Source of the DNA: Ylistrum balloti
Taxonomy: Eukaryota
Reading direction: 5' to 3'
Assembly: GCF_031769215.1 (NCBI RefSeq)
Contig: NW_026782361.1
Location: 744,001 to 808,000 of the forward strand
DNA length: 64,000 nt
A program made the position numbers and the translations under genes. Each line of letters opens with the position of its first letter. Position 1 is the stretch's first letter. The notes below the pieces were generated by a model. It was not told the origin of the DNA and ran no database searches. It was given only the letters and a program-made list of their open reading frames with translations. This document shows positions 1-64,000 of the stretch, in pieces.

Positions 1-149
1 AAAGTGTTTATCATTGTGTATATATATATACACCACAGATGTGTTTTCCTACCAGGAATTCAAAGAACTTAAAAGAGAAAAAAAAACAAACAAACATTTA
101 TCAAATAATACAAAGGACAATTGTACCAATATGTACAAATGTCATAAGT

Positions 150-2150
150 AGAATAGTGAGAAAAGAAAGAAATGCTAAGAAAGTAGAAAAATAGCTACAT
201 GGTGGTCAAAAAAACCTTTCAGGTTTAAAAAGATGGTCAAAATTTTTAGAGGAGAGATTTCCAGACACAGATAGTATACTGAAAACTATTGTGAAAAGAT
301 TAAACTGCGACCCACCACTATCCAAATGTATGACATGGGTAAAGTTCTAGGTAGAATGGTTCAGAAATTATTGCCTACACAAGTAAATTTCTACAAACAA
401 GGTTAAAGTCAAAGAGACCTAATTTTATTAGCACTCTCTTGTATTACTGATCAGATCACTGAGGCTTTCTCAAATCTTTACCAATATGAAAATGAAGGTA
501 TCCAGCTGGGGTGAAACTAGACAAGTCTTGTTGCAATCTAATGATTTCTTACAAAAATACCATTTTGGCATCATCAGTCAATAAATCCACAGCAGCCTCA
601 TTAAGTCTAGAGGAATTCTGCCAATCACAGTGACCCAATTTGAGAAGTGACATACCAGTAATATACTGAAGCACACATGCACATTCAGTCATTTGTTAAA
701 CCTGGTAACTTTCATGAAATGTCAGACAAGTTACTTACAATTCACTGATTTAACTATTAAGAAAAAGTTTAAAAGTATTGACTGTAAGTGTGGTATAGAT
801 GGTAATTCATAAATGCACCAAAATAATTATTATGAAAAGATATGGGCCTCTCTGCTAGATTGAAAAATTTCACTTCATTTGAACTAACATTGTCTCTACA
901 AAAACAATTCAAATCTAAATTTAACTTAATTGTTGCAAATCATTAATCTACAAAATTTTATCCACAAAGACACTTACTATCAAATGTCAAAATTCATAAT
1001 GAAGGGTTAAGGGTTAGGGGTAGGGTTGGTTCACCCTGTACATCATAGAAGGATGGACAAGTTTCCAATTTCAACTTATTCCTCTTTATCCTCTCCAATC
1101 AAGTACTGAAAGTTGTATTGAGCAGCAATAACTGACTTTGTAGAAAAATATTGACATTTCCAACAAATGCTTCAGCTTTTTTATGCATCTGTCTGGTAAT
1201 AGAGGTATTAAGTTGTCTCTATTTATACCAGAATGTTCACATTCACATTAAAATAGAAGAGGGAATTAGTACCTACAATGAAATGTCTCATATATGTAAC
1301 ATGTACAACAGGTAAAACAGAGTGGTCACCCATCCAGGTGATGACCATGCTTGTTGTTGCTTAACATTAGTACACAGACATGACACTCAACCAGTCACAA
1401 AAATTAGCTTTTGGAATGCCGGTATCCAGGAACCTTTACGTTATGATCAGTTTCGAAGCTCACATTACAAGTACTTTTTCCAAACCTGGATCCAACCTGG
1501 CATCCTAAGCATACTTAACTGTCCCTCTCATATTGGTGTCACATCAGGACTTGATCCCCATAGTCTCCAACAAGTCTCTTCAGGAACACTGTACTTCCTT
1601 GCTTTCCAAAGGCACCCCACATGATACCAGATCCATTGGCTACCACCAAATGTAATGTGCACCAGGGGTAAAACAGAACAGTCACCCATCCTTTCTTGCT
1701 TAGTCTTAGTCGATTATGAATGTAGACCATAATTAGGCCTCTATGCTCAGATCCAAATTTTGTCTTGTTAAATTATTCATCCATGCTCAACATTGCTTAT
1801 CCTGGCTAGCTTTTGTGGATGTGGAGTTGACCTTCTTGTTTATGTACCAATATCAATTGATGTCAAGGGTAAACACCTCGACGTTTGACCATTCTGTTGT
1901 GTATCTGTATAAGTACATCACAGATTTCCAGCTGGACTATGGTATGATGAGATAGAGATGCATCCTCAGAGAAAAGCCGGGGGAGCTTGGCACTTAAGAA
2001 GTACTATCTTCCAGATGGTTCCAGATTATTTCAATGCCAAGAAAAGAATTTCTGTACTGTTCAATTTTTCAGATGGGAGGATTATGTTGGATGTTTTGCA
2101 GTTTTCTAATGTTTCTACTTTTATTCTATATTTTTGTTTTTAGACGTAAT
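150..2150 (-). mobile_element. Highly degenerate CR1/L2-type LINE relic (APE endonuclease and RT remnants)
   Basis: Minus-strand translation gives endonuclease-like remnants at ~1420-1740 (GLIMVYIHNRL, LVGDYG, ETDHNV) and RT-like remnants at ~250-600 (DLLTDDAKM...LQQDL in one frame, resembling LFADDTK...LQ.DL; FQYTICVW resembling LEYASSVW). Many stops and frameshifts; boundaries approximate. Confidence 0.5.
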
Positions 2151-4549
2151 TGAATAACCAGGTAGTATAGCTTATATGCTCCCCTCTACAACTTAATAGA
2201 AGAATATAGGGATATTAATGCTAGTTTGGAGTGATGGAAGTTTGGAAGTTTTAGTTTTGGTGGAGAATTGTTTGGTGAGGATTTGTGCCTAAGCTTTTCT
2301 GCTGTTGAGAAATTGGCCATTTTCTTTCAGTGGAGCTACTCTAATGTTGTCGTGTTTCCTGGGTTTTATATGCTTTCAACAAGGCTTTGTATTATTTCAT
2401 TTTATCCCCAGAATATGTTACAAAATTATCAGTCAGTTTATAAAAATAACTGGTAAACTGTGTTTTCCCATTTTGAAAATTTTCCACACTCTCTTCATCC
2501 TTTTTTCCCCCTAAAAATGTCAATTTCAGTCGTATTTCTTCTTGCTTTGAGATACGATAGAATATTTGTATTATATCACGGCATCGATTCGTAGGAATTC
2601 TTCTCATTTATTTTAAATGGTGTAATTGATAAGCAACATACAATTAAAAGAGGTATTATTGGCAAATCTAAAAATGCTCCAATCACATACAAATTATTTA
2701 CCATTCACTTGTAACTGCAGTCCAGTAATGTATCAAAATGAACATGCGTTTCATTGTGATTAGCTTCACGGAGTCGCGACAGGGTCGAATCCTATCAAGT
2801 GGAACTGTCAACTCACTGTCTTTAAATATTTATTCTATCCTTATCTAGGCATAACGCTGAAAACATTACCATTTTGCAGTACTGTGGTGCCAGTTCGGAG
2901 AAAAAAGAAGCTGAGTACTAAGATGTATTAGGTAGACTCGTGTTCATGATGTAAACATTGTCATTTTGCTAATCATTAAATTAAAAAAAAAGTTTTTGAC
3001 ATAGATATATAACAACTTCAGTACTATATAGAGCATATAAAATTACCAGCGCATTCAAGTAACAATTTGTTGATGTACGTACCTCAAATGTCAAAATAAC
3101 CGAAGAAAACATCAAACTAAAGTTTCATGTGACAATTTTCTGGTCATTTATCCACCATTTTGAATCCAAGGTGATAATGTCAACTAAAAAATTACTCCGC
3201 AGTCTATCGATCGATTTTTCACGTATTCAAATTAAAATATATAGATTACCGGACAAAAAAAGAATAAAAATGATCCGGTCATAATGAAACAAGTTAAAGT
3301 CTAACGGTTCATTCAAACGCTATTATAGAGGAAATGGAAATTAGAACGGACTATTTTTCTTCAAAATTCAAGGGACATAAATCCATTGAATACTTTTGAA
3401 TTACCGTATTTAATGTAAATACCAAACACTATATTAAATCGCCAAAATTAATTTTTATATTTTCACAATAATTTTCGTGAATAGCAGTACTATTCTTAAT
3501 TAACAGATTTGTCAACCATTGATTAGCTCTTGCAAAACAATTTGGAAATAAGTTATTTCAACTTACTTATATTAATCACTATATGGGTGAAATACTGATT
3601 GGGGTATGTGCCATTCATGAAATTCATTCAACCTCCTACAGAAAAAAATAGAGTGTTTACTTTTTTTCAGTCACTTTGTTAATTAATTTATTTCCTTTGT
3701 TAACATGAAACAAGAAAACCAATAGCACTTATAATCACATAATTTTATATAAAATATTGGACACAAAGTATGTATAAGTGTAGTATTTCACTGGGGATTG
3801 AGATCATTTTCTTTTAATGAGAATATTGTTTGTTGATATTGTAAATATGCATTCCTAATCACATCCAGATATTGCAGTGTTGTCAACATTTTCAGATGAT
3901 AAATTCCATCTATAATGTGTCAATGCCAAACGTTTTACACAACTAGAGAATGTTTAATTGTCAAATGTCATTTCAAGTTGGCAGAACAATTTTTTTTCAT
4001 GTCACATCAATGTTAAGATTTAAAAATAACCTCTGTGAAATGCCCTGCTGGTAGGGAAACTGTGTCTTTTGCTTCCACTGCATGATTGTATGAGGCAATC
4101 AAATTTGGGATCTGTATTTTTTCTCTATTTTTTAAAGATCTTCCTTGACACTGCCCCACTTTTGACCTTAAATTGAGTATTCGTGCCAGTGAGGAAGACT
4201 TTGGGTTGTCTCCCGGCCAAAAACATGCACTCGTGATAAGTTTTCAGCCAAACCTTCATGAAAAATTGAAGAATTCATAAAAGATATGGACATTTATGCT
4301 TGCACCAATTTCTTGGTATAAAAACAAAGAAATCTACTGATACTAAGACAAAATTGACACATCTGACAAGTATTGCACCACCAGCTTTGATAAAATTTTA
4401 AAGAAAATCTGAAAGAAATATAACCACAAATTTAACATTGTGCCATATACAATAACATTGAAACAGCAATATCCCAATAGCTAGACAATTATGCAAGATA
4501 GTTATTGTAAGGTGTGTTACTCTAATGACTGTAATATGGTACATATTGT

Positions 4550-5160
4550 ACACTGCATCATGCATAATCACACATGATAGTTTTCTTCACCAATTGACCG
4601 TAACAAATATACCATGCAGACATGTGTGATTATGATATTGGACTTGGCTGATTTTAAATGCAAGGAGCAGACACAACTTTCTGTAAGAAGTTCAACATAA
4701 AGGTTACAACGATGTGCTCTACGGTTGAGACCTTGACCTTTTGAAGGTCAAAACATATTTTATACAACTCATCCTCTCATAGTGGTAAACGATCATGCAA
4801 AGTTTCATCCTTCTTCTATGACTTGTTACAAAGTAATCAAGTGGACACAACTCTCTGTAATTCAATATAGGGGCTTCATGAGAAACAATACAGAGTTTGA
4901 CCTTAGGAAGACAAAATTTGACACATCATCTCATACATACATACAGAGTTCTGTAGTTTAATATGCATGTTCGATGGAAAACTCTAAAAGTTCAGAACTC
5001 AACCTTTTGAGTATAATAAGAATTTGGTATGTGGCACATCTTCCAGTAATGGTTAACAAGCATACAATGTTTCATCACCATACTATGACTGGTTACAAAT
5101 ATATGAAGTGGACAAAAATGTGTTTTGTACGGCGAATGCACACATAGTGTGATCACTTTG
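4550..5160. mobile_element. Degenerate internally repetitive non-autonomous element (HINE/MITE-like)
   Basis: Three loosely repeated ~150-170 bp blocks with motifs such as GACCTTGACCTTT, CATGCAAAGTTTCATC and GTGGACACAAC, reminiscent of mollusc dispersed repeats. Family not confirmed. Confidence 0.3.
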
Positions 5161-5850
5161 GAGAATCTGTCACTTAAATAAAATTATGGTTTTGTTCTGT
5201 TTTCAAAGACATCCTTTTCTGTTTTGTGATACAGCCCAATGTCATATTTGATATTTATAGATATATATAAGGAACAGTACACTTTTTACTAGATGTCTAT
5301 GGCTACAAGTATAATATTAATATTATGCCTGATATAAAGGTGCTTGGGGAATACACAGATCTTTACTCCTTACCAAATCATCACACTTCATATGCACAAG
5401 GTTCACCTTCTTTCATGAGTTCATGCAAACAAAAAAAACATTCAATCCTATAAAGTACTCATCAGAGTTCTAAATCAAATTCATCAAGGCACAAATTTTT
5501 CAAAGAAACATGTTCACAATGACAAAAATGGATGTCACACTTGACAATACTATGTTATCATTACTCAATTTTACTTCATCAAAGTAATATGTTAATATGT
5601 GTGCCAAATATATGATTTTAAATATATGATAGATCAGTTATCTTGATTGATATCAAATTTCAAAACAACTCATTTGTTCTGTGAGGACACTTCATTTTCA
5701 GAAATACTATCAGACTCCAAACCAATGAACTCCATTCTTGTGAGGATCTGATTATACTAGAACATAATATTAGATTTCCTGTTCTGGTGTCATTTCCTAG
5801 ATGTACATGACATTTAAATACTGATAATTAATAGGAGTAATACAGTTTTG

Positions 5851-6078
5851 TTAAAGGAGCATGGCACCAGATTAAAAGATGACGTCTTATTCAGCAGTGT
5901 TTGACACAACACTGTAGCATATTGTAGAACATCCTCAATACTCCACGGGTTACAATCACTTTCACTCTCTGCAACATGTCATGGCAAATTTGAAGGCACA
6001 AGCGAAGTAATTTGACATTTTTAGAGTGGGTCCCAGGGGGAAAAACTGACCAATCGTAGACTGATATGCTCCTTTGAA
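5851..6078. mobile_element. MITE with TTAA-flanked terminal inverted repeats (Kolobok-like)
   Basis: TTAAAGGAGCAT at 5851-5862 and ATGCTCCTTTGA at 6066-6077 (11/12 inverted match), ~225 bp apart, with no coding capacity between them. Confidence 0.5.
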
Positions 6079-6417
6079 GATTACTGAGGAGTAACACCTA
6101 ACTTCAAAGCCATTACAACAAACCTTTACATGACCTCGGGATTCGTTTAGTGTACATCAAAGGATCAAACTAGTCTTTTCATCTTGTTCACAAGCTGTCC
6201 CAAATAGAACCTTCAGTTTTGCCATGATATATTCCAGGGGTGCAGAGAGCAAAAATGATTGCATCCCCTGGAGTATGGAGGATGATAGTATAAGAAAGGA
6301 ATTGAGATTGGGATCATAATAACTACTCAAGGCTGCAAACAATGGTCTAGTACAGAAATAATATAAACTCTCCAAATGATTGACTATTGATATTTGTATC
6401 AATGATAGTGTTAGCAC

Positions 6418-6542
6418 TTCTTAATTCTAAATGTAGTAATACAGGTGCTAGTTAAATCTGGATTTATTCCATGGGCACTGCTTAATTTTAAATGTAGTAA
6501 TACAGGTGCCAATTAAATCTGGTTTGATTCCAGTAGCATTGC
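6418..6542. repeat. ~61-bp tandem dimer downstream of the TRIP13 stop
   Basis: CTTAATT[C/T]TAAATGTAGTAATACAGGTGC...TTAAATCTGG occurs twice in tandem. Confidence 0.75.
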
Positions 6543-6725
6543 TGTAACTGTCATGATAATTGATTTTTTTCAGAATGCACAGTGATCAATCACAGTTCTT
6601 CCTCCACTTCTCACTCGGGTTACGATCAGCAGTAAAGGGAGAAAAATCACTGGTGTCCATTAGACACCACATCACCAGAATACAGTAATCCTGTATTCAG
6701 TTTATCACATGAAGGTATTGTTACA

Positions 6726-9700
6726 TCATTCCTTTGTCAAATCTTCTCTTTCCTGGAATTGTCTATCTACTCCTTGACTGAGGGCTACCAAGAAGTCTTC
6801 TAATGTTACAGATGTACCCTGTGAAATGACAAGGCATTAGTTAGTTAGAATGTCTTTGGATTGTTAAAATTGTGATCACAGCAGTTGGTCTATTACAAAC
6901 CAGGACTTAAATCAAGCAGGCGTGCTTACTCAGGGTCACATGACCTTTGAAACTACATGACCTTTGAATCTCCAGAAAGGTTGTCTGCTGCCCAACATTG
7001 GATACTCTAGCAATACCATAGGTTCTGGTACTAAAGCAAAACTTAGGTAAACACAATCTGATATCTGGGAGGTGATGAACATGTCAGTTTGATTTCAAAC
7101 CAAAATAATGGAAGTACAGCCCTATTCAACATTGCACCTTTCCTACTGGGTCCGTCAAGATTTCAGTAAATCACCATCCTTTATGTATAATTAAGTTTGG
7201 TCTCATTTCAAATATTTCGATTATTTCTTTAAAATGTAGAACTCAAATTTCAATTTATTAAATGTTTGTTTGATGTAATAACAAAAGTATTTATGTGTTT
7301 CCAGATAGGTCGGTACAATATCATACCTGCCTTTTTCCAATGTAGACCCAAGTGTATCTGTGTACCACTAGCTGGATCTACTGTCTTGTAGATATATCAC
7401 CTACCAGCTAGATCTACTGTCTTGTAGATGTATCATCTACTAATTGGATTTACTGTCTTGTAGATGTATCACCTACCAGCTGGATCTACTGTCTTGTAGA
7501 TGTATCACCTACTAAATGGATCTACTGTCTTGTAGATGTATCACCTACCAGCTGGATCTACTGTCTTGTAGAGGTATCACCTATCAGCTGTATCTATTGT
7601 TTTGTAGATGTATCATCTTCTAGCTATATCTACTGTCTTGTAGATATATCACCTACCAGCTGGATCTACTGCCTTGTCAATGTATCACCTACCAGCTAGA
7701 TCTATTGTCTTGTAGATGTATCATCTACTAAATGGATTTACTGTCTTGTAGATGTATCATCTACTAAATGGATTTACTGTCTTGTAGATGTATCACCTAC
7801 CAGCTGGATCTACTGTCTTGTAGATGTATAACCTACCAGCTAGATCTACTGTCTTGTAGATGTATCACCTACCAGCTAGATCTACTGTCATGTAGATGTA
7901 TCATCTACCAGCTAGATCTACTGTCTTGTAGATGTATCACCTACCAGCTAGATCTACTGTCTTGTAGATGTATCATCTACCAGCTAGATCTACTGTCTTG
8001 TAGATGTATAACCTACCAGCTAGATCTACTGTCTTGTACATGTATTACCTACTAATTAGATCTACTGTATTTTAGAAGTATTAACTTACCTGAACAAACA
8101 TGGCATGAGCAATGAAAGGCAATTTCCTCAATGTCCGTCCACTGAGTCCATGACTCTTACTGTAATACACAAACAATATTTATAAATAAAGCATAGAACT
8201 ATAATGATCATCTTACATGTTGGTAGTATTGTAAAACAGCACAACCAAACGTCTTCATGAAGATCACATTACTTCATATTTCAGCTATGGAACTGGTTTG
8301 AACTTTAAAATGCTTCAAATTTAGTATAACAAGGTTGATAACTCTAGAAATGAAAGCTACAGTGAGAGTTTATAAAATCCTTGTTCAGCACAGATATTTA
8401 ATTTCCTTTTTGTATTAAACATAAACAAAGTTTACAAAGAAAGCTATCGTAAAAGTTTACAATATTTCCTACTGATATTGAATCAGCATCTAAAATATTT
8501 AGGATCAGTAAAGGCAAAATCTATCCATAAGCATGAATAACTAATATGGACACAGTGTAATGTTTCAACTTCTTAGCGATATCACAAATCATTGAACTGT
8601 AAAGACAGTCTGGTCAATGTTTAACTCACGTTGCAATATCACGAAGCACCAAACTATTTTTTGTGGCATCATTTTCCATGAATCTCATTGCCTCCAGACC
8701 CCTTAGATCTAGTAACTGTTGCGCAGGACTAATGATGTCAACCTGTCAAGTATCAAGACAAAATAATGGTTTTCTTTAAAATCGAAAAAGTATGTTAAAA
8801 TTTTTCTTGAATCTTCTTAAAAGTTTAAATATATACATGTATAAAGATGACATATATGTCTCTTTATAATACTCAAGATTGTATTCCAATTGTATAAAAG
8901 ACACACGAGAGAATAGCACCTTTCAATACGATATAGATATAACAGAGCCAAGTAACAAAACAAACTGCATCATACAGCTGTTTTGTCCTTTTAGGATACA
9001 TCAACAATGCAAAGGGCCTAAACCATGAAGCCTGACAGGCAAATAAGAAAAATCAAAATTTGTTAAAAGAAGTATACAAATCTAGATGGAAAAGTGCACT
9101 GGTATCATAGTTCAACCAAATGAATTATTTTCCAATCTCAGATGATTTCAAATCTCAATAAGTACGTGAATATTTTCAGAACAGTGCCACTATTCAAATA
9201 AATGAAAATATAGCATGCAGGTTATGGCAAACCTTGGATGCGATTCCAGTTATTCACCTTCATATCATATGATATACCATATTTTTCCTGCAGTAAGCAA
9301 AAAATTATTCTGTCACAAATGGATTTAGCGGAAACAAAGGATGAAATGTGATGACAATTTTTTAATTAATGACGGTATCATATGTTTTCAATAAGATACA
9401 TAATGTCAGGAGGGGACCACTTTCTTACCCTCATCAGCTCACTAATACAAGAGTGGAATATTTTGAAAATGGCCGCAGGAGACGGAGGTCCTATATACTG
9501 TTTGATGTCAGCCCTGTCTACAAACGCTAGGTCGATGGCTCCCGTCACATTTGATGTTGTCAGGATCATCACGTTAGGCTGTCTGAAATTATTCACCACA
9601 CTGACATCTGACACCAACATTTATTTTGTGATATATCGATACTGTATGTTCCATTTTACTATTTCTCTTGTCCAGTTATTTAGATCTAGGCCATGAATAC

Positions 9701-12700
9701 ACATGGATTATATAAATCTATGAAAAATGATTAATCCCTTTTTCCCCATATTACTTCCTAGGCCAGGAGACCTATATTCAGCTGTTTTGGGGAAGTGTGA
9801 AGTTAATTCATTATTAATGGAGTCCACTGAACCTCGCCTTTATAAGTTATGTGGGACCAATATTAAGTATCAAAATGATAGTGGGGGCTATACTTCTGAA
9901 TTGAGAAACAATCAGATGTCAGCACTCCACATTATGTCATACAAATAGGTACATGGACACTAATTACACGTTTTAATAAAACAGTATTATATGATAAATT
10001 CTGACAGAGACTCACTCTGTGTATACAATATTCTGCAATCACAAAAATCTATATCCGGGGCAGTAGTAACAAATATTCTAGGGTTTAATGGGAACATTGA
10101 TTTTATTTCTTTATATGTAATCACCGATGCCAAGCTCCACCTACCTCTTGATCTGATCAAGCTGTGTAAGAAGGGCATTCACCACCCTTATGGCATCCGA
10201 TGGTTCACTACCAGACATAGCACTCTTTCTGGCTGAGGTCAAACTTTCAACCTTGGCAAGATAAAAAGTCAACTCAAGCTTGTGTACATATATGCTGGTA
10301 ACTCCTGCAGAATGTTTAATAATTATCAAATGAAATATTCTTTTACTTTATTAATTCAAACACATCCTGGAAAATTTTCTGTGAACAGTACTTGTAGACC
10401 AGCCAATGAATACAATAGTCAAACTTCAAAAGACAATTCTTCAACAAAACATCTATCACCTTCCTTACCTCATCAATCAGTACAAACACAATAGCTTCTT
10501 TGTCATCGATAAGCTCCTGTATCTTCTGGAACATCTTCATCACAAGCTTACCACTCTAAGGAACATTCACAAAATATATACTGACAATTTTTATAAGTAA
10601 ATAAAGATCCATCAATGCTCATAAGTTATATAGTTACACATTACCCACATTGAGTCAGTAACGAAAGAGAAATTATTACCTAACCAACTATAGACCTAGG
10701 CCTTTTATATGTGAATACAAATGAGGACTTTTGAGGACTGTGTGCATTAACATGTGAACTTGTTATGTGACTTTGACATATGACCCTGAGTTTGAGAACC
10801 ACTTGATGATACTTTTCATAATGACATATGACCTTGATATGTGACCTAGTGTTTGAGAAGTACTTGACAATATTGTTTATATTGCCATTGGACAGCTGCT
10901 AGATATAAAGATTTTATTGATGTATGGTCTTATCTGTGAACTAATTGAAGAGATTGTCGTAATATAAGACAGTGTCTATCCTTTGGAGAAGTGACAAGCT
11001 ATTTATCTAGTTGACATAAGACCTTACTTTTGAGAACCATATATTGTCAATGTCATGTGAGCTTACCTCTGAGAACCACTTGGAGAAGAGACTGTGGCTG
11101 TTAATCTCGATTAGCTGACCATAACTGTAGCGATCAGAGAGTCGCAACACCAGTTTCTGTGCCAAGGCCTTGCATAAAGATGTCTTTCCAGTGCCAGGGG
11201 GACCTGTCAACAAAGTATTAATACAAACAACTGTGGTTTAATATCTGCTTTTAAACTTTTATGAATGCATAACATATGTACATGTAAACGCAGGAACAAT
11301 ATGCTAATTCAAAGCTAGTTAAAAAAAAAACCAAAAGATTTCCTGAAAAAATTGACAACAAAAAGATTTGAAAATGGACTTAATCACAGGCCTCAATGTA
11401 AGAGGACTATTAAATTTTCAAACAAGGTATGGTTATCATGCCAGAGAGAGTTGTAAAATATTCAAACATGAAGTGTGAGGAAATTTCAGATTGAAAAAAT
11501 ATTATAGGTGTCTGTTTGCATCAAACACAAGGCCAGTCTGTTGAAGTTTTCATTGTAATAATTGTACTATACAATGATATAATGGTCGGTTTAAGTGGAA
11601 AATAAATTTTAAAATGAATGCCATAACAGCTACTTCAGGTGGACCTATGAATAACATGTTAATGAAGACCTTAAAGTATTTACAATCCAACTGACAGCTA
11701 TGTAAAACCTAACCAGACATGTCTGTAGGACAAGAAAACCTCTATACCCATGGATATCAGTTAAGACAGGTCGGGTGTAATTATCTAGTATTGGATCTAA
11801 GAAAGAGATGGAAATTAAAATAAAAACCCTGAGGATCATTTCCCAGTACATTTTCTTACACACAAAATTTGATCGAATACAATGTCAGGAAAAGAATTTT
11901 ACAATGGTGGTCATTATAGGAATGTCTTCTCCATGGAAGATATCTCCAATTAAAAAAGCTAGAATTAACAAGTTTATATGAACTTTGGGAAGTAACTCTA
12001 TGAGAAGTTGAGAGGTCGTATTTCTTAATTCTAGTGCAGCGCAAATTAAGGTTGAAGAATTATATTGCATAATAATGGTGAACAAAAGGCAATAACTCGA
12101 TGGTGGAGCAAGTAAGAGATTAAAAGCACCACAATACTTGTCCCCCAATTAATGTGCAGGAAAGACATTTGCTTTCACTCTGGTGATATGGATACCAATC
12201 AGCTGATTATTGTTACATCTCACCATGAAGAAGTACGACTTTATTTCAGGTTATGAAGTTAATATGATATAGGTAAGCTAATTATTGACAAATCTTACCG
12301 TGAAGAAGTACGACTTTATTTCAGGTTATGAAGTTAATATGATATAGGTAAGCTAATTATTGACAAATCTTACCGTGAAGAAGTACAACCTTATTCCAGG
12401 TTATGATGTTGCTATCCACTTGTCTGTCAGAAAACAACAAGGTTGTTGTTGCATAGTTCAACAGCTGCAAAAATATTTGATACTTTAAAATTTTTGTTGA
12501 TCCTTCGAAGAGTATGATTGCTAAGATAACAGATACACATTTCTAAAATTTCAAAATTCTATTCTTTCCTTTGAAAGCATATCTGAACATAAGTCTACTT
12601 TTTTTTTTATTTGTAGTAAACTTATTTCAGCTGTATTTTTTAGAAATATCTTGGTATTAAGAATGATATTAGACTCCTTTTAATTTTTTTCATACATTAT

Positions 12701-14465
12701 TGAAAAATACATGTAACAAGCACATTAATAATGGTAATCTGTTTTAGTATTACATCAGTTGTAAACTTCATTTATTTATTCCCTTTTACAACAATTACAA
12801 AACAAGCTAATGACTTATACTAATCACTATTGTTGGCTTTGATTGAAGTGCATCTGGGGTCTTACTTTGGAAGGAAACCAGAGTACCCGTGGAAAACCTA
12901 TGTGGTCAGACAGGTGAGCCGATACCTTTTCATGTTTAATTATAGAATCAATCTCTGGTCACCTGAGTGAAAGGCACCTGCATAACCACTGTGCCATCCA
13001 AGCACTTAACTACATTAATCATACTCACTCGACTCTTGACATTTTCATCAAACACAAGACTATCCCACATGCCATGGAGATCACGGGCAGGAAGAAGCCA
13101 GTGTGAGGCTGCTGCAAGGTCTTCCTCATCAAGTTCCTCCATTCCTGGGCCATCCTCCTGTAGCTGGAATACGTGGAGCTTCAACTGTCTCCCACATAGA
13201 TCTATTGTCTGGGAATATCAATTGAATATGAATAGGTCTGTTGCCAATAACTCACTGAAAAGTCTATCATCTATAGGGACACATTTTTCTGACTTTTTTC
13301 AGCAGGTTAAGACATGTATATGTTACCTGTCTGTTGGAGCCACTGAGGTCGGAATAACAGTAAGTTAAGACATGTTACCTGTCTGTTGGAGCCACTGAGG
13401 TCAGAATAACAGTAAGTAAAGACATGTATATGTTACCTGTCTGTTTGAGCCACTGAGGTCGGAATAACAGTAAGTTAAGACATGTATATATTACCTGTTT
13501 GTTTGAGCCACTGAGGTCAGAATCACAGAGCGCTACTGAGTTAACATGTTCTTGTAAGAACGGATCATCAAATTCAGTTAGGACAAAATCACCATAGGCA
13601 ACTCTCTGTCTGTGTAGAAGGCCAAGCACATGTTCTTTCACAATACTTCCTTGAGCTGTGCTAAATGATTAAACGGAAACGAAATACAAAAATTAGAATC
13701 TGAAGTTTCATATGGAATAAAATAAATGAGACAAAAGTTGGTACAAATACATATATAGTAAATATCAGTATATTTCAACTCCATAGAGTTCTAAACAATG
13801 AGAGATTAACCATTAAAACATGTATATTATAGACACTCCTCTGTGTAACCTAAAACGTTATTCAATGCAAGCACTATAGTTTATAGCAAGGTATGTATTT
13901 CTGTTTTATTTGCCCAAAAGTACAGAACTTAATTCATTTGCAGCTGCAACCATCATTTTATTTATATCAGCAGTGGTATTAATACAGTCTGTATTTGACC
14001 TAAAGCAAGAAAGACAATCCCAAGCAATCCCATTCACTAATGAAGCATTAATTTAGTGCGAGTCCTTTTGTCTTGCATGAATTTATTGTTTTTCTCCTGA
14101 AACCAATTTTCTATTGTATGACTTTAACATTTAGATCCGAAAAGCAAAGCCAATCAACTGCAATCACTTTCAGAAAAATAAAGCAGCAATGTTAGAATTT
14201 TTGGGTTTCCAGTTGGAGCTGAATTATTACAAAGAATCTTTCGTTAGGACTACAGAACCAATGAAGACAACAGAAGACTGTTGAACTTTACAAACACTGG
14301 TAGAGGGATCCTGACAACTTAATTTGTCTATTCAAGTATTATACTATATTCTTACCTTGAAGGACTTTGACAAATTTCAATATGGTAGACTGGACTGATG
14401 ACCGGAGAACCAGAATGTCCATGATCACCTAGCTCCGATACCTGATCCACAGTGATAGCTGACAT
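6726..14465 (-). CDS. TRIP13: Pachytene checkpoint protein 2 homolog / TRIP13 AAA+ ATPase, 11 coding exons, 435 aa
   Basis: Exons (-): 14465-14356, 13660-13495, 13208-13029, 12464-12374, 11203-11067, 10555-10469, 10251-10145, 9582-9429, 8742-8630, 8159-8090, 6818-6726. All GT-AG with consistent phases, 1308 nt in total. Walker [38 protein letters not shown], Walker [50 protein letters not shown] probable 5'UTR intron has its acceptor near 14480 and a candidate donor at 15304-15305. Confidence 0.97.
7365..8089. repeat. 36-bp minisatellite, ~20 copies, TRIP13 intron 10
   Basis: Unit GATCTACTGTCTTGTAGATGTATCACCTACCAGCT[G/A]; it begins at the exon-10 donor (8088-8089). Confidence 0.95.
12221..12415. 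repeat. 75-bp tandem duplication of TRIP13 exon-4 3' end plus donor
   Basis: Donor-like junctions occur at exon-end positions 12374 (true), 12299 and 12224; ~40 nt of exon tail is copied with a few mismatches. Confidence 0.9.
12860..12996 (-). mobile_element. tRNA-derived SINE relic (V/Meta-type core)
   Basis: Minus strand has a tRNA-like head GGCACAGTGGTTATGCAGGTGCCTTTCACTCAGG...GATTGATTC followed by core GGTTTTCCACGGGTACTCTGGTTTCC, resembling the GGTTTTCTCCGGGTACTCCGGTTTCC SINE core. Confidence 0.65.
13305..13525. repeat. ~58-bp tandem repeat (4 copies) of TRIP13 exon-2 3' end plus donor
   Basis: Unit TTACCTGTCTGTTGGAGCCACTGAGGTCGGAATAACAGTAAGTTAAGACATG(TATA); donor copies at exon-end 13495 (true), 13437, 13379 and 13327. 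Confidence 0.9.
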
Positions 14466-16049
14466 AATGTGCGAGCTTCTGCTGGACAGAAAATATTGGT
14501 ATATTGTAAATATTGACAGATTTTGACGAATATTCAACTTGTTTGAAATCTCACCAATATCATGCCATGTGCCAATTTTGGTTTAAATCTGACAATTAAA
14601 TAAAAAATAAAAATTGAATTTATTTCACAGAAACAAAATCATTTATTTAGAGGATTCTTAGTTCTGTAACTCTAGCAAATGTTTATAGATTTTAACCAAT
14701 ATCACACTATTCCGAGATTTTATTGATCTAGAGCAATATACTAAATTTTACTCAAATCTTACAGAAAAAGTTTATACTATTTGGAGTTTGGTAAGTTAAT
14801 ATGTTTTATTGTTATGTCCAAATATTACTTTTTCATCCAATGTCGATGTTAGGTGTTCCATTTCCGATTTATATTTGTCTTTGTATGTACATGGGAAAGG
14901 AATTAATATAAGTTAAAGATCTATTTGGAGTTTGGAGTTAAAGATCCTTAATTCAGAGACGTATATATGTGATATATACGTCTCTGCTTAATTGTAAATG
15001 GAATGGTGAATAATTGTAATTCAACATTCAATAGTTTATTAGTCTACAAAAGAATTGTGTATTTCATACATTCAGAGATATATTTATTCACTGAAAGAAT
15101 GATGCACAACATTTTATATGATAATTGAGATAATTAGATAGCAATCTAAGCTTCATACCAGCTACATATCATTATATGAAATTCATAATCCAGATACAGC
15201 TAATACATCATATCGTGAGCTTTAAAGAAAATTATACATTTTAGGAGAAATTCCAAATAAAAACCAGATAGAGTCATGCTTAATGGCTTATCAACATAGT
15301 ATTACCTGATTAAATGCGGTTCTAAAGGTGTTTCTGATCAGGCCTAAGTAAATCAGAAAGCACGTTGAAACAAACTGTTGATTCCTGGAAATCGTTACAT
15401 GACTAAAAGCGATATATCCAATATAGAAAATTGTGTATGACATATGAATGACAACATTGGTATAAGAATAAAGACTTATGTAGTTAAAGTTATATAGCAA
15501 CCAGTTCATTCAAGCTCACAAACATCAGGCTAATATTGCTCTTCAAATCTGGCGGTAGTCAGCTGCAAAGCGTTCTCGTGACAGGTCTTAGTCGTGAAAA
15601 TGTTTTGAATTGAAGGCGTAGAGGTACTTTTTTTTACCGTATTTCTTGTAAAAAAAAGTGTCCATATTCTTTTCGCTGTTATCACAACTCAAGTTAGAAT
15701 TGGGGCCATATGGAGCTTATCTGCATAAAATATTAACCCGAATTAAAAAGGAAATATGAAAATACCAATCTGAAATAAATTGTCAACTTCGAATTCGCAT
15801 TTTCACAACAGGTATCAAGGATACTGCAGAGAAAGTGCCTTAAAACTGTGAGTTTCGGGTTTTGCGGGGAATTCAGCAATTATTTAATAGAGAAAACAAC
15901 GGATGCTGGCTGAGGACTACTGTATTCGCATCAATTTATGATGTACAATAATGATTGGTTTTTCTTGTGTACGTTGCATTCACTTAGCGTTTAACCAATT
16001 ATCAAAACGATTAACTGTCAGATTTAGGATATGTTTTTCTCTCTCGTTT

Positions 16050-16660
16050 CACAGTGTTGTTCAGTAATATTTCAAATTGTACAACAACAGGTGTGTATCT
16101 CTTACATACGACACGGTAACTCAAAATTATTTTTTTTCTGATAACTACATGGCATCATTTTAAAAATATTTGTTGCGAATGTCCCCTTGTCTTACTGTTC
16201 GTGTTGATCTAGATTAAATTATTAACACGACTCGAATGCAATTGAAGATTTTATTGTAGACATTCATCATTTCGTCTTTCTTTCTGCCAAAAATGATGGG
16301 TTTAGTTTCTGTGCGCATCCCATGTAAGTTAGATTTTCACATCCTGGTATGAACTGGCATACTCCGAGTGTGACCTTACAATTGCCTTAAATATCAATTT
16401 AGATAATCCATATAGGTAAACGATCTTCTAATTAATCCCAAAGTGATCTCCGTCTGGCTTACACCAAGTTAGAGATGTGATCTACGAATCAAAATCTGTA
16501 TCAACAGTCACTCCAATGTCTTCCTCGGATGTTATATTATCGAGCTCTACTTGTTCGGCTGGTGGCCCCGACATGTAATATTTTCTTTCTTCTGTAGATC
16601 TGACCGATAACACTGTACATTCGTTTAGATGAATTTTAAGTAGCCATTTCGCTGACCACA
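16050..16660 (-). mobile_element. CR1-type LINE 3' fragment (RT C-terminus), degenerate
   Basis: Minus-strand peptides LLKIHLNECTVL...EEDIGVTVD, LGLIRRSFTYMD, VRSHSEYASS and TRGHSQQI match CR1 RT C-terminal motifs (EKDLGV.VD, LGLIRRSF, VRPHLEYASSVW, TRGHS). Confidence 0.75.
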
Positions 16661-17467
16661 AACGGTTGGGGTTTATTAAAATCGTTTTGCAGAATGCTTA
16701 TATCATTGTTATTTTTAAGACCGTTAGCAGGTGTAATTGCGTAGATCGACCTGATCAAAAACCAAACTGACTATTACAATGTGAATAATTTTCATTCCTT
16801 TTACTTTTTTTTTCACCTGGATTTTCCCAATTACGTTTGTTAAACACATGTCATGTAATGCTTTATTCTCAATGAATTGATCACATCAGACGAAAAATAC
16901 CGGCGTTGTAGTATAATCATGTTCACAAGCACCCGTGAACCTCATTGCATTACGACGCAAAAACGTTCTCCCTCCCCAATTTTTTATGAGAACCAAGCAA
17001 AGTACTATTAATACTAAAACCTATTCATTGTCTCTAATAAACAGAATGTGATATCAGTTTAAACCATCGTCTTATAATCTCCCAGAGTCTTTAGTATGGC
17101 GAACGAATATTTTAGAATGCTATAATATCTGTCTATTTATCGAATTTGAATTGAATGGGATGCTTCAGGTTTATAACTGACGAGGAAAATGAAATTGTGC
17201 ATATTGTATTAGTACTGGTGTTCAGAGAGTCGATGCACGAGTATTTGTTCAGGTAGTAAAACAATTGTGTCACAGAACAATATATGCCGTCACCCCATGC
17301 CAACATGAAACACATCATTGTATCAAAATAATGATAATAAAAATTTAGAATCTAAGTCTACTATTTCAAAGTGAAATCTGCCGCAATGTTCGATAAAGGT
17401 GGCATTAAAATGCTCCTCAGTTACCGAGAAACCCAGATCTCTGATCAAGATAGATGAAAGAACTATG

Positions 17468-17469
17468 AA

Positions 17470-17500
<31 letters not shown>
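17468..17500. repeat. (AAAT)n microsatellite
   Basis: About 8 consecutive AATA units. Confidence 0.9.
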
Positions 17501-17589
17501 AATGAAATTTAAGAAAAAGATAAATATAAAGACTGCATTTATTTTACAACAATTGCGGAAAAAAGTTGACCAGTTATTTGAAGGGGCGG

Positions 17590-17760
17590 GGTGTCTTACT
17601 ATGGGATGTGGGAGGAAAGAGGAAACTGAAGTACTCTGGGGGAGAGGGGACCCAGGAGGTCGTTGACTCTAGACATTTTCACGTCAGTTCCTTGATCGAA
17701 CCTTGGACGGCTAGGCCTAGACGAAAGGCGAGTACGTTACCATTGCAACACTCCGGACCA
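17590..17760 (-). mobile_element. tRNA-derived SINE relic, similar core to the 12.9 kb copy
   Basis: Plus strand GTGGGAGGAAAGAGGAAACTGAAGTACTCTGGGG (reverse core), then GATCGAACC and AAAGGCGAGTACGTTACCATTGC (reverse B-box and tRNA head). Confidence 0.55.
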
Positions 17761-18003
17761 ACATTAATTAGGATCAATGAAAGAAACGAAGGTCGATAAC
17801 TCTACAAAATAAAATAGAGTTACAAAAGCAAGCAAACAAATAAAAAGGCAAATTAAGTTTATATCATGACATTTAAAACAGCAGTTACTGATTTATATCA
17901 CATTCCTTGTTTATTCACCTTACACGGAGTTTTTATGCATGAAATATCCGGAAACAGAATGTCGTGCGATTCTGTTGTTATAATTTCATCATTGTTTCCG
18001 GTT

Positions 18004-21000
18004 ATGGCTACTATTACGAAAACATACCGGGGCACATGGTCATTTTTATCATATATTAGGCGAAATGAAAAGAGAAATGCAGTTCTAACACGTGCACGGA
18101 ACACTGAACCTTCTCAACAGTTAAGATTTTGCAGTTCAAGGGGAACAATTAACACCAGTAATCGGCAGTATTGCCTTGATTTGATACAGTGAGTTTGACA
18201 TTGCTTCACCCTGTCATAGATCTAGTGTGAGGTTGGATAATTCGTACGGTTCTCTTTTCCTTGATAAAAGTTTGCTATAGCAACACTCTAAGGTGATGTT
18301 AACAAGTACAGTGTCAATGTTTGATTTGATCCAACCGAGACCTTCATTTTGCATATTGCAATTAGGATTTTGATGATAGGTGTTAAAACTGATGATCGTG
18401 ATGTGGTTTTGAAAATGTTGAAGGTTTCAAGGAGGCCAATTACAATGTACTTGTGAGTTAATGCGTCTACTTAGGTGAAATGCAGGGAGTGGGTAGGGTG
18501 TTCCCAGACAGATGAGCAATATTGATACTGAAATCATTTGGCCATGTCATTTTCACATTGGAGACTTAGGTTTAATTCCATTATGGACAGCTGACAGAGA
18601 TGTGTGTTTTCCCCGTTCTTTTATATAGACTTAACCTATTATTTGCAAAAAGCCAAAGAGTACTGAATTTCCTGTAACCTGATGACAGGTCATTGATATA
18701 GATAAAGTATAGAATTGGTCTGAGAACTGTGGTGGGAAACACTTTGACTTATATATGGATAAAAAGTTCTTTTTTTAAATGACTGCTATTTCATTATTTT
18801 CAGAAAGTTTGACCATGAAAACTTTCTATGCACTCTTCTTTACTCAAAATCTGCACGAGAAGCTGCTATTGCCATCAGAGCCTTCAATGTAGAGATTGCA
18901 CAGGTGAGTTAAAACATAACATATTCAAATCCCTTGGTAGTTATTCCAATATGAAGAAATACAAAGTACATTCATTAAGAATTTTTCAGTATAAAAAGAC
19001 ATATCTATGATGCTATATGGCATTTCACATTTTATGATATGTAGCTTTATTCAACAAAAGCAGATATATTGTTGTTAAAAGGTTACAAAACAATAATAAT
19101 AATATTTTTGTAGTCTTCAATTGTAATAATGTTTTGGAAGTCTTTAATTATAATAATAGTTTGGTAGTCTTCAGTTACAATAATATTTTGGTAGTCCTCA
19201 GTCATAATGTCTTGAGATATTTCTGTAGTGAAGTCCATGAATACATAATTGAAGGAAAATTATCAGATCAGATAGTATAGTATAATTATACATGTGTTTG
19301 ATGAAGTTAATTTAATTAACATTACTAGTCACAAAAACATAAAAATCCTAAATTACCATTCTTGTAAATTAAATAACAAGGTTTTTTATGATTTAGAATT
19401 TTACTTGTTCTGGTAGGTTCAGGATGTTGTCTCAGACAAACAGCGGGGAGCTATGCGAATGGTGTTTTGGAGGGATACCATCGAAAAGATATACCAGGTA
19501 AAAAACATACCAGTTAACCTTCATCACTACAATAGATTATAAAATATCATTACAGGCATATGTGTTACACCTACTGCGATGACCTAGTTATACTTCATCA
19601 CAGGAGGTAAACAGATCATTTAACCTACATACAGGACAGAAGTTTATCAGATGTATGTACTATACCTAGAATGCTGTTTTCTTTGATGTTCATCAATTGA
19701 GATAAACTATTCAGTGACCATTACATTATATATAGACTGATAACCAATTTTGTATACATGTTATGTTGTTTTGTTTTGTGCTGTGTTGTGTACCTCGTAA
19801 TACAATATACTGGTGATCAGACATATCTATATTAACTGTATATCAGACATATACTGGTGATCAGACATATCTGTAATAATACTATATCAGGCGTATACTG
19901 GTGATCAGACATATCTGTAATAATACTATATCAGGCGTATACTGGTGATCAGACATATCTGTATTAACTGTATATCAGACATATACTTGTAACCAGACAT
20001 ATCTGTAGTTATAATTACAGATCCTACAGGGTAATATTTCACTCCATTAATACCAAGTTTTTCCATTTCAGGGCTCCCCTCCCCAACAACCTATAGCACT
20101 GCAGCTAGCCAAGGTATAGTTATGTACAAGACAATTAAATTCAACCCATGTCCATCAATATGTTAATAATAATCACTGTTTTTAGGAAACTCTTCTTTTC
20201 TGTTATGGCAAAATATCTCAAGTTCTGTAATGCCAGTTGCATTCAAACTTTAACAGATTCTACTCCAAAGGAAGTTTTTGTGTGGGTGTGATTTTTAAAG
20301 GTAAAAGTCACTATTAGTATAGAAAATTTGTTTTTGCAAAATATCTCATTTGTTTGGATGATTACAATCAGCCTGTCTCCCATGGTTTTTCATAGGCAGT
20401 GTTAACCCTTTTTTCACATTTAAAGGTTAAGTTCATCATTACTATAAATAGAAATGCAAATTTACATTTAAAGGTCACCAGGTCAAAGATGAAGGTCAAA
20501 TTTGAAATGCTTATATCTCATGTGCATATAAAGCAATTATCAAAAATTCAACATCATTGTAACACTTGACATCATTCGTTGATATTTATGTAATTAAGGT
20601 AGGTAAATGTACTTCATATCTGATTGGCCATAGTGTAACCATTCTTTATTCTTTAACCAGACTTTAGTTTCTTTATGAATTGAACATTGAAAGTTAGGAA
20701 GATAAATTCCTTGAATTTGATTGTTTTTTCTGTTTTAGGTCATATCTGAGAACAAGCTGACAAAAAAGTGGTTCATGAGGTGTATAGATGCCAGGGTAAG
20801 TCCTTTAAGGTAAATCACCATTACAGAGATGAGGTGTGTAGACACTGTCTCCTTTACTTTGAGGTGAGGGTAAATCACCATTACAGAGATGAGGTGTGTA
20901 GACACTGTCTCCTTTACTTTGAGGTGAGGGTAAATCACCATTACAGAGATGAGGTGTGTAGACACTGTACAGAGATGAGGTGTGTAGACACTGTCTCCTT

Positions 21001-24000
21001 TACTTTGAGGTGAGGGTAAATCACCATTACAGAGATGAGGTGTGTAGACACTGTCTCCTTTACTTTGAGGTGAGGGTAAATCACCATTACAGAGATGAGG
21101 TGTGTAGACACTGTCTCCTTTACTTTGAGGTGAGGGTAAATCACCATTACAGAGATGAGGTGTGTAGACACTGTCTCCTTTACTTTGAGGTGAGGGTAAA
21201 TCACCATTACAGAGATGAGGTGTGTAGACACTGTCTCCTTTACTTTGAGGTGAGGGTAAATCACCATTACAGAGATGAGGTGTGTAGACACTGTCTCCTT
21301 TACTTTGAGGTGAGGGTAAATCACCATTACAGAGATGAGGTGTGTAGACACTGTCTCCTTTACTTTGAGGTGAGGGTAAATCACCATTACAGAGATGAGG
21401 TGTGTAGACATGTCTCCTTTACTGAGGTGTGAGGTGAGGGTAAATCACCATTACAGAGATGAGGTGTGTAGACACTGTCTCCTTTACTTTGAGGTGAGGG
21501 TAAATCACCATTACAGAGATGAGGTGTGTAGACACTGTCTCCTTTACTTTGAGGTGAGGGTAAATCACCATTACAGAGATGAGGTGTGTAGACACTGTCT
21601 CCTTTACTTTGAGGTGAGGGTAAATCACCATTACAGAGATGAGGTGTGTAGACACTGCCTCCTTTACTTTGAGGTGAGGGTAAATCACCATTACAGAGAT
21701 GAGGTGTGTAGACACTGTCTCCTTTACTTTGAGGTTAGGGTAAATCACCATTACAGAGATGAGGTGTGTAGACACTGGGATATGTCTCCTTTACTTTTAG
21801 GTTAGAGTAAATCACCATTACAGAGATGAGGTGTGTAGACGCTGGGGTATGTCTCCTTTACTTTTAGGTAAGGGGAAATCACCATTACAGAGATGAGGTG
21901 TGTAGACGCTGGGGTATGTCTCCTTTACTATGAGGTGAGGGTAAATCACCAATACAGAGATGGATTAATATAAAAGCACTGAACTGTCTCGTTTTGGCAT
22001 TCATGGTCAATATAACTGCCAGAGATTTTTTTGGCAAACATTAAAGCGGAAATTACCTTAGATTTCAACATCGGGAAATGGAGAATTCGGCTTATGAATA
22101 ATGAAATATATCCATAATAAAGAGATACACAGGGCTATAACGTAAAATATGAATAAATTATTCAACAAAATAACCCCTCAAGTGGAACAGCATTTTTAAT
22201 AGGAAATTGTCATCATTTCTATCCCAACATCATGTGTTTAATGACATTTATTGTTTCTGAAATCACACATATTTTGGTACTTTATGTACTTTTCAGCACT
22301 ATTGCTGTACACCTGTAAGTACCTATTCATAATTACATCAATATTGTAATATGTGTCCATGCTCCACTCAATATCTTTATACTTGTAGGCGGACTGTCTG
22401 GAGAATGATTCCTTCAGATCTATAAATGACCTTGAGGATTATTGTGAAAACTCAGTGTCATCAGTCATGTACCTGATCCTAGAAAGTTTGGGTAGGTTGT
22501 GTTATGATGTCTTTATAGTCAGATGGCCATAAAAACCCATGTCAATCACACTTAAAACTGAATTTGTGCTGCTCCAACACATCTAGTGTAGATGGATGCT
22601 AATCCTTAACTGGGGCTATAGAAGGGTATTTTTTCAGCAAGATAATAGATTGTTAACTAAGCTAGAAATTGAATTAAATTCTATGTACTTTAAAAGATAG
22701 TAAAACTTGTCAACATTTTGGTGTGTTTTTGGTGCTGTAAGTAAAGATATATTCAAACTGTGAAGAGTAACAGAGTTATCTTTACTCTGATCTGGAATAT
22801 TTTGTTGTCTAGGTATAAAGGATCTCCATGCTGACCATGCTGCCAGCCACATAGGACGTGCCCATGGCTTAGTGACCTTCCTCAGAGCTATTCCATTTAA
22901 CACCAGTCGAGGCCGAATCAATCTACCAACAGAGTTACTCATAAAGGTGTATATTTCTGTCATGTTTTAAAGAACCCAAGGTTATTTTTTCATAACCAAC
23001 ACAAATTTTGTCTCTCTTATGAAATATATATAGAATACATGGTCAATGTCTTAAAATAAAAGCTGTATTTTGGTGAGGGTGAAGAAAGCTAAAAATGGTG
23101 AGTCTTTGGCAAGATGCCTTTGTGTTTCTGCCACAAACCAAAATGCAGCTTATATTTTAAAATACTGACCATGTATTCTATTTATGCTGCAACACGGATT
23201 GAAAATCAACTTCAACTGTTTAGTATACCAATCTTTGCTTGCCTGATGTTGACATTATGCTGAATTTTGCCTAATGATTTACACAGAACTAATTTCTCCA
23301 TGCAGAAATATAGTTCCAAACTTTAAAGTGTATACCGGGGTAACAGCAATTTTATGAATTAAGAAATAAACTTGTTCATTGCAATATGTAAACTCAATCA
23401 TTGCTAAAATACAACTGTTTTTGCTGTCACTGACAAATACAGCAAAAATATATGAAGCAGGTGTATTCCGGCAATGGCTGTGCCAGTCGCAGGATACAAA
23501 GGTTTACAGATTTCTGTCACAATTTGATGAGATATACTGAATTTTCCACAAACAGCATGTATTTTCTCAACTTTGAACCAGGCAAAATATTACGCATTCA
23601 TGGTCCTCGTTACAGGGAAATATGAAGTTACATTTTCTGAATGTGTCATAACTCCAGAAGATAAAGAAATCTTCATATCTCAGTAAAATTAGAGCCATAA
23701 ATTGTATGTTATACCAAAAACATCATAAACACATTTTGAGTTTATAAACCAGGATAAATGATCTACAAAGTAAATAACATCAGTATACTCTATGAAACTG
23801 TTTACAGAAACAGATTGTTATCTTTGTATTTTATCCTTTGTTTTGTCAGATTATCTTACTTATGGTACTTGATTTTGATTTCTTTGACATCGTAAGATAA
23901 ACATTCAATGTTATTTTTACTTTCACAGTACAATGTGTCACAAGAAGATGTATATCGAGGGAAGAAGCCTGACCTTGTCAATGACATTGTGTATGATATT

Positions 24001-25276
24001 GCAAGTGTGGCTAATCAACATCTCCGTACTGTAAGTTAATCTTGTGTTATATAGTCTATAGTATTTGTTGACATGGTGTACTCAATGACACGCAAATGGC
24101 ACCACCTACTGCTTCTGCTATGATATGACTTTTCTGTTGAATTCACTATTGTTTTTATAATATATTGAAACTCAGTGGTTATCAAATGTAGACATAAGAG
24201 CTGTTATTTATCTTCCATACCTGCATCAAAATGTTTTGACTTTGAGGTAACTACATATTGTAAGCAATCAATATTTATGTAGTTACCCCAATGTTATTTC
24301 TTCTGATGCAGGTGGAGAGAAAAAAACATAATCCTTAAGAATCTTACTGACAAAAAAATTGTTATCTCATTTCCTGTGCTGTCAGTAATATGGCTATTCA
24401 GCTAATCAGCATCTCTGTATTTCAATTAAAATAGACCTACCATTGATGATTACGTCATTGTATTTTTCCATTTCATTTGTGAATAACAAGTTTTGAGATA
24501 GAAATAATTAAGAATGTATTATACACAAATTATATATATCATATAGAGTCTATTGTAATAACATCATTACACCTGAATTTCTATAAATTGCTGTTTATTC
24601 TGGAAGAAGTCATAAAAGATTGATTATTTCCAGGCTCGGTCGCTGAAGAAAGATGTGCCCAAGTCTGCTGTACCTACATTTCTGAACACTGTATGTATAC
24701 TTTATTCCTGGTGCTGATACATAGGATAATAAAGGTTAGAGGAAATAAAAGAAAAATAAGTAAATGCTAGACTAGAATGCATCTGCTACCACATAAATGT
24801 GCATCATTGTTTAACAAACTTCTATTGTTATGGTGACCTTGACCTTTGGACTCTGAATCACAAACTTGTCTGAAGTGTCTAAAACATGACCTTGAAGTTG
24901 CTGAAGTGATGACATTGATTTGGGACGAAGCAGACACTGGTAACAAATTGTATCATCAAAGGATCAAAAGACCTATGTTACTCCCAATCCAACACTACAG
25001 AATGATTTCAGAGTGCTGTTTAAGATTTAGAAAAACTGATGTATTTTAACTATTTTTATCACTTCATTGATTGTATTCTAAAAATGAAGATCACTCCACT
25101 GAATTAATGAATAGAATATTTAATGTTTTTTCCTTGCTGTTTTGTAGGTGATATGTGAAAAGTACCTGACAAATATTCAACAAGCTGGATTTAATGTGTT
25201 TGACACTAAATTACAGAGGAGAAATGGACTTCTTCCATTACAACTACTTATGCAGAGTATGAAAAAAACATACTAA
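18004..25276 (+). CDS. NDUFAF6: NADH dehydrogenase (ubiquinone) complex I assembly factor 6, 10 exons, 329 aa
   Basis: Exons (+): 18004-18188, 18804-18903, 19417-19497, 20072-20113, 20739-20795, 22389-22491, 22813-22946, 23929-24030, 24634-24690, 25148-25276 (990 nt). Peptides [53 protein letters not shown] and [11 protein letters not shown] match the squalene/phytoene-synthase-like NDUFAF6 family. Start codon choice (18004) is inferred. Confidence 0.96.
19807..20008. repeat. 44-bp minisatellite (~4.5 copies), NDUFAF6 intron 3
   Basis: Unit TATACTGGTGATCAGACATATCTGTAATAATACTATATCAGGCG. Confidence 0.9.
20775..21962. repeat. 60-bp minisatellite (~19 copies) starting at the NDUFAF6 exon-5 donor
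   Basis: Unit GGTAAATCACCATTACAGAGATGAGGTGTGTAGACACTGTCTCCTTTACTTTGAGGTGAG; central copies are near-identical. Confidence 0.97.
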
Positions 25277-26633
25277 TGCGAGAAAAAGTGTGGTAGCTGT
25301 CACTTCTGATAAAAAATAATTTTTGTTTATGTAAAATGAAAGAATAAATTCTCGTTGTGGCATTCTGTATTTATTTATCTTTCAGCTCTCTGCCTTCCCC
25401 TCTTCACATTTGTAGGTCACCTGGTCTAAACTTTCAAGTGTTACCAATGCATGCTACCTTTATAAATCAGTCTTTAACTTTTCAATTCTGACTCAAATGA
25501 AACAGTTTTAAACAAAACTTTATTATAATGTTCAGTCCTATTAGATATGATCCCAAAAAGTTAAAATATTTTTTTGAGTGATAGAAATAGGGAGTCCAAG
25601 ATGGATAGGCTTACCTCTGTGTGACAATTTATACTAATTTATCTAGTTGCCTTCAACTGGTGCGAAAGACCTTTTTTGTTTCTGATCAAGCAGTGAACAT
25701 GCTTCACCTTGGCTTTTAGAAGTCACAACACAAAACAACAAAATCCTGTGTATATGATTTATTTATATCCATGATTTATTTTTTATGATTGCTTTCTTGT
25801 ATTTTAACAAGATACATAAATTGAGTGTACAATGTCAGCACAAATAAATTTGTAGAAATATTATGACATGTCCATCATTTACAGAAACAGTAAGATGATT
25901 GCTATCATCAATAAATATCACAGACTTTAAATCATTAATATGTTAGTGCTCATTAATCCAGCTTCTTTGCTTGTCTTGTAAATGTATAGCAGTCACCATG
26001 CAGTCTTTGTAAAGGAGACAGATGATGATGATTAGATGGACATTTTTATTGCAGAATTCTCTATCACCACACAATCTGACTTCTATCTACATGGTGTCAG
26101 TAAAACTATTATATAAACTTTCCTCTAATTTTCTGTAATAATGTACTTTCTGTTACTGTAGAACATTTAAAATCGTTTGTAATATTTAGCCCTCAACCAC
26201 ACAAGTACTGCATTTCTTGAGGATTTTGACACAAATGGACATCACAGATTTTCTATACCTATGAGAATATAGCATTTACTTTTAGGAGATTAATGTGATA
26301 AATATGTACTGAGTTAACACATCAATTTCAGAAAAGGTCACATGACGGGTCCAATATTTTTAAAGTTAACACACCCAGTACAGTTAAGGTCACATGACAA
26401 GAGAGAAAAGTCACATGATGGGTACCAACAGAGTACATGTATACACATTCAGTTCAGGAAAGGTCACATGACAGATACGCAGAGTATATGTATACACAAT
26501 CATCAGTTCAATGATTCGATACATAAGTATACTTTTATTCACACCGAGGTATAGGTAAAAAAAATAGGTATTATCTTTAGTACAATATATTCATGTCACA
26601 ATGTAAGTTCAAGGTCACTTTGTGAGGTTACAG

Positions 26634-29600
26634 TCACTTTGACCATTTGCCATAGCCAGGTCGTATACCACGATAATTGATCACCTCCACAACAACTCCA
26701 TGTTTGAATTCATTCCACTCTCGCTTCAATTCTTGATGCATATATTCATCTTGGATGTTATCCTGAAAAAAATAATGAGTTTTTATACAGGACTTGGGAT
26801 TCTATAGACAAACAAACAGTAATAATATAATATATAACAAACATACACCAGGTACAGTCAGACGTAAACTTTACACGTCACTTTAAATTAACTGATAAAA
26901 TGTTGTACAAGTAAATAAAGTACTTCATAATGCTGGAAATCTTATTGTAATTAATCCTCGTTAATTTTATAGATGACAAAATGTATCAATTATTACATCA
27001 AAATAAGGCATAAATGTTGCCAATTCTGTCTATTTTATGTGAATTCCTTGCCATGCAGTAACAATAATACAGGAGTGAATCTTACCTTTGATAGTTCACC
27101 AAATGTCCTCACATTCGATTGCTTAAATAGTTGGATTGTCACTTCATCTAGCTCTGCAAGGAAATTTACATACAAATATTAATCTAAATATAAGTCACCA
27201 TAATTATTTTAGAAAATTAAAGTGTAGGATGCAGGTCACACTAAAGAATCTAAAACACTACAATGTTCTTCCACTATATCAGATCTTTATGAACTGTCTG
27301 TATATCTCAGCACATCATGATTTGGCCCTGGGGTCACATATAGCAGTTGTACACTGAAGGTCAAAGGACGATGGCTTTCATGCTTGTTCTACCAATAATG
27401 TTGGAACAATACTGTTCTTTTCTCCTATTCTATGTTAAGTGCATAGCACTCTGTATGGATTGTCAAGCATACTTTCCATTAGAAACCTCTCTATGTAATT
27501 ACACATTAGTGTACATTACTTACCTTCTATTCTCTCTGGCTTTATTATACCCATTTGTACAGTGGATGCTGTCACTATGGAGCAGGTGATTGGCTCGTCC
27601 AGGAGAATACTCAGCTCAGCGAAAGATTCAGAATCATTGAGCTTTCCCATCACAACTTGTTTGGTTCTCTTCTCCTGGATCATGTAAAGTTATACACTTA
27701 CAGAGATGAAACTAAGAATCAATTAATGCAGCTAATTTACCTTTGGTTAATCAATTAATCTGAATAAACATTACATTAATTACCTAGTACCTCTGTGTAC
27801 ACCTCACAAACAGCAACCAAAACTGACACTAGAGTATTTTGGTTTAACCACTATAAATAGAGGCTTTTGGTTTTTTGATGTTAAAAATAAGTATTTCTAA
27901 AGTGATTTGGTTTGATATTGTTGTGTTATTAAAATTAGTTAATTAACCTCTCAAGGTAGAGAGACTATTGAATGGATGGCAGCGTCGGATATCAATATTG
28001 TTGTGTTATTGAAATTAGTGAATTATTTTCTCAGGGTAGAGAGACTAAAGAGTGGATGGCAGTGTCCGATATCAATGTGACATTTTCACTTGGTCCGTAA
28101 ATATCGACAGAATTTCAGATGTTATCTATCTACCGACCTTGAGTTCATTTAAAAAACGGACAGAAAGAACCACTGGTACAGTCATGAGTACATGTTTAAA
28201 GAACCCATTAAAATGAAGTTGTGACTCCTTAGAGTTTAGCCCTCAGTCTTGAGAAACAAACACTGTATCGTCTGTTGTCACATGAAATAAATGTGAGAGT
28301 GATGTACATTTTGTAAATGAACTTTGCTAACTGAATGAACAACAACACCAAAGAATGAGGTTCCTTCATTTGTATCAAAATAGTGAAAGGTGACATTCTA
28401 ATGACTGTCACCTTCATCAGACAAATGACCAGCACAAAGCATACAGTAACGTATGGAGTTATGAGGTGGTAAGGAACCAACACAACTTTTTCCGTTGTAA
28501 TCCTATTTACAAAATGGTAGAAAATAGCGAGACGAGATTGTTGAAAAATCCTATACAAAATAGTAACAATGTATTGTAGTCTATTTGGATACCCTTTGAT
28601 AAACACTTGGTAATGCTTGGTCGCAATAAATTGTTACAGTTCGACTACGTTTCGTTTAACACTTAAATATAGTAAACTTTGTTGTCAGTTAAAGTAACTC
28701 ACCCTTCGTCCATTTTTGTCTGACATGACTTCTACTTGACGGAGAACATGACACTCCCCAGATTTAATAAATCCTATGTATGGTGCCTTGTATCCCTCAC
28801 TGGCAACAACTGTAACATACAACATGTAACAATGTCAAACTTCACTAAAAAAACTTCAACAAGAGGTTCATAGGGCATGTATCCTTCACTGGAAAAAAAT
28901 AGTACCATTCAACAGCTAGCAATGTTACTTTGATCAGATTTGTTTTTGATATTAAAAAAAAGATCTCTGGAATTTTTTAATTTGTTGGAAGTATTTTTCC
29001 TGAAATTACATATTCTTATAATGGATAAAGGCATTTCTTTGATTTATAAGACCTATTACATATTTATTTAATAGTGTGTTATGAATATACTAGTACTGTA
29101 TAGGGGCCATTATTTGCTTTCTTTCCAGCATAGCGTGAACTTATCAGTGTTGTGTAGACACAGTACTGTATACTTACTGGTGTTGGGAGGACATGATATC
29201 CACTCGATCAATTCAGCCACCTGTAATAGAGGTTGTCGGGGCCAGAGTTTGTACTGTCCACAGGATAACAGGAGATTTACTTTCTCTGTGTGTTCCCTCT
29301 GCTTGATTTGCTGTAAATGAAATAAATCTTTATAAATATTGCCATCAATGATAAACATCTCTGCATGATGAACAACTGTATGATAAACATCTCTCTAGGA
29401 TGAACATTTGTGTAATGAATATTAATGTGTGATGAACAATTTATACATACTAAACACTGCTGTCTATACAATAAACATTTCAACAAAGTGTTATTTCTCA
29501 CCAATGATAAAATGTACCATAAAACAATACCGTTGGTAAAGACTCACATCAATGATTCTGTTGTAATCTGCTGAGGAGATCTTCATAAATTCACAGTTAG

Positions 29601-32600
29601 GTTCATTGGTTATAACACTAAATGGTCTGTACAAAAGAAAAAATATGATTGCTACGGTCAGTCATTTAAACTTTTACTGTATACTGAATCAGTTTGAAGG
29701 GTAAATCAGTTATACAATGATATTTGTGAATAAAATCTGCCACCTAAATTGATATTGAAATAAGATCAGTTCTGTGTCTGATATTATTAGAATTTTATAA
29801 CACTGATACATATAATGTTAAAATTGAAAAAGTTACATTCTTAACTAATCATGCTGACATATTTTTCACACTTTACACTTATTGTTAAGAGACAAATTGA
29901 GAAAGTTTCAATGTGATAACCATTTTACAAATGCTTGTTTTATTGAATGATAAAGTTCTCATATGTATAGGATGACAAAGTGCTTGTACAATCTCACACT
30001 ATCTTACTTATTGCCTTTGTCGTCTTTATCACGCTTTCTCAGTGTCCCAAACATGTCCCCTACTCCAAGCTGAAAAAAATAACCACCATCTGAATCAGCC
30101 CCTTTATATCGCTATTTGGTGGCTAGCATTTGTATCATATTTATCTGGGTAATTGGTTTCTGTATGAAAACATTGTTTGATGTTTAAATTAAAAGAGTGA
30201 ACTATGTTGCTACCTGTCACAAAGACTGAGCTGGAGGGAACTTAAACAGTATAAGAAGTCCATTGTAGAGTAGACCTGATTATATGTTATTTTTTGTGAC
30301 TTTAAGATCATTGAACCTGAAGTGAGCAGAAGAGCTGACCATCTTTAATCTTGTGTGACTTTAGGGAGAAGTTGTACTTATAGGACATTCTTAGTTGTCT
30401 GGGAGGCAACAAACACCTTTCAACAGCCACATATTGGACTGTACAAAAAAATTACTTTCAGATTTTGACAGATTGTGATATTCATTTACATATTTTCCTG
30501 GATAAAATGTGCTGCAATTTAAAACAAATAATTGATCCTTTTGAATGTTAATGACTCACAAGTAGAGCACCATCAGATTCTGTCTTGCGTGACTTGGGTG
30601 AACCAGGCTGTCCATTCTCGTTGACGTTTTCCATCTCATCCAGATAAGGATGACTGGTAGGGGAGACACTCCCTCGTAGTACCATGTACACACTAGTATT
30701 ACCATACACTGTAACCACATGTACAAGTTTATCAAATATCGTCATCACACACAAACAATACCATACAGATAAAGTTTATCAACTAGTACTAGAAATTCTG
30801 TGTGGTGTATTCATTCAGTTCTTTATCAAAAAGTATAGAGTTCAATAGCAACAACAAGCATAAATGATCAAAAAGAAAACATGTAACAATATTAATCTGA
30901 GAATCACAGACACATATACCAGTGTTTGACACAGATGCATGTACCAGTGTTTGACACAGGCATATATATCAGTGTTTGAGACAGATACATATACCAGTGT
31001 TTGACACAGATACATATAACTGCATTTGACACAGATACATATACCAGCGTTTGACACAGACATATATACCAGTGTTTGACACAGACACATATACTAGCGT
31101 TTGACACAGACATATATAACAGTATTTGACACAACCATATATACCAGCATTTGACACAGACATATATAACAGTGTTTGACACAGACATATATACCAGTGT
31201 TTGACACAGATACATATACCAGTGTTTGTCACAGATACATGTACCAATATTTCCTTCAGATACATGTACCAATATTTCCTTCAGATACATGTACCAATAT
31301 TTCCTTCAGATACATGTACCAATATTTCCTTCAGATACATGTACCAATATTTCCTTCAGATACATGTACCAATATTTCCTTCAGATACATGTACGAATAC
31401 ATCTTAATCATACCTGAAAATCCAGGGTCCTTCCATTGCTCACACACTGCGACAACACACAGCTCTTTAAGGACTGCAGGTGGGAATTTATCACGGAAAA
31501 AATCCATTGTTTTCAAGATGGAAAACATTTTGTCATTTTCTGATGCTGTCCTTTCAAATGGTCTGAACAAAAACAGATGTTCATAAAGCATTAAAAGGTG
31601 ACTAAATAGTAATGAGCACATTCATAAGAATAAAAATTCTACAACAATGAATTATTTCAACAGCTGTTGTTATTATTACCGTACATAAAAAACACAAATC
31701 CTTTCAAAGATTGTAGCATTTGTTAACTTACATTAACAAAGCAAATAAGAAGTAGGAGATATTCTGCATTGTTGTTGTTCTAAAGTTGTATTTTAATTTT
31801 TCTTTGATGAATATTGAAATGGAATTCAACTGCAATCAATATATTTCACTCACAATTTTTTCAGTAGTTTCCGAAGTGTTCTCATGTTGGATCTATAAAT
31901 AGCCTCTGGATGTTCACTCTGGCGTTGTTTGTGCAACAAAGGGAGATAATCTCTAATATCGTATGTTATTTTATCTACAGGGTACAATTTCCTGGTTAGC
32001 ATCTTATCAGCCTCAGTTGTCTTTCCTGCAAATAAAATTATGATATTCAAACTGAAATCAATTTACATTTCTGCAGTCAATTATTCTTGACAAGACAGTC
32101 AGTACATGTACTGATCCTATAAAAAGATTTATCAGTGCACCATGTAGTCCTGCATTCATGTTCCTAAATTTTCAGTCTGACAACAACAATTTACATTTTC
32201 TTCATTTTCGCAAATCTTCAAAACTGTTGTTTTTCACAAAATCATGTTCCATTTATCGAAGCTAATTCCTCAAATTAAGAATTCCAGCAGCGATTTGTTT
32301 TAGATCTTCAAGAACCCTTGGGATTTACCTGTGGCTCTGTGAGTGACTGTTGATAATGTGGATTTTTGCTGTTCACTGAAATACAACATAAATAGCCATC
32401 AAATCGTTTAGAAATTTAACAAAAAAATACAAGTGTTGACATTTAGGTGTTGAAAACAATTCCAAAAGTAAAGTGACCATTTCATTTATTCAACTGATGA
32501 ACTAGGAATTGTCAATACCATGAATTACATTAAGGCCAACAATCTAATTATGTTGATCCATTGAGAAATAGGAAGTTATTCTAAATTAGAATGGCTGAGT

Positions 32601-33832
32601 TTGCAAAAAGAAAATTTGACTGAAATACAATACAAGGGTACATTTCTTTGATTCCATCCTCATATTCGAGTTTTTGTGGCAAAACTTGTTCATAATAATA
32701 ATCATAATCTGTTGAAAACTAAATCTTGATATATATTTACAGTCTTTTGGCAGCATGGACTGGAAATCCAGTTTTTTTCTCTGGTTTGACAAACATATGA
32801 TGATAACTTTTCATGAATACTTCATGAGCATCTTCTGTAGATTCTGTATAGTCTCTGAAATGTAGTTTAGAAAATATTTTTCAACATTTGAAATACATCA
32901 AACAATATGTAATGATACATGCAGACAATTCTAATGTGTTTAGCTGAAATGTGTTTAAATGTCACCTTTATCAGTTCAGTGATAAACCAGTTTCTCCTAT
33001 ATTCTATGTTATATGAGGACTTGTTCAGTAGAGTGAAACAAAATCAACAACAATAGTGGTTATCAATATTGACTTTGATCTTAAAGGCATACAGCACATC
33101 ATGTGGTTCTATAAATTTCACTTCAAAAATTTCAAAGCACTTTTTATTTTTATGGATCGAAATGAAATGTATAATAATTGAGAATTGATTTTTTTTTTGT
33201 TGAACTAGTGGAATAGCATAATTATATTATCCTTTTTGTCCACAAATATAATTATAAGTGGAATAATATATTATCATAATTAACAGATATAAGCCCATGT
33301 CTGGTGATAAATCCGGTCATTTATGTAACACATGGAGACTGAGGTAATATATTCATACAAGTTAAATACATGTATGGCATCCTTACCTTCCTTTTAGTCC
33401 TTCCAAATTATTCAGCCACTTTAATTTTTCATAGTCGATTGTTGGAGGCTTTTCAGTGAGATTTGGCACTACCAAGTCAATCAAAACAATAATGAATAAT
33501 CAAACAAAGTGAAAATGTCCAAGGATCCTTCATTCTTACTGTTCATAATATACATAACACGGGAAAATGTTGTCAATAGAATATAAATTGAATTGATCTA
33601 GTCTATAAAAGAAGCAGCTAAATTGAAAACTTTATCTGGTGGACATTTAAGCTATGTTGAATTGCTATGACATTTAACATATTACAAGAGGTCATACATT
33701 AAAATCACACACGTTTGGAATATCTGTAAAATGAATGCAAATATATAACTTACAATTGTTCTTTTTACTGTTTGTATGATCTCGTCCCCATGCTGGACGC
33801 CTGAGTGTGTTTTCAAGCTTCACAAGTGCCAT
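26634..33832 (-). CDS. CNBD1: Cyclic nucleotide-binding domain-containing protein (CNBD1-like), 14 exons, 506 aa
   Basis: Exons (-): 33832-33754, 33468-33387, 32854-32741, 32375-32329, 32025-31854, 31562-31414, 30708-30560, 30069-30008, 29626-29548, 29310-29178, 28809-28703, 27674-27524, 27153-27086, 26762-26634 (1521 nt, consistent phases). cNMP-type motifs: VYMVLRGSV, GDMFGTL, FSVITNEPNCEFMKI, YIGFIKSGECHVLR, MGKLNDSESFAELSILLDEPITCSIVT. Colinear with my recollection of vertebrate CNBD1; orthology versus CNBD2 is not tested. Confidence 0.88.
27911..28078. repeat. ~79-bp tandem dimer in a CNBD1-like intron
   Basis: ATATTGTTGTGTTATT...GGTAGAGAGACT...GGATGGCAG...GATATCAAT occurs twice. Confidence 0.8.
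30905..31395. repeat. 25-bp minisatellite with two subtypes, just after the CNBD1-like exon-6 donor
   Basis: GTTTGACACAGACATATATACCAGT (~13 copies, 30905-31240), then CAGATACATGTACCAATATTTCCTT (~6 copies, 31232-31395). Confidence 0.93.
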
Positions 33833-34136
33833 CGTAATTACTTTTATCCGTATTTACAAAGATTATGAGAGTTTTATGCTCAATTAATTATCAACGGGCA
33901 CCTGTTCATGTCACCGCCATATTGTTTACATTCGTAACACCGCTGAGCAACAGACCGTAGTTTCGTATCAAAGATTTATCTTTTTTTTTTGTAAAATGTA
34001 ATGGTAGTAATGCACTTGTTGAAAAGATATTTAAGGTATTTAATGTGAAAAGTATGTTTTCTTGATAATTTTAAAATATGGAAGAAATCCGATAATCAAA
34101 ACCATAATAAATATAGCTTTACTTATTTTAATAACA
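33833..34136. promoter_or_regulatory. Bidirectional promoter between CNBD1-like and ZFAND1
   Basis: Divergent ATGs are 304 nt apart; the region retains CpG; there is a YY1-like CCGCCATATTG at ~33915. Confidence 0.7.
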
Positions 34137-37100
34137 ATGGCGGAATTTCCTGACTTAGGGAAACACTGTAGTTTACAATCTTGTAAACAATTAGGTATTG
34201 AAATATATTTCAGGTGATCTGTAATCTTAAATGATATAAGGCACACTGTAGGTCCTATTCCGTTTCGTGTAAAAATACCACATATTCCTTATGTATTGTT
34301 CCTGGCTGATCGTTAGCCTATACGCCTTTTGCTGTATGTAGCAGACGACAGGATCTGTAACCAGTGTAGAGATGACCACATATAGTAATAAATTCCAATT
34401 TTTTACATAGGCATTTTCTATGATTATAATGGGAAGGCATTTTTTGAAAATGAAAACACAAATTGAAACCTGTTACCTATCACTTGTTACTGCATCCTGA
34501 TGCATGTGCTCTTGAACTATTAAAGATATTATTGGTTTGGTGGGTGACAAAAATCAGGCGACTGACAATGTCTTGCGTCACTCTAATCCATGATATTTAG
34601 AAGAAATTATTTTGATTCTTGTTTTAAACATTTTGTACATATAATATGATTGTTGATTCACTATTTCAGATTTTCTACCCTATGATTGTGACGGGTGTGG
34701 AAAAACGTTTTGGTAAGAATTAGGAACAAGTGAACTTCACTGCCTGCTATTTATATACAATGTATATATACCGATATACATATAACACTGTTTTTTTTGT
34801 AAGCCAAAATACATTAGAATTATAAAATGTTTGTAAAGTATCAATAGATGAATATTCTTTGATTGCATTGTGTAAAGTTTGTACTTGCAACCAAAATAAA
34901 TTTCACTGCCATCAAACACTCAGTAGTGGCTTTGTTGAAACATAAATGACAAGATGATTATAGCACATGAAAAGGTCGAAGATTCATAGAAAATATTGCT
35001 TTGTAAATGTGGTAACTTTGGTTTTGTTGGCCAGAATGGCCATTAAAATCAAACTTTATTTTCATGGGGAGGATTTGCTTTTTAATGATAAATGGCTATG
35101 TCTTTTTTCTTTATAGTGGTGATCATAAATTTCCAGACAACCACAAATGTGATCAGGTAGATATATATTGCACTGCCATACTTGCCAACTTTTATAGATT
35201 TTCATGAGGAAGATTTTACCTGCTCAAAATAAGAGCATAGGTGAAATGTGTGTATATGTATATTACCCTTTAGTAAAGAAATAACACTTGTCACTTGTAT
35301 TTTTTGTGTTGTTCACTCAAATGAAATCATAATAAGATCATTGCTCTAAGGATAGTATAGCAAATTCATTAAAAAATAGCAAAATTAGGGGTTCAAAATC
35401 AAGAGTAGCCCTCCTAAATAGGAAGGGTTGGCCAGGTATCATCTATGTTAAGCTTTTCTTACATATTAAAGATACTTGCTTGATGGACAATTTGGTCAAA
35501 ATTTATTGGGGAAAACAGGAATTTGAAACAGTTTCATCTTTAATAATGATAATATAAATGTGATTACCGGTAGAAGAAAAAGGATGATACAGTTTTACCA
35601 TTTTTCCATGAGATTCTGGAAAGAAAAAGATTAAAGATTAAACTGAATCTTCACTACAATTTGAATGCATGTTGTGCAAGGTTTATTCATCCTTGATACT
35701 ACTGGAGCAAAAGTGATAGATTCCCCTGGAGTATCGAGGATGGGTTTACTTGATTCCTTAACTGTTTTTGCATTACCATTATCTTCTATAAAAGATAAAG
35801 TTGTGTGACAAAATTGATTTTTTATGAATTTATCTAATGATTTATTCTAACTGCTCATATTTGAAATTGTGTCAATAACTATAAGTAAAGTACTTTAAGG
35901 TTTTATCTTATGAAGGTATTGCTTCACAGGTGAACAAACATACAGCCTCAGGAGATTACAGTGGGGACAAAAGCTACAGTTGTACGTTTGAAGGATGTCA
36001 AGGACGGGAATTGATGAAAGTTACTTGCATGGAATGTGAGAAAAATTTTTGTTTAAGGTAAGTTAGTTTGTCTGTACATCTGTCTGTCTATATATCCTTC
36101 TGTCTGTCTGTCCAATTTAAGTTTTTAACTGATGAAGTATTTACTTACCAAATTTTTAAACTTTGGTCAAGATGTTCAGTTCATACAAATGCATACTGAG
36201 GTAAAAAATTATTGTCATTAAAAGTTATGTGATAAGAAAATATACAGGTATATTCCGTGTTTCTTTGTGATGATTTGAAATGGGATGGATGTATATTGTT
36301 CTACCCTTATTATTAATTTCAAATGTTTGACAAATTTATTTACTCTCAGACTGACTAAAAGTTTTGCATTAACCAATCAAAGACTTATCTCCTACATATC
36401 ATCATCTGCTGCCGTGACATGGTTTTCTACTAGTTTTTTCCCAAATAATTGCTCTTTATTCACTAGTCTGTGGCATGATATTTAGTTTATCCATTTTTTT
36501 CTTTAAACATTCATGATACACATAGGTTCATAGATCATTAAAAATCATGTTTAAAAACCTAAGGTCATATTTTTAACACTTCGAAATATTTGTACATTCA
36601 AAGTTATTAATATTATAGACTTCAACAGCACTCTCAGATGTTGGAGACTTTACTGTACTCTCATTCATCAATAAGAAGGTCATGTCTCCATATCCATTCA
36701 GAATGTTAAAGTAAATAGTGGTTAATAGGTAATATTATGTATAGAACATAATAGCATTTATATGATATTGAATTTATTGATTGCTTATTTTCAAATCTTT
36801 TTTCAGTCATCGTCATCAATCTGATCATAATTGTGAAAAACTGGAAATTAAAGAAGATAAAACAAAAACAGCTGAACATGTTCGTCAGATCATTGGTGAG
36901 TGATCATCTTTCTATATTTTTTGTTCTGGTATTACCCACGTAAATCTAATGCAGTCCATCTGGGATTATGATATTATTGAACAGGTAGTAACAAAGTTCC
37001 TCTTCAAGTTTGTTGTAGTTTTCATTTTTTTTTCTTTATTTTCTTTACAGCATCAAAACCAAACAAAGATTCAGGTATGCGTTCCAAGGGAGGTAAGTCA

Positions 37101-37974
37101 AGCAAGACAGCAGCAAAAGTGGCTTTGATGAAGTTGAAGATGCATGCTGTTGGTGATAAGGGCATTCCACAGGACAGCAGAGTCTTCTTCTTGGTTCACC
37201 TTCCCAAGGACACTAAACCCAAGTCCAAAGCTATGTTCTTCTCCAAGGTGAGATGAAAGTAGGATTGTATACTTTTTGAGGCATAGGAATATAAAAAATT
37301 GGAAATATGGCAGACTACAATGTGATTTTTATTACAATGTGTTCAACTAAGAGTTTAACAAACTATTAATTCATATTGTTTTATAAACTACTCAATGCTA
37401 ACAAGGGAGATCATCTGTGAAGAAAAAAGAGCCCAGTTTTTAATCATGACTTTTCGCAAAAATAAATGCTGAAATATGATATTTCATCTAAAGAAATTTA
37501 TGGGATGAAAAGTTTTTTGAAGATGATGACCATGATTTGGATGTTATCAGTATTGCTGCTGTTGTATTACAGACTTGGACCATAGGAAGAGTGATTGACA
37601 GTGTTGCTGATTTTAATAAGATTGTGAACTCTAACAACACAGGTAGTGAAAAGGTAAGGACAACTAACATTTCATCATTACAAAAGAACTTTGACATCAA
37701 TAATGTGACTCTACAATCAAATAGAGGCTATGTCTTGCTTTAATTTGAAGGATTAATTAAGATTTTGATGATGAATTCTTGTTTTACTCTTGAAATCCTA
37801 TTGTTACAGAAGTTACGGTTATTCCTGCATGACTGTGGGGTGTTGCTGGATACTACTGCATCCCTAGAGCTCTGCCTGCAGAAAGAAACTTTATATAATG
37901 GCAGCTCAGTTATTCTGGAGAGTGTACACTCAGACTGTTCTCAAATACACAATTTTAAAGACTATAAATCCTGA
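34137..37974 (+). CDS. ZFAND1: AN1-type zinc finger protein 1, 8 exons, 266 aa
   Basis: Exons (+): 34137-34194, 34670-34712, 35117-35156, 35930-36057, 36807-36895, 37051-37247, 37573-37653, 37810-37974 (801 nt). Two AN1 fingers ([65 protein letters not shown]) and TAAKVALMKLKMHAVGDKGIP...LYNGSSVILE. Confidence 0.96.
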
Positions 37975-40900
37975 CAGGAATTTTTTGTTATTAAATCTAG
38001 TTTTTATAAATATTTGTTTGTCTTGTTCTTGAAAATTAAAAAATATAAGTTTCTCGCATGGAATTAAATTAATTAATACAGCACCCGTCAATTTTCATTC
38101 AAGGAATTCAAAACAGCATACAATCACCAAAATGTGTCTCTGGCATCTAAATAATCCAGCAGTATGAAATGGTCTGGTGTTGATATACCATTCAAGTGTG
38201 ATGGCTTCATGGAATGAATATTATAAGAATTGTAACATATATTGGAAGTGCAATAGAGCAGTCATCCATTTAATTGCTGATCATTTGCAAGGTGAAAACT
38301 TGACACTAAATCACACAGTCACAGAAAATCTGAAGGGTTGAAACCTCAGAACTAGAATCCAAAGCCCTAAACAAATCTAGAGGAACCTTGAGCTTCTAGT
38401 ACAAGTGTGACATGCATTGAAGGTCCAACCAAGTGGTCATTCATCTAATATTGACTACACTAATGTTACTTTACTTTGGTACATGAATACAACATTCAAT
38501 TGGATAGCCAATTAAGCTAGCTTTTGGACTCTGTAGCTGAAATCGTATATCCATGAACAATTACAGAGGCAAATAACATAATTAAAACAACCTCCAGGGT
38601 CAATGATTTCTGGGGGAAAATTCCACAAGGTCCAGAGTGATGATATCTTTATTCTGGTTTGCTGGTATGAGGGGCTTTCAAATCTGCATGGAAACAACAT
38701 CACTCTCCTTCCTAGGTCACATAGGTTCAAACAACTTCTAAAGATCTTACCATCCTAAAGTCATTAAGTCAACCTCGTTTCATGTTCATGTCAAAATCAT
38801 TCATTTTCATGGGGGATTTACCTTTGTTAATGTCCTCCTGGGTTCTCTTAAATTCACCAATTTTTATGTCTATGAACTGTGAGAATAAGTGCAAGGAGAC
38901 TGAATAAACTTAATTTATTCACAAAATCAAGTAATAATGAAATATTGCATCTTCCTTAAAAAACCTGAAAATTGACACCTTCCCCTCCCCTTTTCCCTTC
39001 TTTTCTTATCCAAGAATTCCTCTCCAGAAATAGCAATAATAATTTTCAGCTGTCAAATGAAAGATGGTCGCCTGTCAGTATTTTGTTTTTGTGACAGTTC
39101 TAAAATCATCAAGGGCACAAGAATAGACCAAGGGAAACCTACATATAAAATCTGAGACAGATCCATACAGTACCTAAGAAACAGTGATAACCTTCCAATA
39201 AACTTACAATATCAAAATGTTTGATTCTGAGATCAGACTAAAAATTGCACAACTAGGGACAGAGAGGAACCTACAAAATCCAAGATGGCCAGTTTTCAGC
39301 CATGTTTTTTTTTCAGATCAGTCTGAATATTGGACATTGTGCAACTTGGTACTAAGGGGAATGTACATAAGAAATTTGAGAAAGATCTATCTAGTACTCT
39401 AGAAACAGGGATAATAAACTATCACTGTCAAAATCCAAGATGGCAAATACTCCAGAAATATGAAGAGAAAATTAATCACAACATACTAGCACATTAATTG
39501 TAGTTTGGTGTTTAACCTGTCTACTAGTTTTGCCTTTATCACGGAGGCTTTATCGAGGGACATTTTGCTAGCAACAACCCCCTGAAGTACTCTTCAGGAG
39601 GAAATTTCTTATTGTTAACAATGACTTAGTGTACAAGGGACAGTTTTCAATGGCAGGTAAGTGCCTTGATGTTCATGCAATTCACGTTTTTTAAAAAAGA
39701 TTGCAGCAGTTATTGATTTTTCCAGAAAGCTACAAGAATTGTTCAGATCCAGATGATGGACTGACCATTGACGCAGGGCGATTTGAATAGCCCAACATCT
39801 GATGAAATAATGAAAGCTACTCCGTTTACACGACATGGAATGCCTTTCCATTAAAACAACTAAGAAATACCAAAGTCAATGAAACTAAGTAGAAATATGG
39901 TAAAAAAGATTTATACAGACCCTATAACTTGCAGGAGTGTTAGATGTCTTTTGCTTCATAGACAATACCTGCCATGTAAATATTGTTCAATCCAAGAAAG
40001 TGACCTTCCCATTTGAAAGCAAAGTTAATAATCCTCTCCACTGAACACCTTTCATTTACTGATATTTCTTGCTAAATAACAACTAGTAGTAACAATATGA
40101 ATAATGATAATTAGCAAAATAAAGACATTCTGGATTAGTAGTGTATATCAGAAAAGATTAACTGTGATGCTCTTTTTGCCAAGTGAGGTGGTCATGTACA
40201 CAATAAGGTAAATACATGGAATAAATCAAAACACCAGACATTGTTTTCCTCCAGGTTAAGTTTATTGTTTAGAAGATTTTGTATTAGCATGTAAATATTA
40301 CCTGCCTTTTAACATGTGTCCTGTAAACAGAACAAATATCCCATTACCACTTGTAAAACAATGTTCTAAATCAACCTGACATTAATAAATGATAAATGAA
40401 AATCTATTTGATTCTCTGGAAAATCTTGTCATCGTCCATTGTCAAACTTGGACATTAACAAATGTCCGCTTGTTTTTGCAGTATCCTTCTTTTATAAAAG
40501 TTTTTATGTACCATCTGTAATACTTCTTACTCAAATATAAAAGTAAGCACTAATAATATCAACTATCACAATACTGTCTGGACCAGAAAATAAACATTTC
40601 TATAAAGCACATTGATGAACTACTTATTTACATTTTATTTCATATTCATTTTGTGAATTAGGCTGTGTTCTACAGAACTAAAGTATTACATTACTGAATA
40701 TTTTTCAAATTTGCCAATACATTTCTGTGACTTGAGAAAAAGGCTGTATCCTACAGTGCCATGAAAAAAATAAATATTTTTATAACTGGTCTACACATTT
40801 CTGTGACTTAATTGTGAATCTTGAGGCTGTATCCTACAACGGTCATACTCCAAAGGTAGCATAGTAATACCTGTAAGTAATGGTCATACTCCACAGGTAA

Positions 40901-41310
40901 CAAAGATTTGTCTACAGTTTCAAATGAAACATTCACTCGGGTAACAGTACGTTTCCTAAATTTTGGAATTTTTTCTATTATCATCTTGATAACATTCCAA
41001 GATCAGTATTTTAAACAGTGTAACTCTACTAGTAGAAGTATTTCTGTAAGGCAACCTCAAATGAAAGTAAACTAATCTATGGTAGGTAAAAAAACTTCAG
41101 TGACAAACAGTTGTGACAAACTGTCTCATAAAGGGGTTAAGAATAGGTTTCTTTTATTAAGTGGAAGATCAAGACAACCAAAAATATGGAGACATATATA
41201 AATACAACTGTACCTCAATCATGTGAACATGTTATGTACAGAAACTGTACATCAACCCTGTATCAAAAGTACAGAAACTGAACTTCACCAATCCTGTATC
41301 AAATTAACAA

Positions 41311-43423
41311 TCAAGTTGACTTTGGAGTGGACTTGCGAGGAGCCTTCAAGAACCCAACTCTACGTAGGTACTGCACGATGAATGGTGTTGCAGTGAGTGT
41401 GATTCCAATTCGAACTGGGGCAAACACTTTGTGTACAGCATAGGCAATGACAAATGTGCTAGCACCTGCAGCCACCTTTGATTGGGAAATGCTCTCTCCT
41501 ATTCCAACCTTAGTCAAGAGTCCAACGACGTCAATCCCACTGCAAAGAACAAATATTACTCATACAGAAACTTATCATTCAGTTTTATAATACAGGAAAT
41601 TCAATAAATATTTATTCAGAGTTCATCAATGTCTAAATAAAACCACTTACATGTCACTGGTCTGATCAATAATGAACGGACCCTTATCTAAAAAAATTGT
41701 AAAGAATACAATGGAGGGCAGCTCGTTTAATTGTCAACAAGTAAAAACCTTTAACCTTCCTGTTCTTACATTGTCAAATTCCAAGATGGCTGCCTTTCAG
41801 CCATTTAACTTTTCAAAAATGTAAAGAGGACATCTAGTGACAAATGGGAACCTACATATGGATCCATCCATCAATTTTCTTAAAATTGCAATATCAAACT
41901 TTCATTGTCAAATACAATACAACTAAGAATCAAGGAAAAGTGTCTGATGAAATTTAAGAAAGACCAATCCAATTCTTTTCAAGAAATAGTGATAGCAATA
42001 ATTGTTCTCATTCAAATGACAGACCAGCATACCATATCTGATGATAATGGGCTAAAAATATGTTAAATAAGATAATACTTCCTCTAATATCAACATGTTC
42101 TGAAAAATTATGATGCAATATATACTTAAGTAAATAAACTTTTATCTTAGTGTAACTCATTGATATATATGATCTACACCAGTTTCTCCCACCAAATCAA
42201 ATATACCTTGACACCAAAGCGTAGAACCCTCCAAGAGACATCAAAGCAAGGCTAACATGGAAAATGATCACAGTGGAACCATATTCTGCTATAGCTTTCT
42301 TTAAATTGGCCCTGGAATATTTTGCAGAATTGTCTAGGCTTTGATCAGATTCAGGTGGGTTGTTACCAACCTCTTGTGAATCTTGGTTTTGTTTTGAGGT
42401 TGAATAATGCCTCATTTGTTGACAACCAATTACAAATGAGTAAATGGTTTGGTCCTGTTGGTTAAAGATTCTGGATGAACTGTTGTTCCTTATCTTGAAC
42501 CATTGTAGATTTTCTTTACGATATTTGTGAAGGTGAAACCCATTACAATTTTCTAACCATAGTCCAAATGTTATGTCATCGTTGGCCTGGCTACTGCATA
42601 ATGCAGAAACATCCATCGGTGTATCTGGAGATACATTGGATTGGTGACTCCAAATACTTTTTCTATTTCTTTCTGCTGTGTTTCGAATGATTTCCTCTTG
42701 TTCCAAGAAAACATGAGCTTGAGTTTCCATTCCAAATTGATTATATTTTTTATCGTAGTTTTTAAGCCCATAACCAACACCTTCAATACCTTGTGATTTC
42801 ACAGAATTATCAATGAATGCACCATGGTAATTTGGTTGTGTATCTTGAGACAGATGTTGAACGCCTACATGAAAAGAACGTCTTGGAGGCTGTGAACTAT
42901 TGACATCATTTCGACCACCTGATATATATTTCTGATATAGTTTTTTGCCATTTCCTGGCATGTTTTGTGGTGTACCGTGATCCAGCTGTGAAGTAAAGTG
43001 GCCAGACTGAACTTTATATGGGTCTGGAACATTCGTCTGCATACATCCATGCAAACTGATGTTTCTGGAATATGAATAGTTCCGAATATTTTCTGGAATT
43101 TGAGAATCAACGACGTTGGTAGCAGACGCATTTCCTAAAGCAACTAATTCATCGTGTCCCCCCTGAATCCCTTGTACACTTGGGCCATGTATCGAGTATT
43201 CTATTGCCTCTTCCAAAATCTTCCGAGATTCCTCAGCTGAAATATCTCTATCGGGGCCTTGGACACCTTCTATCGTCGGATAATTGCTATCATTCTGACG
43301 TTCATCAGCAAAGGCATGACGTGATGCCACTTTTGTTTCATGAACAGTTATCACCGATCTGTTTCTTACGCCACTTACAGTTAGCGCTACCTTCCTGAAC
43401 GAGATCATTTTCCTGACTGACAT
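41311..43423 (-). CDS. FAM210B: FAM210B (DUF1279) mitochondrial membrane protein with long N-terminal extension, 2 exons, 481 aa
   Basis: Exons (-): 43423-42207 and 41539-41311. C-terminal LKKAIAEYGSTVIIFHVSLALMSLGGFYALVSSGIDV...SKVAAGASTFVIAYAVHKVFAPVRIGITLTATPFIVQYLRRVGFLK matches FAM210B. Confidence 0.92.
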
Positions 43424-44596
43424 GAGTTGTTTTGATCCGGGGTTATAAACCTACACGCTTGTTTACATTTTTTGCTTGATTAGAACGGGGCCAAGTTCAA
43501 GAACGTCAAAGTTATATGGGAGCTTATTTATTATTCAACCCTCATGATATATACAAACGTTTTGACGACTGTTTTATCTATCTATGCGATCCTCTCTTGA
43601 CTAACCTTATATTTACCCATGATAGTGTCAGAAGAGTGCCGAATAGACAAATACCTGGCTTCCGCGTGGGTCATGCCTGATAAGTTCATGTTCAGTGCGT
43701 ACAAGTGAACATGAAATAGGTCAGCTAAATATAACTTTTTTGACAAATAGGGTTGTTTGCCAATAAAAGAGGCTATCAGATTTTTAAAAAATATGGTAAA
43801 CATGTTATGCGCGATCGTAGGAGCTCAAACAATCACTCGCCAAAAGGCGATAATAAGCTATGGCTAAGGGGCCTAGTAATGTGAACTTAGCTGGAACCTA
43901 AGTGCCAATTTGGTCAAAATTTTCGGCCATTCACGATCAATATAAAACTATTGTTAAAAAGACACTTTGAGGTCAGGTGTATAAGTTTTTCGAATTACTA
44001 TACTCGGTGTTTTCTGCTTACTAAATCGAAGTCCGTGGTATTGGATCCTAGGAAATGAACCTGATTAAGTACATCAAGGTCACATCAGTTATAACTAGTG
44101 AAATTACACTTAAATTTTTTTTGCTATAATTACACGAAACTTCAAAACCAACATTGAAAATTACTTACAATAATGTCTATAATTTATGTACATGACTATG
44201 GAGAGTCTGGACGCTGCACAAAAAAACATGTCGCAAAGTGCGTTGCACTTGTCCAATATTCAGATCGGCATTTTCCTCTGTGACTTAGATGTATTTGTGG
44301 TAGGCTGTTGTGTTAGCTTCTGACATTATATATACAACACGGAAGAGTTATTATAAGTATAATTACCACGAGTTTGAGGCGCCGTTTAAATTTTTGCATT
44401 TGGCGAGTATTCAATAGATGAGTCATATGATCACCTATTCATTAGGATATGGTGCGACATGTATATTTTAGATATCGTCATAAATGAATTGGTTATATTA
44501 ACACATATATGTGTGCGTGTGTGTGTGTATATATATATGCAATGATGAATGTGACATTGCCTAATCGTTTTAGTGATGTACATTGTAACTTAAGTG

Positions 44597-44785
44597 GACT
44601 AAACACGGAAGGACTGTAACACGCAAGAGCAATTGCGGTAAAGAGTCTTGCCCAAGGTCACAACCACGACAGCACAGACCGGTTGGATTCTCACAAACAC
44701 AAAAACAACGACGGGAAAGGAGCATCGAACCACGTCGCACCTCGGATCTTCAGCAACTGTAGACTCCGACTGAGCTGTCACGACC
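44597..44785 (-). mobile_element. tRNA-derived SINE with CORE-like motif
   Basis: Minus strand has A-box-like AGCTCAGTCGG, B-box-like GGTTCGATGC and a downstream GTGACCTTGGGCAAG motif. Confidence 0.65.
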
Positions 44786-46034
44786 CAGAGTTATTTAAAT
44801 ACCACATTTATAACTAATAACTGTCTGTAAGGGTCATTCTTTTATTGCCTCATGGAATGGTTTAAAAGGCCGTAATAGCGGTCGTAGACCTCCTTCAATA
44901 ATCAGATAATTCCTCATGTAATATACATGATAGTGATTGAACCTCTCTATAAAACAGACCTACCTATAGAGGTCACTATTCTCTGCTCCGTTGGGTTGCC
45001 TTTGTAGACAGGTCTACTATGCTTGAAAAGATTAATAGCTTAAGTTCAACAACAGCTTTAAAGACGATGGAATTATATTTTGCATTATCAACGAGAATGT
45101 GGACACGACGGAATCAAACACTCGGCGAATGCAGCAATGATGTATACTGTGTACTAATTGATAGAAAAAATGTGTCCTTGGCCATGATCAGATGTGATAC
45201 CTCAAAAGTACATACCAGTGTAAATCCAGTAGTAGGCCAATTTTATACTACAGGTCACACCTATAAAACGGACACATGTGTCTAGTTCTCCTAACATGTA
45301 ATGGTTGGGCAGTCTTGTTTTTTTTTCAGTTTAAACTGACGAGTTTTCCGTACTTTTAATGTGTTAGCTTCACTAGTCATGATACCACATGTTTGCTAAT
45401 TCATATGATTGATGATATTTCTACATTTCAGTGAATCGGTAACTGTTGTATGCTTCCTAAATCTTACGTGAAATGGAAATAAATTAAGATCCCTTTTATT
45501 ACAGAATCAATTATTTCTGCTAAAATTGTAGGAAATACGTTTTTCTTTATCATTTTCATATGTATTTGAATATTATCTTCGTTCGCACAAAGACTTTTTT
45601 GACTACATAGAGAATACATTGTCAGTGTCTGAAAATATAAGTGACAAAAGCGGCGAGCCTCTGTCCTGAATATTCTATTTATCCTGAGCAGCGGTTGAAA
45701 TTTCGGACTATCAAAACGTCAAGTGTTTTGTTCAATATTTGTTGAACTAACGTTAACGTTACGCTGAATTTGGTTTAATGACGTACACCAAAACAATTGA
45801 TCCGCCCGAAAATATAGTTCCAAACTTCAACAGACATAACAGCAATTTTACGGATTTTCATACATAAACACGTTCTTTACAATATATGTAATTGCTTTTT
45901 AGATAGTTATTTATGTCTTTCTAAACGTTATACTTGAGTAGATTTATAAAGCATTTCTATAGAATTAATCCATGTATAAGTACATCTCTTTTCCCTGCCG
46001 GGAACTGCTAAACGATGTACAGGACAGGTGTTTT

Positions 46035-49000
46035 CCAAATATCCACAAGCCAAGCTATCCATTACGACCGATTGTGGACAGCACAAGGTTAATCGGATAC
46101 AGTGTATCAGGATGACTAGCAGATATCCTGTGGCAGCTTCTGGGGAAAATAACGATAAAGTATCAATATGGCCGGTAAACATCCTCAGGCCACTTGTGGG
46201 AAAACACAACCTCACGTGAAAAACTCAGAAGAGGCGACAATTTTTAGGGTTTTGTGAAATCATCATATCTTCTCTCCTATAAGGCCACATGCGGCGTGGT
46301 TGACCAAATTCCAGGTACATCGGTGAAACTGGACGAAGATTTGGCACACGCATCAAGGAATATAAAAAATAAGTTGTCAAAACTGAAAGCAAGTTATACA
46401 CTAAAATACCAGAAATATACTAGGAAAAGGACACGATTAATCAGCCATCACACACCATATAATGGACTGGAGCAGCTCGAAGGTAATGGAAAGAAAGGAT
46501 CACTAGAAACTGAGAAAGACGAAGAAATCTGGATAAGGGAGGAAGGAGAACTGATAGATAGAGAAGAACGAGGCACGAACTGATAGATAGGGAAGAATGA
46601 GGCACGAACTGATAGATAGAGAAGAATGAGGCACGAACTGATAGATAGAGAAGAATGTGGCACGAACTGATAGATAGAGAAGAATGAGGCACGAACTGAT
46701 AGATAGAGAAGAATGAGGCACGAACTGATAGATAGAGAAGAATGAGGCACGAACTGATAGATAGGGAAGAATGAGGCACGAACTGATAGATAGGGAAGAA
46801 CGAGGCACGAACTGATAGATAGAGAAGAACGAGGCACGAACTGATAGATAGGGAAGAACGAGGCACGAACTGATAGATAGAGAAGAACGAGGCACGAACT
46901 GATAGATAGGGAAGAATGAGGCACGAACTGATAGATAGGGAAGAATGAGGCACGAACTGATAGATAGGGAAGAATGAGGCACGAACTGATAGATAGAGAA
47001 GAATGAGGCACGAACTGATAGATAGAGAAGAATGAGGCACGAACTGATAGATAGAGAAGAATGAGGCACGAACTGATAGATAGGGAAGAATGAGGCACGA
47101 ACTGATAGATAGGGAAGAATGTGGCACGAACTGATAGATAGAGAAGAGACACGAACTGATAGATAGAGAAGAATGAGGCACGAACTGATAGATAGAGAAG
47201 AATGAGGCACGAACTGATAGAGAAGAATGAGGCACGAACTGATAGATAGAGAAGAATGAGGCACGAACTGATAGATAGAGAAGAATGAGGCACGAACTGA
47301 CAGATAGAGAAGAATGAGGCACGAACTGATAGATAGGGAAGAATGTGGCACGAACTGATAGATAGAGAAGAGACACGAACTGACAGATAGAGAAGAATGA
47401 GGCACGAACTGATAGATAGAGAAGAATGAGGCACGAACTGATAGATAGAGAAGAATGAGGCACGAACTGATAGATAGAGAAGAATGAGGCACGAACTGAT
47501 AGATAGAGAAGAATGTGGCACGAACTGATAGATAGAGAAGAATGAGGCACGAACTGATAGATAGAGAAGAATGAGGCACGAACTGATAGATAGAGAAGAA
47601 TGAGGCACGAACTGATAGATAGAGAAGAATGAGGCACGAACTGATAGATAGAGAAGAATGAGGCACGAACTGATAGATAGGGAAGAATGTGGCACGAACT
47701 GACAGATAGAGAAGAATGAGGCACGAACTGATAGATAGAGAAGAATGAGGCACGAACTGATAGATAGAGAAGAATGAGGCACGAACTGATAGATAGAGAA
47801 GAATGAGGCACGAACTGATAGATAGAGAAGAATGAGGCACGAACTGATAGATAGAGAAGAATGAGGCACGAACTGATAGATAGAGAAGAATGAGGCACGA
47901 ACTGACAGATAGAGAAGAATGAGGCACGAACTGAGATATAGGGAAGAATGAGGCACGAACTGACAGATAGGGAAGAATGAGGCACGAACTGACAGATAGG
48001 GAGGAATGAGGCACGAACTGATAGATAGAGAAGAATGTGGCACGAACTGATAGATAGAGAAGAATGAGGCACGAACTGATAGATAGGGAAGAATGAGGCA
48101 CGAACTGACAGATAGGGAAGAATGTGGCACGAACTGATAGATAGAGAAGAATGTGGCACGAACTGATAGATAGAGAAGAATGAGGCACGAACTGATAGAT
48201 AGGGAAGAATTTGGCACGAACTGACAGATAGAGAAGAATGAGGCACGAACTGATAGATAGGGAAGAATTTGGCACGAACTGACAGATAGAGAAGAATGAG
48301 GCACGAACTGATAGATAGGGAAGAATGAGGCACGAACTGACAGATAGGGAAGAATGTGGCACGAACTGATAGATAGAGAAGAATGAGGCACGAACTGATA
48401 GATAGAGAAGAATGAGGCACGAACTGATAGATAGAGAAGAATGAGGCACGAACTGATAGATAGAGAAGAATGAGGCACGAACTGACAGATAGAGAAGAAT
48501 GAGGCACGAACTGATAGATAGAGAAGAATGTGGCACGAACTGACAGATAGAGAAGAATGAGGCACGAACTGATAGATAGAGAAGAATGAGGCACGAACTG
48601 ATAGATAGGGAACAATGTGGCACGAACTGACAGATAGAGAAGGATGAGGCACGAACTGATAGATAGAGAAGAATGAGGCACGAACTGACAGATAGAGAAG
48701 AATGAGGCACGAACTGACAGATAGAGAAGAATGAGGCACGAACTGACAGATAGAGAAGAATGAGGCACGAACTGACAGATAGAGAAGAATGAGGCACGAA
48801 CTGATAGATAGAGAAGAATGAGGCACGAACTGACAGATAGGGAAGAATGTGGCACGAACTGATAGATAGAGAAGAATGAGGCACGAACTGACAGATAGAG
48901 AAGAATGAGGCACGAACTGATAGATAGAGAAGAATGTGGCACGAACTGACAGATAGAGAAGAATGAGGCACGAACTGACAGATAGAGAAGAATGATGCAC

Positions 49001-49500
49001 GAACTGATAGATAGGGAAGAATGTGGCACGAACTGACAGATAGGGAAGAATGAGGCACGACCTGACAGATAGGGAAGAATGTGGCACGAACTGACAGATA
49101 GGGAAGAATGAGGCACGAACTGATAGATAGGGAAGAATGAGGCACGAACTGATAGATAGAGAAGAATGTGGTTCGAACTGACAGATAGAGAAGAATGTGG
49201 CACGAACTGATAGATAGAGAAGAATGAGGCACGAACTGAGATATAGGGAAGAATGAGGCACGAACTGACAGATAGGGAAGAATGAGGCACGAACTGATAG
49301 ATAGAGAAGAATGAGGCACCAACTGATAGATAGGGAAGAATGAGGCACGAACTGATAGATAGAGAAGAATGAGGCACGAACTGAGCCATCTACATGATCC
49401 CCATGTTAACAACCAACATGGGATGAAACACCCACTGTCCCTCTGACTGGCTGCAGCATAAGAGTGTGATTGGGACGAAATAGCATCGTGACAATTTCAC
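46035..49500 (+). mobile_element. Internally deleted Penelope-like retroelement (RT N-terminus plus GIY-YIG) interrupted by a minisatellite
   Basis: PNIHKPSYPLRPIVDST...LADIL and ILRPLVGK..PHVKNS (PLE RT N-terminus, 46035-46230); YIGETGRRFGTRIKEY from 46316; SAITHHIMDWSSSKV; EIWIREEG. After the array it resumes as ELSHLHDP. The RT catalytic core is absent; stops and frameshifts are present. Confidence 0.85.
46548..49384. repeat. 29-bp minisatellite, ~98 copies
   Basis: Unit GAACTGATAGATAGAGAAGAATGAGGCAC, with variants GACAG, GGAAG, TGTGG and ACGAGG. The 29-aa periodicity of the minus-strand ORFs equals 3 units. Confidence 0.98.
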
Positions 49501-49961
49501 AGTTGACTTAACAGTTTTGTCATTCGCCAAATACTGAACTGATGTCTAGACTCCTTTGTGTTTAAAATAAACATCTTCTTACAGTCTTCTTACTTCTTAC
49601 TGGTTAAGAGAATGTTTGTTGTACTTTTTAAATTATGATTTCCACTTGAATTACAACAACCTTTTTATGTCATCTAGAATTGAAAACAAGGTAAATGATA
49701 ACAGATTTTTTTTATTTTTTGAATAAACACGGTGCCAAGAAAACAATTGATTGTAAGTTAACAACTACAAAAAGCTAGTGAACACTCCACTGTCAGCAAT
49801 TAGTAATGAACATCGCCCTCACGTTTCTCCTCGCTGGCTAACGTACATCCTGACTGCTAATGTGTTTCTTTCTGAAAGCAAATGCATAAACAAAAAAGTT
49901 AGGAAAGGAAATAGAAAACATGCATGCTATTCTAAAGTCCTATTACACAAGGTTCATAAGT

Positions 49962-50125
49962 CATATGGATTCCTATCACACACAAGTCAAGAGACATCTG
50001 GATTCCTATCACACACGAGTCAAGAGACATCTGGATTCCTATCACATACGAGTCATGAGACATCTGGATTCCTATCACACACGATTCAGAAGTCATCTTT
50101 TGTCCTATCACACACAAGTCATGAT
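49962..50125. repeat. 33-bp minisatellite (~5 copies)
   Basis: Unit GGATTCCTATCACACACAAGTCAAGAGACATCT. Confidence 0.9.
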
Positions 50126-50519
50126 TCATCTGAAGTCTCTTTTTTGTTATAGTGATTAAAATTTCAGAAAATGTATGTTATAAATATGTAAACATGGATA
50201 GAAATTTACATACACGTGCAAAACGTAATCCACATAAACTAGCCTAAACCGGAACAAGCGTCGTTTTTTGTCAAACTTCAAGTTACCATGTGAATTTCTT
50301 TCTGGTTAGGACAGTTCTATGATATTGAACGTGAAATACATTGACAGTGTTGTTTCTTAAACCTCCTTATTGAAATAGATCTTGATTATTGGCATTCGTA
50401 ATCACCACCATAAAATACTTACAAAAAGTCCATCACCACCACCATTCAGTGAACCTAAAATAAACAAAAGAGTGAGTTAAACTGATGATTGCTCACCGAA
50501 AACAATTTTATTGGAAACA

Positions 50520-51325
50520 GAATTATAACAAAAGGCAATAATTATGTAATTCAAGGGGTTCAGGCATTGAATTTGGTTACACTGTTACAAAGGACACTAA
50601 ATCTGTAATAATGTGGTTGCGGCCACTGGTTTTGGAATACTGAACATCATTTTTCATTATCCTAGCTTTAATACAAGCAAAGTTATGAACCGGACTTAAA
50701 AGAAATACAAAAGGGCAATAACTCTGAAATTAAGATGTCACAGTCCCTGACGTCGGGACACTGAACATTGCGTTTGTATACATCACTTTCAATAACGTTG
50801 TTTAAATGCATGCCCGTGATGCTTTTCATACAAAATGTTAACATATGGCAATGGCTCTGTAATAAAGGGGTTGCAGACCAGGAGGTTTGTACACTGCACA
50901 TCCTCTTAATAATATTAATGTATATATTAAGTTTGATTATCCTAGTTTAAATGCCAGCAAATTGAAGTTGTCCTCTAGATTCGGAATTTTAACAAAGGTC
51001 AATGAAGTAAGGGGTTGCGGGCCTTCAATTTGGTACACTGCACATAGTCTTTGTATGGCTAACATATACACGAAGTTTCATTATCTTAGTTTAAATGTTC
51101 CGTACACGAAATTTTAACAAACGACAATAACTCTATAATTGAGAGGTTGCAGACCCACAATTCGGTATACTGAGCAGCTTAGTGTGACCTATGTATACAC
51201 AAAGCTTCATGATTCTTCCTTAACTGTAAGTAAAGTTATGCTCTGGACCCGAAAGGACGGGCGGAGAGACAGACGGACGGTCAAGGTGAGGACTATATGC
51301 TCATCCGAAAATTTTCGGGGAGCAT
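50520..51325 (+). mobile_element. HINE / pearl-like non-autonomous element with internal core repeats
   Basis: About 4 diverged cores containing GGTACACTGCACAT and TATCCTAGTTTAAAT, an (ACGG)-type microsatellite at ~51255-51280, and a 3' palindrome CCGAAAATTTTCGG within GCTC...GAGC at ~51300-51323. This layout is described for bivalve pearl/HINE elements. Confidence 0.6.
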
Positions 51326-51574
51326 GAAATGTGCATAGAAATATATATATATATATATACATGTATATCACAACACATTGTAAGAATACATACATTCCCT
51401 CAAATATATAGTTGTACGGCCCTGTGTTGTTACACCACCGAACTGATGATAATAAAGAAACGGTATGGAGTTACATCCTAATGTTGAGCGTTTCATAAAC
51501 ATAAGTATGATATATTTAATGCTTCACAAGAATGAATACGAAGGTAAGAGAATATTGAATTAGAGAAGTCTTAC

Positions 51575-54500
51575 CAGAGTCGGAGAATGCACCAAAGCTG
51601 TCGATAGGGACAATTCCCATCTGGTCTAAGCCGCCTAGTCCAAGGTCTTTTCCTCCGAGTCCACCTCCAAAATCGGCATTTTTACCGTGTCCAAAACCCA
51701 AATCCACATTTCCGTGTCCTAGTCCAAGATCCCCATTTCCTTTTCCAAATCCCAAATCCACATTTCCGTGTCCTAGTCCAAGATCCCCATTTCCTTTTCC
51801 AAATTCCAAATCCACATTCCCGTGTCCTAGTCCCAGATCCCCATTTCCTTTTCCAAATCCCAAATCCCCGTTTCCATGTCCTAGTCCCAGATCCCCATTT
51901 TCGTGCCCCAATCCGAAATCTCCAATTCCCATGCCAATAGATCCATGTCCAAAGCCCATATCAGCTGCTCCAAGCCCTACACCACCAACTGACCCTGTAG
52001 ATGATGAATATTACAATTAAATACAAATCTTATCTAGTAGACCCTGTAGTAGACTTTGACGAGATTCTCTATAATTAACATTTACCAAATCTGGAAATTA
52101 ATTCTCAAATTTGAACTAAAGATAGTTGTGCAAGAACTTCCCACGAACACTTTTTTCACAGTGAGTTAGTTTCTTGACACAGGAATTATACTCTAACAAT
52201 GTTTGATATGCATGTCTTCATTTGCGGCTATTAACTTTCGTGACTTTGTCTGGATTGCGAAATTCGTGAAATAAAATCGCACAAGAAAAAAATTGTTTTA
52301 CAATGTAATGTTTGAACATGATTGAACGTCTACACTGGAATTATAAAAACGTTCATATCTGTCTTCTCGTCACATCAATTATGGTCCTGTAAATTAAGAT
52401 ATTTACGCGAACAGTTTGTAGACATCGGAATCCGTTTATTAAGAATACCAACAAATGAAAGAAAATAAACTCCCACGAAAATAATGTTCAATGTAATTCA
52501 ATTGATTTTTCACACCAAGTCAAAGACAAAAAAATTACCTGACAGTTGTTGTGCCACTGGAACAGGGTTGTTCACAACAACGGTGCGGTCACGTGGCACG
52601 ACCTGCTTTACAGGTACCGGGTTATTTACTAAAACTGAGAAGTTCAACAGGGTTAAGCAATTTTTTGAAATTATTATTATTATTATTATTAACATTGGGC
52701 GATATTAAAATCTAATGGTAGTATCAAAACCATGTGGTTGAGTGAATGCCTACTGAGCCAAATAAAACCAAATGGTTAGCACAATATGAAAACATGTATT
52801 GAAGAATGAGTTATGTAAACGAAATACACGTAGTTGATACTATCTGTATCTGTTGCATTTGTGTACCTGCCTTCTTGTATCTGTGGCATTCGGGTACCTG
52901 CCTTTCTATATCTGTGGCATTTGTGTACTTGCCTTCCTATATCTGTGGCATTTGTGTACCTGCCTTCCTATATCTGTGGCATTCGTGTACCTACCTTTCC
53001 GTATGTCATTTGTGTGCCTACCTTTCTGTATCTGTGGGACCTTCTTTGTCAGCACTACCGTCTGGATCTTGGGAACTTTAATGAAATTAACATCGATAAC
53101 TACATCTGCATGGATCACAGCTATTCCAGTTATCTGGATATTTTCTAGTAACCTTATAACAATGCAGTTTAATCGTCAAAACTCAATTTGCCATTGATTC
53201 AATTATTTATAACATTAGTAATAAGTGAATAATTAAAAACGGACTTTTTAATGTTCAAAAATTCTTTTGAAATGAGATTGAATTGTTCCGATGTTTATCA
53301 TAGAATTATCAATTCATTATTAAATAACATAATATTCGGAAATGCGTATTCACACTATTTACTGTCACGTCGCTACTTACCTTGTTTCACCATTACATCT
53401 ATTGAAAATAGACAAAAGGTAAATTAATACGAATTCATGTATTTGTCTCAAAACAAATCATATGTGGAAATTTTGTTGTACATAAGCATTTCAATGTACA
53501 TGTATTATTAAATATGATAATATTACATACACGAAGCACTCGATAACTTAGACGACATTGAATCACACCGCATGTTGCGGTTCAGAATACCTATAAGCTT
53601 GGCTCTTGGTTATATCACTTGTTCGTTAATTAAAAATACAATTTTACTCAGCAAAGTGTTGTTGTAATACGTTCCGTATCCCAAATCTAATGCACTTCTC
53701 ATTTAAATAAAACAAATTACTAAGTATAAAATAACAACAATCCGTAACAAGTTGTCAGTAGCCTTATTCCCTCAATGACTTATTTAGTAACGTGATAGAA
53801 ACATTAAACGGTATACTTACGATGTCTGTTGATGACAACTGGAAAGAAATACACATCATTACTACAGAATGGTTTAGATATATCGTAAGTCTAACGGAAA
53901 CACGTTCAATCTTCAATGCTTTAGATATATCAGTATAACAGAGGCACATAGTTACTCTATATTGGTTAAGATATATCGTAATTTTATCAGAAACAGTTAC
54001 TCTACAATGATTTAGATATATCGTAAGTCTAACAGAAGCACATTTATTCTACAATGTTTTAGATATATCGTAATTCTATCAAAAACACAGTTATTCTACA
54101 ATGGTTTAGATAAGTGAAAAATCGAGATACGTTCAAAGTTTAAAGTTTTATCATAAAAAAACTGAAATATTGTATTTGTTATAAAAATATATTTCTATAT
54201 TTATGGATACGCTGTCAAACAGATTTCGTGTCATGATTATAATAGATAACACGAAAATGATGACAAACAAAACACTTCTATACTTACATGGTCTTTTAAC
54301 TTGAAACGCTGAAAAAAAGAACATATCATATGTAATTCATTGTAGTGAGATGTAAGTGCTACTTCATTGTAAAGAGATAAAAGTGTTCGACACCCTCAAA
54401 TTACACATTATTATTTCATCAATGATTCCCAAGAAGGCTAATTATTTAATTCAGTTACTTCAAAACTTTATTTGAAAATCCTGTCATTGTCCATCATCTA

Positions 54501-56900
54501 ATTGCTTCTGACCTGTTCTAAAAATAATTAGATTAACATACTATAGTCAAACCCTTGAAAAAAATAATTTTTTCTTGTCATCTTTTAAAATGTTTATCTG
54601 AAATATTCACGAGCTTGTTCAATTCTATTTTGGTGAGTAATAATGATAATGATGGCGTAAGTGACGTCATACAAACTGTAGCGATAAATTAACATTTCGC
54701 AACAAAACCTAAGACAGAAAGGCTTTACCAGCATGCGTACCCTCCTCTTTTTTTGTTATTGCATCTATATTTCGGAATAATACTTTGGACATGCAACCTT
54801 GAGTTCATCATGATATATGGGCTAACAGCAAGCAGCAGTTTAATACAATGATAAATGTGCTGAGTAGTATCTAATTATGATACCTTGTGATTGATTAATG
54901 TATACACATTATTGTAATACTAACACCTGAGGACGGTGTATTACCGCTGACCTACCGTCCATCTATCAATCAGACAGACATGTGTGAGGAGTTCAGATGA
55001 TTGTTTCTGGGTTAGCATTGATAAATCACTTAAGTTGTTGCATTCACAGCATTATCGTGCGTCGTGTTTTCCCTGTTGTATTTCGGTATTCTTTCACAAA
55101 AAAGGATATTTATAAAAGCTATTCACAAAAAAGGTATAAGAAACGTCCTAGGTGCACTGAATATAAGTTATATTTCATACTTTCAACTTTTTGTAATGCG
55201 TTTACAGGAGATTTGTGAAAAGAAAAAGGAATTTGAACAAATTCGATTTGCATGGATTTTGACTTCTAAAATTATCTGTTATATGCTGCATTTCCCCGTC
55301 TAGATTTTAACGTTTCTTTCGATCACTTTGGATTTTCCCTATTTGCCTCTTAGACTTAGGCCCTCAGCATCGCTGACGAGTCCCAAAAGGACGAAATAGC
55401 TGTATGATGCAGTTTAAGTCATTGTTTGGCTCTGCTGTAGCAAATCCAAATTGGTATTAAAATGTGATATTCATTTGTGTCTTTTGTTTTTTAGCGTAAA
55501 CAAACGAGAGAATAAAAGAAAGAAGAGAATGAATTAAAGGTCAGTCCCATGAATTAACAGCCACCGAGTCCGTTATCATAGAGTTGAATAAAGTGAAAAA
55601 GAGTTAATTGGAAAGACTTTTGCAGGTTGTAAATGAATGAGCATCAATCTCAGACATATCGCTCAAATAACCAATTATTTTATACAGGGAGTTTAATATG
55701 TGTAAAAATTTCAAGATGAAGAAACTTGTTCAAGAAATCATACATTTACAAAATAGCCATTGCATGTCATGTCATAAAAACGTGAATATCTTAACACCTA
55801 ATCATCAGCATATCACACTTAGACACCAAGTCAGGAGAAATGAGATATGTATAGGAATTTACTGAATATGGACAATTTTACGAACATACAAGAAAGCATC
55901 ATCGACTCCGAAGGCAGGTTCCCACCTTATTACGGTGTGTGATATGATATGCGTAACCCATCAATGTTCTCATTTGGTTAATTAGTGACCATTAGGGTTA
56001 CAAAAATGAGTGAAACAAAAATGATAATGATTGTAATAAAAATAATTCTAACAAAGTTCAAGTCCATCATAGACCGTATGAAAACATTCAGAAAACGACT
56101 GTCCTCATTGATTTACAAAAACAATTATAAAACTACTCACGTGTAGGTACAGAAATTGAGAAATTACTACTTACGCATAGGTACAGGAACTGAAAAATCA
56201 TGTTAAATCATATCAAAACATTGTATGAGATTCTTACACTTTGCATATTACTTTCCGTTACAGATATAATTACAGATATGAAGTATTGCATTTAAACAAA
56301 TATACCAAAGGTTTGCATGCTGTGACGTCATTGAAAACATATACTCTAAATCCTTTAAACAATACTATAGACACGTTATTTTAATGCCGTTCATGGAAGT
56401 AAACATCTATAGTATATATCTACCAATTAGAAGTTTGTAAAGAAGGGAAATTGTCCATTGATAGATAAAAAATGTCAAGGAGGAAAAACTGACCTATTTT
56501 TGTGAAAACACGTCTTCGATAGCCAACTGTAAAATAGATAATGGAAAAATTAGCAATAACAAGATATCAAGCATGAAAATAATTAACCAATATTCGAAAT
56601 GAACACCTTTATAAGTGATATGTATAAGTAAAAGGATTTACTCACATCCCTCGGAAGAACCTGAAATACAAAAATAAAGATATTTAGAAATTGTTTCCAT
56701 TATGAATAAAGCAAGAGTGACATTTCAATTTTTGTGTAATTAGCTTGAAAGTTATTTTCTATTTGTTTGAATGATTAATTAATTCCGCATATCGAAATTG
56801 AAATTTCTACTAAAATACACATGCCGTTATATCCTATTAGGATTACAGCCCACATACCTGCCGCTAGGGCAATCACTATTAAAAGCGCTACACCGTTCAT
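51575..56900 (-). CDS. Uncharacterised secreted Val/Pro-rich plus Gly/Asp/His-repeat protein encoded by micro-exons (C-terminus unresolved)
   Basis: Exons (-): 56900-56858 (MNGVALLIVIALAA), 56660-56646 (15 nt), 56189-56175 (15 nt), possibly 54553-54542 (12 nt, AAG acceptor), 54308-54288 (21 nt), 53838-53821 (18 nt), 53398-53381 (18 nt), 53144-53022 (acceptor could instead be 53120), 52634-52539, 51994-51575. All introns are phase 1. Protein: MNGVALLIVIALAAGSSEG-FPVPM(RFDYT)FQVKRPFVINRHHVMVKQ...VPKIQTVVLTKKVPQIQKVLVNNPVPVKQVVPRDRTVVVNNPVPV...(DLGLGHGNG/DLGFGKGNG)x9... A strong donor follows 51575; read-through would stop at 51516. Confidence 0.82.
52848..53040. repeat. 31-bp minisatellite (~6 copies) containing exon 3' end plus donor of the secreted-protein gene
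   Basis: Unit ATCTGTGGCATTTGTGTACCTGCCTTCCTAT; on the minus strand CCACAGATACAGAAAG|GTAGG is the true junction. Confidence 0.9.
53860..54112. repeat. ~53-bp degenerate tandem repeat (~5 copies)
   Basis: Recurring TTTAGATATATCGTAA...CTACAATG motif. Confidence 0.75.
55367..55410 (+). ncRNA. Minimal type-I hammerhead ribozyme
   Basis: Stem I GCATCG (55367-72) / TGATGC (55405-10); core CTGACGA (55373-79); stem II GTCC-CAAAA-GGAC (55380-92); GAAA (55393-96); short near-palindromic stem III TAGCTG; cleavage triplet GTA (55402-04). Confidence 0.85.
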
Positions 56901-56959
56901 GCTGACAGTTCTCCGACTGGACTCTCAAGGACACTGTGAAGCAACAATCCAACACTGGC

Positions 56960-56970
56960 CTTTTATATAG
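56960..56970 (-). promoter_or_regulatory. TATA box of the secreted-protein gene
   Basis: CTATATAAAAG on the minus strand, ~25-30 nt upstream of an Inr-like TTCACAGT and ~60 nt upstream of the ATG at 56900. Confidence 0.75.
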
Positions 56971-57559
56971 GTCAGGAGGCAGGTGTATTACTTACAATTT
57001 GATTATATTTACTTCTATACATCGAGACATTCATTTGACACCTTTGTCTAAACGGAGATGGTTCAGTATACTTGCAAGATGGTGAGTCGAGTGTCAGAGA
57101 CATGACATTTTTAGTACCGATACATCCTTTGGCGTGTATTGCTCATAAACCAACATGTACAACCTCAATGCATATCCACATCTCATCAACAGATATTACG
57201 ACTTGGCGAAAACTTCATGATAGTCTTAGTGAGTTGTGAATTATTGAACTTGTCAGGCTTTGTGGTATTCATGCTTTGACTGAAGCATGTATCAGATGAA
57301 TAAATGTCTTTAGGTCTGACAGACAACGAACAAAAGTCTATATGAGCTTTTTTAACCCTGAAGCTGTGGGATTTTACAGCGTAAACTAGAACTGTCATGG
57401 TAAGGATAACTAAACTTGAGACGCAGTTTCGATGATTTAGTTTCAGTCAGAGTGACCTCAAAGTAGTTTGTATAAGATTAATTTCCCTCGACACATACCA
57501 TCCCCTTGTCATGCCCTATCTTACAAGGGTTACCACTTTAACGTTAAGAGTTTTCTACC

Positions 57560-58075
57560 AGATTAACACGAAAACTCTTCCAAAAAAAAGTATCCACAAT
57601 ATTCTCATCTAAATTGTTCCACGAATAATACCCGCGATATTCTAAGTTGAAAATGGTTTCAGAAATAATACCGACAACATTTTTACTGCAACTATTCCAT
57701 AAGTATTACCTACACCTACGTCATTATCGTCAAACATTGTTCCAAAAATAGCTCGAGATATTCTCATCCACTCTTTGGAAATTATTTTAAAAAAGCCCGC
57801 GACTTTCACATCAAACTTTGTTACATAAATAATAACTCCAACATTCTCATTGAAAATGGTTCCAGAAATAATACCGACAACATTTTCAATGAAAAAAAAA
57901 ATTCCCGCGTCATTCTTACCAACAAATATAAAACATAACAATAGCTACATCATTCCCATCAAACATTGTTCGATAAATAATGCCTATTATCAGGAAAAGT
58001 GTTTCCGAAAATAATACTAGCATCATACTCATCAAAAAACATTCCAAAAATAATACAAGCGACATACTTACTTCG
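57560..58075. repeat. Old degenerate ~36-40 bp tandem array (~13 copies)
   Basis: Recurring AAATTGTTCCAAAAATAATACC...ACATTCTCATC-like units; GAAAATGGTT[T/C]CAGAAATAATACCGACAACATTTT appears near-exactly twice (57649, 57852). Confidence 0.7.
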
Positions 58076-58369
58076 CCGTCAGGTCTCGATTTCGATTAAC
58101 ATCATCAGGGGTCTCCGTATCCGTAAATCTTTATCTTGTCCGTATTTTTTTCTGAGACTCTTGAGTCTGAATTAAAATTATGTCGGCTGCCGGTATTTTA
58201 GTTGATGCATTTGCATTGACATGGACACCATTGAAAACATACAGGAAGAATATCATCAGATTTTCATTCGATCAATGCCACTGTTTAGACTATACACATG
58301 TATTTGACATTGTTTTAAAATCATCAGAAACATGAAAATTACAAAATTCACTGAATTATTTAGCTAGTG

Positions 58370-58565
58370 CACATCCCCATCTTTGATTTTTCTTTCGGTT
58401 ACTTTGGATTTTCCTCGGTCGCCTCCTATGCTTCAAAAATTAGGTTCTTAACATCACTGACAAGAAGGACGAAACAGCATGATGCAGTTTAATTCATTGT
58501 TTGGCTCTACTGCAACTAACTGTAAAATTGTGTAAAAAAAAGTGCTATTCAATCAAGTGTCTTTT
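58370..58565 (+). mobile_element. Second, decayed copy of the hammerhead-bearing ~200-bp dispersed repeat (other copy ~55290-55490)
   Basis: Shared blocks CACTTTGGATTTTCC, GGACGAAA[C/T]AGC and ATGATGCAGTTTAA.TCATTGTTTGGCTCT. The core here is CTGACAAG, with part of stem II and stem III deleted. Confidence 0.75.
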
Positions 58566-59154
58566 GTACAATCTTTCAAAGTAAGGAACAAGATATGACA
58601 AACCTGCAAGTTATAAACGAGACCTAAGTTAGAGTGCACTTAGCACTTAATTATATTAAATGTTGCTTTTCATTTGTGCGTCTTTTGTACAATCAATGAG
58701 GTTGAAGACACTTGATAAGTAATACTAAGATGTCCATACTTAGATATACGTAGCCCTGGCGACACCCACTAAACATGTCTCTCTCAATCAATTTTCCCGG
58801 GCTCTCTTAACACCGATATAACTGGTATGCCAATAAAACCAGGGAAAGCGAAAGGTTTACAGTGTAATCTGACAGATCAGGATAACATATGTCTTCTGTG
58901 GTGAAAGAGACAAGTTTATCTTATCATTCGAGAGTTCATTTTGCTTTCAACAGTATTAGTATATTCCTATAGAATATATTTTGTCAAAATCTACTATTAT
59001 CTTTCTGAAACCGTAAATGATGGTCCGACCATTTCATCAGCTGAGGTATCAAGAGACCAAATCAACTGCTCTCAACAAAATCTCCAGAGAATAAATTGTG
59101 TCAGACGGCCTCAACATCAACACAAAAGCTAAAGGTCACATCAGCTGTATCCCT

Positions 59155-60888
59155 TTTTACTTAACCTCAGTTTATTACCTAGGTGTCAGACCGGCACTAT
59201 AACTTCTTACTTCATCTCAACATAGTATCTAGAGGTCAGACCGGCAGTATTCCTTTTACTTCACCTCAACATAGTATATAGAGGTCAGCCCGGCATTATT
59301 TCTTCTTACTTCACCTCAACATAGTATATTGAGGTCAAACCGGCGGTATTCCTTTTACTTCACCTCAACATAGTATAAAGAGGTCAGACCGACAGCATTT
59401 CTTCTTACTTCACCTCAACTGGTATATAGAGGTCAGACCGCTTTATTCCTTCTTACTTCACCTCAACATAGTATATTGAGGTCAGACCGGCATTATTTCT
59501 TCTTACTTCAACTCAACATAGTATCCAGAGGTCAGACCGGCATTATTCCTTTTACTTCACCTCAACATATTATCTAGAGGTCAGACCGCTTTGTTCCTTC
59601 TTACTTCACCTCAACATAGTATATTGAGGTCAGACCGGCATTATTTCTTCTTACTTCAACTCAACATAGTATCCAGAGGTCAGACCGGCATTATTCCTTT
59701 TACTTCACCTCAACATAGTATCTAGAGGTCAGACCGCTTTGTTCCTTCTTACTTCACCTCAACATAGTATATAGAGGTCAGACCGCTTTATTCCTCCTTA
59801 CTTCACCTCAACTTAGTATCAAGAGGTCAGATCGGCAGCATTCCTTCTTACTTCACCTCAACATAGTATCTACATGTTAGACCGGCAGTATTCCTTCTTA
59901 CTTCACCTCAACATAGTATTTAGAGTTTAGACCGGCATTATTCCTTTACTTCACCTCAACATAGTAAATAGAGGTCAGACTGGCATTATTCCTTTTTACT
60001 TCACCTCAACATGGTATCAAGAGGTCAGACGGCGGCATTCCTTCTTACTTCACCTCAACATAGTATATAGAGGTCAGACCGGCAGCATTTCTTCTTACTT
60101 CACCTCAACATAGTATCAAGAGGTCACACCTGCAGCATTCCTTCTTACTTCACCTCAAAATAGTATATAGAGGTCAGACCGGCAGTATTTCTTTTACTTC
60201 ACCTCAACATAGTATTTAGAGGCAGACCAGCATTATTTCTTTTACTTCACCTCAACATAGTATATACAGGTCAGACTGGCATTATTCCTTCTTACTTCAC
60301 CTCAACATAGTATTTAGAGGTCAGACCGCTTCATTCATTCTTACTTCACTTTAACATAGTAACTAGAGGTCAGACCGACATTATTCCTTCTTACTTCACC
60401 TTAACATATTATATAGATGTCAGACTGGCATTATTCCTTCTTACTTCACCTTAACATATTATATAGAGGTCAGACCAGCATTATTTCTTTTACTTCACCT
60501 CAACATAGCATATAGAGGTCAGACTGGCATTATTTCTTCTTACTTCACCTCAACATAGCATATAGATGTCAGACCGGCATTATTTCTTTTACTTCACCTC
60601 AACATAGTATTTAGAGGTCAGACCGCTTCATTCATTCTTACTTCACTTTAACATAGTAACTAGAGGTCAGACTGACATTATTCCTTCTTACTTCACCTTA
60701 ACATATTATATAGACGTCAGACTGGCATTATTTCTTCTTACTTCACCTCAACATAGCATATAGATGTCAGACCGGCATTATTTCTTTTACTTCACCTCAA
60801 CATAGCATATAGAGGTCAGACCAGCATTATTCCTTCTTACTTCACCTCAGCATAGTATATAGATTTCAGACTGGCATTATTCCTTCAA
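59155..60888. repeat. ~49-50 bp minisatellite (~35 copies)
   Basis: Unit TTACTTCACCTCAACATAGTATATAGAGGTCAGACCGGCATTATTCCTTC, with substitutions concentrated around the GCATTATT and AGTATAT positions. Confidence 0.96.
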
Positions 60889-61469
60889 CTCGGCGTAGTA
60901 CCAAAAGGTCAGTTTGTCTTCCAGTTCCAATTGGTATTATTGATTTTACGTAAACTTTTGGATTGTTTCCTAATGTTAAGTGATCAGAAACTGAGCGCAT
61001 TGGAATATTCTGTATGATTTCATTACTGCTATATTATTCTGTAGTAATAATGTTGGTTAAATAATCAAAGTATTTGACAACGATACATACAATATGTCCC
61101 TGGTCATAAATGACCCTCTAGAACATCCGAGTAACCACAACTCTCGTTAATCTAAATAATTCTGTCATGCAGTCATAGCTCTGTCTACTGATCAAATGAC
61201 CTGAGCTGTGATCCATCCCAATTTTGTATTTACTGACCTTCTAACATGGTTACCATTGAATCTGAACAAAGAAGGTGTTAACAAATTTGTCTTCCCTATC
61301 GACCAATTATTTTTTTCAGCTTTTCTGTCTTATCGTAAAATGCCAAATATTTGACAAACTCTTAAAAAAAGTTAACAAATAAGACTTAAAATTTAAAAAA
61401 AATATATGTATAGTTAAGCATTATCTACTGAAATATTTACCAGTGATAAATCTAGTGGAAATGAGGATG

Positions 61470-61640
61470 CGGTCCCTCATGTGGGACCAATGGTGTTCTG
61501 ACAACCATTCTTGATGTAGTCTTTCCATTTCCATCACACAGAAGACAATCCACACATTTAATGTGATAGATTGCACCAGATTTGTCCATGGTTGAGGTTT
61601 TATCCTTTGGTGCTACCAACATTCCTTAATGATACAAATA
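61470..61640 (-). mobile_element. Penelope-like GIY-YIG endonuclease fragment
   Basis: Minus-strand LVAPKDKTSTMDKSGAIYHIKCVDC resembles the PLE LVHPKDK...SGVVY.I.C..C motif; it is degenerate afterwards. Confidence 0.65.
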
Positions 61641-62714
61641 TATCAAATTTAAAACATGAAAGAAAGTAACTAAGCACACTGTATGGTATACCGTGTCACA
61701 TACATTATTTAAGATCTCTCAAATTAATGAAATTATTTCATGGAACACAAGATTGACTAATCTCCAGGAATAATTGACCAGTAGATGATGATGATCTAAA
61801 ACAGCAAGAATTCTGATGTCATATAAACATGTGATTACAGGATAATGATAAATCACAAGCAACATCAACTCAGAATATTCTACTGAATACAAATAAAAGT
61901 AGACGTGGAGTGGGAGAAGAATTGAAAATTTATTGACGAATGAATTAACAATGACAACTGACAATCTATGCTGTGTAGACTTATCATGACCATGTACATA
62001 TTCCAAGTCTTGCTAACACACTTCACTCTCACATTAGCATGAACCAATATACCAACGTCACCATTAAATTCTAATAAGGAAATTAACTGAAAGATTCTGG
62101 AGTATAAAGTCCAGTACTTGAAAATTTGCTGTAGTGTATGTTGCATTCTTGATGCCTCTCAACTGCTACGTTTATCACTGTATCGTCTGATGAAAATATT
62201 GCTGAACATAACATTCTGAAGGCAATTACACACAAAATTACTGTTAAGGCATTCTAGTCAACAATGTGAAGTACAAACTGTATACAAGACAATTCCATCA
62301 ATTGTCATGTATCCATGAAATAAATAATAGCGATAGATTCGTCTTGTATAATGATCTTATTGAGATGTAGAAACAGTTAAATACAGAGGCTTCTCTGTCT
62401 GCCTTATGGAATATTGATATCGGTCTAGTACTAATTTTAAACATATGCTTGTCCAGTATGAGTTGTTGAATATACAGATTAAGAATTCTGCTGCGTCTTT
62501 CACAGGTGTTGGTTTTGTACTCCCAAAGGATAGGTGTCCAGTCTGGCTGTTCTGCAGAGTATAGACATTTGTCCTTCTACATTGTTTTGCCTAATACTCC
62601 TATTGTAAAGGGGTGTCTCGAGTGAGTCACTGATTTGCATCTTCAGATAACAGTATGGTACAACACAAACATGTCCATTGTAAATACAATGCAACAAATA
62701 GACTTCCACACAGA

Positions 62715-63462
62715 TCACAGCAACACGCCACCACCAGACCATTCCATTCTCTGAAGAAAAAAAGCATTATTATCACTACAATAACAATTAAATCATCTTT
62801 ATTTAATCTCTATAAGATAATCTTGTGCTTATGAATTCATGTAAACATGGTAAATGCTAGTTGACTAGTAAAGCTCAAAGTTCCAGGTCCTAATCTTTGT
62901 GAAGACATTGAAAAAAACACAGTTGTTAATTACAGTGTGTAGATGTGGAATACTACTCTCTTAGTGTACCAAAATAATCATAGTTGTGGATTAGATGTAC
63001 AGGAATGTGTTAAGTTCTATACCTTAATGAAGACATTTGTGGATTAAAGTGTGCAGGAATGTGTTAAACTCTTCAATGTACCAAAATAAAACATTTGTGG
63101 ATTAAAGTGTGCAGGAATGTGTGAAAAAGTAGCGATCAATAATCCTTTGGTAATATTCTTCAGATTTCAAAATGTTTGATTTACTTCTTTTAGTACATTA
63201 GATTCTAGTCAGTTAAATATGACAATAACAAAATCAAGCAGGATATTCTGTAACTCTTTTATATACTTTAAACAAACTTCTTCCAAAAGAAAGTGCTATA
63301 CAACCTGTTGAGGTTCCACGAATGCCAGCCAATCCGAGGAATGTGTTGGTAACAAGCCCATCACTTGACATTTGTAAACAGCTAATCCCAAGCAAACAAC
63401 ATTGCCGATTAAATACACAAATTTCTGTAGGACTGTTTTAGACCCCTCAATCATGTTAAAAG
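62715..63462 (-). CDS. EMC4: ER membrane protein complex subunit 4, last two exons (5' part not found in the window)
   Basis: Exon 63462-63305: [53 protein letters not shown]. Exon 62750-62715: [11 protein letters not shown]. This matches the EMC4 C-terminus ([46 protein letters not shown]). Confidence 0.93.
62985..63125. repeat. ~58-bp tandem repeat (~3 copies) in the last EMC4 intron
   Basis: TTGTGGATTA[G/A]A.GT..AGGAATGTGT occurs three times. Confidence 0.75.
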
Positions 63463-64000
63463 CTGAAACAGACAGTTTTAATCAATATAACACAGTTTCA
63501 CTAAATACGATGTAGGTACATTTTATCATCATATAAGCAGTAAAATAAAGAACAAATCAATGTAGACATAAACGCTTTGTAATAATCTATACACATATAT
63601 ATTGTTAATCCTTTAAGGTGATTCAAAGATATTTTAAGGTACAAATTCAGTGCTAGATAATTTGTGAACAACTCTGAGACAACTACATATATATCGCAGT
63701 GATGAAGAGGTAAAGTCTCTTGAATTATCATCATCTGTTGGGTGTAAGTAAACTCTGATCGGAGATTTAATTAAATTAATGTAATTACATGTAGTTTTAA
63801 AGCTCTACAACATTATAAAACAAAAAACTCTGCAGAAGGAGTACTGTAAGGACAAGAAAAATAACTTCAACTACATTGCTCTGAATAGATAAAATTAGAA
63901 CCTGTCCTACAATGCTACTTCCACAGATAAATGCTTCACACAAGTTTTTGTTAGGAAACTCATTGATAAGATTTTCCTTTTCTGAACAATTTCAACATAA

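Follow-up and report, generated by a model that had tools for sequence, protein, structure and literature searches.

The MEG genes of Schistosoma have coding regions made mostly of very small symmetric exons, generate variants by differential splicing, evolve at an accelerated rate, and have been reported as restricted to platyhelminths. In tropoelastin the internal splice sites are all in phase 1:1, a feature that allows the cassette-like removal of exons. Low-complexity structural proteins are known also in bivalves. Abductin is about 136 aa long, with Gly at 58% and Pro at 1% of residues. In Perna viridis, a shell protein that bears the annotation valine-rich protein-like contains 18% Gly, 17% Val and 11% Pro, and valine-rich proteins are present in the Pinctada larval and prism shell proteomes. 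KRMP-type proteins join a basic block to a Gly-rich one.

A gene recalling each of these systems in part is found in Ylistrum balloti, the species being indicated by a neighbouring ORF that is 100% identical to one of its RefSeq proteins. The gene spans positions 49.7-56.97 kb, on the minus strand, of the window, i.e. the whole stretch of 64,000 nucleotides analyzed. The exon model read from the sequence features 12 exons (Table 1), the coding parts of which join into one uninterrupted reading frame of 777 nt, encoding a product of 259 aa. All the boundaries are canonical, with YAG acceptors and GT donors at every junction. Both borders of every exon from 2 to 10 are in phase 1. After six small symmetric exons (15, 33, 15, 21, 18 and 18 nt) come three larger ones (54, 96 and 420 nt), and the only shift, to phase 0, occurs in exon 11, ahead of the terminal exon. 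The six micro-exons, four of which have GTAAGT as donor, make up 120 of the 777 coding nt (15%), exon 10 alone 54%. The gene is single-copy. The TATA box, signal-peptide exon, micro-exons, Val/Pro block and Gly-rich exon described in the initial annotation as joined in one frame are all present, and the Val/Pro block quoted there spans exactly the exon 8/9 junction. Five or six symmetric phase-1 micro-exons had been predicted, and six are found; their size range is 15-33 nt, and not 12-21 nt as proposed. The gene had been thought to end at exon 10, but two additional conserved exons follow.

Table 1. Features of the Y. balloti gene and of the repeats found at its exon borders (positions in the window)
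Feature	Position	Strand	Remarks
TATA box, TATATAAA	56962-56969	-	candidate element read in the sequence, located 62-69 nt before the start codon
Exon 1, coding part, 43 nt	56858-56900	-	ATG at 56900; predicted signal peptide n- and h-regions, MNGVALLIVIALAA; phase 1 end; GTATGT donor
Exon 2, 15-nt micro-exon, (G)SSEG	56646-56660	-	phase 1-1; tttcag acceptor, GTGAGT donor
Exon 3, 33 nt, (F)GYRRRVFTKI	56494-56526	-	phase 1-1; ttacag acceptor, GTCAGT donor
Exon 4, 15-nt micro-exon, (V)PVPM	56175-56189	-	phase 1-1; tttcag acceptor, GTAAGT donor
Pseudo-exon, tandem copy of exon 4 and its donor	56141-56155	-	34-nt period; repeat 56132-56198; no AG acceptor
Exon 5, 21-nt micro-exon, (P)FQVKRP	54288-54308	-	phase 1-1; joined frame, A. 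irradians conservation
Exon 6, 18-nt micro-exon, (F)VINRH	53821-53838	-	phase 1-1; joined frame, P. maximus and A. irradians conservation
Exon 7, 18-nt micro-exon, (H)VMVKQ	53381-53398	-	phase 1-1; joined frame, P. maximus and A. irradians conservation
Exon 8, 54 nt, (V)PKIQTVVLTKKVPQIQK	53022-53075	-	phase 1-1; joined frame, P. maximus conservation
31-nt minisatellite, 6.3 copies	52847-53037	-	begins in exon 8 3' end; donor-like AGGTAC core repeated in intron 8
Exon 9, 96 nt, Val/Pro/Asn block	52539-52634	-	phase 1-1; two VNNPVPV motifs; joined frame, orthologous exons
Exon 10, 420 nt, Gly/Leu/Asp/His/Asn 9-residue repeats	51575-51994	-	phase 1-1; GTAAGA donor at 51575
Exon 11, 32 nt, (G)SLNGGGDGLF	50423-50454	-	phase 1 to 0; conserved in both other scallops
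Exon 12, coding part, KETH and TAG stop	49857-49871	-	orthologue CDS ends match the aligned TAG
3' UTR	49695-49856	-	conserved block 49774-49695, 78-84% identity to both other scallops (blastn); AATAAA at 49716-49711

Across the 3.8 kb that separate exon 1 from exon 8, nine candidate pairs (acceptor plus GTNAGT) were counted; the plus strand, taken as background, has about 0.5 per kb, which corresponds to an enrichment of about 5-fold. Six of the nine candidates combine symmetry with an open phase-1 frame, vs 5/33 (15%) in the background.

A same-strand gene lacking Pfam domains is located directly upstream of the FAM210A-like orthologue also in Pecten maximus and Argopecten irradians. Collinear conserved islands were detected by blastn at the two loci only at exons 5-12 and in the 3' UTR, introns being otherwise unalignable. 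Orthologous exons retain the AG/GT sites, and are either equal in length or differ by multiples of 3. Exon 5 differs from its A. irradians counterpart, in which AG and GT are kept, by three synonymous third-position changes. Exon 6 is 89% identical to that of P. maximus and is conserved also in A. irradians; exon 7 encodes LMIKQ in the former species and ILVKH in the latter. Exon 8 and its P. maximus counterpart are 87% identical, and 6 of the 7 changed codons are synonymous. Exon 9 measures 96 nt also in P. maximus, with indels that are all multiples of 3; in A. irradians it measures 93 nt and is strongly diverged, and the Val/Pro motif is therefore not strictly required. Exon 10 orthologues are 62-64% identical. 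Exon 11 is 35 nt long in P. maximus and 29 nt in A. irradians, AG and GTAAGT being kept in both, and in both species the annotated CDS ends on the aligned TAG of exon 12.

Substitutions at the three codon positions number 6/0/10 in the comparison with P. maximus and 11/2/20 in that with A. irradians. The pooled values (17/2/30) yield, by hand calculation, a chi-square of about 24 (P about 6e-6), and second positions are nearly invariant among the scallops compared. The micro-exons are, as judged from these comparisons, under purifying selection in three scallop genera. The compared loci stop short of exons 1-4, and comparative backing for these comes from product-length arithmetic only. Once visible exons 6-12 are subtracted from the annotated 332-aa product of P. 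maximus, 127 nt are left, which equal exons 1-5 of Y. balloti; the same arithmetic leaves 115 nt in A. irradians, vs 106 in Y. balloti. Annotated lengths fit the inclusion of all the micro-exons in both orthologues, and the longest P. maximus product contains them all. At the level of genomic sequence, these data establish the exon structure, the conservation of exons 5-12 and of splice sites, the coding constraint, and orthologue lengths that require the micro-exons. Canonical sites, open frame and conservation of exon 5-12 splice sites in two other genera thus bear out the genuine multi-micro-exon gene initially described. Micro-exons as small as 15 nt can be validated by comparative genomics alone, relying on splice sites, codon-position bias and product-length arithmetic.

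It may be objected that what looks like a gene is a coding-looking minisatellite ORF (27/54-nt repeat) lying beside chance splice-like motifs. Minisatellites fill the window, repeat arrays whose period is a multiple of 3 remain open at no cost, and the product has no match in protein databases. However, eight exons with their splice sites are collinear in two other genera amid unalignable introns, substitutions are biased by codon position, and gene calls exist at the corresponding loci, where the CDS terminates at the aligned stop codon and product lengths match. The objection appears effectively refuted already by the sequence comparisons, and its residual probability is negligible. The gene is not new to annotation, having been called already in the two sister species. 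It had been expected that automated annotation would miss much of it; since orthologues are annotated with lengths fitting all the micro-exons, automated annotation copes with the micro-exon structure. Nothing similar is present at the syntenic site in Mytilus and Solemya. Because of this, and because the product has no Pfam domain and no relatives were found, the gene appears to be restricted to the scallop lineage, in agreement with the lineage specificity originally suggested.

The exon 1 product starts with MNG, continues with an 11-residue hydrophobic core (residues 4-14, mean Kyte-Doolittle 3.27), and small residues (AAG/SSEG) come after. Judged by eye and hydropathy, it carries a predicted cleavable signal peptide, the cleavage region of which probably lies in exon 2. 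Eight small phase-1 exons encode a cationic segment of ~90 aa, rich in Val, Pro, Lys and Gln (net charge +13). The anionic domain of ~140 aa (net charge -12), rich in Gly, Leu, Asp, His and Asn, is organized in 9-residue repeats, in which GDLGLGHGN alternates with GDLGFGKGN, and has a conserved tail containing DQMGIVP. A short Gly-rich tail closes the protein. Such a bipartite charge architecture, in which a Val/Pro block is joined to a Gly/Asp/His nonapeptide block, is unusual. Lys residues are scattered through the Val/Pro block, and found in every second 9-mer. The product has no Cys and 6 Met; Gly accounts for 23% of the whole product and for 36% of its exon 10 part, Pro for 5% of the product and for 12% of the part encoded by exons 2-9. 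The joined frame supports the low-complexity protein with predicted signal peptide, Val/Pro block and Gly/His/Asp repeat block envisaged in the initial annotation. AlphaFold2 returned an unstructured model (pLDDT 38), as would be expected of a disordered protein. No homologue was hit in the protein database search, and relatives outside scallops went undetected; no similarity to named shell, ligament or byssus proteins was found in sequence searches, and the sequence motifs of the product are not printed in any paper found in the literature search. An exhaustive protein search returned unrelated 9-residue repeat proteins, because the repeat period is of 9 residues.

As in Schistosoma MEGs, a signal-peptide exon precedes a run of tiny symmetric exons with long introns between them, skipping would be frame-neutral, and the product is predicted to be secreted and disordered. 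In contrast to MEGs, micro-exons are a minor part of the coding region, the bulk of which comes from one repeat exon, purifying selection operates, and there is no homology. Membership in the MEG class in a strict sense was rejected, in view of the share of micro-exons (120/777 nt), the substitution pattern (17/2/30) and the mollusc host. Tropoelastin shares with the scallop gene the phase 1:1 borders, and with its product, if secretion and matrix role are as predicted, the nature of a Val/Pro/Gly-rich, Lys-containing low-complexity secreted matrix protein. It is, however, a vertebrate family with no sequence homology to the scallop protein, so that the likeness is an analogy only. Tropoelastin alternates KA/KP cross-linking and VPGVG-type domains, which the scallop product lacks; the scallop Gly domain is acidic (11% Asp) and contains His and Asn, and the scallop exons are much smaller.

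Abductin is likewise a scallop protein; it has a signal peptide and is secreted, and its design is similar, a short N-terminal non-repeat part being followed by a Phe-containing Gly-rich tandem repeat, predicted to be random coil. The protein described here differs in length (259 aa), Gly content, 9-residue D/L/H/N repeat and Val/Pro-rich basic N-terminus. Identity with abductin was rejected on the basis of the GDLG[LF]G[HK]GN repeat, 23% Gly, 6 Met, 5% Pro and 0 Cys. Low-complexity proteins of the bivalve shell matrix (valine-rich protein-like, KRMP/shematrin-type) similarly have a signal peptide and are dominated by Gly, Val and Pro. There is no detectable sequence similarity, and the scallop repeat bears Asp, His and Asn and is Tyr-free. 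From its sequence, the scallop product is, as proteins of the shell-matrix class, predicted to be secreted, and is endowed with repetitive low-complexity domains. RTX nonapeptide repeats have the same period, in which hydrophobic residues come after a Gly-rich hexapeptide with Asp at its end, but are bacterial, and fit GGxGxDxUx rather than GxGNGDLG[LF]. An RTX beta-roll was rejected, since the Gly pattern differs and no such fold was confidently predicted by AlphaFold2. The likeness serves as no more than a hint of possible Ca2+ binding.

We consider it probable that this is a real, conserved, single-copy 12-exon scallop gene, encoding a secreted matrix protein, the micro-exons of which are mainly constitutive. 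The product would be secreted and intrinsically disordered. Its composition suggests an extracellular matrix component, most likely of a mantle-derived shell, ligament or periostracum matrix, and a role in one of these structures is plausible. The gene adds a scallop-restricted, predicted secreted protein to the candidate components of such matrices. Gly repeats studded with Asp and His would bind Ca2+, mineral or metal ions, and the cationic Val/Pro block would associate with anionic partners or with the acidic halves of adjacent molecules, leading to self-assembly as a block polyampholyte. Should the protein be a matrix component, the Asp/His/Lys-bearing Gly repeat would represent a simple module for ion binding or self-assembly.

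The order of signal peptide, cationic block (+13) and anionic block (-12) resembles that of bivalve linear cationic peptide precursors. The cationic Val/Pro N-terminal region might be freed, whole or in pieces after cleavage at RRR (exon 3) or KR (exon 5), as an antimicrobial or signalling peptide, the anionic Gly/Asp domain acting as neutralizing pro-region. The KR cluster is conserved in A. irradians, but the Pro residue that follows it is a poor context for convertases, and amidation signals and Cys are missing. Sequence searches found no similarity to known peptide families. Moreover, the alleged pro-region exceeds all other parts of the protein in length and conservation, and its regular 9-residue repeat better suits a structural or ion-binding role. 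We regard a peptide precursor as very improbable.

A MEG-like diversification, in which symmetric micro-exons are skipped in combinations to give secreted variants with different mature N-termini, is unlikely. Any subset of exons 2-10, all being phase 1-1, could be removed without frameshift, a design comparable to that underlying cassette splicing in tropoelastin and schistosome MEGs, and the duplication of exon 4 with its donor, as the donor-like minisatellites after exon 8, would denote dynamic exon borders. Yet number, length and amino acids of the micro-exons are kept across three genera, with second codon positions nearly invariant, unlike in the fast-evolving MEGs; near-consensus GTAAGT donors are typical of constitutive tiny exons; micro-exons are a small part of the coding sequence, and all are present in the longest annotated P. 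maximus product. Conservation of the micro-exons and strong donors therefore indicate constitutive use. In the favoured interpretation, the micro-exons would have arisen as exons duplicated in a gene of 1-1 phase, and would then have been frozen, rather than being a device for variation. The significance initially attached to the locus is lowered accordingly: the gene has already been called in sister species, and isoform diversification is so far without support.

It is improbable that the six 15-33-nt exons are regulated cassettes, the skipping of which varies by mantle zone or life stage, tuning the cationic N-terminal module, with minisatellites at the borders (after exon 8 in Y. balloti and P. 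maximus) as splicing control elements. If so, a mollusc biomaterial gene would contain an isoform generator resembling those of MEGs or elastin. The tandem copy of exon 4 is classified as a pseudo-exon because it lacks an AG acceptor, and splicing at its donor would break the frame. P. maximus hosts a 20-nt array at the matching intron position, after exon 8. Minisatellites are abundant throughout the window.

The minus strand was read from 57.5 to 49.5 kb and phases were computed. A single continuous gene model of 12 exons (e1 to e12) results, whose CDS of 777 nt encodes a protein of 259 aa. All introns are of the GT...AG type, GTAAGT is the donor of 4 of the 6 micro-exons (e2 to e7), and exons 2 to 10 are each entered and left in phase 1. 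The observations of the initial annotation are borne out and extended. The table gives the positions of the TATA box, the signal-peptide exon and the Gly-rich repeat exon, all of which are present, and the Val/Pro block is found across the e8/e9 junction. The symmetric phase-1 micro-exons described there as 12 to 21 nt long are also present, and measure in reality 15 to 33 nt. The gene had been closed at 51516, which is a read-through stop; e10 ends at the donor at 51575, and is followed by two further exons. Exon 10, exon 9 and the locus as a whole are each found in one copy in the 648-Mb genome, the sole recurring parts being intronic repeats.

Features of the micro-exon gene of Y. balloti (window positions)
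Feature	Position	Strand	Length and remarks
TATA box	56969-56962	minus	TATATAAA
ATG start	56900	minus	
e1	56900-56858	minus	43 nt coding; signal-peptide exon
e2	56660-56646	minus	15 nt
e3	56526-56494	minus	33 nt
e4	56189-56175	minus	15 nt
e5	54308-54288	minus	21 nt
e6	53838-53821	minus	18 nt
e7	53398-53381	minus	18 nt
e8	53075-53022	minus	54 nt
e9	52634-52539	minus	96 nt
e10	51994-51575	minus	420 nt; Gly-rich repeat exon
e11	50454-50423	minus	32 nt
e12	49871-49857	minus	15 nt; KETH and TAG stop
AATAAA	49716-49711	minus	

Exon 4 and its GTAAGT donor are tandemly duplicated with a 34-nt period (56132-56198, minus strand). The second copy (56155-56141, minus strand) keeps a GTGAGT donor and has CAA where the AG acceptor is expected; splicing at this donor would yield an exon of 49 nt that breaks the frame.

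Candidate micro-exons were defined by a YAG acceptor with at least 7 pyrimidines in the 12 upstream positions, a length of 9-60 nt and a GTNAGT donor. The plus strand of the 64-kb window, taken as background, contains 33 such candidates, 5 of which (15%) are symmetric and open in phase 1. Nine are found on the minus strand in the 3.8 kb of the e1-e8 zone. Six correspond to the micro-exons of the model, every one symmetric and open in phase 1, and two of the remaining three only reuse a model site. The binomial probability of at least 6 in 9 at p = 0.15, calculated by hand, is ~6e-4. Candidate density in the zone is roughly 5-fold enriched, in addition to the binomial excess.

In the scallops Pecten maximus and Argopecten irradians, a same-strand gene without Pfam match lies directly upstream of the FAM210A-like gene (loci L015 and L016, respectively). 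In P. maximus the neighbour immediately downstream is LOC117338411. The annotated products are 332 and 344 aa long, and both genes extend past the end of the locus examined. By blastn, the Y. balloti gene matches these loci in short collinear islands, which correspond to e5, e6, e8, e10, e11, e12 and the 3' UTR in A. irradians, and to e6 to e12 and the 3' UTR in P. maximus; no intron alignment was obtained with either locus. A. irradians e7, and a diverged e9 of 93 nt, were located by eye. AG and GT are retained at every compared exon. Lengths are equal for e5 to e8, as well as for e9 in P. maximus, and the length differences in e9, e10 and e11 are multiples of three.

Substitutions are distributed as in coding DNA. 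Six of the 7 codons differing in e8 from P. maximus are synonymous, and in equal-length exons differences at the three codon positions number 6/0/10 relative to P. maximus and 11/2/20 relative to A. irradians. The pooled counts (17/2/30) give by hand a chi-square of ~24 (P ~6e-6), the two comparisons sharing the Y. balloti branch and hence not being fully independent. The CDS of both orthologues ends at a TAG aligned with the e12 stop. In P. maximus, subtracting the 869 coding nt of e6-e12 from 332 x 3 leaves 127 nt, the exact sum of e1 to e5 in the Y. balloti model. In A. irradians 115 nt are left for e1-e4, three codons away from the 106 of Y. balloti. The comparison and the product lengths thus support e5 to e12 directly, and e1 to e4 only indirectly. 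Annotation pipelines called both orthologues at lengths that require the micro-exons.

It had been proposed that skipping of micro-exons can vary the mature N-terminus of the protein. The design of the gene permits skipping without change of frame, but micro-exon number, length and peptide sequence are all conserved, the donors are strong, and the longest P. maximus product includes all micro-exons. Regulated skipping as a main function is on these grounds improbable, and constitutive inclusion of the micro-exons, as judged from the sequences, is more likely.

The initial annotation had interpreted the product as a secreted structural protein with skippable micro-exons, a reading that is partly supported. 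Composition was summed by script over the exon pieces. Exon 1 encodes a predicted classical signal-peptide core. Val makes up 24% and Pro 12% of the 90 residues of e2-e9, which include 15 Lys+Arg versus 2 Asp+Glu (net charge +13), and the motifs VP-IQ and VNNPVPV recur. The 140 residues of e10 are 36% Gly, 13% Leu and 11% Asp, include 7 His and have a net charge of -12. They are organized in 9-residue units with alternating His and Lys (GDLGLGHGN / GDLGFGKGN), closed by a conserved tail with DQMG[IV]VP. Cys is absent from the whole protein, and Tyr occurs once. AlphaFold2, run on e10 with the alignment of the three orthologues, gave a pLDDT of 38, structurally uninformative and as expected of a predicted disordered repeat.

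Bivalve shell proteomes include secreted proteins that are rich in valine or in Gly, Val and Pro. By its composition, the protein would be a secreted, disordered block polyampholyte and a component of the extracellular matrix, mantle-secreted shell, ligament or periostracum matrix being the most likely sites in the scallop. The Gly repeat bearing Asp and His is an obvious candidate binder of Ca2+, mineral or metal ions. Acidic partners, or the acidic half of adjacent chains, are possible binding targets of the cationic Val/Pro block. Identity with abductin, the rubber protein of the scallop hinge ligament, was ruled out by repeat type, Gly, Met and Pro contents, Cys count and size.

The gene shares with tropoelastin the design in which all cassettes are in phase 1:1, without being homologous to it. 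It resembles schistosome micro-exon genes (MEGs) in that a signal exon is followed by tiny symmetric exons. Unlike in MEGs, micro-exons do not make up most of the CDS, and evolution is not accelerated. RTX repeats, which bind Ca2+, resemble e10 in having a period of 9 residues and a fixed place for Asp. The Gly pattern of e10 is different, and no beta-roll is predicted for it. The protein is an uncharacterised new member, encoded with a neat conserved micro-exon array, of a known class, that of secreted low-complexity proteins restricted to particular lineages.

Y. balloti exons were queried singly in protein searches. No match was found in Pfam with exons 9 and 10, nor by word search with the open frame of exon 10. 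An exhaustive search of 1.84 billion representatives returned only proteins with 9-residue repeats judged by eye to be unrelated, and the ESM Atlas gave no usable match. A word search with A. irradians exon 10 retrieved nothing, not even the annotated 344-aa product of that species; the protein searches therefore appear blind to this family, and their blanks prove neither that the gene is novel nor that annotation lacks it. No paper was found in a literature search with six short protein motifs. In Mytilus galloprovincialis and Solemya velum, the region up to 10 kb from the FAM210A-like gene contains neither a called gene nor anything credibly similar to exon 10; a single weak tblastn match in S. 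velum (E ~1e-4) was deemed negligible. As far as this limited evidence goes, the gene appears confined to scallops.

Several introns host repeats. A minisatellite with a 31-nt unit (52847-53037, minus strand, 6.3 copies) begins within the 3' end of exon 8 and occupies the start of intron 8. A minisatellite is found at the same place in P. maximus (L015 845-960, 20-nt unit, 5.8 copies), and the two have in common a donor-like AGGTAC core; a comparable array is absent from intron 8 of A. irradians. The intron 8 minisatellite may serve splicing as a decoy or an enhancer, or may be merely a slippage-prone site. Other minisatellites end just upstream of the exon 6 acceptor (53868-54112, 47-nt unit, 5.3 copies) or lie in intron 11 (49938-50132, 33-nt unit, 5.2 copies). 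Intron 4 includes a dispersed repeat of ~200 nt (55284-55488), with many genomic copies of about 79% identity. The ~0.6-0.9 kb dispersed repeat of intron 10 (50461-51329), with dozens of copies on other contigs at 67-76% identity, is a probable transposable element, SINE-like or of another type. No Rfam family reached the gathering score in the 49400-57300 interval.

Downstream, a 408-aa ORF (42200-43423, minus strand), 100% identical to an uncharacterised FAM210A-like Y. balloti RefSeq protein, is the first coding exon of the FAM210A-like (DUF1279) gene. The identity of the ORF assigns the genome to this saucer scallop. P. maximus and A. irradians have the FAM210A-like gene and the micro-exon gene in the same order and orientation. 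Most of the space separating the FAM210A-like gene from the 3' end of the micro-exon gene is occupied by a 29-nt minisatellite (46548-49384, ~98 copies, 94% matches), which accounts for the strong plus-strand purine skew of the region. Elsewhere in the window, an array of tandem 63-nt (21-codon) units (20941-21805) is open on both strands, which gives rise to repeated ORFs, and is probably a minisatellite rather than a gene.
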